Source: Betaproteobacteria bacterium (GTDB lineage Bacteria; Pseudomonadota; Gammaproteobacteria; Burkholderiales; SG8-41). Taken from it: 64,000 nucleotides of DNA. This document shows, one piece after another, positions 1 through 64,000 of this stretch. Under the pieces are notes generated by a model, which was not told where the DNA came from, did not search any database, and saw nothing but the letters and a program-made list of their open reading frames with translations. The position numbers were made by a program, and so were the translations under genes. The stretch is from positions 16,516-80,515 of the forward strand of contig JACPTK010000011.1 in the NCBI GenBank assembly GCA_016192825.1, in the 5' to 3' direction. Every line of letters starts with the position of its first letter. Within the stretch, counting starts at the first letter, position 1.

Positions 1-729
1 GAGTATTTTCGACTCATGAAGCAGAGCCTGGATGAAGGCGGGATTGCCTGTGCCTGGATTCCCCTCAGGGGAATTTACGAGGATGAACTGCAAATTCTGA
101 TGCGAACGTTTCGCGACGTTTTTCCCTATGCGAGCCTGTGGTACATGGACCACGCGGAGATGAGTTTTGCCATCCTGGTCGGCACGCCGGGCCCCGTTCG
201 ATTTGACGTCAAGCGCTTCAAGGAGGCCTTTGCCTTGCCCGAGGTGCGACGCGATTTGATGCAGGTGGGAATCGAGGATGCGTATCAGATCATGAGCTTC
301 ATGTATTTGGACCATGAGGGGTACCGAAAATACGCGGGCACGGGGCCCCTGCATACCGACGATCGCCCGACCCTGGAGTTTTCCTCGCCCATGAGTTTTT
401 ATCTGGGCGGTGTCTCTTTATTCCCCATGACCGAGCAATGGAATTCACTCAGGGCGAGCAGCTTCCTGCAGTTACTGGAGAATGCGACGGAGCAGGACAA
501 AGACGCCTTCGTCAGGAACGAGAAGTTTTACCGGATATTGGGAAGCGTCAATCGAAAGTGGTTCCTGGGCAAGCATTCTCGACGCGAAAGAATTTCCGAT
601 CTGGAAGAGGGTATTCGCCTTTTGAATGAAGCCCTGTCATTGCGCGCCGGGGATTCACGCGCCTTGCGGACGAAACAGGATTTTGAGGTCGAGTTGAATA
701 TGCTGCGGGCGCTTCCACACCGACGATAG
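1..729 (+). CDS. spermidine synthase-like protein, C-terminal part (5' end outside window)
   Basis: Frame +1 is open from nt 1 (EYFRL precedes the ORF-track Met at 16). Motifs resemble the C-terminal half of fused spermidine-synthase-like proteins (GIACAWIPL, FRDVFPYASLWY, HTDDRPTLEF), followed by a helical tail. A same-family paralogue lies at 59512..60462. Confidence 0.5.
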   Translation, partial: EYFRLMKQSLDEGGIACAWIPLRGIYEDELQILMRTFRDVFPYASLWYMDHAEMSFAILVGTPGPVRFDVKRFKEAFALPEVRRDLMQVGIEDAYQIMSFMYLDHEGYRKYAGTGPLHTDDRPTLEFSSPMSFYLGGVSLFPMTEQWNSLRASSFLQLLENATEQDKDAFVRNEKFYRILGSVNRKWFLGKHSRRERISDLEEGIRLLNEALSLRAGDSRALRTKQDFEVELNMLRALPHRR

Positions 730-822
730 GCCGACGCGCAGAGGTTCCTGGAACGTGGCCGGGAACGTTTCCGCCGCCAGGGGCCGGCGGCGGGGAAATA
801 GGGGTGCTGCATGGCAATAAAC

Positions 823-836
823 TTGATCTGCATCAA
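823..836. promoter_or_regulatory. FNR/Crp-family box TTGATctgcATCAA upstream of the Crp/Fnr gene
   Basis: Perfect match to the TTGAT-N4-ATCAA consensus. It lies inside the ORF-track N-terminal extension of the regulator, so the 811 start is unlikely. Position suggests autoregulation. Confidence 0.6.
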
Positions 837-861
837 TATCGGGCCGCATTGGCCGGCAATA

Positions 862-1602
862 ATGCGGTCAATGAATCGCAACGCCTACTTGTCTCCGGCC
901 ATGGCAACGGCCTACATGCCGCCGCCGGCCGATCGTCTTCTGGCGTTACCCCTGTTCGAAGGCATGAGCCCCGCCGCCCTGGCGCGCATCGCTGCCGGCG
1001 CCCACGATGTGGTCGCCGTGAGCGGGACAGTGATCTTCCGGCGGGGCGATCCCTGCCGGGGGCTCTACATCGTGGACTCCGGCCAAGTGAAGTTGGCGCT
1101 ACAGTCCCCCCAGGGTGACGAGAAAGTCGTCGAAGTGGTGGGCCGGGGCGGTATCTTCGGCGAAACGGCCCTGTTTCTCGACCGGCCGCATATGCTTGTC
1201 GCCGAGTCGCTCACCGACACCCGGGTGGTGTTCGTGGCGAAGGCGACGGTGCTGGAGGAACTCGACCACACGTCGGGATTCACGCGCGCCATGATCGCCA
1301 ACCTGAGCCGCCGGCTGCAGTACCTGTTCGGGGCCCTGGAAGATTGCACGCTGCGCACGGGCACCGAGCGCGTGATCGGTTACCTGCTCAACCGGGTGCC
1401 GCCCGATGCGCGCAACGGCAACGCGATCGTCACGCTCCCCACGAAAAAAGGCATCATCGCCTCGCAGCTCAACCTCACGCACGAGCATTTCTCGCGCATC
1501 CTGCACGATCTCGTCATGGGCGGGATGATCGAGGTCGACGGCCGCGACGTGCGCCTGCCGGATCTCACCCGGCTGCACGCGCGCCTGAACGGCGCCGTCT
1601 GA
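862..1602 (+). CDS. Crp/Fnr family transcriptional regulator (no FNR-type Cys cluster)
   Basis: cNMP-binding-type beta-roll (RGDPCRGLYIVDSGQVKL, GIFGETALF). C-terminal HTH has an E-x-x-S-R recognition helix (THEHFSRIL). Start uncertain (862, 871 or 901). Confidence 0.85.
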   Translation: MRSMNRNAYLSPAMATAYMPPPADRLLALPLFEGMSPAALARIAAGAHDVVAVSGTVIFRRGDPCRGLYIVDSGQVKLALQSPQGDEKVVEVVGRGGIFGETALFLDRPHMLVAESLTDTRVVFVAKATVLEELDHTSGFTRAMIANLSRRLQYLFGALEDCTLRTGTERVIGYLLNRVPPDARNGNAIVTLPTKKGIIASQLNLTHEHFSRILHDLVMGGMIEVDGRDVRLPDLTRLHARLNGAV

Positions 1603-1665
1603 CGCCGGTTCCACCGTCGCGTCGGATTTACTGCCGGCCGCTCCTGCGCGCGGCGCCTGTCCGGG

Positions 1666-3252
1666 TCAGTTCGGTCCCAGCCCGCCGAGCGGCTTGAGGG
1701 CCGCCGGGACGGCCGCCGGCCCGATCGTCGCGTTTCCGGCGGCTTCCGGTTCGGGCCGGTCGCCGGCACCGGACGAGACGTCCCGGCCACCCGCGTAAGC
1801 CAGCGTGAAGCCGATGGCCGTCCTGCCCGGCTCGCTCGCGACGGTCAGGGTGCTGTCGTGCAGCTCCAGGATGCGCTTGGCGATCGCGAGCCCGAGGCCG
1901 GCGCTGCCGGAGGCGTCGCTGCGGCTTTTTTCGCCGCGGTAGAAGCGGTCGAAGATGCGCGGCAGGTCCGCGGCGTCGATGCCGCAGCCGCTGTCGGTAA
2001 CCTGCGCCGTCGCGCGCGCCTGTCCGGCGGTGACGGCGACCGTGATTTCCCCGCCCGCCGGCGTATAGCGCAGCGAGTTCTCGATCAGGTTGCGGAGCGC
2101 GCGCTCGATGAGGCCGATATCCCCGACGACCAGCGGCATTTCGAGGGGAAGATCCGCGGCGATGCGGATCTGTTTCTGCGACGCGGCCAGCTCGAATTGC
2201 TGGAGGATGTCCTGCACCAGGTCGGTGAGGACGAACGGCTCGGGCAGGACGGCCGGCCGCTCGGAATCGAGCTTCGCCAGCTCGAACAGCCCGGCGACGA
2301 GGTGGCTCAGCTGCTCGCTCTGCCTGAGCGCGATCTCGAGATAGCCGCGCTTTTCCTCCTCGGTAAGGCGGTCGCCCTTGGACTGCAGGGTTTCGAGATG
2401 CCCGCGCAGGGAGGCGAGCGGCGTCCTCAGGTCGTGGGAGATGTTCGCAACCAGCTCGCGCCGCATGCTGTCCGTCTGCCTGAGCTCGCGCATCTGCGCG
2501 AGGATGCGGTCGGCCATCGCGTTGAAAGTGCCGGCGAGCCGGTCGATCTCGTCGCCGCGTTCGGCGCGCGCCGCACCGCCCGCCGGTTCCCCCGCGAAGC
2601 CGGTTTCGCGGAACCGGTCCATCACCCGCGCCAGGCGCTGCAGGCGCCGCGTCAGCAGTCCGATGATGAGGGCGCTCGCCAGCAGCGCGAGCGCCAGGCC
2701 GCCGCCGACCAGCATCGCGTTCTCGCGCAGCACGTAACTGTCCAGTATCGGCTGCGCGGCGCTGTCGCCGCGTGTGCCCTTGATGACGAGGTAAAGGTAG
2801 GCCTCACCGTGCGGCTCGAGCCCCAGGCGCGTCGCGGTGAACACCCTGCGGATCCGGCCGTCGGCCGGATCGTCCCCCAGGATCGGCAGCGCCGGATCCT
2901 CGGCCAGAAAGTCCCGTATCGGCCGCATGTCCACCGACTTGTGCTTGAGCGCCCCGGCCTTGCTGGACGTCGCCAGGATGGCGCCGTTCGCGTCTATCAG
3001 ATAGGCGTCGAAGCGCGGATTGACGACCCTCAGGTAGTCGAACACCTGCTCGAAAGCGGATGGATCGAGATGGCCGTCGGGAAAGACGCGTTCCTTGACG
3101 AGCTGGCTGGCGTAGGTGCGGTAGACCCGCTGGCTGACTTCCTGGCGCCGCGCGGTGGCGGAGTAACTCATGATGAGCGCGAACACCGCCACCATGATCA
3201 ACGCGAACGCGATGAGCACCGCGATCAGTTTTCCGTACAGCGAGCCGAACAT
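1666..3252 (-). CDS. two-component sensor histidine kinase
   Basis: N-terminal TM, about 150 aa periplasmic region, second TM and HAMP. H-box ANISHDLRTPL; N/G boxes NLIENSLRYT, DSGCGI, GLGLAIAKRI. There is a 3-nt gap to the response regulator upstream. Confidence 0.9.
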   Translation of the reverse strand: MFGSLYGKLIAVLIAFALIMVAVFALIMSYSATARRQEVSQRVYRTYASQLVKERVFPDGHLDPSAFEQVFDYLRVVNPRFDAYLIDANGAILATSSKAGALKHKSVDMRPIRDFLAEDPALPILGDDPADGRIRRVFTATRLGLEPHGEAYLYLVIKGTRGDSAAQPILDSYVLRENAMLVGGGLALALLASALIIGLLTRRLQRLARVMDRFRETGFAGEPAGGAARAERGDEIDRLAGTFNAMADRILAQMRELRQTDSMRRELVANISHDLRTPLASLRGHLETLQSKGDRLTEEEKRGYLEIALRQSEQLSHLVAGLFELAKLDSERPAVLPEPFVLTDLVQDILQQFELAASQKQIRIAADLPLEMPLVVGDIGLIERALRNLIENSLRYTPAGGEITVAVTAGQARATAQVTDSGCGIDAADLPRIFDRFYRGEKSRSDASGSAGLGLAIAKRILELHDSTLTVASEPGRTAIGFTLAYAGGRDVSSGAGDRPEPEAAGNATIGPAAVPAALKPLGGLGPN

Positions 3253-3255
3253 CGG

Positions 3256-4029
3256 TCAGGCGGCTTCCGCCACCGGCTGCTCGGCGAACTTGTAGCCCAC
3301 GCCGCGCACGGTGAGGATGTACTGCGGCCGCGCCGGGTTCTTCTCGATCTTGGCGCGCAGGCGGTTGATGTGGCAGTTGACGTTGTGCTCGTAGCCGTCG
3401 TGACCGTAGCCCCACACGGTGTCGAGCAACTGCAGCCGGCTGTAGACGCGGCCGCGATTGCGCGCGAAGTGCAGCAGCAGGTCGAATTCCTTCGCGGTCA
3501 GGTTGACGGGTTTCCCGCCCAGCGTGACTTCGCGCTTTTCCGGGTCGATCGCCAGCTCGCCGAAGCCGATCGCCTTTTTCAAGGCGGGCGAGCTGTTCTC
3601 CGCCAGCGCTTCCATGCGCCGGAACAGCGCCTTGACCCTCGCCACCAGCTCGAGCACGCTGAACGGCTTGGTCAGGTAGTCGTCCGCGCCGAGCTCCAGG
3701 CCCAGCACCCGGTCGAACTCGGTCGCTTTGGCGGTGACCATCATGATGGGCGTGTAGGGCTTCTTGCCGCGCAGGCGCCGGCAGATTTCCAGCCCGTCCA
3801 CGCCGGGCAGCATCAGGTCGAGAATGATGAGATCGTACGGCTGGGACTCGGCCTCGGCCAGCCCCGATTCCCCGTCGAATCGCAGGCAGACGTTGCACGA
3901 CAGGTCCTGCAGGTGCAACCCGATCAGCTTGGCGATGTCCTGCTGGTCCTCGATGACGAGGACGTTCCGCACCTCGCGAAGCCGCTTGCCCGGGGGCTGC
4001 GTGACAGGGCGGTCATCGGTTCCAAGCAT
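3256..4029 (-). CDS. OmpR-family response regulator
   Basis: Receiver domain (VLVIEDQ, DLIILDLMLPGVDG, MVTAK) plus winged-helix output domain (LTAKEFDLL, VRGVGYKF). Confidence 0.9.
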   Translation of the reverse strand: MLGTDDRPVTQPPGKRLREVRNVLVIEDQQDIAKLIGLHLQDLSCNVCLRFDGESGLAEAESQPYDLIILDLMLPGVDGLEICRRLRGKKPYTPIMMVTAKATEFDRVLGLELGADDYLTKPFSVLELVARVKALFRRMEALAENSSPALKKAIGFGELAIDPEKREVTLGGKPVNLTAKEFDLLLHFARNRGRVYSRLQLLDTVWGYGHDGYEHNVNCHINRLRAKIEKNPARPQYILTVRGVGYKFAEQPVAEAA

Positions 4030-4291
4030 GGGGCGCTAATTTCATGGAAGGAACAGTGCGGCGATTATTTTACCGGTAAGCGACGTCACGGTGATTCTCC
4101 TTCATGCTGAAGGTAATGGCCAATTCGGAAGCGGACGCGATAGTCGAGTGAATTTCATCGGGAATCCCGTACCCTGGCTTCAGGATGGACGCATCACATC
4201 CGGGCATCGTCGCGGCCGTGTCTCTTTTTCGTCGCGATGGGCGGTGTGGCGCGAAAACTTTCCTCCACGGCCTTGAAAGCTGACAGGGCGC

Positions 4292-4403
4292 TTACAGCAC
4301 CACGCGGCGCAAGCGCAGCGCGTTCGTCATCACCGAAACCGAGCTTATCGCCATCGCGGCGCCGGCGAAGATGGCCGAGCGCAGCGCCCGGATGGCGTGG
4401 CAT
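4292..4403 (-). pseudogene. C-terminal relic of a P1B-type ATPase
   Basis: The minus-strand frame reads [37 protein letters not shown]-stop. This matches the last TM and tail of the intact ATPase at 48533..51253 ([26 protein letters not shown]). An in-frame stop lies immediately upstream, so only about 36 codons remain. Confidence 0.6.
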
Positions 4404-4411
4404 GATCACTT

Positions 4412-4732
4412 TCATCGATAGCGGAGAGCGTCCATCAACTCCTCCACGATCGTTTCCGTATCACCACGCTCGGCGGCAGTCGCCACATGGGCGCGCAAAT
4501 GGCTCTCGAGGGTGATTCGGCCGGCCTTCTCCAGCGCACCTTGGACCGCCTGGATCTGGCGCAGCACGTCAACGCAATAGGTGTCGTGTCTTTGCAGGGC
4601 GCGCAAGATGCTTTCCAGGTGCCCCTTGGCGATGGCAAGCCTGTGCCCGACCACCTTGCGCGCGCTCTCCGGCATGCACAGGCGACCCTCGTGCCGATGC
4701 AGGGCATGCGCTCGAGTATTTTCGTCGCTCAT
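4412..4732 (-). CDS. csoR: CsoR/RcnR-family metal-sensing repressor (copy 1)
   Basis: 106 aa, DUF156-type helical protein with the C...H...C pattern (RLCMPE; HDTYCVDVLRQIQAVQGAL). A close paralogue lies at 38074..38394. Confidence 0.9.
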   Translation of the reverse strand: MSDENTRAHALHRHEGRLCMPESARKVVGHRLAIAKGHLESILRALQRHDTYCVDVLRQIQAVQGALEKAGRITLESHLRAHVATAAERGDTETIVEELMDALRYR

Positions 4733-4844
4733 GGCTAAGCCACCTCTCGATTAGCGTTGATCAGAAGCTGCAAATGTTGGTTGCGGGCCATCCCGTTCAC
4801 GGTCAGCATCATTGCCACATTGAACGCCTTTCCGAGACCACAGT

Positions 4845-4858
4845 TTGATCTATATCAA
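4845..4858. promoter_or_regulatory. FNR box TTGATctatATCAA
   Basis: Perfect consensus in the csoR / small-gene divergent region, directly abutting the CsoR-type dyad. Confidence 0.6.
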
Positions 4859-4885
4859 ACCCACCCCACCTGGGGTGGGTATCAT
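4859..4885 (+). promoter_or_regulatory. CsoR-type operator dyad plus -10-like hexamer
   Basis: Inverted repeat ACCCACCCCA-cc-TGGGGTGGGT (4859..4880), the GC-rich C4/G4 dyad class used by CsoR repressors. It overlaps TATCAT (4880..4885). The FNR box centre lies 28.5 nt upstream of the hexamer, which is class-II spacing. Confidence 0.6.
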
Positions 4886-5041
4886 GGATACAGCAGGATA
4901 CTTGGAAATATGTGTTGTAGTAACAATCAGTAATAACTGTCCACACTACGGGTGGACATTATCCACTGGGGGAGGGTGTGTTCGATAGCGGCAAAAAGGC
5001 GAGGCCTGGTGCAGGCCTCGGGGCAAGGCAAGGAGATCACG

Positions 5042-5242
5042 ATGGAATGGCTATCGCAAAATTGGATGTGGTTGTTGCTGGCCGTTGGCGTTGTGTTCCT
5101 GCTCTCGCGTACTCGGCAGGGCGGCGCGATGGGCTGTTGCAGCGCTCATGACATGGCCCACGAGGGGCCTGCCGGGGAAAGCAAGCCGCAGGGCGTGAAC
5201 GCTACCCGCCCACCGGTCAAGGAAGGGAAGCCGGGCTGCTAA
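5042..5242 (+). CDS. small membrane-anchored Cys/His-rich protein (copy 1, 66 aa)
   Basis: AAGGAG RBS 6 nt upstream of the ATG. MEWLSQNWMWLLLAVGVVFLL TM segment, then GCCSAHDMAHEG. A paralogue lies at 38698..38958 behind the same promoter architecture. The last codons and stop lie in MITE sequence. Confidence 0.6.
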   Translation: MEWLSQNWMWLLLAVGVVFLLSRTRQGGAMGCCSAHDMAHEGPAGESKPQGVNATRPPVKEGKPGC

Positions 5243-5412
5243 CAGCAAAACCGCCCGTGAATTTCGAATGAGCCCCGGTGTAACGGCCCCGATTGGCCTC
5301 CGATGGACACGCGCGCAGGCTGGAAATAAGGTTTTCACTGCTATTGACTCCCGTTATCGCGCGGGCGGTTTTGCACAAGGAGTTAGTCGGGGCTAAGTCC
5401 GACAAACTCCCA
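5233..5412 (+). mobile_element. MITE-like element, type A, 5'-truncated copy (A1)
   Basis: Near-identical by eye to 57436..57624, running from GGCTGCTAAC through AAAACCGCCC ... GGGCGGTTTT to the terminal hairpin GGAGTTAGTCGGggctaaGTCCGACAAACTCC. The left terminal hairpin is missing and the right CTAG has degenerated to CCAG. Confidence 0.6.
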
Positions 5413-5489
5413 GGCCGCGGAGGCCCCCGCCTGCTCGCATCGGCACGGCCGGGGAGAATGCTGTTCACCGCGCTCAAGGAGGAATCGCC

Positions 5490-5948
5490 ATGGGGAAGCT
5501 GACTCGTGATATAGGCCAGCAGGTCCGGCGGCGCGAGCGGCGGATACGCGCTGCGACATTCGCCGTCATCGGGACGCTGGTCCTGGGCGCGGCGGGCTAT
5601 CTGCTGGTCCAGGCCTTCTGGAGACCCGCGCCGCCGCCGATGGCTGGCAACGTGCTCGACATCAGCGCCGACATGGGCGGCTTCAGCCGGAAAGTGGTGT
5701 ACGTGAAGGCCGGCGAGCCGGTCACCGTGCGCCTGACGAGCCTGGACAATTCGCACCACACCGACGGTGGCGGCAGGCACCAGTGGGCGGTCGATGAACT
5801 CGGCGTCAACATCATCGCGCCGGCGCTCGGCTCGAGCTCCAAGACCTTCACCCCGGCCAGGCAGGGTACGTTCACGTTCTACTGTGACATCTGCTGCGGC
5901 GGTCGCGCCAATCCGACCATGTCGGGCAGGCTGGTCGTCGCAGGATGA
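5490..5948 (+). CDS. membrane-anchored cupredoxin-like domain protein
   Basis: AAGGAGG RBS, N-terminal TM, then a beta-rich domain ending FTFYCDICCGGRANPTMSGRLVV (cupredoxin-like C...C/H...M ligand region). The stop lies 3 nt before the next gene. Confidence 0.55.
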   Translation: MGKLTRDIGQQVRRRERRIRAATFAVIGTLVLGAAGYLLVQAFWRPAPPPMAGNVLDISADMGGFSRKVVYVKAGEPVTVRLTSLDNSHHTDGGGRHQWAVDELGVNIIAPALGSSSKTFTPARQGTFTFYCDICCGGRANPTMSGRLVVAG

Positions 5949-5951
5949 CGC

Positions 5952-6770
5952 TTGAATCTGCACCCTCGCACCATCACCGTCGTCGCTTTGCTGAGCATGC
6001 TTGCTCTGGGCGCGCTCGCCTTGACCGGCCTGTGGCATCCGAACGCGCCGGCGGAAGCGATGAAGGTGTACCTGCCGCAGATTACGCTCGCGACGGTGCT
6101 CGCCGCGGGCCTCGTCGACGGCATCAATCCATGCGCGTTCACGGTGCTGCTGCTGTTCATCACTGCGCTGACGACGACGCTGCAGGTGGACGAGCACAAC
6201 GTGAACGGGCTGCGCGCACGGATGCTGGGCCTGGGCAGTATCTATATCGGCTCGATTTTTCTCACCTACCTCGCGCTCGGGGTAGGGGTGCTCACCTCGC
6301 TCGACTTCTTCACGCGGCAGCACATTCCGGCGCGGTTCGGCGCGCTGCTGGCGATCCTGTTCGGGCTATGGATGCTGAAAGACTATTTTCTGCCCGAGCT
6401 GGGCTGGCGCCTGCAGGCGCCGGCGCGGGTGGGCACCATCGCGCGCGCGATGGCAAGGAAAGCCACGCTCCCGGCGCTCATCGTCGGCGGGTTCCTGATC
6501 GGGCTGTGCACGGTGCCGTGCAGCGGCGCGGTCTATCTCGGCGTGCTGAGCCTGCTCGCGCTGCAGCCCACGGCGCTCCAGGGCTACGCCTATCTCGTGC
6601 TGTATAACGTGGTGTTCGTTCTGCCGCTGCTCGTCATCCTGGTCGCCGCTTCCTCGCGCCCGATGGTCAATCGCCTGGCGCATTGGAATCTGCACCACAA
6701 GGAGTGGGTAAGGCTCGCGCTCGGCAGCGGCGTAGTAGTCATGGGTTTTGCCATTCTGGTGACCGTTTAA
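5952..6770 (+). CDS. DsbD_2/CcdA-like thiol-disulfide transmembrane protein
   Basis: Polytopic membrane protein with GINPCAF in TM1 and CTVPCSGAVY later. A paralogue lies at 46332..47117 (SINPCAF, CEFPCTGGPY). TTG start in the ORF track. Confidence 0.7.
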   Translation: MNLHPRTITVVALLSMLALGALALTGLWHPNAPAEAMKVYLPQITLATVLAAGLVDGINPCAFTVLLLFITALTTTLQVDEHNVNGLRARMLGLGSIYIGSIFLTYLALGVGVLTSLDFFTRQHIPARFGALLAILFGLWMLKDYFLPELGWRLQAPARVGTIARAMARKATLPALIVGGFLIGLCTVPCSGAVYLGVLSLLALQPTALQGYAYLVLYNVVFVLPLLVILVAASSRPMVNRLAHWNLHHKEWVRLALGSGVVVMGFAILVTV

Positions 6771-7327
6771 AGGATCAGGAAGATATCTTGGAAACGGGTC
6801 TCAGCATGCTGAATCTGGAGCGCTACACGCACAAATTCCTGCCCGGCAGCGGCACAGGCGAGAGGGTGCCAACGGCAGGGCATGCAGGCGTTATCGAGCT
6901 TTGCTGCGCGCTTCGTTGGAGAGCGCGCAAGTGAAGGAACTCATGGTGAAGTACCACAATCGGCCGGACCATGCGCTGGTCGCTTATGTTGTCCCTCGGG
7001 AGTACATGATGGCGCACCTCATTGCCGACCTCGGAGAGCATGAGGCGCACCACGGTAAAGCCCTGGCATCCAATGGAAAAAGTGTTCCACCTCGGCGCGC
7101 GCTCGATTTGGATGTTCTGCGATACCCTCTTTTCATCGCGGAACTGAAGGGAACGAACGTTGCCCTGGCGATGGAAGTCCCCCGGCGTCATGCCTGGGGA
7201 AACATCCCGGTGCCGGCATTCTGATGCAGACAACCTGAGGAACGTCCCGTACGCCCTTTGCACGGTGTTGGCCTTGTGCCGGCCCATAACTTCTCCAGGA
7301 CGCAATCTACGTGAGGAGGTCAAATTC

Positions 7328-7681
7328 ATGAACGGAAATGAAAGACTGGTGACGATTACAGGCAAGGCTGCCACTGAACTCAGGGATATGGCCGCCGGAG
7401 AGAACAGGCAAATAGTGAGTTTGAGGATCGCGGCAGTTCGAACCCGCTGCATGGGTGGCAGGGGTTACGCGTACCGGCTCGAGTTTGAAGATTCTCCGGC
7501 AGCGAATGATGAAATTTCAGAGCATGACGGAATCAAGTTGTGTGTGGATCCGGCCAGCGCAAGATACCTCAAAGGGGCCGAACTCGACTACATCGAAACG
7601 CTCGCGGAGACAGGATTCAAGATCAACAACCCAAACGTCATAGCAAAGTGTCCGTGCGGACATCACGACATATTCGAATGA
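7328..7681 (+). CDS. IscA/HesB-family Fe-S carrier-like protein with atypical CPCGHH C-terminus
   Basis: GAGGAGG RBS. LRIAAVRTRCMGGRGYAYRLEFED, IKLCVDPAS, FKINNPN and KCPCGHH match the HesB/IscA pattern. The ORF-track N-terminal extension from 7160 is unlikely. Confidence 0.8.
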   Translation: MNGNERLVTITGKAATELRDMAAGENRQIVSLRIAAVRTRCMGGRGYAYRLEFEDSPAANDEISEHDGIKLCVDPASARYLKGAELDYIETLAETGFKINNPNVIAKCPCGHHDIFE

Positions 7682-7794
7682 CAACCAGCAGGTAAACCGA
7701 TGGGAAATTCCATCCGTCTTGATGCCCGCGCGAACGAGCGCCACACGGCGTTCTGAGCCTGGCATTCCGCATCTCTGAGCGAGGAGACGATTGC

Positions 7795-8562
7795 ATGTAT
7801 CCAGTTCTCATCCAGCTCGGGACTTTCGAGCTTCGTTCTTACGGGATCATCGTTGTCCTGTCCTTTTTCCTGGGCCTCTGGCTGAGCGCAAAGGAGGCAA
7901 AGCGAACGGGGCTCGATCCCGGTCTCGTCCAGGATTTCGCCTTCTATGCGCTTCTGGGCGGGATCATCGGGGCGAGAATCTACTTTGTCGTCTTTTCGAA
8001 TCCGGCCTATTTCCTGCAAAAACCGTGGGAAATCGTGATGGTCTGGCACGGAGGCCTGGGCATCATCGGCGCGCTGGCGGGGGGACTCCTGACCGCGATG
8101 TGGTACTGCCGGAAGAAAACGCTGTCGTTTTGGCGGTTCGCCGACGTTCTGGCGCCGGGTGTGGCCCTGGGACAGGCGGCGGGAATGTTCGCCTGCTTGT
8201 TAAACGGTGACAGCTACGGCAAACCGACCGATGTCGCCTGGGCGATCACTTATTCCGATCCCCGCGCCATGGCGCCCCTGAACATCTCCTTGCATCCCGT
8301 GGAAATCTACGAGATGGCGGCGTACTTTCTGGTCTTTCTCCTCGTTTGGCAAACAAGGGGAAAATACAAGAGCAATGGCTTTGCCTTTTTGACGTATCTG
8401 GCAGGTTACGGAGTGGCGCGATTATCCGTTGAATTTTTCCGCGGGAATCCCGCGATCTTTGCCTGGGGTGTTCCAGCGGCGCAGGTGTTCGGCGTCGCGC
8501 TGATTCTGGCTTCCCTTGCGGGCTTTTACCTTCTTGGAAAAGCAGGAGGCAAGGCGGCTTGA
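7795..8562 (+). CDS. lgt: prolipoprotein diacylglyceryl transferase
   Basis: MYPVLIQLGTFELRSYGIIVVLSF, VWHGGLGIIGALAGG and a polytopic profile typical of Lgt. Confidence 0.9.
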   Translation: MYPVLIQLGTFELRSYGIIVVLSFFLGLWLSAKEAKRTGLDPGLVQDFAFYALLGGIIGARIYFVVFSNPAYFLQKPWEIVMVWHGGLGIIGALAGGLLTAMWYCRKKTLSFWRFADVLAPGVALGQAAGMFACLLNGDSYGKPTDVAWAITYSDPRAMAPLNISLHPVEIYEMAAYFLVFLLVWQTRGKYKSNGFAFLTYLAGYGVARLSVEFFRGNPAIFAWGVPAAQVFGVALILASLAGFYLLGKAGGKAA

Positions 8563-8638
8563 AGCGAGACGTAGCAGCAGCCCACCGGTTCGAGCATCGC
8601 TCAGCGGCGTGAGGTACCGGCGTCTTGCGCCACCTTGC

Positions 8639-8731
8639 CGCAGCATCGTGGACCACGACGCGCCGGCCCGCGCGCGCCAGCGTGATTGCCGCGGCAAGGC
8701 CCGCGGGACCCGTCCCGACAATCTGAAACAT
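8639..8731 (-). pseudogene. N-terminal relic of FAD-dependent oxidoreductase (copy 1 of 3)
   Basis: MFQIVGTGPAGLAAAITLARAGRRVVVHDAA matches the first ~31 aa of 19895..20452 and 39510..40586. Similarity then stops. Confidence 0.6.
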
Positions 8732-8757
8732 TCGTCGGCTGACCGGGCCACCCGTGA

Positions 8758-9329
8758 TCAGTGACCGTGGTCTTTGGGAACGGTCGTCTTCCGGAGGAGG
8801 TGAGGATGACGCATGCTCATGGTGTCGCTGACCTTCACGGTCACGCCGAGCGTACCTCCGCTCGCCTGGTGGCAGCCGTTGCAGCTTGCCACGGTGTCTG
8901 CGAGTGCGGCCTGAAACGACTTCGGGTTCCCGTGCTCGACGGCCTCCCGCAGCTTGCGAAGATTGCCGTCCATGAAGGCCTGCAGCAGCGCGCCGAGCTT
9001 GGGATCGATGTACTTCGAGATGCCCGTCAGCCGTCGCATCTCATCGATCTCGTGCGCCGCCACGGCCCAGTCGCCGACGTCGCCGGCGCGGTGCATGACG
9101 TGGAACCTCCGTCCTTCTCGTAATGCGCCACGTAGCCGTCGTTTCCGCCCACCTCTTTTCCGTGAAGGCGCGTGATTTCCCGGAGCGCCTCCTTTCCCTG
9201 TAAGGCGTGCAGCAGCTTGAGGTCACCGAGACTCCCGGGGGGCTCGGCCCGAACCGATCCGCTGTATCCGGCCAGCACGATCGCGAGGCCCGCGAAGAAA
9301 ATGCGGAGTTGTTTTTGAATTGGATGCAC
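8758..9329 (-). pseudogene. chimeric/frameshifted class II-like cytochrome c gene (copy 1)
   Basis: 8758..9096 is near-identical to the 3' two-thirds of 20455..21051 (CNGCH haem motif). The 5' part (9027..9329, signal peptide MHPIQKQLRIFFAGLAIVLAG) is unrelated and in another frame. The junction is at AGGTTCCACGTC, around 9100. Confidence 0.5.
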
Positions 9330-9355
9330 AGGCTGCTCCCGTCAAATTCTTCTCG

Positions 9356-10228
9356 CTATCGCGCTCGCGTCGCGCGTCCGTCGGGTGCCGCCCCGCCGAG
9401 CTTGCGCGCCTCGGTGATGCTCGCCTGGATTGCCTGCGCGCCGTCCGAACCCGGTGGCACGAGCGGCAATATCCGATCCCAGTACCGGATCGCGTCCGTG
9501 TACGCCTTCTTCTCGAACGCCGCGCTGCCGGCAAGCGAAAGCGCCTTGAGATTGTTGGGATCGGCCGCGAGCGCGCGCGCAATGATCCTTTCCGGCTCAC
9601 CTTGCAGGCGCCGGCCCTGCGCCATCGCCAGCATGTCGGCGTAATCGGCCAGGAGCTCCGCATCGCGTGGCAGGTGTGCCAGGGCGTTGCTGTAGGCCTG
9701 AGCCGCCTGGGTGAAACGGCCGAGCGCGCCGTAAGAGCGCCCGAGCAGGATCCAGCCCTCGGCGTCCGCAGGATTCGCCTTCATGCGCGCGGCCAGCCGC
9801 TCCACCAGCGCTTCGACCTGCTGCGCAGTCATGCCGTGCTCGCCGCGCTCCACCGCCTGTGCGGAGAAGAGGGCCTGCGGATTGCCGACCGCGAAGTAGA
9901 GTGCGAATATCAGCACCGGTACGGCGACGCTCATGACGATCGCCGCTCCGCGCCCATGCCGCACCGGCGCCGCTGTCGCGACGTCGGCCGGCACGTCCTC
10001 GATCACCCGCGCTTCCAGTTCTCGCTGCGCTTTTTCGTGCTGTTCCGCGCTCAGGACGCCGGCTGCGAGGTCCGCATCGAGCTCGCGCAGCTGGTCGCGG
10101 TAGATCGCGACGTTGGTTTCGCCGCGCGAGACCCGGGAGGCTTCGTGCCGGGCGAGCAGCGGAGGAAGGACAAAGAGCAGGGCGCCGGCAGTGAACAGGG
10201 CGCTGACGGTCCAGAACGCGATCATCAT
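9356..10228 (-). CDS. ccmI: cytochrome c-type biogenesis protein CcmI/CycH
   Basis: Start MMIAFWTVSALF overlaps the ccmH stop (ATGA). Two TM segments are followed by TPR-like repeats (GWILLGRSYGALGRFTQAAQAY). Confidence 0.75.
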   Translation of the reverse strand: MMIAFWTVSALFTAGALLFVLPPLLARHEASRVSRGETNVAIYRDQLRELDADLAAGVLSAEQHEKAQRELEARVIEDVPADVATAAPVRHGRGAAIVMSVAVPVLIFALYFAVGNPQALFSAQAVERGEHGMTAQQVEALVERLAARMKANPADAEGWILLGRSYGALGRFTQAAQAYSNALAHLPRDAELLADYADMLAMAQGRRLQGEPERIIARALAADPNNLKALSLAGSAAFEKKAYTDAIRYWDRILPLVPPGSDGAQAIQASITEARKLGGAAPDGRATRAR

Positions 10229-10752
10229 GGTTTCCTCCCGCTCCCGGCCCTGAGCAGCCGCAGCGCGCGCGCGTGCTCGGTTTCGGAAAGCTCGACTTCG
10301 GGGGCGGCGCGCGGCCGCCTGGACTGGTAGAAGAGGGCAATCAGCCCCGCGATGAACAGCAGGATCGGTCCGGTCCAGAGCAGCACCGTGACCGGCTTGA
10401 GCGGGGGGCGAAGCAGCACGAAATCGCCGTAACGGGCGAGCAGGAAATCGACGACGTCGCGCTCGCTCTTTCCCTGCCTCATCTGTTCCCGCATCTGGTT
10501 GCGAAGGTCGATGGCGAGAGGGGCGTCGGACTCCGCGATCGACTGGTTCTGGCACTGGAGGCAGCGCAGCTTGGCGGCGACGGCCATGACGCGGCGCTCG
10601 AGCACCGGGTCATCCGCCGCCGGCGCGGCTTCCTTCGCCAGCGCGCCGCCGGCAAGCCCGAACGCAAGCAGCAAGACGAATGCAACCAGTCCGGGTACCA
10701 ATGCGGCAACACCCGCTTTCCTCATTTCCCGTTCGACGGCTCTTTCAGCCAC
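10225..10752 (-). CDS. ccmH: cytochrome c-type biogenesis protein CcmH
   Basis: Signal/TM, LRCLQCQNQSIAES (LRCxxC) motif and a C-terminal TM. GTG start in the ORF track. Confidence 0.85.
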   Translation of the reverse strand: MAERAVEREMRKAGVAALVPGLVAFVLLLAFGLAGGALAKEAAPAADDPVLERRVMAVAAKLRCLQCQNQSIAESDAPLAIDLRNQMREQMRQGKSERDVVDFLLARYGDFVLLRPPLKPVTVLLWTGPILLFIAGLIALFYQSRRPRAAPEVELSETEHARALRLLRAGSGRKP

Positions 10753-10880
10753 GGCGAGGCTCCTGTTCGGGCGATACGTTCTTTTGCGTGAGGAGTCCGC
10801 GCGCGAGCGGCACGGTATGTTCGTGCCGGGCCACTCCGGGCCGGTCGATCACGCAGGGAAGGGCTTCGGCAGCCACGGGC
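10745..10880 (-). pseudogene. C-terminal relic of ccmG/dsbE between ccmF and ccmH
   Basis: ORF 10745..10927 reads AEALPCVIDRPGVARHEHTVPLARGLL. This resembles the CcmG C-terminus (compare VPETFIVDKRGMIRHKVIGAVT in the intact copy at 45178..45774). The WCxxC-bearing N-terminal ~130 aa are absent. Confidence 0.45.
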
Positions 10881-10886
10881 TCGACC

Positions 10887-12893
10887 TCAGACCGGTGTTG
10901 GCTGTGGACCACGAGCCGCCACCGCATAATCCGCTTCGCGCGGGGCCCGCGCGGCGATCCGGTAACGGCGATCGGCTGCGGCGAGGAGGCCCCCCAGGGC
11001 CATCAGCAGCGCGCCGCCCCAGATCCAGCCCACGAACGGCTTGTACAGCACGCGGACGAGCCAGGTCGTCGCATTGAGCTGGTCTCCGAGCGTGACGTAC
11101 AGGTCGCGCGCGAACCCCGGATCGATCGCCGCCTCCGTCATCGGTTTCTCCTGCGTGCGGTAGCGCCGCTTTTCCGGATGGAGCGTCGCGACGCGCGCAC
11201 CCTTGCGCGTTACCTCCAGCGTCGCGCGGGCTGCAATGTAGTTCGGGCCCGCCACGTCCGACACATTGCGCAAGAGGAAGGTGTGGCCGGCCAGCTCGAC
11301 CGTGTCGCCCAGCCCCATGCGCACGTCTTTTTCGGCTTCGTAGCCCTTGACGAGCGTGATCCCGGCGACGAGTATCGCCACCCCCACGTGCGCGATCAGC
11401 ATGCCGTAGAACGCCCGGGAAGTGCCGGCGAGCCGCGTCCACGCGCTCGCGCCGGTCGTCGCGTGCCTGACCCGCTCCCACAGACTGACCGCGCTGGTGG
11501 CGGCGATGAACACCGCGAGCGCCAGGCCGAAGCTCACCATCGGATCCCACCTTCCGAGGGTGAAAGGCAGCAGGAGCGCGAGGACCAGGCTCACGCCCAG
11601 TGCCCAGCGCAGGCGCACCGCGAGGTCGGGCAGGCTCGCCTTTTTCCAGCGCGCGATCGGTCCGATTCCCATCAGGAACAGGGCGGGCGCGATTACCGGC
11701 ACGAAGACCGCGTCGAAGTAGGGCGGGCCGACGGTGATTTTCGCGAGGCCGAGCGCGTCCAGCGCGAGCGGGTAGAGGGTCCCGAGCATCACCGTTCCCG
11801 TCGCGACCATGAGCAGCACGTTGTTCGCGAGCAGCATCGATTCGCGCGAGACCGGCTCGAAGCGCCCGCTCGTGCCGCTCGTGCCGACGCGCGAAGCACG
11901 CCAGGCGAACAGCGTGAGCGAGCTGCCGACAATAATGACGAGCAGCGCGAGAATGAAGATGCCGCGCCGCGGATCCGAGGCGAACGCGTGTACCGAGGTG
12001 AGCACGCCCGAGCGCACCAGGAAAGTCCCGAGCAGGCTCAACGCAAATGCGAGGATCGCGAGCAGCACGGTCCAGTTGCGGAAGGCGCCCCGCTTGTCGG
12101 TCACGGCGAGCGAATGGATGAGCGCGGTGCCCACCAGCCACGGCATGAACGAAGAGTTCTCGACTGGGTCCCAGAACCACCAGCCGCCCCAGCCGAGCTC
12201 GTAGTACGCCCACCAGCTGCCTAGCGCGTTGCCGAGCGTCAGAAAGACCCAGGCCACCGTGGTCCACGGACGCGACCAGCGCGCCCACGCGGCATCGAGC
12301 CGGCCGGACATGAGTGCCGCCATCGCAAACGCGAAGGCGACCGAGAACCCGACGTAGCCCATGTAGAGCATCGGCGGGTGCAGCACCATGCCCAGGTCCT
12401 GGAGCAGCGGATTGAGGTCGCGCCCGTCGGGCGGCGCCGGCAGCAGCCGGTCGAACGGGTTAGACGTGAACAGCATGAAGGCGAGGAAGCCGACGCTCAC
12501 CAGCCCCATCACGCCCAGGACGCGCGCCACCATCTCCTCCGGCAGGCTGCGGCTGAATACGCTCACCGCAACCATCCAGAAGGTGAGCACCAGCACCCAC
12601 AGCAGCAATGCGCCCTCGTGGCCGCCCCATACGGCGGCGATGCGGTACCGGAGCGGGAGTGCGGTGTTGGAATTGGACGCCACGTACTGGATCGAGAAAT
12701 CGTTCGTGATGAACGCATAGGTGAGAAAGCCGAACGCGACTGCGATGAACGCGAACTGGCCGACGGCCGCCGGCCGCGCAACGCTCATCCACACGGCGTC
12801 TCCACGCACAGCGCCGGCGAGAGGAAGGATTCCCTGCGTCAACGCGAGAACGAATGCCGCAACGAGCAGGAACTGACCGAGTTCCGCAATCAT
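10887..12893 (-). CDS. ccmF: cytochrome c haem lyase subunit CcmF
   Basis: About 668 aa polytopic protein starting MIAELGQFLL. WGGWWFWDPVEN (WWD motif) and conserved His-containing loops. Confidence 0.9.
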   Translation of the reverse strand: MIAELGQFLLVAAFVLALTQGILPLAGAVRGDAVWMSVARPAAVGQFAFIAVAFGFLTYAFITNDFSIQYVASNSNTALPLRYRIAAVWGGHEGALLLWVLVLTFWMVAVSVFSRSLPEEMVARVLGVMGLVSVGFLAFMLFTSNPFDRLLPAPPDGRDLNPLLQDLGMVLHPPMLYMGYVGFSVAFAFAMAALMSGRLDAAWARWSRPWTTVAWVFLTLGNALGSWWAYYELGWGGWWFWDPVENSSFMPWLVGTALIHSLAVTDKRGAFRNWTVLLAILAFALSLLGTFLVRSGVLTSVHAFASDPRRGIFILALLVIIVGSSLTLFAWRASRVGTSGTSGRFEPVSRESMLLANNVLLMVATGTVMLGTLYPLALDALGLAKITVGPPYFDAVFVPVIAPALFLMGIGPIARWKKASLPDLAVRLRWALGVSLVLALLLPFTLGRWDPMVSFGLALAVFIAATSAVSLWERVRHATTGASAWTRLAGTSRAFYGMLIAHVGVAILVAGITLVKGYEAEKDVRMGLGDTVELAGHTFLLRNVSDVAGPNYIAARATLEVTRKGARVATLHPEKRRYRTQEKPMTEAAIDPGFARDLYVTLGDQLNATTWLVRVLYKPFVGWIWGGALLMALGGLLAAADRRYRIAARAPREADYAVAARGPQPTPV

Positions 12894-13227
12894 CGGCATC
12901 TCCTCACGGCAAAGGGGGCGCACGGGCCACGCTCCGTGCCGCCTCCCGGGGGCGAGATATTTGCCCGCTTGCGCCATTCATTGGGCGCCGGCGTCCGCCG
13001 TGCGTCGTGGTGCTTCGTGCTGCTTTTACGTCGAGTCATGCGGGTCATGGGGAAATCGCTTTAACCTCAATATGCGTGATTGCGTCGCGTGCGCGGCATC
13101 ATCCAGCGACGTGCAAGGGCGGTCGTGTCGGGCGAGACGGAACAGTTTCGGAGCACGGCGGCCGGACGAGACGGCAGCGTGCCAATCCACCCGACTCCGG
13201 TACGATCGCCGGGGTCGCGGCGGAAGA

Positions 13228-13677
13228 TCAGATCAACAGGCGCGAGGTGCTGAGGTAGAGGGGGCGGTCGCGCGGGCGGACATACCAGTGATGCCCTGGA
13301 AGGCGGCCGCCGGCGGGCGACGCCAGGGGTTGCGCCGGGAAGGAAAACGCCGCGTCCCCGGTATCATCGCCTGAGGCAGGCGTCGCAGCTGGCGGCTGCG
13401 ATACGGTGGCGGCATTGACCAGTTGCCGGCAATCCGGATTGTCGCCGCTCGATCGAAAATGTTGAGGCGCCCGGCCGTGGTCAAATGACGCGGCATGCTC
13501 TGCGTTGCCGCCGGGGCCGGCGGGCGCCAGCGGTGCCGCACAATAAGCATAACCCGTGGCGCCCAGCCATAACGCGAGCCAGCCAACGATCATTGCGACG
13601 CGGCCCGGGCGCAACAGCCTCTGCAGCGCGAAATTTGCGCGCGATGCATTCCGGGCGTGCGTATTGGGCGATGCCAT
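13228..13677 (-). CDS. small secreted/anchored protein of unknown function, C-terminal RPLYLSTSRLLI
   Basis: Hydrophobic N-terminal region (VAMIVGWLALWLGATGYAYC). The C-terminal motif is shared with 36451..36867. A near-consensus FNR box lies about 80 nt upstream. Confidence 0.4.
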   Translation of the reverse strand: MASPNTHARNASRANFALQRLLRPGRVAMIVGWLALWLGATGYAYCAAPLAPAGPGGNAEHAASFDHGRAPQHFRSSGDNPDCRQLVNAATVSQPPAATPASGDDTGDAAFSFPAQPLASPAGGRLPGHHWYVRPRDRPLYLSTSRLLI

Positions 13678-13753
13678 GCTGCTCTGCCGTCGCGATGTCT
13701 TGGTGCCGCGAATCGATTGGGAAACAAGGTATCCGAAAGCCGCAGCCCGGGCT

Positions 13754-13767
13754 TTGATCTATGTCAA
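13754..13767. promoter_or_regulatory. FNR-like box TTGATctatGTCAA (one mismatch)
   Basis: 9 of 10 consensus positions. Its centre is about 83 nt upstream of the 13677 start codon on the minus strand. Confidence 0.4.
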
Positions 13768-14126
13768 AGCGCGAGAGCGTGCGGCGTTCCCGCGTAGGCC
13801 ACGGCGGCAGCGATGAGCGGCTGGGTATTGGCGATCACCGTCGCCATGCCGGGCGCGACGAATTCGGCTGCGTGCACCATGCCGAGGAAGCCGAGTGTGG
13901 TCGCGCCAAGCCCGATCGCGGTGATCCAACCCCATGCCGCGGGTCCGGACGGAAGCGGGCGCCGCAGGATGACGCCGAGCGCCACCAGCGCGGTGCCGGC
14001 CAGAATCGCGCGCAGCGCCGCAAAGGTGAGGTGCGGCGCCGAGGCGAGACCGACGGTGATCAGCGGAAAGCACGCCGCCCAGAGGATCATCACAAGGATG
14101 AGCCGCCGGCCGTTACTCGACTTCAT
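13764..14126 (-). pseudogene. truncated EamA/DMT-family transporter (N-terminal half only)
   Basis: MKSSNGRRLILVMILWAACFPLITVGL ... four or five TM segments typical of one EamA repeat. It ends after ~120 aa, whereas family members have two repeats. Confidence 0.5.
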
Positions 14127-14187
14127 GGCCCGGTCGCGAATCCCTCGTCGCGGCCCCACCCGCATGACGCCGTGTCCGGGTCCTGGG

Positions 14188-15312
14188 TCACGCATAGAGC
14201 CTTGTTTTCAGGCGCAACAAGCCCCATCCCGCAAGCGCCATTCCGATCGCGGCGAGCGCCAGGAACTGCGGCCAGAGCACGCTCCAGCCCACTCCCTTCA
14301 GAAAGATCCCGAGCGCGATCTCCATGTAGTAGCGGATCGGGCTCGCGAGCGAGATGACTTGCAGGGCTTGCGGCATGCTTTCGACCGGCACCACCGTTCC
14401 GGACAGGAACATGACGGGGAAAAGCACGAAGAACGAGATGAGCAGCGCCTGCTGGAGGTTGGCGGCAAAGGTGGAGATGAACACGCCGATCGCCATGCAC
14501 ACGACGAGCGTCACGGCGGATGCGAGCACGAACAGCGTTACGCTTCCCCGCAGCGGCACGCCGAACGCAAGGGCGATCGCGATGCTCGGGACGAGGGCGG
14601 CGAGGCCGACGGCGAGCGGCGGCGCCATCTTGGCGATCACGATCTCGTGGCGGCGCAGCGGCGTCACCATAAGCTGCTCCGCGGTGCCGCTTTCCTTTTC
14701 CCGGACGAGGCCGGCGGCGGTCGTGATGATCCCGACCATCAGCGCGGCGATCACGATCATCGAGATCACCATGAAGTGCTGGAAGCGCAGTTCCGGGTTG
14801 TACCAGATACGCGTCTGCGCCGAGACCTCCGGGAGCATCGGCGGGTAGCCGTGGGCGGCCGCGTGCGAGCGCAGAAGGTCGTGGGCGAACCGCTCGATGA
14901 TGACGTTCGCGTAGCCGCGCGCGGTATTCGCGGTATTCGAGTTCACGCCCGAGAGTACCACTTGCACTTCGGCGGGCTCGCCGGCCAGCGCGCGCCGCGA
15001 AAAATCAGGAGGCACGACGAGCGCCAGGTCCGCCTCGCCCCGGTCGAGCAGCCGGTCGATCTCGCCGGGTGAGGCGACCGGGAGCATCCGCCCGAAGTAC
15101 TCGGTAGCGGTGAAGCGCTCGGCGAGCTCACGGCTCAACTGCGTGCGGTCCTGGTCGTGCAGCGCGAGCGTGAGGTTCCGCACGTCGAAGGACAGCGCGA
15201 CGGTGCACACCACCACTTCCACCGTGTAGGTCCAGAGAATCAGGATGATCAGCATGCGGTCGCGCAGGAACTGCAGGAACTCCTTCTTGAGCGCCGCCTT
15301 GAGCCGGCCCAT
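14188..15312 (-). CDS. ABC-2 type transporter permease (YbhR/YbhS-like)
   Basis: Start MGRLKAALKKEFLQFLRDRMLI. Large extracytoplasmic loop followed by five C-terminal TM segments. Paralogue immediately upstream. Confidence 0.85.
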   Translation of the reverse strand: MGRLKAALKKEFLQFLRDRMLIILILWTYTVEVVVCTVALSFDVRNLTLALHDQDRTQLSRELAERFTATEYFGRMLPVASPGEIDRLLDRGEADLALVVPPDFSRRALAGEPAEVQVVLSGVNSNTANTARGYANVIIERFAHDLLRSHAAAHGYPPMLPEVSAQTRIWYNPELRFQHFMVISMIVIAALMVGIITTAAGLVREKESGTAEQLMVTPLRRHEIVIAKMAPPLAVGLAALVPSIAIALAFGVPLRGSVTLFVLASAVTLVVCMAIGVFISTFAANLQQALLISFFVLFPVMFLSGTVVPVESMPQALQVISLASPIRYYMEIALGIFLKGVGWSVLWPQFLALAAIGMALAGWGLLRLKTRLYA

Positions 15313-15577
15313 TGCTAGTCCTCGTGCAAATGCCTGGCAAGGCATTTGCGCCTCGAATGCGCCCGCTGAGAGCGGAGCAGGTTCCAAGCGCCTCTTGCTT
15401 GGATGCGACCCCGAAGCGGGATGCAGCGCCGGAGAATCCGCGTGCTTATGTGCGCCTCCGCGGTCGCATCCCCATACACAACATGGGGCCCCTGCTCCAC
15501 GCTCCGGCGCACCCTCTCCCCTCGGGAGAGGGGCGGCGGTGAGGGATGAGCGTCATCATGCATTTTTACGACGCTCA
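15313..15577. repeat. GC-rich palindromic (REP-like) intergenic region between the two permease genes
   Basis: Perfect 10-bp hairpin GCAAATGCCT-ggca-AGGCATTTGC (15326..15349). CCCTCTCCCCTCGGGAGAGGGGCGGCGGTGAGGGATGAG resembles the core of the element at 51748..52012. Confidence 0.4.
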
Positions 15578-16699
15578 TTAAGCCACCTTTTTCTTGAGCC
15601 GCAGGCTCGCGGCAATGAAGATGACGGCGGCGTACAGCACGAGCAGCAGCACGTTCCACCAGATGTACTCGATCCCGACGCCTTTCAGGAAGAGATCACG
15701 GCTGATGTCGTTGAAGTAGCGCGCCGGGAAGACATAGGTGTAGAGCTGCATCATGTACGGCATCGTCGAGATCGGAAACAGGAAACCGGAGAACAGGAAC
15801 GACGGCATGAGCGTCACCACCAGGGACAGGAACACGGCGCCCACCTGCGTGCGTGTTATGGTCGAGACGAAGACGCCGATTCCCACGGTCGCCAGGACGT
15901 AGAGGAGCGAGGCGCCCAGCAGCAACGCGAGGCTCCCCTGGAGCGGCACCTGGAACCAGAACGTCCCGACCGTGAGAATCAGCAGCATCTCGACGAAAGC
16001 GATCGCGGCGTAGGGCAGGACCTTGCCGAGAATGTAAAGCGGCGCGCTGACCGGGGACACGTAAATCTGCTCGATGGTGCCGCGTTCCTTCTCGCGCACG
16101 ATGGCGAGCGCGGTCAGCATCGGCGGAAAAGCCATGAGCAGCACGGCGAACAGCCCCGGCACGATATAGTTCACGCTCCTCATGGGCGCGTTGTACCACA
16201 CGCGCGACGCGACGCTCACGCGCCCGGGCATCCGCAAGCCCAGCGTCTCCAGCCTGCGCTCGGCGAGCGCCATAGAGTGGGTGTTGACGATCGCGGTAGC
16301 GTAATTGGAGACAATCAGCGCGGTGGGCGAGAAGGTGCCGTCGACCAGAAGCTGGACCGGCGCGGTGCGGTCGGCGGCGAGCAGCCGTGAAAAGTCCGGG
16401 GGGATGACGAGCGCGACGGTCACGCGGCCGCGGTCGAGCGCCTGCGCTGCCTCGTCGAGCGACGGGAAGCGGCGCGTCACGCGGAAATATCCGCTCGCGG
16501 TGAAGGCCTCGACCAGGCGTTCGCTCGCCTGCGTGCGGTCCTGGTCGTAGACGCCCAGGCGCACGTCCTCGACGTCGAGCGAAATTCCGTAGCCGAAGAC
16601 GAACAGCAGGATGAGGGGCAGGAAGATGGCCACGCCGAGCGTGATCGGGTCGCGCACGATTTCGAGCCATTCCTTGCGCACGAGCGCGGCGAGGATCAT
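15578..16699 (-). CDS. ABC-2 type transporter permease (YbhS/YbhR-like)
   Basis: Start MILAALVRKEWLEIVRDPITLG overlaps the ATPase stop (ATGA). Topology matches the paralogue at 14188..15312. Confidence 0.85.
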   Translation of the reverse strand: MILAALVRKEWLEIVRDPITLGVAIFLPLILLFVFGYGISLDVEDVRLGVYDQDRTQASERLVEAFTASGYFRVTRRFPSLDEAAQALDRGRVTVALVIPPDFSRLLAADRTAPVQLLVDGTFSPTALIVSNYATAIVNTHSMALAERRLETLGLRMPGRVSVASRVWYNAPMRSVNYIVPGLFAVLLMAFPPMLTALAIVREKERGTIEQIYVSPVSAPLYILGKVLPYAAIAFVEMLLILTVGTFWFQVPLQGSLALLLGASLLYVLATVGIGVFVSTITRTQVGAVFLSLVVTLMPSFLFSGFLFPISTMPYMMQLYTYVFPARYFNDISRDLFLKGVGIEYIWWNVLLLVLYAAVIFIAASLRLKKKVA

Positions 16700-18231
16700 G
16701 CGGCGGCTTCCATCAGGCGGACGAACGCGTCTTCCAGGGAGGCTCCGCCGTGGCGGGCGCGGATTCGGGCCGGGGCGTCGAGCGCAAGCAGGCGGCCGCG
16801 ACTGATGAACGCCACCCGGTCGCAGCCCTCCGCCTCCCTCAGGTAGTGGGTCGTGACCAGCACCGCCGTGCCGGCGCGCGCGATGGCGGCGATCGAGCGC
16901 CAGAACGATGCGCGCGTCACCGGGTCCACGCCCGAGGTGGGCTCGTCGAGGAACAGCACCGCGGGCCGGTGCAGGACGGCGCAGGCGAGGGCGAGCCGCT
17001 GGCGCAGCGCCCCCGAGAGGCGACGGACGAGAGCATGCCGCTCGCCAGCAAGTCCGGCGAGCCCCAGCGCCCAGCGCACGCGCTCCTCCATGTCCTGCCC
17101 CTCCAGGCCGTAGGCGCCGGCGAAGAACCGGATGTTCTCCTCCACCGTGAGATCGAAATAGAGGGAGAACTTCTGCGACATGTAGCCGATGCGCCCCCGC
17201 GCCGCTTCCGGGGAAACCGCTACATTGATCCCGGCCACGCGCACGACGCCTGCAGTCGGGGGGAGGATGCCGCACAGGATGCGGATGGTGGTGCTCTTCC
17301 CCGAGCCGTTCGGACCGAGCAGGCCGAACACCTCCCCGCAGCGGACCGAAAACGAAACCGAGTCGACCGCTGTGAACTTGCCGAAGGTCTTGACGAGATT
17401 CGCGACCTCAATCGCCGCTCCCTCCGATGGTCGCGCCGGGAGCGCCACGGACGGCAAGCTCGGGGCGGCGCGCAATTTCGCCTTGAAAGCTGCTTCGAGA
17501 TCGTCCCCGAACTCCGCCGGCGGCGCGCAGGCGAGGATGAGCCCCGCGGAAAGCATGGCGACGCGATCGGCGCGCGCTGCCTCGTCCATAAACGAGGTGG
17601 CGAGCACGATGGTCTTGCCGCTCGCATGGTGTTCCGCGAGCATGCGCCAAAGCTCCCGGCGCGAGAGCGGGTCCACCCCCAGCGTGGGCTCGTCCAGCAC
17701 GAGCAGCTCCGGCTCGTGCACGAGGCTGCAGCACAGGGCGAGCTTCTTCTGCATGCCGCCGGAAAGCGCTTTCGTGGCGCGGGTGAGAAACGGCGCGAGG
17801 CCCGAGAACCGCAGCAGCTTGTCGCGGCGCTCGGCAAGCAGTTCCGCGCTTACGCCGCGCACCGCCGCAAAGAACTCCAGGTTTTCCGCGACGGTGAGGT
17901 CCCCGTAAAGCGAATAGGCCTGGGACATGTAGCCGATGGTGGAGGTGATCCTCGCGGCGCCGGCGACGCTGTCCCAGCCCAGCACGGTCACGCGCCCCGC
18001 GCTGGGGTCGAGGATCGCGCAAATGGACTGGATCAGCGTGGTCTTGCCGGAGCCGTCGGGCCCGATGATCGCGAACAGCTCGCCTTTGCGGATCTCGAGG
18101 TCGATGCCGCGGAGGGCGGCTGCGCCCCGGAAGCTGCGCGCAAGCCCGCGGATCGCAACCGCAGGCGCAGCGCCGGGCTGCGGGCGCGGCGAGACGAAGG
18201 GTGCCGCGTTCGGGTCACCAGGGAACGTCAT
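16696..18231 (-). CDS. ABC transporter ATP-binding protein with two fused NBDs (YbhF-like)
   Basis: Two Walker A motifs (GPDGSGKTT, GPNGSGKST), two signature motifs (LSGGMQKKL, LSGALRQRL) and two Walker B motifs (LLVLDEPT, VLFLDEPT). Confidence 0.9.
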   Translation of the reverse strand: MTFPGDPNAAPFVSPRPQPGAAPAVAIRGLARSFRGAAALRGIDLEIRKGELFAIIGPDGSGKTTLIQSICAILDPSAGRVTVLGWDSVAGAARITSTIGYMSQAYSLYGDLTVAENLEFFAAVRGVSAELLAERRDKLLRFSGLAPFLTRATKALSGGMQKKLALCCSLVHEPELLVLDEPTLGVDPLSRRELWRMLAEHHASGKTIVLATSFMDEAARADRVAMLSAGLILACAPPAEFGDDLEAAFKAKLRAAPSLPSVALPARPSEGAAIEVANLVKTFGKFTAVDSVSFSVRCGEVFGLLGPNGSGKSTTIRILCGILPPTAGVVRVAGINVAVSPEAARGRIGYMSQKFSLYFDLTVEENIRFFAGAYGLEGQDMEERVRWALGLAGLAGERHALVRRLSGALRQRLALACAVLHRPAVLFLDEPTSGVDPVTRASFWRSIAAIARAGTAVLVTTHYLREAEGCDRVAFISRGRLLALDAPARIRARHGGASLEDAFVRLMEAAA

Positions 18232-19417
18232 CCTGCCACTTGATTTTCACGTCGACCGGCATGCCCGGCTTGAGATAGCCCTCGGGATTGTCGATCCGCA
18301 CTTTCACGCCGAAGACGAGCTTTACGCGCTCGTCCTTCATGTGCACTTCCTTGGGCGTGAATTCCGCCTGCTGCGCGATTTCGCTCACCTCGCCCGAGAA
18401 GTCCCGGACGGGGAAGGCATCGGTGACGATACGCGCGGGATTTCCGAGCCGGATCTTGCCGATGTCGCGCTCTGGAATGAACACGCGTACGTAGAGATCC
18501 TGCAAATTCACCAGCGTCGCGAGCGGCCGGCCCGGCGCGACAAGCTCGCCCCGTTCGACGAGCTTGGCCATCACTGTGCCCTCGGAGGGCGCGAGGAGCG
18601 TGGTGTCGGCGAGCGCGGCCGACACCTCGTCGACCCGGGCGCGGGCGGTATGCACCTCATTCTCGAGCGCCGCGCGCGCAGCGCGCATCCGTTCGCGTTC
18701 GGCCTGCAGGCGATCGACCTCCTTGCGCCTGATGCCGACCTCGCCCGAGGTGGCGCGCGCCCGCTCGAGCGACGCCTGCGCTTCGGCGGCACCCTGCTTG
18801 GCCGCGCGCATGCGTGCGGCCGAGGCCGTGTAGCGCGCGCGAACCTCGTCGAAATAACTCTGGCTGATGAATCCGTCAGCCACGAGCTTCTGGTAGCGCT
18901 CGTAGCTGCGCTGGTCCTGGCGGAACTGCGCCTCTGTTGCCTCGACTTCGGCCTTCGCCCGTTCCACGGCCTCCCGCGCCCGATGAACGTCATGACCGGT
19001 GGCGCCTTCGGTCACCTGCGCGGCCATGCGCGCCTGATCGATTGCGATCTCGAGCTGCTTGAGCTGAGCTTCGGCGGCGCGCAACTGGTTCTCCGCGGCG
19101 GCGGCCTGCGCTTCGGCCTGCGCGAGACGCGCCTGCGTTTCCTCCGAAGCGATGCGCGCGATGAGCCCCCCCTTTTTCAACAACTGTCCTTCCCGAATCG
19201 GGACTTCGCGGGCCACGCCGGAAAGCCGCGAGCTGACCGTGACCTCGATTCCGCGCACCTGGCCGCTGCCATCGAGAATTCCCGGTCTTTCACGAGGGAA
19301 CAGCAGGTATACAGCCGCGGCAACAATGACCGCAACGCCCGCGGTGCCAGCGGAAAGCAGCAATGCCTTGTTCCGGGAAATCACGCGACGTTTTCCCCAG
19401 TTCCGGAAGGACCGCAT
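18215..19417 (-). CDS. HlyD-family membrane fusion protein (YbhG-like)
   Basis: Start MRSFRNWGKRRV, one TM, long coiled coil (AQARLAQAEAQAAAAENQLRAAEAQLKQLE) and beta-barrel/lipoyl motifs. Its end overlaps the ATPase gene start. Confidence 0.85.
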   Translation of the reverse strand: MRSFRNWGKRRVISRNKALLLSAGTAGVAVIVAAAVYLLFPRERPGILDGSGQVRGIEVTVSSRLSGVAREVPIREGQLLKKGGLIARIASEETQARLAQAEAQAAAAENQLRAAEAQLKQLEIAIDQARMAAQVTEGATGHDVHRAREAVERAKAEVEATEAQFRQDQRSYERYQKLVADGFISQSYFDEVRARYTASAARMRAAKQGAAEAQASLERARATSGEVGIRRKEVDRLQAERERMRAARAALENEVHTARARVDEVSAALADTTLLAPSEGTVMAKLVERGELVAPGRPLATLVNLQDLYVRVFIPERDIGKIRLGNPARIVTDAFPVRDFSGEVSEIAQQAEFTPKEVHMKDERVKLVFGVKVRIDNPEGYLKPGMPVDVKIKWQDDVPW

Positions 19418-20452
19418 CGGCACCACACGCACGCGCAATCGACGTGGTTGCACGTAATGTCGTTGCGGCGGGACTGCACGCGCAGCCGAGCCCACGGATA
19501 CAGCAGCCGCTTGAGCCACGACGGGCCGTAGTAGAGGCGCAGAAACCGGCGTGCGTCGCCGCTCGCGGATGCCTTCTGCAGGAACCGGCGGTAGCCCGAA
19601 TTTCCCATGTAGCCAAATACGGCGCGGTTGACCACCGCTGCCCGCAGTCCCGGGAGAAAGGCCTGGCGCCAGCGGACATCGTGTCCTGGAATCCGGCCTG
19701 CTCGCCAGCGACCGGATGCTGTGCCGAATATGCGGAGACCGGTATCCTGAAGTTTCCCGCGCCGCCGTGCGGTTGCGGGTTTTTCATCTCCAGTCCCACG
19801 AGCTTGCGGAAACGATCGACCGTCCGCGCGACATACACGCTTTCCTGTTTGAATCCGGAGAACATGCAGCTCTTTACTGTTCCCCGCCCGTTCGTCACCA
19901 CCAAATGGGCGTAGCCTTGGGGAGCCAGATCGTCGTCGCACACCACCCAGAAACCATCGCGCATGGACGTCTCGAAGTGAAACCCCACGGCGATGGCATC
20001 CGCTGCCCTGGGACCAGCCGCAAGTATTCCGGCCACTTCGATCTGCCGGACCCTGCTATTGAATCGAACCTCCACGCCCAGCTCGCCTGCTTGCGCCAAC
20101 AGCGCGGAATCGAGACAGCCGGCGCCCGGGCCGCGGTCGACCGTATAGAAAAGCGGAAACTCGCCGCGGATGCCGTAGCGGTTGCCCCACGCATCGAAAG
20201 CGATTCCCTCTCGGCAAGGCGTCGGGGCGAAGTTGCAGGTGAGGCCATTTTGCGCCAAGCATCGAGGACATCCTCCTCTGTGGTCCAGTTCTCAAGTCCC
20301 TGGTGATCACCTTGAAACCGCGAGCCTACCTCTCCGGCGGCTTCGTGGACCACGACGCGCCGGCCCGCGCGGGCGAGCGTGATGGCCGCGGCGAGCCCGG
20401 CGGGACCCGCCCCGACAATCTGAAACATCCGTTGGCTGAGCGGGCCACTCAT
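19381..20452 (-). pseudogene. FAD-dependent oxidoreductase, frameshifted (copy 2 of 3)
   Basis: Three ORF-track pieces (19895..20452, 19290..20258, 19381..19941) together align with the intact 358-aa copy at 39510..40586. One shift lies near DAWRK/AQNGL. A second comes from an about 10-nt deletion relative to copy 3 (GACATCGTGTCCTGG versus GACATCGCCCCAGAGCGCGTCCTGG). Confidence 0.7.
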
Positions 20453-20454
20453 GA

Positions 20455-21051
20455 TCAGTGACCGTGGTCTTTGGGAACGGTCGTCTTCCCGAGGAGATGA
20501 GGATGACGCATGCTCATAGTGTCGCTGACCTTCACGGTCACGCCGAGCGTGCTTCCGCTCGCCTTGTGGCAGCCGTTGCAGCTTGCCACGGTGTCTACGA
20601 GTGCGGCCTGAAACGACTTCGGGTTCCCGTGCTCGACGGCTTCCCGCAGCTTGCGAAGATTGCCGTCCATGAAGGCCTGCAGCAGCGCGCCGAGCTTGGG
20701 ATCGATGTACTTCGAGACGCCCGTCAGCCGTCGCATCTCATCGATCTCGTGCGCCGCCACGGCCCAGTCGCCGGCGTCGCCGGCGCGGTGCATGACGTGG
20801 AACCTCTCGGCGTAGTTCGGCATGAAGTTCGTAAACCTGGGTTTCAGGGCCTCCAGCCCAGCCAGCCGTTGTCGCAACGCCTTGATCTCCTTCGCGAGGT
20901 CATCCAGCGTCTTGAGCTCCGGCTCCTTCACGGGGGCCTGTTCGCTCATCATCCGGTCGTGCACGCTGTGCTGGCTACCCAGCGCGACGCCGGCGATGGA
21001 CAGCGAAATGGGCACGATGGCCGATAATGTGAAAAGAATCGAATGTTTCAT
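20455..21051 (-). CDS. class II-like (four-helix type) cytochrome c, secreted
   Basis: Signal peptide MKHSILFTLSAIVPISLSIAGVALG. Helical body with a single C-terminal haem motif SCNGCH. The stop lies 3 nt before the oxidoreductase start. Confidence 0.55.
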   Translation of the reverse strand: MKHSILFTLSAIVPISLSIAGVALGSQHSVHDRMMSEQAPVKEPELKTLDDLAKEIKALRQRLAGLEALKPRFTNFMPNYAERFHVMHRAGDAGDWAVAAHEIDEMRRLTGVSKYIDPKLGALLQAFMDGNLRKLREAVEHGNPKSFQAALVDTVASCNGCHKASGSTLGVTVKVSDTMSMRHPHLLGKTTVPKDHGH

Positions 21052-21233
21052 CGTCGTCTCCTCTTAATCGCCGCTCGCGCTATGGTACTGGAAAGCGAGC
21101 ACGAGCAGCAGCACAAACCTCAATTCAGCAGATGCACGGATTCTTGGGCGAGAAAGTGGATCCCCGGAAACTTGCTCGTCAGCCATTCGGATAATGGTGA
21201 AACCCGGTTGTTCGACATGTCTGACTCACCGCA

Positions 21234-22208
21234 TTAGCGAGTTGGCCGGGCTGTAGCCGTCCCCCCGGACCGCTTCAGGTAACGGTAGTAGTCGCTGTCG
21301 GTCGTGAGGATCACCACCGAGTTCTTGTTCTGCCCCTCCTTGTAAGCCTCGAGGGTGCGCGAGAAGGCGTAGAACTCGGGATCTCCGCTGTAGGCCGCCC
21401 CGTACACGCGCGTCGCCTCGGCGTCGGCTTTCCCCCGGATTTCCTGCACCCGCCGGTAGGCGGTGGAGCGGATCTGGCGCAGCTCTTTCTCCATGGTTCC
21501 CAGGATCTCGGCGCTCCGGCCTTCGCCCTCGGACCGGAACTGGGCGGCGATCCGCTTGCGTTCCGAGATCATCCGGGCGTAGACCTTTTCCCGGACGCTC
21601 TCCACGTAATCGAGGCGCTTGATGCGCACGTCCACCAGCTCGATCCCGTACTGGGGGATGACCTTCCGGGCTTCGGCCAGGATGGTCCGGGTGATCTCCT
21701 CGCGCCCGCGGACGACTTGCTTCTTCAGCTCCTCGCGCACCTCGGCCGGGACCTCTTCCAGAATCTCTCCCTTGGGTACTACCCACGACGCGCTGCGAAC
21801 CAGTTCCACCAGCTCGCTGCCCGAAACCTGGTCCCGCACGACGGAGTCGATGATGTCGTTCAGGCGCGATCGGGCGCCGGCTTCCGTGGCTACGCTCTCG
21901 AGGAACTTCTTGGCGTCGGCGATCCGCCAGCGGGCCGTAGTGTCGACCCAGATGAACTCCCGCCCTTTGGTGGGGATCTGGTTGGGGTCGCCATCCCAGA
22001 TGAGGAGGCGCTTCTCGAAGCGGCGCGCCTCCTGGATGACGGGGAGCTTGACGTGCAGCCCCGCCTCGGTGACCGGATCCCCGACTGGCCGCCCGAACTG
22101 GACGATCACCGCCTGCTCGCCCTCTTCCAGCGTGTAAAAGGTCCCGGAGGCGACGATGACGATCGCCAGCAGGAGGATTCCGAGTCCGATATTGAGCGCG
22201 TTCTTCAT
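21234..22208 (-). CDS. hflC: FtsH protease modulator HflC
   Basis: N-terminal TM, then an SPFH domain (FYTLEEGEQAVIVQFGRPVG, DVRIKRLDY). Overlaps the hflK stop by 4 nt. Confidence 0.9.
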   Translation of the reverse strand: MKNALNIGLGILLLAIVIVASGTFYTLEEGEQAVIVQFGRPVGDPVTEAGLHVKLPVIQEARRFEKRLLIWDGDPNQIPTKGREFIWVDTTARWRIADAKKFLESVATEAGARSRLNDIIDSVVRDQVSGSELVELVRSASWVVPKGEILEEVPAEVREELKKQVVRGREEITRTILAEARKVIPQYGIELVDVRIKRLDYVESVREKVYARMISERKRIAAQFRSEGEGRSAEILGTMEKELRQIRSTAYRRVQEIRGKADAEATRVYGAAYSGDPEFYAFSRTLEAYKEGQNKNSVVILTTDSDYYRYLKRSGGTATARPTR

Positions 22209-23263
22209 GGCTGCTTCCCTCCCTTGACGCCTTCTGCCTGACCGTTTCCCGTGCCTGCCGCGGCAGGTATCTGTCCCGACTCCAGGCGGAGCCAGGGCAG
22301 CAGGGCCTTTTGATCGCTATCCACGATATACAGGGCCTTCGCTTCGGGCAGGATGCTCCCCATGGCCTCCAGGTAGAGGCGGCGGCGCGTGACCTCCGGG
22401 GCCCGCTGGTACTCCGCGAGAATGGCCCGGAATCGCGTTGCCTCTCCGTTCGCGCGGTTGACCCGCTCGACGGCGTAGCCCTCGGCCTCGGTGATCGTCC
22501 GGGTCGCCTCGCCGCGCGCTTTGGGGATTTCCCGATTGGCCTGCTCCTGAGCCTGATTGATCGTCCGCTCTCGGTCCTGGCGCGCCTCGTTCACCTCGTT
22601 GAAGGCGGGTTTGACTGGGTCCGGGGGCGTCACGTCCTGAAGCTCCACCGTGACCAGTCGAACGCCGGTCTCGTAGTCGCTGAGAATCTTTTGCATCTCC
22701 ACCTTTACCTCGGTGGATACGGCCACCCGGCCGACGGTCAGAACATCGCTCCCCAGGCGGTTGCCGACCACCCGGCGCATGACTGCCTCGGCGATGTCCC
22801 GGATCGTCTGCGGGGACTCGCGGACGCGGAAGAGGTAGCGGACCGGGTCCTCGATCCGGTATTGGACGATCCACTGCACGTCGATCACGTTCAGGTCCCC
22901 TGTCAGCATCAGCGACACTTCCTTGAATCCCTTCTTGTCAGCCGCGTATTGCGTTCGCCCACCGGCGCCCGTAGAAGCCGTGCCGAACCCGAATTCCTCC
23001 TTGAGGACCCGGGCCGTGGGAACCAGCCGGACGCGTTCGATGCCGTCGGGAAACTTGAAGTGCAGGCCCGGACCCACCGTGCGCTCCACTGCCCCAAAGC
23101 GCTGGACGATCCCTGTCTCCTCGGGTTGCACCGTAAACCAGATTGACGAGAGAAAGATCAGCAGCAGCACTCCCGCGATAATAATAGTGATCCGCCGGCT
23201 GCCAAGCGCGGCGGCGCGATTCCGCAACTCGTTGACGATGTCTTCGGGCTCATAAGTCGGCAT
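22205..23263 (-). CDS. hflK: FtsH protease modulator HflK
   Basis: TM plus SPFH domain (WFTVQPEETGIVQRFGAV, VELQDVTPPDPVKPAFNEV). Start taken at MPTYEPED. Confidence 0.9.
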   Translation of the reverse strand: MPTYEPEDIVNELRNRAAALGSRRITIIIAGVLLLIFLSSIWFTVQPEETGIVQRFGAVERTVGPGLHFKFPDGIERVRLVPTARVLKEEFGFGTASTGAGGRTQYAADKKGFKEVSLMLTGDLNVIDVQWIVQYRIEDPVRYLFRVRESPQTIRDIAEAVMRRVVGNRLGSDVLTVGRVAVSTEVKVEMQKILSDYETGVRLVTVELQDVTPPDPVKPAFNEVNEARQDRERTINQAQEQANREIPKARGEATRTITEAEGYAVERVNRANGEATRFRAILAEYQRAPEVTRRRLYLEAMGSILPEAKALYIVDSDQKALLPWLRLESGQIPAAAGTGNGQAEGVKGGKQP

Positions 23264-23822
23264 GGTCTGCCTCCATTCCGTAAGGGTCTTGGTGCAGCCC
23301 ACGCGCGGCTTGCGCGTCCGGTGATATTTGCCATCCTGCCGGGCCGCGGCGCAGTGTGGCGATACGATGTTCCCTGTGCTTTCCGAGCGCGGTCAGGTCG
23401 AGGCGGATCCATTCGCGTTCGGTGACGCGATCGCTCACGTGACACGACGCGCCGGGGACCTCGCTGAACACACGGCCGTTGGCGCTGGCCACGACGAACG
23501 CAAGCGCGGAAACCGAATCCGGGAGCGCCTCCAGGAACACGAAAATCCTCTCGTCATCCCATGCGCTCGCCCCCGTTGGCGAGTCGCCGGTATGCAGGAC
23601 GCTGCCATTGGCGTTACTCGGGCGGCCGGGATGAACCACCTCCGCCACGCGGCCTTCCTCGTCGAACAGCACACACGACGCATCCAGGTTTGCCGGCTCC
23701 CGGCCGGCGCTCGCGCCGGGTTCCTGCGGATGCCAGTGCAGGCCCATGACGACCTCTTTCAGATCGACTTCCCGATTCGCGCTTACGCTGTCCTTCAGGC
23801 TTGTATGACAATTGCTTCGCAT
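23250..23822 (-). CDS. TerD-domain stress protein
   Basis: SLKDSV..VDLKEVVMGLHW, NLDASCVLFDEEGRV, SVLHTGDSPTG and DDERIFV follow the TerD/TerZ pattern. Confidence 0.7.
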   Translation of the reverse strand: MRSNCHTSLKDSVSANREVDLKEVVMGLHWHPQEPGASAGREPANLDASCVLFDEEGRVAEVVHPGRPSNANGSVLHTGDSPTGASAWDDERIFVFLEALPDSVSALAFVVASANGRVFSEVPGASCHVSDRVTEREWIRLDLTALGKHREHRIATLRRGPAGWQISPDAQAARGLHQDPYGMEADHADL

Positions 23823-23843
23823 GCGTGTCCTCCTCGTGGCTCG

Positions 23844-24125
23844 TCACTTTGCCGGCGCTGCCTGCATCAGCAGTTGATGCCGCATGATTTGCTCCATCAT
23901 CATCTGCATCATGTCCATGCGGCGCTGCATGAATTCCTGCTGCTGCTTCGGATCCATCCCCGCCATGGGATCGCCCTCGCTTACCATGCCGACCACCCGG
24001 CCACGATCGTCGACGACGGGCACCGCGCTGATGCGGCGCCCGAGGAGCAGTCGCGCGATGTCCTGCACGCTGGCATCGGGCCCGACGGAGACGACTGCTC
24101 TGGTCACGACGTCCTTCGTTTTCAT
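23844..24125 (-). CDS. single-CBS-domain protein with Met-rich C-terminal tail
   Basis: GGGAGG RBS. MKTKDVVTRAVVSVGPDASVQDIARLLLGRRISAVPVVDDRGRVVGMVSEGD is one CBS motif. The tail is MDPKQQQEFMQRRMDMMQMMMEQIMRHQLLMQ. Confidence 0.7.
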   Translation of the reverse strand: MKTKDVVTRAVVSVGPDASVQDIARLLLGRRISAVPVVDDRGRVVGMVSEGDPMAGMDPKQQQEFMQRRMDMMQMMMEQIMRHQLLMQAAPAK

Positions 24126-24138
24126 CGGCACCTCCCTT

Positions 24139-26031
<1,893 letters not shown>

Positions 26032-26043
26032 GGTGTGTCCCGC

Positions 26044-27684
26044 TCAGGTCTTCACGCGGTAGCGGATCATCATCCCCAGCTCCGCGTGCTCGAGGTTATG
26101 ACAGTGAAAGACGTAGTCCTGGTCGCCGGAATAGAGGTGCGAGAAATCGAACGCGACGCGCACCGATTCGCCGGGCCACACGTTGACCGTGTCGGTGAAT
26201 CCGAGATCCTGCGGCAGCAAGCCGCGCGCACCGGCGAGGGTCCGCACCTGCGCCGGGCTGCCGTTGCGCTCCAGGACGCGGAACTGGAAGCCGTGGATGT
26301 GCATCGGGTGCGGCATGCTGGCGCGGTCGTTCTCGATCAGCCAACTCTCGGACGCGCCGCGCTGCACGGTGAGCGCATTCTTCCCGGCGTCGTACGTCTG
26401 GCCGTTGATCGTCCACTTGCCCTTGCCGTCGTGGGCGAGCTTGATGCGCCGCGGTGTGCCGGAGGGCGCCTTCGCGGCCGGGAGCATGGAAAGCGTGGCA
26501 GGGACTTTTCTGGGGTAGGCGGGCGAGGACTTCAGGTCAATGCGCAAGAGCGCGCGCGGTTCTCCCTCCATCGTCATGCCCTGCATGGGAGCGGCCGGCA
26601 TCTGCTGCGCTCCCATCTTGCCGTGGTCCATGCCGGCCATCGAGTCGCCGCCGGCGCCCTCGGCGTGCATCGGATCGAAGGCGAGCGTCGCAAGCGTCAC
26701 TGGCCGGCCTTCGTTTGCCTCGCGCAGGTCGAGCAGAAGGTCGAGGCGCTGCGCCGGCGAGATGAACGCCTGTTCAACGCGTTGCGGGGCGGCGAGCAGC
26801 CCGCCGTCGGTACCGACGAGGTAGTGGCCGAGCTTGCGCCCGCCCTGCAGGAAAGCGAGCTGGTAGGTGCGCGCGTTCGAGCCGTTCAGGATGCGAAAGC
26901 GGTAAATGCGGCGCGTGGCGCTGAGGAAGGGGCGATCGGCGAGATTGACGAGCAATCGCCCGCCGACGAAACCCTGGAACATCTCTTCGCGCGAGATCTT
27001 GTATTCGAGCCGGCCCTGCGCGTCGAAGTTGCGGTCCTGAAGCACCAGCGGAATCTCGGTCTCGCCGAGCGCGAGATCGAGGGAGCGCCGCAGCGCCGCT
27101 TCCTCCTCGTCCTCCACGAACAGCAGGCTCGCCAGCCCGTGGTACACCTGCCCGGGGATATAGCCGTGCGGATGCGGGTGGTAGAAATACATCGAGGCGC
27201 GGTCCTGGAGCTTGAACGCGTACTCGTACGCCTTGCCCGGCTCGGCGAGATAGAGTCCGTTGCCGTCGTTGCGCGCGTCGTTACCGAGGCCGTGCCAGTG
27301 GATGATGGTCGGCTCCTGAAGCCGGTTCACCATACGCACGCGGATCTCTTCGCCGCGCTTCGCGAGCAGCGCCGGGTTGAGGAAACGCTTGCCGCCCGCT
27401 TCGGCGGCATAGGCCAGATAAGGCGTGCGCTTGCCGGGCAATATCTCGACCTCGGTGCGCAATACACGCAGCTCGCGCAAGTCGGAGGCGCGCATCACGC
27501 CGTACAGGCCGCTCGCGCCGGGCAGGCGCAGCGGATTGGCGAAAGCCGCGGCTTCCTTTTCAATCGCTGCGGCCTCGGCGGCGGTTGCGCCGCCGTGCCG
27601 CACGGCGAACGCAAACGGCGCGCCTGCCGCCGCGCCGAGCGCGGTCAGGCTTTTCAGGAATTTTCTGCGGGAAATCGGATTCAT
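26044..27684 (-). CDS. Tat-exported multicopper oxidase (CueO/CopA-like)
   Basis: AAGGAG RBS and twin-arginine signal MNPISRRKFLKSL. Copper motifs IIHWHGL, FYHPHPHG, HPMHIHG and HCHNLEHAELGMM. Met-rich insert (MAGMDHGKMGAQQMPAAPMQGMTMEG). Confidence 0.9.
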   Translation of the reverse strand: MNPISRRKFLKSLTALGAAAGAPFAFAVRHGGATAAEAAAIEKEAAAFANPLRLPGASGLYGVMRASDLRELRVLRTEVEILPGKRTPYLAYAAEAGGKRFLNPALLAKRGEEIRVRMVNRLQEPTIIHWHGLGNDARNDGNGLYLAEPGKAYEYAFKLQDRASMYFYHPHPHGYIPGQVYHGLASLLFVEDEEEAALRRSLDLALGETEIPLVLQDRNFDAQGRLEYKISREEMFQGFVGGRLLVNLADRPFLSATRRIYRFRILNGSNARTYQLAFLQGGRKLGHYLVGTDGGLLAAPQRVEQAFISPAQRLDLLLDLREANEGRPVTLATLAFDPMHAEGAGGDSMAGMDHGKMGAQQMPAAPMQGMTMEGEPRALLRIDLKSSPAYPRKVPATLSMLPAAKAPSGTPRRIKLAHDGKGKWTINGQTYDAGKNALTVQRGASESWLIENDRASMPHPMHIHGFQFRVLERNGSPAQVRTLAGARGLLPQDLGFTDTVNVWPGESVRVAFDFSHLYSGDQDYVFHCHNLEHAELGMMIRYRVKT

Positions 27685-27724
27685 CGTAAAATGCTCCTTT
27701 GGAAATGTCTTGTCACGCCCCTGG

Positions 27725-28531
27725 TTACTTTGCAAGCTGGCCGTTTTCGAGGTTTGAGACGTCGTATGCGAATACGATCTGCGGGTCCGGACGGATCAGC
27801 CGCTCATCCTTGTCTGCGTAGTGAAGCCGGCTGAGTACATCTTTGATGATATTGAGCCGCGCCCGACGTTTGTCATTGGCGCGCACGAGTGTCCACGGTG
27901 CCATGGGATTGTGCGTGCGCGCCAGCATCTCGTTGCGCGCCGCGCTGTATTGCTTCCAGTACTTGATTGCCTGGTCGTCGATGGAACTGACTTTCCACTG
28001 CTTGAGCGGGTCCGATTTACGGTCCTCGAGGCGCTTCTTCTGCTCGGCTTTGCTGATGTCGAGGTAATACTTGAGGAGCTTCACGCCCGAGCGGACCAGC
28101 ATGTTCTCAAAGTCCGAGACCGAGCCCATGAACTCCTCATGCTCGGCCTCGGTACAGAAGCCCATCACCCGCTCGACGCCGGCGCGGTTATACCAACTGC
28201 GGTTAAAGAGCACGAGTTCCTGGGCCGCCGGCAGATAGGGAACGTAACGCTGGAAGTACCACGATGTACGGTCCCGGTCCGAAGGTTTTCCGAGCGCGAC
28301 GACGCGGGTTTCGCGCGGACTCAAATGCTGGACTATGCGCTTGATCGTGCCGTCCTTGCCGGCCGCATCCCGGCCCTCCAGGATGATCAGTATCTTGTCA
28401 TTGCAGTTGATGAAGTGCCGCTGCAGCTTGACCAGTTCGACCTGAAGCCTGCGCAGGCTGTCCTTGTAGTCCTTCTTCGAGATCGAGGGCTCGTGCGCGC
28501 CCGATTTCTTTTCGCTGGCTTTCTTGCTCAT
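27725..28531 (-). CDS. ppk2: polyphosphate kinase 2
   Basis: ILEGRDAAGKDGTIKRI (Walker A), WYFQRYVPYLPAAQELVLFNRSWYNRAGVERV. Typical single-domain PPK2 length. Confidence 0.9.
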   Translation of the reverse strand: MSKKASEKKSGAHEPSISKKDYKDSLRRLQVELVKLQRHFINCNDKILIILEGRDAAGKDGTIKRIVQHLSPRETRVVALGKPSDRDRTSWYFQRYVPYLPAAQELVLFNRSWYNRAGVERVMGFCTEAEHEEFMGSVSDFENMLVRSGVKLLKYYLDISKAEQKKRLEDRKSDPLKQWKVSSIDDQAIKYWKQYSAARNEMLARTHNPMAPWTLVRANDKRRARLNIIKDVLSRLHYADKDERLIRPDPQIVFAYDVSNLENGQLAK

Positions 28532-28605
28532 GGCTGAGTACCTTCATTTGCGGACCACGCGAGGGTAATTCCCTGATTCGTGTGTCGCCTGCGGGCGTTG
28601 TCGCT

Positions 28606-29928
28606 CTATGCGCACGCCGGTCCCGCTGACGAGAGCATCGGGGCGATATGCGTGCGAATTACCTGGCCCCACGTGAATCTTGCGGCCGTCCTGCGCGCCT
28701 CGTGCCGTAATCGTGTCGCCAAGTCCGGGTGCTCGCGCAGATAAAGGAGATGCGCGACGAGCTCGTTTGGGCTGCTGGTCTGGAGCGAGATCGCATCGTG
28801 GCCGGGCGTGACATAGTCCTCACCCGTTGCGCCGACAAAGCTGAGCCCGCCGCAGGCCATCGCTTCCAGTCCGACCAGACCGAACGGTTCGATCCCGCTG
28901 TTGGCGAGTACCCCGTCGCTCGCCCGGTAAAGACACTGGAGTTGAGGCCACGACAGCGCGTTCTGGACGAACACGATGTCGCCTGGCGGTGCCGTTCCGA
29001 TGGCCCGGCAGAGCGCCGTGGCGCTGCTGTCGCCGCACGTGACGAAGGTCGCCTCGAGTCCGAGGGCCCGGGCGCGCGCAATGACTTCGCTGCCGTGCGC
29101 TTCGATACCGCCGCGCGCGACGAAAAGCGGCTGCAAGCCACGCGCTTTCAGATCGCCGACCGCATCGACGGCCATCAGCCAGCGTTTGTCGGGATCCCAG
29201 CGCGCCACCTTGGCGAGCAAAAGCCGTCCGCCGGTGAGCCGTTTCAGGGCATTCACCGCCTTGCGATCACACGGCTTGAGCCACTGCGTTGCAATTCCGT
29301 TCGGGATGACGCGCGGGTCGACCCCGACGCGCCACATCTGATGCTTCATGAAGCGGCTGACGCTCGTAATCGTCGCCGTTTCGCTCAACTCGCGCCAGGG
29401 CACGCGCTCGAAACCGAAGGTATTGTTTGCGTTCCAGAAAAAGCGCATGTGCTCGCCCCAGCCCCGTTCATGGGCGCGCCTGCTCAGGCGGACGATGCCC
29501 CAGCTCGTGTGCCACTCCTCGCCGATCACGACAACCGGGCGATGCGTGTGGATAAGCGCTGGCAGGAGATGTTCTTCCAGCCACGCCGGCAGAGATCGGT
29601 TCCAGTCCTCGAACTTTCCCTCTTCCCCGTCATACACGCCGCCCGCGTGATACCGGCTGATCCACTGGCACCAACGATGCAGATGAAGCTTCCCGCCGCA
29701 GCCGATCTCATGGCCGGGCAACTCGGGCGAGCCGATGAAGAACAAATGCGTCTCGTAGCCTTCCTCGGCCAGGGCGCAGGCGAGTCCGCTCACCCGCGCG
29801 CCCAGTCCACCAGCGCGCGAGTAGGCATCCGGCCCTTCGAAACTCAGAAGCACGAATGCCGGAGATGGACCTCGCTGCGAGAGCAGCGGGTCGACGGATG
29901 GAGGCCGGCCGATCGCATGCAGTTTCAT
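28606..29928 (-). CDS. GT4-family (group 1) glycosyltransferase
   Basis: N-terminal [18 protein letters not shown] and C-terminal E-x7-E region ([18 protein letters not shown]). Its start overlaps the stop of the FtsH relic. Confidence 0.75.
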
Positions 29929-31000
29929 GGTTTGCGCTCTTTCTGGGTTTTGCGCTTCGGCGACGCGAAGCTCGGATGGGTAAAGTAGAACGTCGCGTAC
30001 TCGCGGCGCTGAGCACCCGGCACGCGAAATTCCACGTCGATCACGAGGTTTGCGAGATCGCCCCCGGCGAATCCCGGTGTGCGCGCAGCAAGCGCGGAAA
30101 GATTCACCGACGGGGCGAGGGTGACCCCCTTGGCATGCACGCGCAGAATCTGCTCGCGCCCCTTGAGGTCCGGCCGGTCGATCGTCACGTGCCGGTCGAA
30201 CCGGCCCGGGCGGAGCAGGGCAGGATCGAGGATTTCCGGACGGTTGGTAGCGGCCATGATAATCACACCCTTGTTGGTGTCGAATCCGTCCATTTCGACC
30301 AGTAACTGGTTGAGGGTTTGCTCGCGCTCGTCGTGCCCGCCCATCACGTTCATGCCGCGCCCTTTGCCCAGCGCATCGAGCTCATCGATGAAGATGATGC
30401 ACGGCGCCATTTTTTCGGCCTGCTGGAAGAGGTCTCGCACGCGCGCGGCGCCCACGCCCACGAACATCTCCACAAATTCGGAACCGCTCATGGAAAAGAA
30501 TGGCACACTGGCTTCTCCCGCCACCGCCTTGGCGAGAAGCGTCTTGCCGGTTCCCGGCGCGCCCACCAGCAGCACGCCTTTTGGAATCTTGCCGCGGAGG
30601 CGGCGATAGCGATCGGGCGGCTTGAGGAACTCGACCACTTCCATTAACTCGGCCTTCGCCTCGTCGATGCCCGCGACGTCGGCAAACGTGACGCCGGTCT
30701 GCTTTTCCGTATAAACCTTCGCCTTGCTCTTGCCGATTTCCATCATGCCGCCGGCGGCGCCCATGCGCTTCATATTGAATCCCCACAGAGCGACGAATAT
30801 CACGGCCGGCACTATCCACGAGAGGATGGTGGCGAGCCACTTGTTCTCGAGTTGGCCGGAAAAACGTATCTTGGCGGCTTCAACGTCTTGAATCAGCGAA
30901 GGATCGTTGACGCGCACCGTGGTGAAGATGTGCGGGCCCGGATCAGCATCAGGAAAACCCCGATGAAGTACCAGATCGAAAACTGCTGTTTACGTTCCAT
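29925..31000 (-). pseudogene. decayed second FtsH copy (AAA module only)
   Basis: ATG at 31000 gives [19 protein letters not shown], then leaves frame. ORF 29925..30917 resumes at [10 protein letters not shown] and keeps GAPGTGKT and IIFIDELD. It diverges after [11 protein letters not shown] and lacks the HExxH protease domain. Confidence 0.75.
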
Positions 31001-32447
31001 GACGTATCCCGCTCAAGTTGTGGATTTGGAGAACCGTCGACTCTGGGTAAGAGTAAGGCGTGCCCCCTGATTTGGTCGGCGGCCTGAAGGCATCTGATCG
31101 AGGCTGGCCGCAAGGACGATCGTAGAGATCGCGCCGGGTGAGGGCTACAGCGGCCGCGCCTGGTTGCCGCCTGGACGCGAGAATCTGGTAAACGCCGGCG
31201 CCGCCGCTCTCGAATTCCAGGGCGCAGGCCGTCATGTAGAGCCGCCATATGCGATACGTCGCCTCGTCCACGTATTGCAGCGCCTTTTCCCTGCGCTGCT
31301 CGAGACGGCTTACCCAATGCCGCAAGGTGAGGGCGTAGTGCGGCCGCAACGCCTCGACATCGAGTATCTCGAACTGGGACCGCTCCATCACACGCTGCAC
31401 GTTGCTCGCCGTATCGAGCTCGCCGTCGGGAAAAACGTAACGGTTGATGAACGTCGTGGCGTGGCTCTTGCGCCATCCTTCTTCGTCGTGGGTGATGCCG
31501 TGGTTCAGGAACAGGCCGTCGGGCTTCAGCAGTCGGTGTGCCGTCCGGAAGTAAAGCGGAAGATTCTTGAGTCCGACGTGCTCGAACATGCCCACGCTTA
31601 CGATCTTGTCGTAAACCGCTTCTCCCGCCACGTTGCGGTAGTCCCTGAGTTCCACCGTCACCTGTTTTTCCAGACCCTGTTCACGGATCTTCGTCCTCGC
31701 GTACTCATATTGATTGCGGCTCAACGTGATGCCATGCGCCTGCACGCCGTAGTGCTTTGCCGCCCAGCAAATCAAGGCGCCCCAACCGCAGCCGATGTCC
31801 AGTAAACGCTCGCTTTGTCGGAGGCGAAGCTTCCTGCAGAGGTAATCCAATTTGTTGCGTTGCGCCTCATCCAGACTGTCATCGGCATTTTCGAAGTAGG
31901 CGCAGGAGTAAACCATTTGCCCGTCCAACCAAAGACCGTAGAAATCGTTGGAGACGTCGTAATGGAATGCAATGGCTTTGCGGTCCGCCGCTTGTGAATG
32001 CTTGCGCGAAGGGCGGACGGGCCACTCCTTTGATCGCCGGACTTCGACTGGAGGATTGCCTCTTTCGTCCAGGCCGTTTCCCAACAGGAGGGCAGCGGCC
32101 AGCAACGAAAAACTCTCCGGAGCGGAGAATGACAGCGACTGCAGGTGCTCTTTTTGTTCCAGGACCGAGAAGAGGTTGCCTTCAACGTCGACCAGGCCGT
32201 GAAAATACGCTTCCGCGAACCGCAGGGGGTCGCGGAACAGCGCCAACTCGCGAAATGGTCCGGGAGCCCGGAAGATCACGGTCGCGCGGGGCGAGCCTGC
32301 GCCCAATTCCACCGTTTCGCCATTCCAGAACCGTACGGCAAGGCTGCCGCTGTAAGCATGAAATACGCGGCGCACGATTTCCTTCGCTTTTTCTACCGAA
32401 TGAATCATGGTCTGGGATTGGGTTATCCCGCTGGTATTCATGTCCAT
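30990..32447 (-). CDS. cfa: cyclopropane-fatty-acyl-phospholipid synthase family methyltransferase
   Basis: HYDVSNDFYGLWLDGQMVYSCAYF, LLDIGCGWGAL (SAM motif I), FEHVG. An unusually long C-terminal tail runs into the FtsH-relic start, so the native stop may have been lost. Confidence 0.8.
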   Translation of the reverse strand: MDMNTSGITQSQTMIHSVEKAKEIVRRVFHAYSGSLAVRFWNGETVELGAGSPRATVIFRAPGPFRELALFRDPLRFAEAYFHGLVDVEGNLFSVLEQKEHLQSLSFSAPESFSLLAAALLLGNGLDERGNPPVEVRRSKEWPVRPSRKHSQAADRKAIAFHYDVSNDFYGLWLDGQMVYSCAYFENADDSLDEAQRNKLDYLCRKLRLRQSERLLDIGCGWGALICWAAKHYGVQAHGITLSRNQYEYARTKIREQGLEKQVTVELRDYRNVAGEAVYDKIVSVGMFEHVGLKNLPLYFRTAHRLLKPDGLFLNHGITHDEEGWRKSHATTFINRYVFPDGELDTASNVQRVMERSQFEILDVEALRPHYALTLRHWVSRLEQRREKALQYVDEATYRIWRLYMTACALEFESGGAGVYQILASRRQPGAAAVALTRRDLYDRPCGQPRSDAFRPPTKSGGTPYSYPESTVLQIHNLSGIRHGT

Positions 32448-32497
32448 TGCAACCTCCTCAAACTCGAACTACTCGTGCGGTGTGCGGCAAGGCGTTC

Positions 32498-32878
32498 TCA
32501 GGCGTCTACCAGCGACCCAAATAACATATGCTGATCAGGAACAACACGGCGGCAAGCATCACCGAGGTACCTCACCGAGAGAGTGCTTCCGATCAGCGCG
32601 CCGACCACGCCACCCGCTCCGAGCAATGCTGCCAAGCCGAGGATGAGCCGGCGCTGCTTGTAGTAGCTGGGTACGGCAACGAGGGGTGAGGCAAGCGTCA
32701 GCATCTGCGCCATCGGCTTGAGGAGGTTCGCGTCGGTCAGGCCCAGCACCGAGATAAGCCCGACTGAAGCGATAATCCCGCCGCCTGCCCCCACGAGCGA
32801 GAATACAAGACCGACCAAAATCCCCCAGGCAAGCGGAATCCAGGGTGCGATACTGATTCCGCTCACGTCAAATACCAT
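32498..32878 (-). pseudogene. truncated TauE/SafE-family membrane protein
   Basis: MVFDVSGISIAPWIPLAWGILVGLVFSLVGAGGGIIASVGLISVLG is a typical TauE N-terminus. Only ~125 aa remain, with an aberrant end. Confidence 0.45.
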
Positions 32879-32925
32879 GATCCAACTCCTTGGCCGCCGC
32901 ACCATGATCCATAATTTCTCCACGA

Positions 32926-34056
32926 TCAACGCGGCACGGCCTGTCCGGTGCGCGCCGGCGGCGGACGCCGTCCGACTTCCACGGGGATCGACAGCGGCTT
33001 GCCATCCCGCAGCACGCTGAACGCTCCCCGCGTGCCCGGCGCGAGCGCAGCCGTTTCGTTGATCAGCGCTCCCGTATCGGATATGGGCTTGCCATCGACG
33101 GCGACGATGATGTCGCCCGCGCGGATGCCGGCGCGTTCCGCCGGCCCGCCGCGTTGCACGCCCATGATCAGGGCGCCGCGGGCGCCGGTTTCCGCCACGT
33201 CACGGGCTGAAACGCCCAGCCAGCCACGATCAACACGGCCCTTTTGAATGATCTGGTCGAATACCTGGCGGGCGAGGCTCACCGGAATCGCGAAGCCAAT
33301 ACCCTGCGAGCCGCCGCTCTGGGAGAAAATCGCCGTATTGATGCCGACGAGATTGCCGCGGGTGTCGATCAATGCGCCGCCCGAGTTGCCGGGGTTGATC
33401 GCGGCGTCGGTCTGGATGAAGTTTTCAAAGGTGTTGATGCCGAGCCGGTTGCGCCCGGTGGCGCTGACGATGCCCTGGGTCACGGTTTGTCCCACGCCGA
33501 ACGGGTTGCCGATCGCCAGCACGATGTCTCCCACCTGCAGCGCGTCGGATTTTCCGAAAGTGATCGGGCGCAGGCGGGAGGCGTTGACCTTGAGCACCGC
33601 GAGGTCGGTCTCGGGGTCGGTGCCGACGATTTTCGCCGGGGCGACGGCGCCGCCACCGGTCACGACGGCGATCTCGTGGGCTTCCGCGACGACGTGATTG
33701 TTGGTCAGGATGTAACCCTGTTCAGAGATGATGACGCCCGAGCCCAGGCTGGTGGCCTGCTCGGGCTGCTGCTCGCCGTAGAAAAAGCGGAAGAGTGGAT
33801 CGTCGGACAGGGGAGAGCGGACCGTTTTTGCGGTGTAGATGTTGACGACCGAGGGCGTCGCTTTCACGACCGCCTCGCGGTAGCTTTCTGTGCCTGGTGC
33901 GCTCGGAACCGGGGCAGTGAGCGCCTCCTCGCGCACCACAACCGGCCCGCGAAAGACGGTCTGCCGTTCCGGTCCGAATGCGGTGAAAGCAATCATCAGT
34001 CCGGCGCCAACGGTAACCGCTTGCGCAAGCAAGAGCCAGAATCGTTTGAGCATCAT
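32926..34056 (-). CDS. HtrA/DegS-like periplasmic serine protease (one PDZ domain)
   Basis: N-terminal anchor MMLKRFWLLLAQAV. Catalytic motifs TNNHVV, DLAVLKV, GNSGGAL. C-terminal PDZ (GALIMGVQRGGPAERAGIRAGDIIVAVDG). Confidence 0.85.
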   Translation of the reverse strand: MMLKRFWLLLAQAVTVGAGLMIAFTAFGPERQTVFRGPVVVREEALTAPVPSAPGTESYREAVVKATPSVVNIYTAKTVRSPLSDDPLFRFFYGEQQPEQATSLGSGVIISEQGYILTNNHVVAEAHEIAVVTGGGAVAPAKIVGTDPETDLAVLKVNASRLRPITFGKSDALQVGDIVLAIGNPFGVGQTVTQGIVSATGRNRLGINTFENFIQTDAAINPGNSGGALIDTRGNLVGINTAIFSQSGGSQGIGFAIPVSLARQVFDQIIQKGRVDRGWLGVSARDVAETGARGALIMGVQRGGPAERAGIRAGDIIVAVDGKPISDTGALINETAALAPGTRGAFSVLRDGKPLSIPVEVGRRPPPARTGQAVPR

Positions 34057-34081
34057 TGCACCTCGTAGGACATTGCCGGAT

Positions 34082-34777
34082 TCAACTCGGCTGGCTGCGG
34101 GCCGCACGCCAGCGCGGGAAGAACGCGGGAGTCCGGGCCGCATATGCTGCGTACTCGTTTCCGAATTCGCGCAACGCGTCCTGTTCCTCCTTCCTGGCAA
34201 GGCGCGCATACATCCACACCAATATCGGGAACATGACCAGGGTGAGCAGCGTCGGCCACTGAATGAGGAACGCGACCATGATAGAAAGGAAAGCGACGTA
34301 TTGCGGGTGGCGGATGAGCCGGTACGGGCCCGCGGTCGCCAGCCGATCATGCCGCCGCGCGCGATAGAGCACCCACCAGGAAGCCGCGAGCAGGATGAGA
34401 GAAGCGAGGATCAAGACAATGCTCGCGGCGTGCAGCCACTCGAAGTGAGGATTGCCGGTGATCCCGAACACCGTTTGCCAGAGATGCCCGGCCTCGTGCG
34501 AGAAGAGGTCGAGCTGCGGGTAGCGGCTCTGCAGCCAGCCCGAGAGGAAGTAGAGCGTGAGCGGGAAGCCGTACATCTCGGTGAAGAGGGCGATGATGAA
34601 CGCCGAGAACGCGCCGAAGGAGCGCCAGTCGCGGGCATTTCGTGGCCGCGCGAACCCGAATGCGAAGGCGATGAACACGAGCGAGTTGACCGCTACGAGC
34701 GTCCACAGCCCGTAGTCGTAACTCGCGCCGATTACTATCAGGATTTCGCCGCCGTCAGGCCCTTGCGGGTGTTCCAT
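34082..34777 (-). CDS. ICMT/PEMT-like membrane methyltransferase family protein
   Basis: GPYRLIRHPQYVAFLSIM ... ARKEEQDALREFGNEYAAYAARTPAFFP is the isoprenylcysteine carboxyl methyltransferase-type C-terminal motif. Paralogues at 34823, 42595 and 60533, plus a relic at 40786. Confidence 0.75.
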   Translation of the reverse strand: MEHPQGPDGGEILIVIGASYDYGLWTLVAVNSLVFIAFAFGFARPRNARDWRSFGAFSAFIIALFTEMYGFPLTLYFLSGWLQSRYPQLDLFSHEAGHLWQTVFGITGNPHFEWLHAASIVLILASLILLAASWWVLYRARRHDRLATAGPYRLIRHPQYVAFLSIMVAFLIQWPTLLTLVMFPILVWMYARLARKEEQDALREFGNEYAAYAARTPAFFPRWRAARSQPS

Positions 34778-34822
34778 GTCAGTCTTCCGTGCGCCGGTTT
34801 GTCATACAAGGTGGCGTGCCGA

Positions 34823-35485
34823 TCACATGCCGTGGCTGCGGCTCGTGAATGCGTCCGGCCGCGGGAAAAACGCCGGTGTACGCTTCGAATAGCGAAGGTA
34901 TTCGTCGCCGAACGCGGCGACCGCCTCGCGTTCCTCGATGTGCGCGAGCCGGACGTACATATAGACCAGGATGGGGAACATCACGAGCGTGATGAGGGTC
35001 GGCCACTGAAAAAGGAACCCGAACATGATGAGAATGAAGCCGACGTACTGCGGATGACGCACGTGGGCGTACGGGCCGGTTGTCGCAAGCTGACGGCTGC
35101 GCTGCGCCTGGTAAAGCACGTTCCACGCAGATGCGAGCAATAGGAACCCGCCGCCCATGAAAATGGCGCTCAACAGATGAAACGGTCCGAAATGGGGGTT
35201 GGAGCGCCAGCCGAACATGACCTCGAGCAGGTGTCCGGAATCGTGGGCGAAAAAATCGACTTCCGGAAATTTGCTGGTGAGCCAGCCGGAGAGCAGGTAG
35301 ATCGTCAGCGGGAAGCCGTACATCTCCGTGAACAGCGCGACCAGGAACGCGGAAAACGCGCCGAACGAGCGCCAGTCACGCGAGGTCTGTGGTTTCGCGA
35401 AGCTGAATGCGAAAATGATAAAAACCAGCGAGTTGATGATCACGAGCGACCACAGGCCGTAGGCCGGAGCGTCCGATGCATTCAT
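34823..35485 (-). CDS. ICMT/PEMT-like membrane methyltransferase family protein
   Basis: Start MNASDAPAYGLWSLVIINSLVF overlaps the stop of the DUF2933-like gene (ATGA). GPYAHVRHPQYVGFILIM, EEREAVAAFGDEYLRYSKRTPAFFP. Confidence 0.75.
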   Translation of the reverse strand: MNASDAPAYGLWSLVIINSLVFIIFAFSFAKPQTSRDWRSFGAFSAFLVALFTEMYGFPLTIYLLSGWLTSKFPEVDFFAHDSGHLLEVMFGWRSNPHFGPFHLLSAIFMGGGFLLLASAWNVLYQAQRSRQLATTGPYAHVRHPQYVGFILIMFGFLFQWPTLITLVMFPILVYMYVRLAHIEEREAVAAFGDEYLRYSKRTPAFFPRPDAFTSRSHGM

Positions 35486-35757
35486 TTGCTTTGCCCCTTG
35501 CGTTGTTCGTCCGGCGCGCCGCTGTCGTCGCGATGACCGCCATGCCCGCCGTGGCCGCCGTGCATGAACAGATGCAGCAGCGGGCAAGCGAGCAGCAGCA
35601 GCCATATCCCATAGGACGCCAGCCACCCGTACAGGTGTGCTTTGTGCTCGGTGACAAGGAAATACGCTGCGATAAGGGCGAAACCGATAAATACCCATTT
35701 CGTCCTGGATTTTGTTTCCTTGCCGCCATCCGGCGCGTGCCGGTGATCGTGGTTCAT
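35482..35757 (-). CDS. DUF2933-like small membrane protein with His-rich tail
   Basis: MNHDHRHAPDGG, two TM segments, then ACPLLHLFMHGGHGGHGGH. Paralogue at 43289..43534 and a relic near 40895..40940. Confidence 0.65.
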   Translation of the reverse strand: MNHDHRHAPDGGKETKSRTKWVFIGFALIAAYFLVTEHKAHLYGWLASYGIWLLLLACPLLHLFMHGGHGGHGGHRDDSGAPDEQRKGQSK

Positions 35758-35790
35758 TGAAGGCTCCTTCCGGTACGTCGCATAACGTCC

Positions 35791-36306
35791 CTACGCGTGC
35801 GGTTTCGTGGTCACAACGGCGTGCTGGTATTCAACAGACGCCCTCGCGACCCGCGACTCGCCGGGGCGCCGGATTTCCAGTTCGACGCGGAAAGGTGCAG
35901 GGGCCGGCGTATTGAGGTAATTGCCATAACTTGCCTCGCCGGCGGTCAGCATCGGTTGGAGCTCGTTATGCGGCCCCGGCAGCCGGTTTCCCGGCCGACG
36001 CATGTCGAACGCCGTCGCCTTGATCCTGGCGTCGCGAATGCGCTTGCCACTGAGGCGGTCGAACAGCGCGATGGCGACGTGGTATTGCTCGCCCCAGGCC
36101 GGCGTGCCCCCGTGCATCGTGGCTTCCGGATGTTCCGGCGCGTGAGCCTGCACCATCGCGGCGGGTAGCACGCGGATATAGATCGCGATGCCACCGACCG
36201 AGCGGTAGTAGTCGGCTGCAGCAGCGGGAACCGCTGCCGGGATCGCCAGCAATGCGACAACGATCAACGCATTCAACGGCGCTGACGTGATGATTGCGCG
36301 TGTCAT
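35791..36306 (-). CDS. secreted beta-rich protein of unknown function
   Basis: AGGAG RBS and signal peptide MTRAIITSAPLNALIVVALLAIPAAVPAAAA. YHVAIALFDRLSGKRIRDARIKATAF ... YGNYL ... FRVELEIRRPG suggests a periplasmic beta-sandwich. Family not recognised. Confidence 0.45.
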   Translation of the reverse strand: MTRAIITSAPLNALIVVALLAIPAAVPAAAADYYRSVGGIAIYIRVLPAAMVQAHAPEHPEATMHGGTPAWGEQYHVAIALFDRLSGKRIRDARIKATAFDMRRPGNRLPGPHNELQPMLTAGEASYGNYLNTPAPAPFRVELEIRRPGESRVARASVEYQHAVVTTKPHA

Positions 36307-36450
36307 GTGACATCTCCTGCGTGTTGCGGTCAAAAAAGGTGAAAGGGCTCGATCGCGCAGACGCGAGCGAGCGAGATGCTCGGCGCGGTGCCAGTGTTCA
36401 AGTCGCGGCTGGCGCGCTCAAACCCGTGCGCCGAGCAAAGCCGGAAGGGA

Positions 36451-36867
36451 TCAGATCAGAAGACGCAGCGTACGCAGGTACAGACGGCGCGGAGGGGGAG
36501 GTGTCTCGCGTCGCGCGAGATTCCCCGAAGCAGTTGGACCGGCCAGCATGGGTGACGTGGTCACCCCTTCAATCGCGACCCACGCAAGGGGCGAGTCATT
36601 CGCTGTCAATGCCAGGAGAGCGTTGGAATTCGATGGCACTGCGCGGGCGAAATGATGGCACGACGACTCGGAGCCCTCATCTGGGCGTCCATTGGGAGCA
36701 CCTGTCGGCGTTTCTGCGAGCGCTACGGTACTGTCCGGCGCGGGATTGCCGACCGGGGCGGCGATGGCGTCGATGCATGGAGAAAGCACAGTGAGCACGA
36801 ACAGAGCCAGCCCCACGAGCAATGCAGCACGCCCGAATCGAAGCGCGCTTCTGAAGGTATGCTTCAT
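36451..36867 (-). CDS. small secreted protein of unknown function, C-terminal RRLYLRTLRLLI
   Basis: Signal-like MKHTFRSALRFGRAALLVGLALFVLTVL. Internal CHH. The C-terminal motif is shared with 13228..13677. Confidence 0.4.
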   Translation of the reverse strand: MKHTFRSALRFGRAALLVGLALFVLTVLSPCIDAIAAPVGNPAPDSTVALAETPTGAPNGRPDEGSESSCHHFARAVPSNSNALLALTANDSPLAWVAIEGVTTSPMLAGPTASGNLARRETPPPPRRLYLRTLRLLI

Positions 36868-36941
36868 TGGGACCATGTTAGTCACTATGTCGGTGCTTGT
36901 GTGTCCGTTCTTGCTCTGGATCAAGTGAAACGGCGATCCGG

Positions 36942-37640
36942 CTAATTGCGTTCCCCGCTGAGCACCATCAGCAACCGCAGCAAACCGACGAAGATGTTGA
37001 AGAGGCTGATATAGACGCCCGTCGCCGCCATGATGTAGTTGGTCTCGCCGCCGTTGACGATGCGGCTCAGGTCATGGAGCAGAAACAATGAAAACACCAC
37101 GACCACCAGCGCTGAGATCGTCAGCGCGAGCGCAGGTATCTGCAGGAACAGGTTGGCGACCATCGCCAGCAAGAGCACGATCATCCCGACGAACAGGAAC
37201 TTGCCCATGAAGCTGAAATCCCTGCGTGTGGTCGTCGCAATACCGGCCATGACAAGGAGCACAACGCCCGTGCCGCCGGCCGCCACGCCGATCAGCTGCG
37301 GACCGTTCTTGAGCGCCAGCGCAAAGCCCAGCAGGGGACCAAGGAACCAGCCGAGCAGGAACGTCATGCCGAGCAGGAAAACGATCCCCCACCCGCTGTT
37401 ACGCTTGGCGGCGATCGCGTATTGAAGACCGATGACCGCGCCGAGCATCACGAAAAAGCTCAAGATCGGATTCGCGATGAGGATGCCGGCCGTATTGATG
37501 CCAATCATGGCACCGATCACCGTGGGCACCATCGTGAGCGCAAGCAACAGGTACGTGTTGCGCAACACCTTTTGTTGCGGCGGCGCTATGTTCCGCGCGA
37601 CTGCGCGGTAGTCCTGATGGGTTTGCGTTTCAGGTTGCAT
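36942..37640 (-). CDS. Bax inhibitor-1/YccA family membrane protein
   Basis: Seven predicted TM segments, NTYLLLALTMVPTVIGA, and a C-terminal charged tail typical of BI-1/YccA. Confidence 0.85.
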   Translation of the reverse strand: MQPETQTHQDYRAVARNIAPPQQKVLRNTYLLLALTMVPTVIGAMIGINTAGILIANPILSFFVMLGAVIGLQYAIAAKRNSGWGIVFLLGMTFLLGWFLGPLLGFALALKNGPQLIGVAAGGTGVVLLVMAGIATTTRRDFSFMGKFLFVGMIVLLLAMVANLFLQIPALALTISALVVVVFSLFLLHDLSRIVNGGETNYIMAATGVYISLFNIFVGLLRLLMVLSGERN

Positions 37641-37729
37641 AACTTGTTTCTCCTGATTCGTTAGCGTTGTCCATGACTTCCCGCGTCCCGTGTCTTACCA
37701 ATCCGCTTGCGTTCCGGTGCATCGAGGCA

Positions 37730-37984
37730 TCATGTTTTTCCGGGATGCTCCACAGGGTGCCCCGCCTTGCTGTCGTGCAGGTCCACCGCGCGGACCGGAT
37801 CCGCGTCTTTCTTTGCCGGAACCTCCATGTCGTGCTGATCTGCCTTTTTGTGATGTCCGTGCATGTATTTCATGTCTGCTACCAAGCCAATCCCAAACCC
37901 CGCGGCTGGCGCAATGTACGTCCAAGGGCCACCCAGAGACTGACCAACGGCGAGCCCTCCGATCAGACCTACGCAACAAAGCAC
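37730..37984 (-). CDS. small Gly-zipper membrane protein with His-rich tail
   Basis: GTG start with AAGGAG 6 nt upstream. CCVGLIGGLAVGQSLGG, then YMHGHHKKADQHDMEV ... HPVEHPG. Lies downstream of csoR copy 2. Confidence 0.5.
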   Translation of the reverse strand: MLCCVGLIGGLAVGQSLGGPWTYIAPAAGFGIGLVADMKYMHGHHKKADQHDMEVPAKKDADPVRAVDLHDSKAGHPVEHPGKT

Positions 37985-38073
37985 TTTCGACTCCTTTCGT
38001 CACCACCACGTTAACGTTCGAAAACTTTGAGCTATTTGGGCGCGGCCGACGCAGTCACGCCGACCGCGCCCCT

Positions 38074-38394
38074 TCATCGATAGCGAAGCGCGTCCATCAG
38101 TTCTTCCACCATCGTCTCCGCGTCGCCCCGCTCGGCTGCGGTCGCCACGTGCGCGCGCAAATGGCTTTCGAGCGTGATCTGACCGGCTTTCTCCAGGGCG
38201 CCCTGAACGGCCTTGATCTGGCGCAGCACGTCGACGCAATAGGTGTCGTGCTTTTCCAGGGCGTGCAAGATGCTTTCCAGGTGGCCCCTGGCGATGGCGA
38301 GCCGTCGTCTGACGACGCTGCGCGCAGCTTCCGGCATGCACAGGCGGCCGTCGTGCGGTTGCGGGGCGTGTATTTGAATGTTCGCGTCGCTCAT
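38074..38394 (-). CDS. csoR: CsoR/RcnR-family metal-sensing repressor (copy 2)
   Basis: 106 aa, collinear with 4412..4732 (RLCMPE, HDTYCVDVLRQIKAVQGAL). Confidence 0.9.
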   Translation of the reverse strand: MSDANIQIHAPQPHDGRLCMPEAARSVVRRRLAIARGHLESILHALEKHDTYCVDVLRQIKAVQGALEKAGQITLESHLRAHVATAAERGDAETMVEELMDALRYR

Positions 38395-38506
38395 TGTTGG
38401 TCCACTCCTCGATTAGGCTTGATTGGTCCTGGCAGGTCGATCGCGGTTCATCCGCTCGGCGGTCGGCGTCATAACCCTATTTAAACGCCTTTTTCGAGAT
38501 CACAGC

Positions 38507-38520
38507 TTGATCTAGATCAA
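38507..38520. promoter_or_regulatory. FNR box TTGATctagATCAA
   Basis: Perfect consensus, in the same position relative to the operator and -10 as in copy 1. Confidence 0.6.
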
Positions 38521-38524
38521 ATCC

Positions 38525-38547
38525 TATCCCCCCGGGGTGGGTATCAT
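38525..38547 (+). promoter_or_regulatory. CsoR-type operator (imperfect) plus TATCAT -10-like hexamer
   Basis: TATCCCCCCGGGGTGGGTA, followed by and overlapping TATCAT (38542..38547). The FNR centre to hexamer distance is 28.5 nt, as in copy 1. Confidence 0.5.
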
Positions 38548-38614
38548 GTAGCGTTCGTGGCATTGATAAAGAGTATTGGAAAGAAAGGGATATAGCATCA
38601 GTTCGCACAGGAGC

Positions 38615-38640
38615 TATACCCACCCCATAGGGGGGGTATA
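38615..38640 (+). promoter_or_regulatory. second CsoR-type operator in the 5' leader
   Basis: TATACCCACCCC-ata-GGGGGGGTATA inverted repeat, about 60 nt upstream of the 38698 start codon. Confidence 0.55.
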
Positions 38641-38697
38641 GGGCTAATCGGAAGAGGTCGTCAGGGGCACACCTACCCCGGAGCAAAGGAGATCGTT

Positions 38698-38958
38698 ATG
38701 GAATGGCTGACGCAAAATTGGGTCTGGCTGGTATTGGTTGCCGCTGTCGCGTGGATGTTCTTTCGCGGTCGGCACGGCGGTTCGATGGGGTGCTGCGGGA
38801 CGCACGATCACGAAATGGCGCACGAGGGCCCCGCTGGGGAAGGCAAGGCGCAGAGGCCGGATGCTTCGCGCACGCCTGCGAAAGGGCCGGTCACGGGACA
38901 GCCGGCGGAGCAATCTGTGTCCTCGCATCGCCACGGCCAAGGCGGATGCTGCTCATGA
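38698..38958 (+). CDS. small membrane-anchored Cys/His-rich protein (copy 2, 86 aa)
   Basis: AAGGAG RBS. MEWLTQNWVWLVLVAAVAWMFF TM, GCCGTHDHEMAHEG, and C-terminal HRHGQGGCCS. Confidence 0.6.
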   Translation: MEWLTQNWVWLVLVAAVAWMFFRGRHGGSMGCCGTHDHEMAHEGPAGEGKAQRPDASRTPAKGPVTGQPAEQSVSSHRHGQGGCCS

Positions 38959-39088
38959 GGATGTCTGGCGACGCTCATCCATTACGCCCGCCGCACGCGT
39001 CATTGGCGCGGTAGCCTGCCTGAATTCGGGGCCTTGGGGGGCACATGATCCGGGCTCGACCCGCGATCGAGGGCGGTGTCGTGGCCGT

Positions 39089-39268
39089 GAGCGCCTTGAT
39101 CTCCCCCGCAAAGCGCCGCCGGAACGTGGCGATGGTGTCGTGATCGGGGTGGGTATTGCCCGCGATGAACCGAAACGCCACCGAATCGTAGCTCGCCCGT
39201 TCAATCGCGCGGCTCGCGTGCACCCCAGTCGCGTAGCCGTAGATGAGCAGCCCCAGCAGCGTTGCAGG
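39089..39268 (-). mobile_element. relic of an IS5/IS1182-like transposase N-terminal (DUF772-type) domain
   Basis: PATLLGLLIYGYATGVHASRAIERASYDSVAFRFIAGNTHPDHDTIATFRRRFAGEIKAL within ORF 38975..39364. No catalytic domain follows. Confidence 0.6.
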
Positions 39269-39519
39269 GTGATGCGCATCGCTGCCCCGGCGATTGGCCC
39301 ACTGGGGATGGGGCTCACCAGAATGGCCAGCACCATGAGACCGATCACCATCAGCGGCCCCCATGTCCCCAGTTGCGCAACGCGTTCGCGAAGTTCGGCT
39401 CCGTTCAGGATCGTCATCAGCAAGCCGGTTTCGTGCAGCAGCCAGTACGTTGCCGCAAGCGCCACAAGGATAAAAACGCCGGCAAGGAACTTGAGCCGCG
39501 CCGCCCGCGTCACGGCCAT
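39269..39519 (-). pseudogene. TVP38/TMEM64 (DedA-related) family protein truncated by the IS relic
   Basis: MAVTRAARLKFLAGVFILVALAATYWLLHETGLL ... LAILVSPIPSGPIAGAAM is the family N-terminus. The reading frame is lost at the junction with the transposase fragment. Confidence 0.5.
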
Positions 39520-40586
39520 GCCTGCGCGGCCCCGCCGCAGCGGCACCATACGCACGAGCAATCGACGTGGTTGCACGTCACGTCGCGCCGGCGCGATTGA
39601 ACGCGCAGCCGAGCCCACGGATACAGCAGCCGCTTGAGCCACGACGGGCCGTAGTAGAGGTGTAGAAACCGGCGTGCGTCGCCGCTCGCGGATGCCTTCT
39701 GCAGGAACCGGCGGTAGCCCGAATTTCCCATGTAGCCAAATACGGCGCGGTTGACCACCGCTGCCCGCAGTCCCGGGAGAAAGGCCTGGCGCCAGCGGAC
39801 ATCGCCCCAGAGCGCGTCCTGGAATCCCGCCTGCTGACCCGCGACCGGATGCTGCCCGGAATACGCCGAGACCGGTATTCTGAAGTTTTCCGCGCCGCCG
39901 TGAGGCTGCGGGTTTCGCATCTCCAGCCCGATGAGATCGCGAAAGCGCTCGACGGTCCGCGCGACGTACTCGGCTTCGCGCTTGAATTCGGAGAACATGC
40001 AGGTTTTTACCGTCCCGTAACCGTTGGCGACCAGCACGTACGCATATCCCTGCGGCGCCAGGTCGTCGTCGCAGATCGCCCACCAGCCGTCGGCCATCGA
40101 TGTCTCGAAGTGGTACCCCACTGCGATCGCGTCCGCAGCCCGCGGTCCCGCCGCCAGGATCGCGGGGCCTTCGATATGGCGGAGCCTGCTCCCGAAGCGA
40201 ACCTCGATCCCCAGGGCGCGGGCCTGCGCGAGCAGCGCCGAGTCGATCGTACCGCGGCCCGGCCCGCGCTCGATCGTGTAGAAGAGCGGCAATTCGCTGT
40301 GAAAATCGTACCGGTTTCCCCAGGCGTCGAACGTGACGCCGTCCCGGCAGGGCGTCCGGTCGAAGTCACAGGCAAGACCGTGCTCGCGAAATTCGTCGAG
40401 CACGTCTCCCGCCGTCGTCCAGTTCTCCAGGCCCTGGTGGTCGCCCTGAAACCGGGAGCCCACCTCGGCCGCGGCTTCGTGGACCACGACCGCTCGTCCC
40501 GCGCGCGCGAGCGTGATCGCCGCGGCGAGTCCGGCGGGACCTGCCCCGACGATCTGAATCGGCTTGTCGCTGGTCGAGGCGCTCAT
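39510..40586 (-). CDS. FAD-dependent oxidoreductase (geranylgeranyl-reductase-like), intact copy 3
   Basis: Dinucleotide-binding IQIVGAGPAGLAAAITLARAGRAVVVHE. 358 aa, with a Cys-rich C-terminus CNHVDCSCVWCRC. Confidence 0.75.
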   Translation of the reverse strand: MSASTSDKPIQIVGAGPAGLAAAITLARAGRAVVVHEAAAEVGSRFQGDHQGLENWTTAGDVLDEFREHGLACDFDRTPCRDGVTFDAWGNRYDFHSELPLFYTIERGPGRGTIDSALLAQARALGIEVRFGSRLRHIEGPAILAAGPRAADAIAVGYHFETSMADGWWAICDDDLAPQGYAYVLVANGYGTVKTCMFSEFKREAEYVARTVERFRDLIGLEMRNPQPHGGAENFRIPVSAYSGQHPVAGQQAGFQDALWGDVRWRQAFLPGLRAAVVNRAVFGYMGNSGYRRFLQKASASGDARRFLHLYYGPSWLKRLLYPWARLRVQSRRRDVTCNHVDCSCVWCRCGGAAQAWP

Positions 40587-40605
40587 GCGGGGTCCGCAGC
40601 GCTCC

Positions 40606-40779
40606 TCACGAAGCGAGCGTTCCGTCCGTCACACACCGCTCGTCGAACTCGAACGCTACGCGGGCGTTGGGTACTGTCAGGCGCAGGCGGGCTTCGTAAA
40701 AGACCTCCTTGCCGGACTCGACCCGCTGCAGTGGCACGGCGCCGCCCTTGTATCCGAGTTCCGCCACGTCCACCGATGC
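40606..40779 (-). pseudogene. orphan C-terminal gene fragment of unknown family
   Basis: The frame reads VDVAELGYKGGAVPLQRVESGKEVFYEARLRLTVPNARVAFEFDERCVTDGTLAS-stop, with no start codon or N-terminal part. It abuts the ICMT relic in a different frame. Confidence 0.3.
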
Positions 40780-40785
40780 GGCTGA

Positions 40786-40940
40786 ACACCAGCGAGTTGA
40801 TGATCGCGAGTGACCACAGGCCGTAGGCGGATGCGGATTCCTGATTCATGCCCTCATACCTCTCATGCGATCCCGTGTCGGTGCTGACGTCTTGCGCGGG
40901 TTCCCGGCCACCATGAACCCATACATGGAACAATGGGCAC
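40786..40940 (-). pseudogene. relic of a DUF2933-like / ICMT gene pair
   Basis: CPLFHVWVHGGREP (end of a DUF2933-like gene) is followed by MNQESASAYGLWSLAIINSLVF (start of an ICMT paralogue at 40849). It is cut on one side by the MITE and on the other by an unrelated fragment. Confidence 0.5.
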
Positions 40941-40950
40941 GCGAGAAGGG

Positions 40951-41182
40951 TGAAAATAAGGTTTTCACTGCTTTTCCTTTCGTTTTTGCGCAGGCGGTTT
41001 TACATATTTAGGCAAAACCGCCCCGGATAAAAATGCGAAAGTGCCATCAAAAACCTGCCGAAACACCATCCGTACGCGTTTCCCGAGGTGAATCGACCGT
41101 GGAATTAAACGTTATTCAAAAAAAATGGGGCGGTTTTGCTTTTAGCAGCCTGTCGGACCATCAAAGTCCGACAGGCTGCTAG
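40951..41182 (-). mobile_element. composite MITE: type B copy (B1, reverse orientation) fused to a partial type-A-like fragment
   Basis: About 41010..41182 is the reverse complement of 62004..62175 (hairpin TAGCAGCCTGTCGGAC-loop-GTCCGACAGGCTGCTA, AAAACCGCCCC, same core). 40951..41004 carries GAAAATAAGGTTTTCACTGC ... GCAGGCGGTTTTAC, as in the type A 3' part. The terminal CTAG (41179..41182) contains the stop codon of the neighbouring gene. Confidence 0.6.
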
Positions 41183-42186
41183 CGCTTGCGCACGGGCGCG
41201 CCGCACTTCGAGCAGAAGAGGTCATCCGATGCCACCCGGTTGCCGCATTGCGGACAGAAACCCGCGCCGCGCTGCGCCGCTCCGGACGCCTTCCTGCTTA
41301 GACGCCACCACAGCAAAAATGACCCGGCTCCGACGAGCAGGGCGGCGAGGATCGCGACGATCAGGAGCCCCTGCGGCGAAGTGACGGTGGAACCCGAATT
41401 GACGGTGGAACCAGTCGCCGGCGCAGGTATTGGAGCCGCCTTGCTCAGTCCGAGTATCTCGGAGGAGGTTCGCGGGTCCGTCTTGGTGTAGCTGATCTCG
41501 ACGGGAACCCGCGTTCCCGCGTCGAAGGCGCCGAGATCGGCCTTCCGATAGAGCAGGCCGTCCGGGCCTTTCGCCGCGGCACCCAGCCCGGGCTTCACCG
41601 CGACGTTGCTCGCTGCCGCAGGCTCCTGCAGCTGCACGGACAACCGGTCCACCGCCACGTCCCCCGGCCATACGTACGTAAAGCGGCGGTCCGGGTTGTC
41701 CGGCGCGAGCCGGTCATAGTATTCGACGTGGATGAGACGGTGCTCGGTTTTGAAACGCAGCGTGGTGAACGCGTCGGCGTAAATCCGCTCGTGTTCCAGA
41801 TTGAAAAGCCCGGAACCCGGCGCGGTGGCGAACGCGACCGCCGTCGGATCGCTCGAGGCGGGCACGCGGAGGGATACCGTGGCGGGCAGCGCAAGATCGG
41901 CGGCGAGCTCGCCCGTGAGGATCACGAGCGCCGCCCCGCGCCGGTCGAATTCCGGCCAGATCTCGACCTCGAGGCTCGCGAAACGTGGCTTCTCCTCAGC
42001 CGCACTGCCGGCAGGTGGGGCGGCAGCGGGCGCAAGCAGGGGCATGATGGCGAAGACGACCAGCGTCACTCCTGATGCGAGGAGTGTTGCCGCGCCACCA
42101 CCCGAGGTTCCTCGTCGTCTCATATCGTTCATGTTGATCATGCCGAATCCCATGCCCCATCCCGAGCCATAGTCGCCCCACATCAT
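41179..42186 (-). CDS. membrane protein with extracytoplasmic beta-rich domain and C-terminal zinc ribbon
   Basis: N-terminal hydrophobic segment, about 230 aa domain, TM (LLIVAILAALLVGAGSFLLWW), then CPQCGNRVASDDLFCSKCGAPV. The start is contiguous with the NfeD stop. The true start could be the internal MNDMRRRG. Confidence 0.55.
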   Translation of the reverse strand: MMWGDYGSGWGMGFGMINMNDMRRRGTSGGGAATLLASGVTLVVFAIMPLLAPAAAPPAGSAAEEKPRFASLEVEIWPEFDRRGAALVILTGELAADLALPATVSLRVPASSDPTAVAFATAPGSGLFNLEHERIYADAFTTLRFKTEHRLIHVEYYDRLAPDNPDRRFTYVWPGDVAVDRLSVQLQEPAAASNVAVKPGLGAAAKGPDGLLYRKADLGAFDAGTRVPVEISYTKTDPRTSSEILGLSKAAPIPAPATGSTVNSGSTVTSPQGLLIVAILAALLVGAGSFLLWWRLSRKASGAAQRGAGFCPQCGNRVASDDLFCSKCGAPVRKR

Positions 42187-42587
42187 CGGCGTCCTCCTTT
42201 CACGTGAAACGGAAAGCCTGTTGCCCCGGTTTGCCGCGGGGAGGTGTTCGAATTGGTGAACTTGCGCACCCGCAGCGTGAGCTCCTCGATCCCGATGACT
42301 TCCACAATGTCGCCGACGGCCACGCGCTCTGTGGCCTTGGCCGACCAGAGCTCGCTTTTCACCCATACCGTGAGCGCGTTGCCGCGCACCTCGCGCACCG
42401 TACCGACAGCGCGCAGCATGTCTTCCGCGCCGGTGCAAACGGGTTTACGCATCGCTTTCACCGCGAGCACGTAGACGCCGGCGGTCACGGCCACCGCTGC
42501 TCCATAAAGCGGGATTGCCGCGCCCATGGGCAACAGCCAGAAAACCGGGAGCGCGAGCAGTGGCATGGCGAGAATCAGGTGGCACAT
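42183..42587 (-). CDS. NfeD-like protein (membrane anchor plus OB-fold)
   Basis: Two N-terminal TM segments, then GTVREVRGNALTVWVKSELWSAKATERVAVGDIVEVIGIEELTLRV, typical of the NfeD C-terminal domain. Confidence 0.65.
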   Translation of the reverse strand: MCHLILAMPLLALPVFWLLPMGAAIPLYGAAVAVTAGVYVLAVKAMRKPVCTGAEDMLRAVGTVREVRGNALTVWVKSELWSAKATERVAVGDIVEVIGIEELTLRVRKFTNSNTSPRQTGATGFPFHVKGGRR

Positions 42588-42594
42588 GGCCGTA

Positions 42595-43296
42595 TCACGC
42601 GCCGTAGCTCCGCGCGAACAGCGTGCTCAGCCGCGGGATGAAGGCGGGCGTCCGCTTCGCGTAGCTTGCAAACTCTTCGCCGAACTCGGCAGCCACCTCC
42701 CGTTCCTCGCGGCGCGCGAGCCGGACGTACATGGTGAGAAGGATGGGGAACATGACCAGCGTCACCAGAGTGGGCCATTGCAGGAGGAAGCCCGACAGGA
42801 TGAGGACGAAGCCGAGGTACTGGGGGTGGCGAACCCCGGCGTAAGGCCCGCTCGTCGCAAGCTCGCGGCGTCGCTGGGCCTCGTACAGGATCCCCCAGGA
42901 CCTGGCGAGCAGGACGAAGCCGGCGAAGATCAGCACGTAGGAAGCGACATGGAACGGGCCGAAATGGGGGTTGCCTTTCCACCCGAAAATGACCTCGAGC
43001 AGGTGCCCCGCGTCGTGCGAGAGAAAGTCGACCTCGGGATAGCGGGTGCCCAGCCAGCCCGACAGCAGGTAGATCGTGAGCGGAAATCCGTACATCTCGG
43101 TGAACAGCGCGACCAGGAACGCGGAGAATGCGCCGAACGATCGCCAGTCCCGCTTCGTCCTCGGCGTGGCGAAGCTGAACGCGAAGATGATGAAGACGGC
43201 GGAATTGACGATCACCAGCGTCCACAGTCCGTAGGCGGATCGGGACTCGCTGATTGCGAGCATCAACAGGGCGTACGCCGACTCGTGCTCACTCAT
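42595..43296 (-). CDS. ICMT/PEMT-like membrane methyltransferase family protein
   Basis: MSEHESAYALL ... AYGLWTLVIVNSAVFIIFAFSF, GPYAGVRHPQYLGFVLIL, EEREVAAEFGEEFASYAKRTPAFIP. Overlaps the end of the upstream DUF2933-like gene. Confidence 0.75.
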   Translation of the reverse strand: MSEHESAYALLMLAISESRSAYGLWTLVIVNSAVFIIFAFSFATPRTKRDWRSFGAFSAFLVALFTEMYGFPLTIYLLSGWLGTRYPEVDFLSHDAGHLLEVIFGWKGNPHFGPFHVASYVLIFAGFVLLARSWGILYEAQRRRELATSGPYAGVRHPQYLGFVLILSGFLLQWPTLVTLVMFPILLTMYVRLARREEREVAAEFGEEFASYAKRTPAFIPRLSTLFARSYGA

Positions 43297-43534
43297 GGCG
43301 GTCTCCATGTCGGTGTTGTTGCTGGTCGCGATTCGCGCCGTGCCCATGCCCGCGGTGCATGAACAGGTGCAGCAGCGGGCAGGCAAGCACCAGGGCGAAG
43401 GGAAGAAACTCGATCGCGTGGGCGCGGTGCCCGGTGATCAGAAAATACGCCGCTACCAGCACGAAGCCGATGAGCGCCCAATTGGCCTTCGACGACCAGG
43501 TGCTCCCGCGGTGGGTATCGTGTTCGCGGGTCAT
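43289..43534 (-). CDS. DUF2933-like small membrane protein with His-rich tail
   Basis: MTREHDTHRGS, two TM segments, ACPLLHLFMHRGHGHG. Confidence 0.65.
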   Translation of the reverse strand: MTREHDTHRGSTWSSKANWALIGFVLVAAYFLITGHRAHAIEFLPFALVLACPLLHLFMHRGHGHGANRDQQQHRHGDRHE

Positions 43535-43543
43535 GCAGGCGCC

Positions 43544-44281
43544 TCAACCGATCGCGCGGAGCGCGGGAAAGGTTTCGATCAGCCAGAACGAGAAAACATT
43601 GAGCCAACCGGTGATCATGGCGACGCCGAGTGCGACCATCAGCAGGCCACCGGCGAGCTGCAGCGTTTGCCCCAGCCGGCGCGCTTCCCGCAGCAGCCGC
43701 GCGGCGCGATCCAGAAACAGCGCCGACGCGAGAAACGGCACGCCGAGCCCGAGCGCGTAGGCGCCGAGCAGTCCGACGCCGCCCGCCGTGGTGCCCACGG
43801 CGCTCGCGGTCAGGATCGCGCCGAGCACCGGTCCGATGCACGGGGTCCAGCCGAAGCCGAACGCCAGGCCGAGCACGAACGCGGACACGGGATGTCCGCT
43901 GACAACGTGCGGGTGAAACCGCACGTCCCGCTGCAGTACCGGCATCCAGCGCAGCATGCCGAGCATCAGCAGGCCGAAGCCGATGATGATCGCGCCGCCG
44001 ACGAGATTCGCTTCGTAGCGGTAGCGGATGAGCAGTTGCCCGAGGGCGCTCGCGCTCGCCCCGAAGGCGAGGAAGACCGTCGAGAAGCCGCTCACGAACA
44101 GCCCGCTCATCGCGAGCGCCGAAAGGCGCCGGGATACGGTCAGGTGCCGGCGGTGGTGGAAACTCTCGCCCCCGACGTACGAGATGTAGCCGGGCACCAG
44201 CGGCAGCACGCAGGGCGAGAGGAACGAGACGATCCCCGCCGCGAAGGCGGTCAATGCGCCGAGACTGGACAGGTCGCCCAT
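43544..44281 (-). CDS. ccdA: cytochrome c biogenesis/thiol-disulfide transporter CcdA (DsbD core)
   Basis: FAAGIVSFLSPCVLPLVPGYISY and WTPCIGPVLGAIL, the two conserved Cys-Pro motifs. Six TM segments. Confidence 0.85.
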   Translation of the reverse strand: MGDLSSLGALTAFAAGIVSFLSPCVLPLVPGYISYVGGESFHHRRHLTVSRRLSALAMSGLFVSGFSTVFLAFGASASALGQLLIRYRYEANLVGGAIIIGFGLLMLGMLRWMPVLQRDVRFHPHVVSGHPVSAFVLGLAFGFGWTPCIGPVLGAILTASAVGTTAGGVGLLGAYALGLGVPFLASALFLDRAARLLREARRLGQTLQLAGGLLMVALGVAMITGWLNVFSFWLIETFPALRAIG

Positions 44282-44287
44282 CGAACG

Positions 44288-45145
44288 TCAGACGTCGCAG
44301 TCTGCGCCGCCTTGCTCGGGCAGCAGGCCGCGCCGCTTCAACTCTCTGGCGACATTCGCGTGCCAGCCGCGTGCGCTGGAGAAATTCGCGTCCATGACTT
44401 CCCGCGGATCGACATCCTGCCATTCCGTGTTCCTCGCCACCTTGAAGTAAAGCGCGATATGGGCGTAATGGTGGGGGAACCAGAAGGCGTTGAAGGCGAG
44501 GGCTTCGCGGAATAGCTCCTCTTCGCTCAATCCTTGCGCCGCGCCGAGCGTAAGCAGCCCGAGAAGCGCGGAGCCATGGTTGCAGTCCTGATAGAACGTC
44601 GAGTTGTCGCAGCAGGGGCGGAAAGTGTTGCGGGCCACCCGGGTCACCAGTGTCTCCTGTGCGACGGTGAGATCGACGATGGGGAACTTGTTGAAGTAAG
44701 CACTGCCGTTTGCTTCCTTGCCCAAGCTCCATCCGCCTGTCGAGGCGAAGCGAGAAAGCTTGGGCCCGTTGAGGGGGCTTTCGTTGTTCGCCGCCATGCG
44801 GTTCGCGAGCCCCAGGGGCCACAGGAGGTTCACGTGGACGTTTGCGGTTTCCCGGGTGAGCAGGATTGGCCGGCGCGAAGGCTTGCTCAGGACCTCTTTC
44901 AGTCTTGCGGGGATACCGCCGCGCCGCGCATATAAGGCCTCGATCTTTTGCGGGTCAACGACGCCTTCCTGCACGAGCTTGACGACGCTGTCCGCGAGCA
45001 CCACCCTGCTGCGGTGCCCGCCAGCGGGCACCGCATATGCCATGGCCTCCTTGAACAATTGATTCCTTTCGGAGACGGGCGCCGCAGTCGCCAGCACGGG
45101 GACCGTCAGAAAGGCCAGAACACACGATCTGAAGGCAATTGTCAT
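44288..45145 (-). CDS. secreted Cys-rich protein of unknown function
   Basis: Signal peptide MTIAFRSCVLAFLTVPVLATA, cluster RPCCDNSTFYQDCNHG, and terminal GGADCDV. Family not recognised. A 7-nt gap separates it from ccdA. Confidence 0.45.
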   Translation of the reverse strand: MTIAFRSCVLAFLTVPVLATAAPVSERNQLFKEAMAYAVPAGGHRSRVVLADSVVKLVQEGVVDPQKIEALYARRGGIPARLKEVLSKPSRRPILLTRETANVHVNLLWPLGLANRMAANNESPLNGPKLSRFASTGGWSLGKEANGSAYFNKFPIVDLTVAQETLVTRVARNTFRPCCDNSTFYQDCNHGSALLGLLTLGAAQGLSEEELFREALAFNAFWFPHHYAHIALYFKVARNTEWQDVDPREVMDANFSSARGWHANVARELKRRGLLPEQGGADCDV

Positions 45146-45177
45146 CTGGGCAGCTTCACTTGATCGAGGCGCAGGCC

Positions 45178-45774
45178 TCATTCCGCCTGGAGCTTCCGCA
45201 CCAGGGGCAGCACCTTCTCGTCGAGTGATTTCCGCGTGACGGCGCCGATCACCTTGTGGCGGATCATTCCGCGCTTGTCGACGATGAACGTCTCGGGAAC
45301 GCCGTAGACGCCCCAGTCGATCCCGACCCGGCCGTCGAGGTCCGCGCCGGTGCGCGTATAGGGGTCGCCCAGCTCGCCCAGCCACCGCGCGGCGTCATCC
45401 GGCCGGTCCTTGTAATTGAGACCGTGCAGCGGAACGTTGCCCTCCGCCCGGAGCTGCATCCACAGCGGATGCTCCGCGCGGCACTCCACGCACCATGAGG
45501 CAAATACGTTGACGACCGAGACTTCACCGCGCAGGTCACTCGAGGCCAGCCCCAGCGTGCGGCCCTTGACCGGCTCGAGCCGGAATTCAGGCACGGGCTT
45601 GCCGATCAGCGGGGAAGGGATTTCGCGCGGATTGAGGGTCAGGCCGACGCCGAGGAACACGGCAATTACCGCAAAGATCGCGAGCGGCCAGAGATAGCTC
45701 CGCGAGCCGGGCGGGAGAGCCTGCGCATTTGCCGCGTTGGACGCAGCCTCATGGGTAAGGTTGGTGTCGCTCAT
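45178..45774 (-). CDS. ccmG: thiol:disulfide oxidoreductase DsbE/CcmG
   Basis: N-terminal anchor, VVNVFASWCVECRAEHP (WCxxC), GVYGVPETFIVDKRGMIRHK. Confidence 0.85.
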   Translation of the reverse strand: MSDTNLTHEAASNAANAQALPPGSRSYLWPLAIFAVIAVFLGVGLTLNPREIPSPLIGKPVPEFRLEPVKGRTLGLASSDLRGEVSVVNVFASWCVECRAEHPLWMQLRAEGNVPLHGLNYKDRPDDAARWLGELGDPYTRTGADLDGRVGIDWGVYGVPETFIVDKRGMIRHKVIGAVTRKSLDEKVLPLVRKLQAE

Positions 45775-45819
45775 GCTTCAGGACACGATTGGCGCCATGG
45801 GCAGGGAACAGGCAGGATG

Positions 45820-46335
45820 TTACTCGGTGCAGCAATCGACCAGTTTTTTCACGATGTCCTCGAGCGTCCACGGTTTTTCGCCTGCTGCGACTTTCTTGAA
45901 TCCGGATACATCGATGAGCTTCAGCCGCAGGGCCCAGAACAGGGAGTAGGTCTTGTAGGCGCGGGCCAGCATCTCCTGCGCGTCCTGCTTCTTCCCGTCG
46001 GAATGGAGCTTCGTCCCGACCTCGATCAGCCGCATGGTCGCCGCGAGCAGGTGTTTCGTGATGCACCAGGTCTCGCCCTCGTGCCGGTCGATCATTCTTG
46101 CCAGCAGCTCCTTGCGGATCGAACGCACCTCGTTCAGGAGATCGAAATACTCGGGCTTGTCCGTCTTCGCGCCCGTGAAGAAGAAATGCTCCTCGAGACT
46201 GATCAGGTTCATGATCGCGATGCTCAGGTCCTCCTCCGTCGAGAGATCGACGCTTCCCGTTTTTTTCATCGCTTCGACCCGCTCGAGCAAGGCTTCGAGC
46301 GTGGGCAGTCCGGTAATGGCGGCGGCGGATGTCAT
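45820..46335 (-). CDS. soluble helical protein of unknown function ending VDCCTE
   Basis: Start MTSAAAITGLPTLEALL overlaps the stop of the upstream DsbD_2-type gene. DLSIAIMNLISLEEHFFFT. Family not recognised. Confidence 0.45.
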   Translation of the reverse strand: MTSAAAITGLPTLEALLERVEAMKKTGSVDLSTEEDLSIAIMNLISLEEHFFFTGAKTDKPEYFDLLNEVRSIRKELLARMIDRHEGETWCITKHLLAATMRLIEVGTKLHSDGKKQDAQEMLARAYKTYSLFWALRLKLIDVSGFKKVAAGEKPWTLEDIVKKLVDCCTE

Positions 46336-47117
46336 AGCGCGAAGATGCCCAGGCCAAGCGCGATCATGGCGACGCCGCCGCCCCAGAAGCGCAGATTCCT
46401 CGTGCTCCGCTTCTTCCACCCCTCGACCTTTTCGACGAGCGTCCTGTCGCTGGCAATGAGGAGGATCGCGGCGAGCGGCAGCACGAAGATCACGTTATAG
46501 AGCATGAGGTAACCGAGGCCGACCGCATACGTTGTCTGGTCGTGAAGCAGGCCCAGGACCATGAGGTAGGGCCCCCCGGTGCATGGGAACTCGCACAGCC
46601 CGACCAATCCACCCAGCCCGAGGGCCGAAGGCAGCGACGCCTTTTCCATCAACCCCGCGATTTTGCCGTGAGCGGCGTGAGGAATCTGCAGCTTGACCGG
46701 AAATGCCGGGAAGTAGTGATTGCCCAGATTGACCAGCCCGAGCGCGATCAGCAGGGAAGCCCCGACCTTCGCCATGAAGTGCGGCGTGTCGAAGAGGTGC
46801 AGCACCTGGAGTATGCCCAGGCCGATCAGCGTGTAGACGAGGAAGATGCCCAGGATGTAGCAGACGCCGATCTGCAGGATGCCCGATCGCAACCGTCCGA
46901 GACTGAACAGGAATGCGATCGTCAGGATCAGGATCGAAAAAGCGCAGGGGTTGATGCTGTCGATGAGCGACGCGACGACGACCAGCGGCAGCAGCCACTT
47001 GCCCTCGTTCGACAGGTGCCATAGCGCCGTCGTTCCGATATTTCCCGACTGAAACAGCAATACGGAGCCCACCAGCAAAACGCTGATCCCCACGAGCGCT
47101 GCAAGCCCCTTGTTCAT
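46332..47117 (-). CDS. DsbD_2/CcdA-like thiol-disulfide transmembrane protein
   Basis: DSINPCAFSILILTIAF and LCEFPCTGGPYL. Paralogue of 5952..6770. Confidence 0.7.
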   Translation of the reverse strand: MNKGLAALVGISVLLVGSVLLFQSGNIGTTALWHLSNEGKWLLPLVVVASLIDSINPCAFSILILTIAFLFSLGRLRSGILQIGVCYILGIFLVYTLIGLGILQVLHLFDTPHFMAKVGASLLIALGLVNLGNHYFPAFPVKLQIPHAAHGKIAGLMEKASLPSALGLGGLVGLCEFPCTGGPYLMVLGLLHDQTTYAVGLGYLMLYNVIFVLPLAAILLIASDRTLVEKVEGWKKRSTRNLRFWGGGVAMIALGLGIFAL

Positions 47118-47125
47118 GGGGGCGC

Positions 47126-47665
47126 TTACGGCCGCACCAAGGCGGTGAACTGAAGCTCCAGCGGCGCGGCTTCGGCGGTTCTGATCGTCACGACCCGCTC
47201 CGTCGGGCCGATCCCGGCGGGTCCGTGGGCCGCCGGATCAAACACGGCCTCCACCTGAGCAGTCCCACCCGGCGCGATGCGCTCGAAAATGCCCGCATTG
47301 GCTCCATGCCCGGGCATGCCGAACGGTCCCTTCCTCCCGGACGGTGTAATCAACGTTGCTTCCGTGCACATGCAGGAGGTGTACAGCCTGGTGATGGTGA
47401 CGGCAGACTTGCCGGTATTGCTGATCGAGAACCGGTGAGAGACCTTTCCCGCAGCCATCGAGATGGTGCCGAAGTCGAAGGACCGTGACATCGACATGAG
47501 CGGGCTGGGCACGGCGACCGGGCTGGGCGCGGCGACGGGTCTCTCCATTGCAGGTCCTGGCGCCGCGACGTTGGGTTGAGCCTTGAAAATCCCGACCAGG
47601 ACCACGATGACCGCAAAGGCGATCAATCCGTAGAAAATCGTGTTCATAACCGCTGCCGGTTTCAT
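47126..47665 (-). CDS. DUF1573-domain protein (membrane-anchored)
   Basis: N-terminal TM, then FDFGTISMAAGKVSHRFSISNTGKSAVTITRLYTSCMCT, the DUF1573 signature. Confidence 0.7.
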   Translation of the reverse strand: MKPAAVMNTIFYGLIAFAVIVVLVGIFKAQPNVAAPGPAMERPVAAPSPVAVPSPLMSMSRSFDFGTISMAAGKVSHRFSISNTGKSAVTITRLYTSCMCTEATLITPSGRKGPFGMPGHGANAGIFERIAPGGTAQVEAVFDPAAHGPAGIGPTERVVTIRTAEAAPLELQFTALVRP

Positions 47666-47753
47666 GATTTCCCTTTCTCGACGCTGATCTGAAAATCTCG
47701 AATTCGCGACGGTCTTCATTTCCAGGTTTCGTGGGCGAAATGCCGGAGGCGCC

Positions 47754-48221
47754 TCATCGCTGCTCGTACACCGAGCTGATGCCGAGTACGCTGAACAGCA
47801 TGACGCGGTAGGGCTCGCCCGGCATGTCCATTCCCGGGGCGCTCTTGGGCATGCCGGGCGCCGCGACGCCGGCACCCGGCGGGCGCTCGCGCAGCAGGCG
47901 CTTGATCGTATCCGCCGGCACGTGGCCTTCGATCACGTAACCGCCGGCCACCGCGGTGTGGCAGGAGCGCAGCGAGTCGGGTATCCGGAACTTGTCCTTG
48001 ATCGCGCTGACGTCGGACATGACGCGGGCGGTAACATTGAATCCGTTGCTGCGCAGGTGGCGATCCCAGCCCACGCAGCACCCGCAGGTCGGAGTTTCGT
48101 AAACGGTGATGCCCTGTGCGGCTGCTGGTGCACCAATCGGCCCAGCCGCCAGTGCGACAGCCAGCGCGATCGGCCAGATCCGTTCGCGTCCATCGTTGCC
48201 GTGACCAATCATGTCCGTCAC
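47754..48221 (-). CDS. DUF411 (CopG-like) periplasmic metal-binding protein, intact
   Basis: Signal peptide, VYETPTCGCCVGW, SCHTAV, GYVIEGHVP, APGMPKSAPGM. Confidence 0.85.
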   Translation of the reverse strand: MTDMIGHGNDGRERIWPIALAVALAAGPIGAPAAAQGITVYETPTCGCCVGWDRHLRSNGFNVTARVMSDVSAIKDKFRIPDSLRSCHTAVAGGYVIEGHVPADTIKRLLRERPPGAGVAAPGMPKSAPGMDMPGEPYRVMLFSVLGISSVYEQR

Positions 48222-48266
48222 CTGATCCGAGTTTTCACCCGGTCGCGTCCCGGCGGGCCGTGCCCG

Positions 48267-48464
48267 TTAGGTATGGCCGTGGTGGTGTGTTCCGCCGGGC
48301 GCGTGGCCGGCGCGAGCGGCGCCGCTCACATACTTGTCCGGTTGCGCGGTGAAGGTCTTCTGGCATGCCGCGCAACAGAAGTAGTAGGTTTGCCCGGCGT
48401 ACTCCGCCTTGGCCGCTGCATTGGCAGGGTCCACATTCATCTTGCACACAGGATCAGTTGCCAT
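48267..48464 (-). CDS. YHS-domain protein
   Basis: DPVCKMNVDPANAAAKAEYAGQTYYFCCAACQKTFTAQPDKY, with a His-rich tail GGTHHHGHT. Confidence 0.85.
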   Translation of the reverse strand: MATDPVCKMNVDPANAAAKAEYAGQTYYFCCAACQKTFTAQPDKYVSGAARAGHAPGGTHHHGHT

Positions 48465-48532
48465 GTCTTACCTCCGTCAGGTTGACTTCCGTTTCCATCC
48501 GCCGCCGATTCGGCCGGCACGTCCATGAGCCG

Positions 48533-51253
48533 TCACAGCCTCGCCCGCCTGAGCCTGAGCGCGTTGGTGACCACCGAAACCGAGCTCATCGCCATCGCCG
48601 CGCCGGCGAAGATCGGCGAGAGCAGCAGGCCGAAGAAGGGATACAACACGCCCGCCGCGATCGGCACCCCGAGCGAGTTGTAGACGAACGCGAAAAACAG
48701 GTTTTGCTTCACGTTGCGCATCGTGGCATGCGAGAGCCGGATCGCCTTCACGATGCCGCGCAGGTCGCCCTTGACGAGCGTCACGCTGCCGCTTTCGATC
48801 GCGACATCGGTGCCGGTGCCCATCGCAATCCCGACATTGGCCTGGGCGAGCGCGGGGGCATCGTTGATGCCGTCGCCCGCCATCGCGACCACGCGGCCGC
48901 GGCCTTGCAGCGACTTGATGGTGTCCACTTTCTGCTCGGGCAGAACTTCCGCGATTACTTCCTCGATGCCGAGCTGCCTGCCGACCGCGTCCGCCGTCTT
49001 GCGCGAGTCGCCGGAGAGCATCACTACGCGCACGCCTTCGGCCTGGAGCGCCTTGATGGCCTCATGCGTCGTTCCCTTGATCGGGTCGGCGACGGCGATC
49101 ACCGCGGCGGTGCGGCCGTCGATCGCCGCGTAGAGGGCGGTCTTGCCCTGGCTCCGGAGCGCGTCGGCCTTTTCAGCCAGCGACGGAGGCACGGCACCGT
49201 GCGATTCCATGAATCGGCGGCTCCCGACCGCGACCTTGCGCCCGCCGATTTCTCCCCGGACCCCCTGGCCGGTTACGGATTCGAAATTCTCGACCAGCGA
49301 CAGGCGCACGCCGCGCTCCTCCGCGCTCTTGACGATGGCCTGGGCGAGGGGATGCTCGCTGGCGCGCTCGAGGCTCGCGATGAGCGTCAGCGCATCGTTC
49401 TCGGTGACGCCTTCGACCACCAGATCCACGAGCTGCGGCCGTCCCAGCGTCAGCGTCCCGGTCTTGTCCATCACGAGCGTGTCCACCTGGCGCAGCTTCT
49501 CGACCGCTTCGGCGTTGCGGAACAGGATGCCGTTCAGCGCCCCTTGCCCCATCGCAACGGTGATCGAGATCGGGGTGGCGAGCCCGACCGCGCAGGGGCA
49601 GGCGATGATCAGCACGGCCACCGCGTTGACCAGCGCGTAGGTCAATCGAGGCTCCGGTCCGTAGAGCCACCAGACGAGAGCGGTCAACACGGCGATTGCG
49701 ATCACCGTCTGCACGAAATAGGCGGCGACCAGGTCCGCCAGACGCTGCACCGGCGCGCGCGTGCGCTGGGCCTGGGCGACCATGTGCACGATCTGCGACA
49801 GCAGTGTGTCGGCGCCGACCCGCTCGGCGCGGATGATGAGCGTCCCTTTCCCGTTGATCGTCGCGCCGGTCACCCGGTCGCCGGGCTTCTTGGGCACGGG
49901 AACCGGCTCGCCGGTGACCATGGATTCGTCCACGTTGGACGACCCCTCCATGCAGGCGCCGTCAACCGGCACTTTCTCGCCGGGGCGCACGCGCAGCTTG
50001 TCGCCGACCTGAACTTCGCTGAGCGGCACCTCCACTTCGCGCCCGTCCGCTTCGATGCGCAGCGCCGTGTTGGGCGCGAGCGCCAGCAGCTCCCGGATCG
50101 CCTGGCTGGTCTGCCCGAGAGCGCGCAATTGCATCACCTCGCCCAGCATCACCAGCGTCACGATCACCGCGGCCGCCTCGAAATAAGTTCCGACCTCACC
50201 GCCGTGGCTGCGGAATTCCTGCGGGAACAGGCTCGGGGCGAACACCGCCGCGATGCTGAACAGGTACGCAAGGCCGACGCCGAGGCCGATCAAGGTGTAC
50301 ATGTTGGGGCTGCGATTCTTGAGAGACAGCCAGAACTTGTGGAAAAACGGCCATCCGCTCCAGAGCACGACCGGCGTGCCGAGCGCGAGCTCCACGTACA
50401 TGCGCACGTGCGGCGCAAGGCCGAGCGGCTGCGTGATGCCGAAATACGGCGCCATTGCGATGAAGACGAGCGGGGCGGACAGCACGGCGCCGACCCCGAA
50501 GCGGCGCGTCATGTCGCGCAGCTCGGCATCGTCCTCCTCCGCGCCCGCCACCGGCACCAGCGCCATGCCGCACTTGGGGCACGGTCCCGGCCGGTCCTGG
50601 CGCACTTCCGGGTGCATCGGACAGGTGTACTCGGCCGCCGCCGGCGCGGCGGGAATCGTCGGCACGAGCGGCATGCCGCATTTAGGGCAGGAGCCGGGCC
50701 CGTCCTGCACAATCTCCGGGTGCATGGGGCAGGTGTACTGGCCGCTCTTAGGCGCGGCAGGAGCTGCAACCGGCGCGGGTTTCGCCAGATACTTCGGCGG
50801 ATCGGCCTTGAACGCGGAGAGGCAGTGCTTGCTGCAGAAGTGGTATGTCGTGCCACCGTGCTCGTGCGAGCCCGCGGCTGACGCCGGGTCCACTTTCATG
50901 TTGCAGACCGGGTCGACGGCCTGGACTGGCGCGGTCTGGACGGCCGGCGCGGACTTGGCGAGGAATTTTTCCGGCTCGGCCTGGAATGCCGCCCGGCAGC
51001 CACCGCAGCAGAAGTAGTAGGTCGTGCCGCCATAGGCGTAGGATTCCGTTGCCGTCGCCGGATCGACCTGCATTCCGCACACGGGATCCGTCACCTGCGC
51101 GCCTGCTCCCTGCCCGTGGGCCGCGCCACCGCAGCAGCCATGGGTACCCTTGCTCTCGCCGTGCTTCACGGGCTCCTTGCGTGCATCAGCCTCGGCTGCG
51201 TGGCCGCAGCAAGCGTGCCCGTGGTGGTTGTGACCATGTCGTAAATCGTTCAT
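48533..51253 (-). CDS. copA: copper-type (CPC) P1B heavy-metal-translocating ATPase with 2 YHS and 2 YTCPMHPE N-terminal domains
   Basis: His-rich N-terminus. Two YHS repeats ([10 protein letters not shown]...YYFCCGGC; [10 protein letters not shown]...YHFCSKHC). Two YTCPMHPE...CPKCGM domains. Also [25 protein letters not shown] and GDGINDAP. Confidence 0.95.
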
Positions 51254-51288
51254 GCTCTGCTCCCTAGCATTGAGTGAGTCACACCGCG

Positions 51289-51320
51289 AGTGTAAATTCC
51301 GTACTTCGGTACGGAGTCAA
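51289..51320 (-). promoter_or_regulatory. MerR-type promoter with mer-like operator dyad
   Basis: Minus strand reads TTGACT-CCGTACCGAAGTACGGAAT-TTACACT. The -35 is TTGACT (51315..51320), with a 19-20 nt spacer to TTACAC/TACACT. The dyad TCCGTAC-N4-GTACGGA (51298..51315) has the same half-sites as the classical Tn21/Tn501 mer operator. It faces the ATPase gene. Confidence 0.7.
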
Positions 51321-51330
51321 GGGGGTGGTT

Positions 51331-51747
51331 ATGGCGGATCGAACGGATTTCACTATCGGCGATGTCGCCGAGGCCGCGGGCGTCGGGGTCGAAACGGTGC
51401 GCTACTACGAGCGGCGCGGGCTGGTGCCGCAGCCCAACCGCAGGCTGGGGTCGTATCGCCGCTACGGCAACGGGCACGTGAGTCGCATCCGCTTTATCAA
51501 GCGCGCGCAGGCGCTCGGGTTCAGCCTGGAGGAGATCGAGTCGCTGCTCGAGCTGGAGGATGGCACGGACCGCCGCAGCATCCGTCGCATCGCCGCCGCG
51601 CGGATCGAGGACACGCGGCGGCGCATCGCGGACCTGAGGCGCATCGAGCGCGTGCTCGCCCATCTGGTCCACGAATGCGCAGCGCACGCGAGATCGCCGC
51701 GCTGCCCGATCATCGCCGCGATCACCGAAGACGGTCCGCAAGCTTAA
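51331..51747 (+). CDS. MerR-family metal-responsive regulator (MerR-like, two-Cys metal loop)
   Basis: FTIGDVAEAAGVGVETVRYYERRGL HTH, coiled-coil dimerisation helix, and C-terminal HECAAHARSPRCPII (C-x8-C as in MerR C117/C126). The position equivalent to MerR Cys82 is not Cys (EDGTDRRSI). Start taken at MADRTD. Confidence 0.9.
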   Translation: MADRTDFTIGDVAEAAGVGVETVRYYERRGLVPQPNRRLGSYRRYGNGHVSRIRFIKRAQALGFSLEEIESLLELEDGTDRRSIRRIAAARIEDTRRRIADLRRIERVLAHLVHECAAHARSPRCPIIAAITEDGPQA

Positions 51748-52015
51748 GAGCCCCGAACAAAATGACTTTCCCCTCCTTTTCAAGGAGGGGTGGATGCGAA
51801 GCAGACGGGGTGGTTGTGGTACACCCATCACTCCCACCACCCCGCCCGCAGTCCCTCTCCCCCGCCCCTCTCCCAAGCTGCGAGGGGAGGCTCGAAATTC
51901 CCCTTCTCCCCTCGGGAGAAGGGGAAGGGATGAGGGATGGCGCGCACCCCTCCTCCGGCAGGAGGGGAGAGTGCAGGCGATCTGACGCATTCGCTCATTT
52001 TGTTATGGGCTCTAA
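51745..52015. mobile_element. MITE-like element, type C (265 bp core, TAA direct repeats)
   Basis: Terminal inverted repeats GAGCCCCGAACAAAATGA (51748..) and TCATTTTGTTATGGGCTC (..52012), 16/18 matching. They are flanked by TAA at 51745..51747 (the merR-like stop codon) and 52013..52015. The interior is a stack of GC-rich hairpins (CCCCTCCttttcaaGGAGGGG, CCCCTTCTCCCCTCGGGAGAAGGGG). Confidence 0.5.
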
Positions 52016-52035
52016 GGAAGTCCTGGTCGCATTGC

Positions 52036-52614
52036 TCATGTCTTTTCGCCTTCGTGGGGCGGCAGCCGGTCCGGAACGGCGCAAAAGCCCTGCGCGGGCA
52101 CGCCGAGCGCCGCGTTGAATTTGCTGGACATGTTCTGATAGGCGATCAGCGCCGCCAGCTCGACGATTGCCTGGTCGTCGAAATGCCGGCGCAGACCCGA
52201 CACCAGCGCCGCGTCGACGTGCCGGTCGCTGCGCGTGACGGTCTCGGCGCAACGCAGCGCGGCCTTCTCGCGCTCGCTGAACAGCGTGGACTCCTCAAAC
52301 AAGGGCAGGGCACGGAGCTTGTCCTCCGCGATGCCGCGCCCGAGGCCGAGGAAAGCGTTCAGGTCCACGCAGAATTCGCACCCGTTGATCTGCGAGACCC
52401 GCACCTGGACGAGTGATCGCAATGCAGGCTCGATGCGCGCGGAGGCGCGGTCGAGCGCCCGGTACATCGCGCTCATGGCGAGAAACACCGCCGGCATCCG
52501 CGCCCACAGGCGGACCGGCTCGAGCTCGCGCCCGTAGCGGCGGCGCTGCCGCCGGAACATCAGGCGAAGGTACCAGGGGTAGGGAAAGTCCGCCGGTGTC
52601 TCTACGTAGCTCAT
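52036..52614 (-). CDS. carboxymuconolactone decarboxylase (AhpD-like) family protein
   Basis: QVRVSQINGCEFCVDLN (CxxC of the AhpD/CMD fold). The start MSYVETPADF overlaps the upstream stop (ATGA). Confidence 0.8.
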   Translation of the reverse strand: MSYVETPADFPYPWYLRLMFRRQRRRYGRELEPVRLWARMPAVFLAMSAMYRALDRASARIEPALRSLVQVRVSQINGCEFCVDLNAFLGLGRGIAEDKLRALPLFEESTLFSEREKAALRCAETVTRSDRHVDAALVSGLRRHFDDQAIVELAALIAYQNMSSKFNAALGVPAQGFCAVPDRLPPHEGEKT

Positions 52615-52805
52615 GCGCCACCTTTCCCGGCGCCGGGACCTGCATTCTTCGAGTTCGCCTGCCACTGCTGGTAGCAGTCGAGCCCGCAGAAATACGCGAC
52701 ATAGTCCACGGCTTCCGAGCAGCAGGCTTCGGAGCGGGGTATCTCCTTGAGACAGACCTCGCATTTCACCTTCTGGGGTTCCGCTTCCCGCGTTGGTTTT
52801 TTCAT
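52611..52805 (-). CDS. small Cys-rich protein (DUF3330-like)
   Basis: VKCEVCLKEIPRSEACCSEAVDYVAYFCGLDCYQQW. 64 aa; family assignment from memory. Confidence 0.55.
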   Translation of the reverse strand: MKKPTREAEPQKVKCEVCLKEIPRSEACCSEAVDYVAYFCGLDCYQQWQANSKNAGPGAGKGGA

Positions 52806-52836
52806 GGTCCGCCTCCAAGCCGTCGCGTGTGACGGT

Positions 52837-53610
52837 TTATGCCGGCGCCGTCATCGGAACGGCTGCGGCGCCGCACTTGATTTCCACCATCTCGCGCAGT
52901 GCCGCTTCCTCGGCCACGAAAACCTCGACGGCCCGTGGATCGAACTGGGTGCCGGATTGGCGCGTGATTTCGGCCCGCGCCGTGTCGAAGGGGAGGCCTT
53001 TCCGGTAAGGCCGGTCCGAGGTGATCGCGTCGAGCGCGTCGATCACGGAGAACAGCCGCGCCCACAGCGGGATCGCTTCACCCTCCAGTCCGCGCGGATA
53101 GCCGGTGCCGTCGAAACGTTCTTCATGGTTGAGCACGAGCTCGGCCGCTTCCGCCATGAACGGAGCGCCCGCGAGAATACGGTGGCCGATTTCCGGATGG
53201 GTGCGCATGATCCGCCATTCGGCGTCACTCAACGATGCCTCTTTCAGCAGTATCGAATCCGGGATGCCGATCTTGCCGATGTCGTGCAGCAGCGCGCCCA
53301 GGTAGACGTATTGCAGCTCCTGCGGGTCGGCGCTGAAATGCCTGGCGAGCACGAGCGTATGGCAGGCGACCCGTTTCGAATGCAATCCGGTTTCGTGCTC
53401 ACGGGCGTCCAGCGCGGCAACCAGTGCCTCGCCCAGCGCGCGTTGCCCATTGTCATGGCCCACGGGCAGGGCGTGGTAGCGGCGTGCCGCGAGGAAGCAG
53501 CTTTCGCAGAAATAGCCGTCATGGTCGCGGGCATGCGGCAGCCCGGCGAGGGAAGCCCCGCAATGCCGGCAGGATTTTTGGGCGGTGTTCGCGGCGGGGC
53601 GAGCATCCAT
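52837..53610 (-). CDS. HD-GYP domain phosphodiesterase with N-terminal Cys4 zinc-ribbon-like segment
   Basis: HSKRVACHTLVLA, LGALLHDIGKIGIP, HPEIGHRIL, HEERFDGTGYPRGL. N-terminus CRHCG-x17-CESC. Confidence 0.85.
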   Translation of the reverse strand: MDARPAANTAQKSCRHCGASLAGLPHARDHDGYFCESCFLAARRYHALPVGHDNGQRALGEALVAALDAREHETGLHSKRVACHTLVLARHFSADPQELQYVYLGALLHDIGKIGIPDSILLKEASLSDAEWRIMRTHPEIGHRILAGAPFMAEAAELVLNHEERFDGTGYPRGLEGEAIPLWARLFSVIDALDAITSDRPYRKGLPFDTARAEITRQSGTQFDPRAVEVFVAEEAALREMVEIKCGAAAVPMTAPA

Positions 53611-53624
53611 GGGAACCCGCCCGG

Positions 53625-53876
53625 CTACCTTGCGCCGTGAAAGAAGTTGTAGAGCGGCACGAACACCAGGCCGAAGTAAATGCCGTACAAAAAGCTCTCG
53701 AGCAGTCCGAGGAAGAAACTCGGCCACGAGATCCAGGTGAATCCCGGCAGCAGCTTCAGCCACACCTCGAACATACGCTGGCCGAATGCGAGGTCGTAGG
53801 CCACGCAAAAGGCGTAGGTAACCGCCAGGAACGAGCCCATGGCAAGACCCACATCGCGCCAGTAGAGCTTACCCAT
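53625..53876 (-). CDS. small two-TM membrane protein of unknown function
   Basis: MGKLYWRDVGLAMGSFLAVTYAFCVAYDL ... LLPGFTWISWPSFFLGLLESFLYGIYFGLVFVPLYNFF. Overlaps the stop of the upstream YHS gene. Confidence 0.5.
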   Translation of the reverse strand: MGKLYWRDVGLAMGSFLAVTYAFCVAYDLAFGQRMFEVWLKLLPGFTWISWPSFFLGLLESFLYGIYFGLVFVPLYNFFHGAR

Positions 53877-54204
53877 GGTGATGTCCTCCATGCTGATGTT
53901 CGCCTTGGGCCGCGCCGCCGAGATATTGTTCCGGCGCCTGCTCGAATTTTTCGCGGCACGAGGTCGAGCAGAAGTGATAAGTGTTGCCGCGGTAGGCGCT
54001 TGCCGCTGTGGATTTTTCCGTATCAACGGTCATTCCGCACACGGGATCTTTGGTCGCGCCCCCAGCCGGCTCGTCGTTCTTGCCGTGGCCCCCATGGTGG
54101 CCATGACCGCCGATGTGAGACCCGCACCCGAAGCGCATCATCAGGTAGAACAGCACGCCCCAGAAGAGCAGGGTGCCCAGGCTTTTCAGGCTTTCCGGGT
54201 CCAT
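53869..54204 (-). CDS. membrane-anchored YHS-domain protein with His-rich linkers
   Basis: GGAGG RBS and TM (LGTLLFWGVLFYLMMRF). HIGGHGHHGGHG, DPVCGMTVDTEKSTAASAYRGNTYHFCSTSCREKF, and tail HQHGGHHHG. Confidence 0.75.
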   Translation of the reverse strand: MDPESLKSLGTLLFWGVLFYLMMRFGCGSHIGGHGHHGGHGKNDEPAGGATKDPVCGMTVDTEKSTAASAYRGNTYHFCSTSCREKFEQAPEQYLGGAAQGEHQHGGHHHG

Positions 54205-54220
54205 TGATGCCTCCTTCGGG

Positions 54221-54610
54221 TCATGACCCGAGGCTGTCGCAAACCCGTTGCAGCCGCGCCCGGACCTCCTTGCCGAGCGCGTGCACTTCCGGCTTGTCCA
54301 CCAGCTTGAGCACGGCGTCCGGGTCCATGAATCCGACCCAGATGCGCCCGTCGTCCTCCTCGCGCACGACCACATTGCACGGCAACAACAAGCCGATATC
54401 GGGATCGGCTTCGATCGCCCGATGGGCGAGCGGCGGGTTGCACGCACCGAGAATGCGGTACGGGCGCCGATCGATGTTCAGCTTGGCTTTCATCGTGCTC
54501 TTCACGTCGATGTCGGTGAGCACGCCGAAGCCTTCTGTTTTCAGGGCCGCAGTTACTTTCTCGACTGCGGCGTCGAACGGCATCTTGAGGCGGGTGCTGA
54601 ATCCGTACAT
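54221..54610 (-). CDS. DUF302-domain protein
   Basis: [57 protein letters not shown]. Confidence 0.8.
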
Positions 54611-54645
54611 GGGTCTTCTCCTTGAGAAGTTCCGTAACAGGGGTC

Positions 54646-54894
54646 TCAGGCCTCGATATCGCGCTTCTTCTGCTCGAACTCCTCGCGCCCGATTTCGCTG
54701 CGGGCATAGCGCTCCTTGAGAATGTCGAGCGCGTTTTTCCCGGGCGTCGGGCCGGCGCTGGAGGTGCCGGTGCCGGCCGCGGTCCATCTCACCAGGACCA
54801 CGATGCCGACGATGACGAGTACCCAGAACAGCACCATGCTGATCATCCCGAACCCCATCCCCCATCCCCAGCCGTAATCATATCCACCCCACAT
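54646..54894 (-). CDS. SHOCT-domain membrane protein
   Basis: Gly/Trp-rich N-terminus [18 protein letters not shown], a TM segment, and C-terminal [26 protein letters not shown]. Confidence 0.75.
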
Positions 54895-54923
54895 CAGCGT
54901 TCTCCTTTCGCATTGGTCGATGG

Positions 54924-55325
54924 TTACTTGAGCCGCCAGTTGAATACGCGCGGCCTGGCCTCGCCCGGCCGCGCGATGCGCAGCTCGATCGCCTGCGGTT
55001 GCGGATCGAGCGCATTGAATTTCAGCACGCCCTTGCGATGATGGCCGCCGGGCGGATCGCCCTGCCAGGCGGCGGGAGCGAGTGCCCTGCCGCCGGCAAC
55101 GAGGGACGCCGACTTCGCCGGATCATCGTTGAGCTCCTGCGTATGGGTATCGAAGACGATCTCGAATTCCCACGCGCCGCCGGGCAGCGCGCGCGGCGTG
55201 GCTTTGACCGTGACTCCAGCCGCGGTGTTTGATTGAGCGGAGAGCGCGGAAGCCGCGATCGCGCCGCCCGCGGCGGGGAGGCCGGTCACGAGCGCGAGCA
55301 GCAGCGTGATCAGGCGTGCGCGCAT
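54924..55325 (-). CDS. secreted beta-rich protein of unknown function (GGHHR motif)
   Basis: Signal peptide MRARLITLLLALVTGLPAAGGAIA. VTVKATPRAL..WEFEIVFDTHTQEL ... WQGDPPGGHHRKGVLKF. Overlaps the upstream membrane protein gene by 16 nt. Confidence 0.5.
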   Translation of the reverse strand: MRARLITLLLALVTGLPAAGGAIAASALSAQSNTAAGVTVKATPRALPGGAWEFEIVFDTHTQELNDDPAKSASLVAGGRALAPAAWQGDPPGGHHRKGVLKFNALDPQPQAIELRIARPGEARPRVFNWRLK

Positions 55326-55777
55326 TGGGCGTGCTCCTTGGTGGCGTTCCAGAGTTTGTTGCCGATGTACGCGATCCCGGCGGCGTTGAAAGCGAGGCCC
55401 ACCCAGAAGAACTCGACCTGATACTGGGCGGCGAACGTCACGAGCCCGGTCGCGCCGAGCACAGGGGCGACGTTGACCAGGTAGTGCGCGCAGCAGGAAA
55501 TCATCGCCGCGGTCGAGGTGGTGCCGGACGCGGCCATCACGGTGCGCGAATCCTTCGACTGGTGCAGCAGTTGCCGCAACCGCATGTAGAGCGCGACCTG
55601 CAGTCCGAATCCCGCGGCGAGCGGCAGAACGTAAAACCAGAACTCCGAAAACTGGTCCACGGTGAATTTCCAGCCGGAGACGAGAGTGAGCACGCCGAAA
55701 TACGCGGCGAGCAGCAGGCCGAAGGCGAGTATTCCGAAACCGGTGGGCCTTGCGGCGGTGACGACGTAGGCATTCAT
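55310..55777 (-). CDS. four-TM membrane protein of unknown function (SCCAHY motif)
   Basis: Four hydrophobic segments with MISCCAHYLVNVAPVLG in TM3. Translationally coupled to 54924..55325. Confidence 0.5.
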   Translation of the reverse strand: MNAYVVTAARPTGFGILAFGLLLAAYFGVLTLVSGWKFTVDQFSEFWFYVLPLAAGFGLQVALYMRLRQLLHQSKDSRTVMAASGTTSTAAMISCCAHYLVNVAPVLGATGLVTFAAQYQVEFFWVGLAFNAAGIAYIGNKLWNATKEHAQCAHA

Positions 55778-55906
55778 GGCGATCCAATCCTCAGCGTTAA
55801 GGGCGTTGCACCGGGCCCTGAGTCAATGGGCACGGCGCCTGCGGAACCGGCAGTGACTTTGCTGGTGCGATCGCTTGGTCACCTCGGCTCCTCGGTGTCG
55901 GCCGTG

Positions 55907-56623
55907 TTATTCGACGTCCCGGCCCCACCACGGCGCAAAGCGGCGAATCTGCCCCTTCTGCTCCTTGGTGAGCACGCCGTCGATCTTCTCCTGCGTCTCG
56001 AGCCGCGCCTGGAAGCTCTGCAGCCGCAATTCCTGGAGCTTCTTGTACTGATTGGTGATGGCGGATCGGTCGCGTTTCTCGGCAGCCATCAGGTTGCGAA
56101 GCTTGTACGCCTCTTCCCGCGTCTTGCCCGCGAGGTCCCACTGTTTCTTCGCGAGGTCCTCATGGATCGTGTTCACCTTGCTCCACTGGTCGGGTGAAAG
56201 GTTGAGCTGGTAGAGCATGCCGTAGCCCATGCCGCCACCCATCATGCCGGGACCCATTCCGAAACCGGACCCGTAGCCGCCCATCATTCCGGGGCCCATC
56301 ATGCCGCCCATCATCCCGGGTCCCATGCCGTAGCCGGGCCCGTAACCGCCACCCGGTCCGGAACCGTAGCCGCCCATCATTCCGGGGCCCATCCCGTAGC
56401 CGGGGCCGTATCCACCGCCCGCGCCCGGCCCGTATCCGCCGCCCGGTCCGGGACCGTAGCCGCCCATCATGCCGGGCCCGTAGCCGCCCATCATGCCCGG
56501 ACCTCTGCCGTAGCCCGGCCCGTAACCTTCCTGTTGTGCGCCGACCAGGGCGGTCGTGCCGAGCGTGGTGACGCCGATCAGCGCGGCGGCGATCAATGAC
56601 TTGCGAAGATTCATGTGTTTCAC
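55907..56623 (-). CDS. Spy/CpxP-family periplasmic chaperone-like protein with a ~100-aa Gly/Pro/Met/Tyr repeat
   Basis: Signal peptide. Repeats of GYGPG(MM)GG (GYGPGYGRGPGMMGGYGPGMMGGYGPGPGGGYGPG...). Then a helical domain with LSPDQW and LTKEQK (LTxxQ-type) motifs. Confidence 0.65.
   Translation of the reverse strand: MKHMNLRKSLIAAALIGVTTLGTTALVGAQQEGYGPGYGRGPGMMGGYGPGMMGGYGPGPGGGYGPGAGGGYGPGYGMGPGMMGGYGSGPGGGYGPGYGMGPGMMGGMMGPGMMGGYGSGFGMGPGMMGGGMGYGMLYQLNLSPDQWSKVNTIHEDLAKKQWDLAGKTREEAYKLRNLMAAEKRDRSAITNQYKKLQELRLQSFQARLETQEKIDGVLTKEQKGQIRRFAPWWGRDVE
56219..56536 (-). repeat. intragenic degenerate tandem repeat encoding GYGPGMMG units
   Basis: Repeated CCGGGCCCGTAGCCGCCCATCAT-like units on the plus strand across about 320 nt. 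Confidence 0.7.
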
Positions 56624-56758
56624 GTAGAGCTCCTTTCGTGGTTGACGTGACGATGGTTTGATGCGCCGGTGAGCCCTTCCAATTACAGGGTCGCCGGCAG
56701 CAAGCCGGAGCGACGCACGCTTCGAGGTTACGCCTCGAAACGCACGCCGGCTCCCGCG

Positions 56759-57127
56759 TCAGCTGCGATAGTTGCCGAAAAGGATGAAGCGCGAGAACGC
56801 GAGGGCGGGGCCGCGCGGCAAGGCGGGCGCGAGGGGTGCCAGAAATTCTCGCGGATCGTCTGTAACGAGACTGAAAGGCAGCGCGGGCTCATCCCCGCGA
56901 AAGCCACCCAGCCCGGCCGGCTGATGATCGCGAAGCGACTGATGACAATGAGCTTGACCGCGCGCTTCCAGCATCATGCAATCCGCCAGCAGCGAGCTCC
57001 GGCCGGTGTCGGCTTCATTACGCTTGATACCCTCTGCCTCCACGATGGAAGCGGCTGGTTCTGCACCGCCCGCAAACGCGTATCCCGGCGCAAACCACAA
57101 CGCGACGGCGAACGCCGTCACGCGCAT
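56759..57127 (-). CDS. small secreted protein of unknown function (CxxxxxxxxxxCH)
   Basis: Signal peptide MRVTAFAVALWFAPGYAFA, LLADCMMLEARGQAHCHQ. A perfect FNR box centre lies about 75 nt upstream of this start. The ORF-track start at 57181 would sit too close to the box. Confidence 0.4.
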   Translation of the reverse strand: MRVTAFAVALWFAPGYAFAGGAEPAASIVEAEGIKRNEADTGRSSLLADCMMLEARGQAHCHQSLRDHQPAGLGGFRGDEPALPFSLVTDDPREFLAPLAPALPRGPALAFSRFILFGNYRS

Positions 57128-57195
57128 GATTTCAAGACATAAGCTGGAAGCGCGTTTCATCGAAACGAGGTTAACCGGCACGGACCCGGCGTGAC

Positions 57196-57209
57196 TTGAT
57201 GTAGATCAA
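57196..57209. promoter_or_regulatory. FNR box TTGATgtagATCAA
   Basis: Perfect consensus, intergenic, upstream of 56759..57127. Confidence 0.55.
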
Positions 57210-57413
57210 CTCGCTGGAACCGCGCAAGCCCCTTCAGCCTCCGGGGCCTTTCTGGCCGCCCCGCGCCTGCGGTACTGTTTCCCGCGCGCTCCCGACGCCG
57301 TTCGGCCCGGACGAATGCTGAACGAAGGCGTGAACGCCGACACGGATGCGAGAGCGGCGGTGAACGACGGTCTTGTGACAGGCGACCGAGGCGTATTCCT
57401 CGTCGCCCGCGAC

Positions 57414-57624
57414 CTAGCAGCCTGCCGGACTTAGGTGTCCGACAGGCTGCTAACGGCAAAACCGCCCGTGAATTTCGAATGAGCCCCGGTGTAACGGCCC
57501 CGATCGGCCTCCGATGGACACGCGCGCAGGCTGGAAATAAGGTTTTCACTGCTATTGGCTCCCGTTATCGCGCGGGCGGTTTTGCACAAGGAGTTTGTCG
57601 GGGCTAAGTCCGACAAACTCCTAG
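57414..57624 (+). mobile_element. MITE-like element, type A, full copy (A2)
   Basis: CTAG-GCAGCCTGCCGGAC-ttaggt-GTCCGACAGGCTGC hairpin, AAAACCGCCCG ... about 105-nt core ... CGGGCGGTTTT, then hairpin GGAGTTTGTCGGggctaaGTCCGACAAACTCC-TAG. Both ends are CTAG. The right CTAG contains the stop codon of the DUF411 gene. Confidence 0.65.
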
Positions 57625-58067
57625 CGGCCGTATCGCGCATACACGCGATAATTTCCGTCGGGGAGAACCAGGTGCACATCGTAAGGGGCGCCGCGGTGGC
57701 CTTCCATCCCGGGAGAGCCGGCCGGCATGCCCGCTACCGCCAGTCCGCGCGCCTTGGGCCGCTCGGCGAGCAGCCGCCTGATCTCGCGCGCCGGCACGTG
57801 GCCCTCGACCGCGTAACCCTCGTTGACGGCGGTATGGCAGCCTCCGAGGACGTTCGGTATGCCATAACGGGCCCGGTAAACCTCCGGGTTCGACACATTC
57901 TGAGGCTTCACACGGAAGCCGTTTGCCCGCAGATGCTCGATCCACGAGCCGCAACAGCCTCAGGTCGCGCTCTTGTAGACGGTGACGAAATCCTCGGCGG
58001 CGTACGCCGAATACACGGCGGGGAGGGAAGTTGCGAGAACTGCGAGCAGGAATTGCCGTCGCTTCAT
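57621..58067 (-). CDS. DUF411 (CopG-like) protein interrupted by one in-frame TGA at the first Cys of CxCC (selenocysteine candidate or pseudogene)
   Basis: From ATG 58067: MKRRQFLLAVLATSLPAVYSAYAAEDFVTVYKSAT-TGA(57960..57962)-GCCGSWIEHLRANGF. It continues in the same frame into ORF 57621..57911 (GCHTAV, GYAVEGHVP, AGMPAGSPGM). The paralogue at 47754..48221 has TCGCC here. Confidence 0.55.
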
Positions 58068-58217
58068 TTCAAAAGCTCCTTTTCAGAAATATTCCGGTGC
58101 CCGTTCGTTGGATACCGATCCGTCGCCGCGAGTTCCGGCTGCGTTGACGGCTCACGCCCGCTTGCCCCATGCGATCGCCGACGTTCCACATACTAATGGT
58201 CGCATGCCGGGGTAGCC

Positions 58218-58231
58218 TTGATTCACATCAA
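58218..58231. promoter_or_regulatory. FNR box TTGATtcacATCAA
   Basis: Perfect consensus, intergenic. Its centre lies about 157 nt upstream of the 58067 start codon. Confidence 0.5.
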
Positions 58232-58277
58232 TAGTCATAGTCGTTGACCGGATCATTCGCGGCGGGGCTTCGTCCGT

Positions 58278-58766
58278 TCAGCGCCGAAGCGAGTCCCGGG
58301 TGATGTCGGCTTGCGCGCGTCGGATCTTCTCGGGCCATGAACTCTTGATGAAGGCAAGAACCGCCCAGATTTCGTCGTCGGAAAGCGTGCCGCCGAAGGC
58401 AGGCATGTCGCTCTGGTAGTTAGGGGGAGCGTACCTGCCGGGAACGAGGCCCTGCCGGGTGATGCCGAACAGCACCGCATCCGGGTGATGCCAGGTGTGT
58501 CCGGACGCGTCGTGCGGCGGAGCGGGCATGCGGCCGGTCGGCAGTTTTTCCCGCCAGTCGGGCTGGCCTTGGAGCCCGGCGCCGTGGCAGGCCGCGCAAT
58601 GCCGCGCGTAGACGGGCTTGCCGCGGGCGACTTGCGCCGCATCCCCCGGGTCGGCACGGGGCTTTTCCTCCGAGAACTGCGCGTAGATGATCGCGCCGAC
58701 GAGAAACGCAAAAGAAGCCGCCAGGAATCCGACGCCGATCCGGTTACGGGTGTCTTGTTGTACCAT
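58278..58766 (-). CDS. membrane-anchored monohaem c-type cytochrome
   Basis: N-terminal TM, then GKPVYARHCAACHGAGLQG (CxxCH) and a distal DMPAFG Met ligand region. Confidence 0.8.
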   Translation of the reverse strand: MVQQDTRNRIGVGFLAASFAFLVGAIIYAQFSEEKPRADPGDAAQVARGKPVYARHCAACHGAGLQGQPDWREKLPTGRMPAPPHDASGHTWHHPDAVLFGITRQGLVPGRYAPPNYQSDMPAFGGTLSDDEIWAVLAFIKSSWPEKIRRAQADITRDSLRR

Positions 58767-58810
58767 TTCCTGCGGCCCACGGTAGCGAAGCAGCGGCCCG
58801 GGGTCGCGCC

Positions 58811-59518
58811 TCAACGGGCGTCATCCAGCAGCTTTCGGATCTGTTCCTCGGGAATCGCGCCCGTCACGCGCCGCCCGTCGGCGAAAAACAGCGTCGGCGT
58901 ACCGTTGATGCCTTGTTGCCGCCCAAACGCCAGAATCTTTTCGATCGGAGTGTCGCAGGTCCCCACGGTCTTTGGCGGGTTGCCATTGAGCATCATCTCG
59001 TCCCAGACCTTGACCCGGTCTTTCGAGCACCAAACCGCCCTCGATTTCTCGTACGAGTCCTGACCGAGGACCGGGTAGAGGAAGATGTAGATCGTGACGT
59101 TCTCCAGCTTCGCGAGGCTCGGCTCGATCTTCTTGCAGAACGGGCAATTGGGATCGGAGAAATAGGCCAGCTTGCGCGTGCCCTTGCCCTGCACCTTGCG
59201 GAATGCGAGGTCCAGCGGCAATTGGTCGAATTTAACCGCGGTCAAAGCCCGCAGCCGCTCCTCGGTGATATCGGTCCTGCGCGCGACGTCGATCAGCCGG
59301 CCGCGCACGATCAGGTAGTTCACGTTCTCGTCGGCATAGAACACTTCGCCGCCCGCGAACACTTCGTAGATCCCCGCGATCGGCGTTCGGGCGACGCTTT
59401 CGACCGGCACGCCGGGGTATTTCTTCTGCATCGCCTGCTTCACGGTCGCTTCGCTCGCGGCCGCCATACCCGGGAGCAAGAGGGCCAGAAACAGACAGCT
59501 GCGCAGCATGGTCAGCAT
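58811..59518 (-). CDS. dsbC: thiol:disulfide interchange protein DsbC/DsbG family
   Basis: Signal peptide, N-terminal dimerisation domain, and thioredoxin fold with YFSDPNCPFCKK and GTPTLFF. Confidence 0.85.
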   Translation of the reverse strand: MLTMLRSCLFLALLLPGMAAASEATVKQAMQKKYPGVPVESVARTPIAGIYEVFAGGEVFYADENVNYLIVRGRLIDVARRTDITEERLRALTAVKFDQLPLDLAFRKVQGKGTRKLAYFSDPNCPFCKKIEPSLAKLENVTIYIFLYPVLGQDSYEKSRAVWCSKDRVKVWDEMMLNGNPPKTVGTCDTPIEKILAFGRQQGINGTPTLFFADGRRVTGAIPEEQIRKLLDDAR

Positions 59519-60462
59519 GGTTGGGGACTCCTTCGCGAGTAAACGGACGTGGCGATGTTTCGCATGCACTCCTGTTGGCGTTGCCCAAGATCCGCGTCCC
59601 GCAGCACCCGTCCGTGCGGAGTCTTCGCGTGAGCGCCAGGGAAGCCGTACTTGACCGGATCGCCGAGGTCGAAGGAAAACCGCTTGGCGGCCGATACCTT
59701 CCGCGCCAGTTGCGCCAGCTCATCCCGGCTTAGCGGTTGCTTGCGGGGCAGCGCGAGCAGGATCATGTTGCCGGCGCCGCGGACGTCCAGGATAAGCAGC
59801 TCGTCGAACACTTCCTGGTAGGTGCGGACCATCGAGTCGTAGAGCGGATTGGCGCTACGGCCCCAGAGGTTGCCGACCACGACCCCCCCCGGCGTGACGG
59901 CGCGCCGCACGGCCTGCAGGAACTCCTGGGTAGCCAGGTGCGGCGGGATGCTGTCGGATCCAAAAGCGTCCAGGAAGATCACGTCGTAAGGGTCTCGCAC
60001 CTTCTCGATGAACCCCCGCCCGTCACCTACATGGGCTTTCATGAGTTCGTCCTCGCGGAAACCGAAGAACTTCTTTGCCACCTCCACGACCTCAGCATCG
60101 ATATCCACAGCGTCGATAATGGCGTTGGGGTAATACTTGCGCAAGAACATGGGCAGCGTGCCGCCGCCGAGCCCGACAACCAGAAAGCGACGCGGTTCTT
60201 CGGCCAAAGCTAGCCCAACCAGCGCGACCCGTGCGTAAGGCAACGCAAGGTGGTCCGGATCGCCCAGCTTCACGACGCTCTGCCTTGCCCCGTCTCTCCC
60301 GAAACGCAGGACGCGCACACCATGCGCTTCTTCCGTGACGACGATCGTGCTATAGGCCGAGGCCTTTTCGTACAGTATCTTCTGGTCAACATAGGCGAGC
60401 GCAACCAGCGCCACTGACGCGACACAAGCGAAAACGGCGGCGAGAAACGGACGCCGGATCAT
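59512..60462 (-). CDS. spermidine synthase-like methyltransferase-fold protein
   Basis: N-terminal TM, VVGLGGGTLPMFL, DAVDIDAEVVEVAKKFF, DVIFLDAF. Confidence 0.7.
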   Translation of the reverse strand: MIRRPFLAAVFACVASVALVALAYVDQKILYEKASAYSTIVVTEEAHGVRVLRFGRDGARQSVVKLGDPDHLALPYARVALVGLALAEEPRRFLVVGLGGGTLPMFLRKYYPNAIIDAVDIDAEVVEVAKKFFGFREDELMKAHVGDGRGFIEKVRDPYDVIFLDAFGSDSIPPHLATQEFLQAVRRAVTPGGVVVGNLWGRSANPLYDSMVRTYQEVFDELLILDVRGAGNMILLALPRKQPLSRDELAQLARKVSAAKRFSFDLGDPVKYGFPGAHAKTPHGRVLRDADLGQRQQECMRNIATSVYSRRSPQPC

Positions 60463-60532
60463 CGCGTACCGGCTCGCACACGAAACAGAAAACCTGTTGT
60501 TCCCATCACCATTGCCGCCTCGTCACCCGCAT

Positions 60533-61204
60533 TCACTTGTCGTCACGGGCACGCCTCACCACCAGTAAGTGCAGAATGTCGGCACGAATCTTCGCCCATT
60601 CGGGAAGGAACATTCCAGTCTGGCGACGGTACGCCCGGTAGGTTTCGCCAAAACCGCGTTCCATGACGTTTTCCTCCTCCTTGGCGAAGAGCAGGTAGGA
60701 GGCGACGAATGCCGGGAAGCCCGCCGTCAGCGTCCAGGACTGAAGCGCCAGCAGGGTCCCGAGATAACCGAAAAACAGGGCGGTGTAGAGAGGGTGGCGG
60801 ATATACCGGTAGGGGCCGCACATCACGAGCCGATGCTCCTTCTTGATCTCGATCTGGATGCTCCAGTAACTGCCAATCGTGCGATGGCTATACCAAAACA
60901 ACCATAGTCCAACGGCGAAAAGCGGAATGGCGGCCCACACAAGCGGATCGGACACGCCGTGGCTCAAGGGCCACCTGTCCCATTCAACCAGCCGCGGCGG
61001 CGCGAGAACCGACCAGGCGACGTAAACCGTCCACACGGCAGACGCGAAGTATGCGGGCACCTGCAGCGCCCGGTCCACCGCAGGGTACGACCTGTCCGCT
61101 GGCCGCACCCCTGCGGATACGAAGTAGTAGTAGCGGGTGCCCCCCAGGGACAGGAGGAACGCCACGGATATAAGTTCTGCGATTACTGAATGTTCCATGC
61201 CCAA
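60533..61204 (-). CDS. isoprenylcysteine carboxyl methyltransferase family protein (divergent from the other four)
   Basis: Polytopic. GPYRYIRHPLYTALFFGYLG ... EEENVMERGFGETYRAYRRQTGMFLP. Confidence 0.75.
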   Translation of the reverse strand: MGMEHSVIAELISVAFLLSLGGTRYYYFVSAGVRPADRSYPAVDRALQVPAYFASAVWTVYVAWSVLAPPRLVEWDRWPLSHGVSDPLVWAAIPLFAVGLWLFWYSHRTIGSYWSIQIEIKKEHRLVMCGPYRYIRHPLYTALFFGYLGTLLALQSWTLTAGFPAFVASYLLFAKEEENVMERGFGETYRAYRRQTGMFLPEWAKIRADILHLLVVRRARDDK

Positions 61205-61248
61205 CGACTCGAGTCTGTGTCAGGTTGAACGCGAACGCATGGTCGAAA

Positions 61249-61893
61249 TCAGGCGGTCCCCGCAGGATCTTCGCCGATCCTTACCGTTGTCGCGCCAAGG
61301 TAGCGGTGTGGCGGAACCACGAGATTAGTGGGCGCCGGCACGTTGCGATACACCCTGCCCGCGAAATCGAACTTGGAGCCATGGCAGGGACAAAAATAGC
61401 CGCCGGGCCATTCGGGACCCAGGTCCCGAGGCGCGACGTCGGGCCGGAAAGTCGGCACGCAGCCCAGGTGAGTGCAGAGGGCCACCAGCACCAGGTTTTC
61501 CGGCTTGAGGGAGCGGAAAGCACCGAGGGCGTACGCCGGCTGCTGGCTCTTTACCTTCGAGTCAGGGTCGGCGAGCTTCGCACGGTGGGCCGGGCGCTCC
61601 AGGGCCCTGAGCATTGCTTCGGTGCGGCGCAGGATCCATACCGGCTTGCCGCGCCATTCCGCGGTCAGCTGCTCGCCCGGTCCGAGCCTGGCGAACTCGA
61701 TCTCAACCGGCGCACCTCCCGCCCGCGCCCGTTCGCTGGGCGTCATCGAGATCACGAAGGGGACCGCAGCCGCGGCGACGCCGGCCCCGCCCACGATGCT
61801 CGTTGCAGCGGTGAGCAGCTTCCGGCGCTCCATGTCGGGTGGGATGTCAGGGCCTTGATCAATGGGGACTTGCGGATTCAGGGTGTTCGTCAT
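61249..61893 (-). CDS. petA: ubiquinol-cytochrome c reductase Rieske iron-sulfur subunit (orphan)
   Basis: Tat-like N-terminus (ERRKLLTAATSIVGGAG). CTHLGC and CPCHGS Rieske boxes. No petB/petC follow it. Confidence 0.9.
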   Translation of the reverse strand: MTNTLNPQVPIDQGPDIPPDMERRKLLTAATSIVGGAGVAAAAVPFVISMTPSERARAGGAPVEIEFARLGPGEQLTAEWRGKPVWILRRTEAMLRALERPAHRAKLADPDSKVKSQQPAYALGAFRSLKPENLVLVALCTHLGCVPTFRPDVAPRDLGPEWPGGYFCPCHGSKFDFAGRVYRNVPAPTNLVVPPHRYLGATTVRIGEDPAGTA

Positions 61894-62003
61894 AGCGTGC
61901 CCCTCCGCTTCAATGCATCAGCAAACACGCGCTGGCGCGCATAATTTCGCGGCAGGCGGTGTAGTCGGTCCGTTTCGTCATCACGGGGACACCAAGTGAT
62001 TAC

Positions 62004-62212
62004 CTAGCAGCCTGTCGGACTTGGCATTCCGACAGGCTGCTCACAGCAAAACCGCCCCACTTTTTTTGAATAACGTTCAATTCCACGGTCGATTCACCTC
62101 GGGAAACGCGTACGGATGGTGTTTCGGCAGGTTTTTGATGGCACTTTCGCATTATTATCCAGGGCGGTTTTGCCTAAGGAGCTTGTCGGACCCAAGTCCG
62201 ACAAGCTCCTAG
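62004..62212 (+). mobile_element. MITE-like element, type B, full copy (B2)
   Basis: CTAG-GCAGCCTGTCGGAC-loop-CCGACAGGCTGC, AAAACCGCCCC ... about 115-nt core ... GGGCGGTTTTGC, then GGAGCTTGTCGGACccaaGTCCGACAAGCTCC-TAG. The right CTAG (62209..62212) contains the stop codon of the L,D-transpeptidase gene. Confidence 0.65.
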
Positions 62213-63531
62213 GGTGATTTGCCCGGGAACGATTCGGGCAGGATGACTTTCGAGCCCCGCACCGGAGCCTCGTAGGCGATCTTCCAGCGGCCGTCCTCCA
62301 CGACCCAGTACTGGCGCTTGCGTGTCTGCTGCGAGAGATTGTTGGAGCGGTAATCCTGGTCGAAAGTGACCGCGACCAGGTCTTGCTTGCCGGGACTGCG
62401 GAATACGCTCACGTTGGCAAGCGCAACCTTGATCCAGGTTTTCCCTGCGTTGACACGTCGTTTGTGCGCGCCCCAGGCCGAGATGTCCATGCCGTCCGAA
62501 CGGAAATCCCGCGCGTAATGCGACAGATACCGCTCGGTATCGAGGTTTTCCCAGTCGGCGCGCCAGGCCTGGAGTTGCAGCATGAACGTGTCGCGTTCGA
62601 CGCGCCAGGCCGTGGGCGTCAGCCACTCGACGCGATCCGCGATGATGACCGGAGTGACGCCCGGCTGAACGCGCTCGCCAAGCCTCTCGATATCCGGATT
62701 GGCCAGCGCGACGCAGCCGTCGCTCGCCCATGGGGCCCGCGCATAGGTGTCGGACGGGACGCCGTGCAGCCAGATGCCGTAGCCGGTCTTGCCGAGTCTC
62801 CGGTCCCACTCGTTCGGGTAGTTGATTGGGAACGCGCCCCAGCCGTACAGGTCCGGCAGCTTGGATCCGGGAATCTTCGAGGTGACGTAGTACGCGCCGA
62901 CGGGTGTCTTCTTGTCACCCTCCAGGTTCTTCTCGATGCCGTACTTTCCCAGCGTCGTGTAATAGTCCTCGACGAGACGCGGCGTGCCCCCTGCGTTCTC
63001 GTAGACATAGACGCGCGAGCGCTTCGCGTCGATGACGATCGCATGTCGTTGCATCGGGCCAAACCAGAGCAGGTAGCGAGGTATGAGATCAGCGGCCGGA
63101 CGGTTGATGTAAGCGCGCAGCCGCGTAAGAGCTTCCGCGCGCAATTCGTCCAGGCGTTCGTTCGAGGCATGGCCGGTGTTGCCGAACCTCGCGATGGGTC
63201 TTGCGCGCGCCAGCAGAAGGTCGCCGCGAACGAGATGCGCAAGGCGGAAGTTCGGGTGGCGGGCGACCAGCCGGTCCACCTCATCGAGCGCCGCGCCCAA
63301 TTGCTTCTGCTGGATCCTTTCGAACACCAACTTGATTTGCGCGTCGGCTCCGTTAAGGCTCGCGCCATCCCGTGGCTGGCTGGCGTGGCCGGCGTGTGCA
63401 GCGAAGAGGAGCAGCGAAGCCGCGAGCAGCGGTAGGGAACGGAAAATAAGTGAACGGGGCACGGTGCACCGCGGATCGGTTGCCATGGAGCAGGCCACTT
63501 GTCGTTCTCCTGTATGCCCGGACAGGGTCAT
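62209..63531 (-). CDS. L,D-transpeptidase (YkuD-fold) family protein with C-terminal SnoaL/DUF4440-like domain
   Basis: Signal peptide. KKTPVGAYYV, GYGIWLHGVP, ASDGCVALAN (catalytic H/C). The start at 63531 overlaps the CusF-like stop (ATGA). An alternative start lies at 63486. Confidence 0.8.
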   Translation of the reverse strand: MTLSGHTGERQVACSMATDPRCTVPRSLIFRSLPLLAASLLLFAAHAGHASQPRDGASLNGADAQIKLVFERIQQKQLGAALDEVDRLVARHPNFRLAHLVRGDLLLARARPIARFGNTGHASNERLDELRAEALTRLRAYINRPAADLIPRYLLWFGPMQRHAIVIDAKRSRVYVYENAGGTPRLVEDYYTTLGKYGIEKNLEGDKKTPVGAYYVTSKIPGSKLPDLYGWGAFPINYPNEWDRRLGKTGYGIWLHGVPSDTYARAPWASDGCVALANPDIERLGERVQPGVTPVIIADRVEWLTPTAWRVERDTFMLQLQAWRADWENLDTERYLSHYARDFRSDGMDISAWGAHKRRVNAGKTWIKVALANVSVFRSPGKQDLVAVTFDQDYRSNNLSQQTRKRQYWVVEDGRWKIAYEAPVRGSKVILPESFPGKSP

Positions 63532-63848
63532 TTGATCTCGGTGATCACGTAATTGATGCCGTCGTAAACGATCTGGAACTCGACCCTCTGCATCGGCTGC
63601 AGACTGGCGAGCCGGGTCTTGTCCTTGACGAGGTAACCCATCGTCATCGCCATCATGTTCAGCTCCCGCAGGGGCTCGTGACTGATCGTCACCACGCCTT
63701 GCTCCCTGTCGATGCCTACCACCGTTCCCCTGCCGGTGGCGGTTTGCAGCGGGGCGCCCGGTGTCTGCTCCCGATCGGGCCTCGGGAGCGACACCCATGC
63801 GAAGGCGGCAAACGCGGCAACCACCGCGAAAACGAGCAGTTTCCTCAT
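63528..63848 (-). CDS. CusF-like periplasmic copper-binding protein
   Basis: Signal peptide MRKLLVFAVVAAFAAFA. GTVVGIDREQGVVTISHEPLRELNMMAMTMGYLV, YVITEIK. Confidence 0.8.
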   Translation of the reverse strand: MRKLLVFAVVAAFAAFAWVSLPRPDREQTPGAPLQTATGRGTVVGIDREQGVVTISHEPLRELNMMAMTMGYLVKDKTRLASLQPMQRVEFQIVYDGINYVITEIK

Positions 63849-63883
63849 CAAACGCTCCGTTGACGTCGCCCGTTCGCGTCCGG

Positions 63884-64000
63884 CTACTTGATGCGGGTGA
63901 CGAGGTATTGCTTGCCGTCGTAAGTGAGCTCGAATTCCACCCTCTGCGGCGACCACAGGTTGGCCAATATCGCCTTGTCCCTGACTCGATACGACATGGT
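63884..64000 (-). CDS. second CusF-like protein, C-terminal part (5' end outside window)
   Basis: Minus-strand frame reads TMSYRVRDKAILANLWSPQRVEFELTYDGKQYLVTRIK-stop, parallel to the C-terminus of 63528..63848. Confidence 0.6.
   Translation of the reverse strand, partial: TMSYRVRDKAILANLWSPQRVEFELTYDGKQYLVTRIK

Follow-up and report, generated by a model that had tools for sequence, protein, structure and literature searches.

A candidate selenocysteine-containing CopG/DUF411 protein in a bacterial copper-resistance island

A minus-strand gene in the 64-kb stretch of DNA analysed here (the window) very probably encodes, judging from sequence comparisons, a periplasmic CopG/DUF411 copper-resistance protein with selenocysteine (Sec) as the first residue of the CxCC motif (UGCC). 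An earlier sequence-only reading had proposed that this gene encodes a selenoprotein, and the proposal is now supported by a TGA common to the closest relatives, a hairpin at SECIS distance with compensatory changes and a conserved FNR box. The same reading did not know DUF411 as an established selenoprotein family, and DUF411/PF04214 is indeed not among the 119 prokaryotic selenoprotein families of the May 2026 catalogue (PMC13188914). With equally high confidence, we regard Sec-CopG/DUF411 as a new selenoprotein family, without an entry in the catalogues checked. We also consider it probable that Sec-CopG is widespread (Burkholderiales, Gemmatimonadota, Acidobacteriota) and uncatalogued, and that it is a periplasmic, FNR-controlled protein whose Sec ligates a multinuclear copper cluster, thereby connecting the use of selenium with copper resistance under anaerobic conditions.

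An in-frame TGA at the CxCC motif of a CopG homologue

Translation of 58067..57621 (minus strand) yields MKRRQFLLAVLATSLPAVYSAYAAEDFVTVYKSAT*GCCGSW...GCHTAV...EGHVP...GMPAGSPGM...YARYGR*, in which TGA 57962..57960 is the single internal stop and frameshifts are absent. The gene is thus otherwise intact, as had been claimed, with the GCHTAV, EGHVP and GMPAGSPGM motifs all present. A Cys had been placed opposite the TGA in a paralogue within the window, and the translation of 48221..47754 (minus strand), which reads ...ITVYETPTCGCCVGW..., bears this out. Both proteins match PF04214 in Pfam (87.3 bits for the TGA-containing gene and 82.3 bits for the paralogue; cut-off 27). A phmmer comparison with the CopG chain 6WIS_A gave a sequence-level match (E=6.3e-28, residues 28-146 against 5-123), which places the UGA opposite the initial Cys of the 6WIS motif N-C-G-C-C. 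The protein has the CopG motif set, namely U-G-C-C, with Sec for the first Cys, and the Met-rich GMPAGSPGM. The N-termini of the orthologues are comparable to that of the window gene and are in frame with the UGA. The coordinates of the locus are collected in Table 1.

Table 1 Features of the candidate Sec-CopG locus, in window coordinates
Feature	Position	Strand	Details
Predicted Sec-DUF411/CopG pre-protein, full CDS	57621..58067	-	148 codons; codon 36 = UGA/Sec; stop TAG 57623..57621
UGA, putatively read as Sec	57960..57962	-	Position 1 of the U-G-C-C (CxCC) copper-cluster motif
Shine-Dalgarno AGGAG	58076..58080	-	8 nt 5' of ATG 58067
Putative signal peptide MKRRQFLLAVLATSLPAVYSAYA	57999..58067	-	Twin-arginine-like RRQFL motif and A-x-A cleavage site, judged by eye
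Predicted bacterial SECIS core	57925..57949	-	10-bp stem, 57949..57940 with 57934..57925; loop CGAGC 57939..57935; -11.6 kcal/mol
Lower stem that may enclose the SECIS core	57915..57961	-	GAGGCUG 57961..57955 with CGGCUUC 57921..57915
Perfect FNR/CRP-type box TTGAT-N4-ATCAA, TTGATTCACATCAA	58218..58231	.	Within the 210 nt that separate the cytochrome c gene from the CopG start
12-bp perfect inverted repeat GGAGTTTGTCGG-ACTTAGC-CCGACAAACTCC	57590..57620	-	Directly 3' of the stop codon; no T tract

The window uses the standard genetic code, and TGA is the normal stop codon there: it terminates 29 of the 37 window ORFs, the gene directly upstream among them. The 48 nt following the stops of the TGA-ending ORFs fold with a mean energy of -11.2 kcal/mol, and the region of the internal UGA with -23.7 kcal/mol.

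Its Pfam matches mark the window as an island of copper and metal resistance, with a P-type ATPase, a multicopper oxidase and a cytochrome c near the CopG gene. P-type ATPase, cytochrome c, YHS or DUF302 genes also neighbour the Sec orthologues. Most of the large window ORFs have clean Pfam matches; one possible pseudogene is an FtsH-like fragment at 29925..30989. Scanning by GC3 for further TGA-interrupted genes was abandoned: in DNA of such high GC the signal was too noisy, even the DUF411 case was missed and the hits were ordinary gene boundaries. The cytochrome c gene upstream of CopG ends at TGA 58280..58278. The perfect FNR box reported beyond it stands exactly at 58218..58231 and recurs upstream of the nearest Sec orthologues. 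Boxes with at most one mismatch number 9 in the window against 0.66 expected, and a box at a similar upstream distance was found in 9 of 30 Sec orthologues versus 1 of 104 Cys loci. On the other side of the gene, the inverted repeat belongs to a repeated element of ~82 nt (57540..57621), which is probably a terminator or REP-like element; a terminator scan did not call the inverted repeat at 57590..57620.

Recurrence of the TGA and conservation of the downstream hairpin

Among 146 related loci from genomes and metagenomes, the codon aligned with the window TGA is TGA in 35 and TGC or TGT in 110, and one further TGA locus (L164) lies outside this set. In a neighbour-joining (NJ) tree, the window falls in a clade of 27 loci comprising 26 TGA forms, one TGG remnant (L086) and no Cys form; identity to the window is only 65-82% in this clade. 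Beyond it, the tree has another six to eight TGA lineages, including metagenome-assembled genomes (MAGs) of Gemmatimonadota and Acidobacteriota. TGA forms are found in the MAGs JACQGN01, DATBMB01, CAWEHH01, JBMTEY01, JAYQOT01, JAIETP01, JAIENU01, DATFGD01, JBDLJJ01, JANNEJ01 and CAYZKQ01. The sequence-only reading had offered as its own refutation that the closest orthologues carry TGC or TGT and no downstream structure; we found the opposite, since the closest all have TGA and share the hairpin. The two nearest relatives (92% and 88% identical) share the layout of the window copy. The database matches of highest identity (79-92%) are all truncated gene calls of 96-107 aa that start just past the TGA, and full-length matches to the window protein reach at most 68% identity. 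The plasmid collection contained no member of the Sec clade, its best match (61% identical) being a Cys form, and a megablast search with the region gave no match.

In the TGA loci, the reading frame is open on both sides of the UGA. The G-C-C at +1 to +3 is invariant, and Val -6 (96%) and Tyr -5 (100%) are conserved in the Sec forms as they are in the Cys forms. The dN/dS ratio downstream of the UGA is 0.11-0.25, and Sec-CopG is under purifying selection. Over the 11 codons that precede the UGA, a stretch too short to use, the ratio is affected by noise and does not fall clearly under 1; coding conservation 5' of the UGA is supported only by the V-Y motif and by an open frame that includes the putative signal peptide. 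Two apparent Trp variants were rejected. L086, the TGG remnant, has lost its N-terminus and is not an intact Trp form; with neither TGA nor Cys at the site, it is what real decay looks like in the DUF411 family. The 'W' in P0013 is a TGA that the gene caller of its source read as Trp (code-4 read-through), and the apparent fusion of P0013 to CusF was likewise dismissed, because it runs through a real TGA stop.

A candidate SECIS element lies immediately downstream, with a stem that starts 11 nt after the UGA and an apical loop 20 nt after it. The published criteria for bacterial SECIS (bSECIS) elements (PMC13188914) are a loop of 3-9 nt with an upper stem of 4-16 bp, a G in loop positions 1-2, a UGA-to-apical-loop spacing of 16-37 nt and an MFE of -7.5 kcal/mol or lower. 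The window hairpin lies within all four (5-nt loop, 10-bp stem, loop G, 20 nt, -11.6 kcal/mol), and its energy in the sequence context is -13.0 kcal/mol. These criteria were passed by 24 of 33 distinct Sec sequences versus 5 of 105 Cys sequences; the other 9 Sec sequences fail this strict ungapped test. The spacing from UGA to loop is 17-21 nt across the family. The conserved stem of 10-11 bp is in a different register from the two-tier hairpin of the sequence-only reading, which can be drawn in the window but is not conserved: across the orthologues, only 63% of cells are paired in its inner stem (GCUCG/CGAGC). The absence of an obvious GU from the loop, which had been listed as a weakness, holds for the window copy insofar as its loop C-G-A-G-C has G at position 2 and lacks the commoner G[G|U], but the conserved register does have a G in loop positions 1-2, and the loop is GGU in L024, L134 and L139.

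The hairpin is conserved, covarying and largely absent from the Cys forms. Its stem positions are paired in 86.5% of cases in the Sec forms versus 57.9% in the Cys forms, with median stem energies of -15.0 and +1.0 kcal/mol, respectively. Compensatory pairs occur at columns 16-36 (GC 15, UG 8, UA 2, AU 1), columns 22-30 (AU 20, GC 6) and columns 14-38 (GC 27, AU 1), and none of 500 shuffles matched the observed covariation score, calculated on the explicit structure with controls. Since many of the covarying sequences are related, the independent compensatory events are few, about 3-5. Independent lineages build the hairpin from different sequence, as in L024 (GGUGAGUG-GGU-CACUCACC) and L104 (GACACGUGGAU...AUCUGCGUGUC), and because of this difference between distant lineages the RNAalifold consensus on all 33 Sec sequences is weak (-2.4 kcal/mol). 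Synonymous codon diversity is reduced at codons +1 to +15 (0.66 bits versus 1.20 bits elsewhere; p=0.002).

Not all of the structural signals separate the two forms. Strong folding is also seen in a minority of Cys forms, so that a strong hairpin is not unique to the Sec forms, and the Cys paralogue in the window reaches -25.4 kcal/mol, its loop starting with G and lying 18 nt 3' of the TGC; for this reason, MFE alone was rejected as a discriminator. The possible lower stem, which would pair the UGA itself because it includes 57961..57955, is paired at 92.6% in Sec and 77.6% in Cys forms, and is thus non-discriminating. Rfam scans found nothing relevant, either at the gathering threshold over the whole window or permissively over 57600..58100.

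Alternative readings and proposed mechanism

The TGA could be an ordinary nonsense mutation that has left a pseudogene, or it could genuinely end translation, with the ORF beyond it translated independently (GTG 57911 is one potential start). A single substitution converts TGC to TGA, and gene callers do annotate a downstream ORF of 96-107 aa. This explanation is nevertheless already contradicted by the comparative data, and we give it almost no credence: 36 diverged sequences belonging to several phyla, recovered by many independent projects, carry TGA at this codon, and the G-C-C-G-[AS]-W between the UGA and any restart is conserved as protein. The restart codon is unconserved, no Shine-Dalgarno site precedes GTG 57911, the first in-frame start past the UGA, and a restart product would have neither the signal peptide nor the metal motif. 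Hairpins downstream of stop codons can promote read-through, and the UGA might accordingly be recoded by a near-cognate tRNA (inserting Trp, Cys or Arg), giving a low level of selenium-free full-length protein. The position of the UGA, however, coincides precisely with that of a metal-ligand Cys, a feature also seen in known selenoproteins, and the hairpin has bacterial SECIS geometry with a small G-containing loop. With Trp or Arg in a ligand position, loss of the cluster site would be expected, and no intact TGG form was found, the P0013 'W' being a gene-caller artefact; read-through without Sec is therefore highly improbable.

It is also conceivable, but unlikely, that the Sec family is real and the window copy is dead, having been acquired by transfer into a host without the Sec machinery, where translation would stop after 35 residues. 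We found no selA, selB or selD in the 64-kb window or the locus flanks, and no tRNA-Sec in the window or the 164 loci. The copy lies in a mobile-looking resistance island, whose transfer-prone character means that this host might lack the machinery, and the intact Cys paralogue could cover the function. Against this, there is no further decay: the frame is unbroken by any frameshift, and the Shine-Dalgarno site, putative signal peptide, predicted SECIS, motifs and FNR box have all stayed intact. The nearest relatives have the same layout, the downstream dN/dS against relatives is low (0.11-0.25), and the real remnant, L086, looks quite different.

Under the favoured reading, that of a functional Sec-CopG, translation would start from ATG 58067, which has a good Shine-Dalgarno site in front of it. 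The hairpin at 57949..57925, acting as a bacterial SECIS, would recruit SelB-GTP-Sec-tRNA(Sec) at UGA 57962..57960, where Sec insertion would replace termination. The resulting 148-aa pre-protein would be exported; its putative signal peptide, which looks Tat-type by eye, contains the twin-arginine-like RRQFL. By homology with Pseudomonas aeruginosa CopG, the mature protein may bind a multinuclear copper cluster through U/C-x-C-C and the Met-rich GMPAGSPGM, and may handle or redox-cycle Cu(I)/Cu(II) at this cluster; its copper binding and a tetranuclear cluster are predicted by analogy with the published CopG work (PMC7558416). Ligation of Cu by Se is likewise presumed from the homology. An FNR-type regulator acting at 58218..58231 probably drives expression, which would then occur at low oxygen, the condition where CopG is reported to matter.

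If this is correct, the prokaryotic selenoproteome would gain one more family, with selenium in a copper cluster. To our knowledge, natural Sec-metal ligation is proven only for Mo/W (formate dehydrogenases) and Ni ([NiFeSe] hydrogenases); we know of no natural Se-Cu cluster protein described before, and Sec-CopG would be the first. A cluster of Cu and Se would be novel in bioinorganic chemistry. It would also let one ask directly whether affinity, redox potential or resistance to over-oxidation explains the replacement of Cys by Sec at soft-metal sites. The Cys paralogue in the same island provides a natural internal Sec-versus-Cys comparison. In bacteria of anoxic soil and groundwater, copper tolerance would be tied to selenium availability. 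The assignment mends an annotation error as well, as Sec-CopG genes are now called 96-107 aa fragments, pseudogenes or false CusF fusions (code 4, P0013).

Comparison with known systems

The closest known system is P. aeruginosa CopG (DUF411, PF04214; 6WIS/6WJE), with which the window protein shares x-C-C, GCHTAV, EGHVP and GMPxGSPGM; its N-terminus looks like a signal peptide by eye. The two are also alike in their copper-resistance neighbourhood (P-type ATPase, multicopper oxidase, cytochrome c), and 119 residues align with 6WIS. They differ in that the window gene has a UGA for the first CxCC Cys and a SECIS hairpin inside the CDS, and an FNR box is conserved upstream in the window's subclade. 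With regard to the RNA element, the minimal SECIS of E. coli fdhF lies 11 nt after the UGA, and the window stem begins at the same distance. In the archetypal bacterial SECIS elements of fdhF and fdnG, as here, the stem-loop is inside the ORF just 3' of the UGA, with a small G-containing loop at a fixed distance; however, there is no sequence similarity, and in Sec-CopG the GGUC loop is replaced by CGAGC or GAU, with no evident bulged U. Bacterial SECIS elements differ widely between families (PMC13188914).

Periplasmic thiol-oxidoreductase selenoproteins (DsbA-like, DsbG-like and thioredoxin-like Sec.1/Sec.2, PF13192) resemble the predicted Sec-CopG in being exported, in their relation to the thioredoxin fold and in carrying Sec in an N-terminal redox or metal motif after strand 1. 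Their motifs are redox motifs (UxxC, CxU or UxC) in other Pfam families, whereas the window protein matches PF04214 only and its motif is a metal-cluster ligand set. The predicted metal selenoproteins listed in Table 1 of PMC13188914 include a P-type ATPase (UxxC), a CopZ-like 2Fe-2S-binding protein (GxUC, CU) and the SO_0444 Cu/Zn efflux transporter (UxC), together with YHS-domain, MerT-like and mercuric-reductase-like proteins. These metal-handling proteins, all computational predictions, share with the predicted Sec-CopG the replacement of a metal-ligand Cys by Sec in a protein of heavy-metal resistance and an in-frame bSECIS after the UGA, but differ in fold, family and motif, which is UxCC in Sec-CopG. 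The sites differ as well: that of Sec-CopG would be a multinuclear copper cluster, in contrast to the mononuclear CxxC site of the metal-handling selenoproteins.

The CopG/DUF411 gene and its TGA codon

The gene under study (Sec-CopG) translates as MKRRQFLLAVLATSLPAVYSAYAAEDFVTVYKSAT*GCCGSWIEHLRANGF...GCHTAV...EGHVP...GMPAGSPGM...YARYGR, with the TGA at 57962..57960 as its sole interruption. The product matches PF04214 (DUF411) in Pfam with 87.3 bits. Its alignment to the Pseudomonas aeruginosa CopG structure 6WIS spans 119 residues (E=6e-28), and there the first Cys of N-C-G-C-C occupies the position of the TGA. An uninterrupted DUF411 paralogue in the window (48221..47754), 46% identical to Sec-CopG, has T-C-G-C-C at the equivalent site. 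We checked the ORF, the lone TGA and the intact paralogue, and the coordinates that the sequence-only reading gave for the gene were all correct. On all sequence criteria tested, the gene is a CopG/DUF411 member.

The genetic code in the window is standard: 29 of the 37 confident ORFs, including the adjacent upstream cytochrome c gene (stop 58280..58278), end in TGA. Since TGA is an ordinary stop here, the internal TGA would require a local signal to be read.

In a collection of 5.8 billion proteins, the close relatives (79-92% identity) were all gene calls of 96-107 a.a. starting just past the TGA position, and the full-length relatives had at most 68% identity. The DNA of 160 related loci was gathered from species-representative genomes and metagenomes, and the homologous codon, locatable in 146, was TGC in 93, TGT in 17, TGA in 35 and TGG in one. 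In all of the TGA loci (Sec forms, as opposed to the TGC/TGT Cys forms), the frame upstream of the TGA remains open as far as an N-terminus resembling a signal peptide, and the codon has the strand-1 motif x-V-Y-K/L at a constant distance and G-C-C directly after it. In a neighbor-joining tree of the domain downstream of the Sec/Cys codon, the window fell in a 27-locus clade comprising 26 TGA loci, the TGG locus and no Cys form, whose members show only 65-82% identity to the window. The other 6-8 TGA lineages were dispersed among the Cys forms and included MAGs labeled Gemmatimonadota (L024), Acidobacteriota (L038) and Vicinamibacterales (L066). The groundwater MAG JACQGN01 shares neighboring genes with the window and is 81% identical at Sec-CopG. 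Judging from these comparisons, the TGA in the window gene is not a private lesion.

In the sole TGG locus (L086, 2400-2560), a deletion bordering on the cytochrome c gene upstream has removed the entire N-terminus, including the signal peptide and strand 1, but a SECIS-like hairpin remains; this locus is a decayed remnant of a Sec form and an example of true decay in a DUF411 gene. The protein match P0013, with a Trp at the Sec site and annotated as a DUF411-CusF fusion ('Cu/Ag efflux protein CusF'), is neither: in its DNA (L164, JGI Ga0534148_0266498, 155-919), the source gene caller had translated both the Sec-codon TGA and that of the true stop as Trp, running on into the next gene. Other PF11604+PF04214 'fusions' among the matches (P0003, P0040, P0044, P0066, P0079, P0085 and P0116) may reflect the same misreading. 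The TGA form L004 (CAZOQY010000100.1) shares 68% identity with the window, is typically betaproteobacterial in sequence and comes from a MAG labeled 'uncultured Streptomycetaceae'; this contig is probably misbinned.

The hairpin downstream of the UGA

Folding of the 48 nt from the UGA yielded one common hairpin in all main-clade members. The window hairpin begins 11 nt past the UGA, with its loop 20 nt past it, and has an energy of -11.6 kcal/mol. It falls within every limit of the current published bacterial SECIS model (PMC13188914): loop length 3-9 nt, stem length 4-16 bp, G at loop position 1 or 2, distance from the UGA 16-37 nt, and MFE <= -7.5 kcal/mol. The same model was passed by 24 of the 33 distinct Sec sequences, the other nine failing the strict ungapped test, versus 5 of the 105 Cys sequences. 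When the family structure was imposed, the inner stem was 86.5% paired in the Sec forms and 57.9% in the Cys forms, the median stem energies were -15.0 and +1.0 kcal/mol, and at least 90% of the stem pairs were present in 26/33 and 1/105 sequences, respectively.

The stem also covaries. Columns 16-36 pair as GC (15), UG (8), UA (2) or AU (1); at this pair, the third, synonymous position of an Arg codon varies in step with position 1 of an Ala/Ser/Thr codon that lies five codons before it. Columns 22-30 pair as AU (20) or GC (6), and columns 14-38 as GC (27) or AU (1). Neither the slid registers nor any of the 500 column shuffles had so high a covariation score, although the independent compensatory events are few (~3-5) because many sequences are related. 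These three compensatory pairs, together with the recurrent TGA, are what the sequence-only reading had asked of the orthologues. Its own hairpin, GCUCG-UGGAU-CGAGC, occurred only in a subset, with 63% pairing, and did no better than shuffles; its concern that the loop lacks an obvious GU is removed, because the loop in the conserved register carries a G at position 2.

Separate lineages have a hairpin at the same place with a different sequence, such as GGUGAGUG-GGU-CACUCACC in L024; RNAalifold across all lineages gave a weak consensus, and no Rfam family matched. Codons +1 to +15 have about half the synonymous diversity of the remainder of the gene (0.66 versus 1.20 bits, p=0.002), and the dN/dS past the UGA, 0.11-0.25, indicates purifying selection.

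Folding energy alone is non-discriminating, as some Cys forms are as strong as Sec forms. The Cys paralogue in the window has a 14-bp hairpin with one bulge and a G-first loop, GAUCG, 18 nt past its TGC (-25.4 kcal/mol for 48 nt). This hairpin may descend from the SECIS of a Sec ancestor, or it may have arisen by chance, the GCUGCUGC...GCAGC sequence being GC-rich.

The metal island and its FNR-type boxes

The genes of the window form a copper and heavy-metal island, and Sec orthologues elsewhere adjoin the same gene types.

Features of Sec-CopG and of the island around it
Feature	Coordinates	Strand	Remarks
Sec-CopG ORF	ATG 58067 to TAG 57623..57621	minus	148 codons, single internal stop
Shine-Dalgarno AGGAG	58080..58076	minus	8 nt before ATG 58067
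Predicted SECIS stem	57949..57940 with 57934..57925	minus	10 bp
Predicted SECIS apical loop	57939..57935	minus	CGAGC
Perfect FNR/CRP-type boxes	823-836, 4845-4858, 38507-38520, 57196-57209, 58218-58231		TTGAT-N4-ATCAA
One-mismatch FNR/CRP-type boxes	13754, 22310, 36911, 37495
Crp/FNR-type regulator	802-1602
Two CsoR-like repressors	4412-4750, 38074-38412	minus	CsoR/RcnR-like
Two-component system
Cupredoxin, two DsbD-type membrane proteins, CcmF/H
Multicopper oxidase
YHS/HMBD P-type ATPase
Redoxin, CMD/AhpD-like protein, cytochrome c, DsbG-like protein

The FNR box that the sequence-only reading had placed upstream of Sec-CopG is exact. The window holds nine such boxes with at most one mismatch, where 0.66 would be expected. 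The Crp/FNR-family regulator gene has one at its start, and a perfect box precedes the stop-to-stop ORF of each CsoR/RcnR-like gene by ~95 nt. From this distribution, the entire island may be one FNR-type (low-oxygen) regulon. Nine of 30 Sec loci, these nine being the nearest relatives of the window, have an FNR box 167-265 nt before the Sec codon, versus 1 of 104 Cys loci. CopG has a reported role in anaerobic copper resistance, with a tetranuclear Cu cluster held by CxCC and two Met (PMC7558416), and an FNR-driven Sec form would fit this anaerobic role.

The two repressor paralogues are 85% identical across their last 95 residues. Directly after the DUF411 stop codon lies a repeated intergenic element of ~82 nt (57540-57621) containing a 12-bp perfect inverted repeat, with a second copy (97.6% identical) and a partial third (86%) at 5329-5410 and 62162-62212; its appearance suggests a REP, a terminator-like element or a small mobile element. 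The only candidate pseudogene encountered in the window is possibly a truncated or frameshifted FtsH copy: a 354-codon stop-to-stop segment (29925-30989, minus strand) whose translation resembles the N-terminal plus AAA region of an FtsH, in addition to the intact FtsH at 24139-26043.

Predicted synthesis and relation to known selenoproteins

Translation would begin at ATG 58067, and the hairpin (57949..57925) would recruit SelB with Sec-tRNA(Sec), inserting Sec at codon 36. The protein would then be exported, and the RRQFL motif in the putative signal peptide (58067-57999) suggests the Tat route; for a selenoprotein on this route, folding and perhaps metal binding would have to occur in the cytoplasm. 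Twin-arginine motifs (RRQF, RRTF, RRAF) are common in signal peptides of the subfamily (the window, L001, L004, L005, L009, L010 and L092), unlike those of L003 and L093, which appear Sec-type. The mature protein of ~125 a.a. would carry a copper cluster with a selenolate in place of one thiolate, and Sec as a putative ligand of such a cluster adds to the interest of the family.

The recurrence of the TGA and the covarying hairpin with SECIS geometry support the proposal of the sequence-only reading that the gene encodes a selenoprotein, and as far as sequence can tell it has all the computational hallmarks used for calling bacterial selenoproteins. The CopG/DUF411 Sec forms are very probably a genuine selenoprotein family. 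The chief remaining alternative is that the host of this copy lacks the Sec machinery, because the search for sel genes and tRNA-Sec, which found none, spanned the 64-kb window and the flanks of the fetched loci; we nevertheless consider it likely that the window copy is expressed as a selenoprotein in its host.

DUF411, PF04214, CopG and the UxCC motif are absent from the 119 prokaryotic selenoprotein families and subfamilies catalogued in May 2026 (PMC13188914), and from the 2022 review and deep-Sep supplementary lists. NCBIfam has no DUF411 family model, and no paper in the literature collection searched pairs DUF411 with selenocysteine; an earlier listing may exist in a supplement (Deng et al. 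2026, Haft & Tolstoy 2025). Sec-CopG is best described as a predicted new selenoprotein family in which Sec and Cys forms are paired and the bacterial SECIS lies within the ORF. Its nearest known counterparts are the predicted metal-handling selenoproteins: P-type ATPase UxxC, CopZ-like proteins, SO_0444 and YHS.
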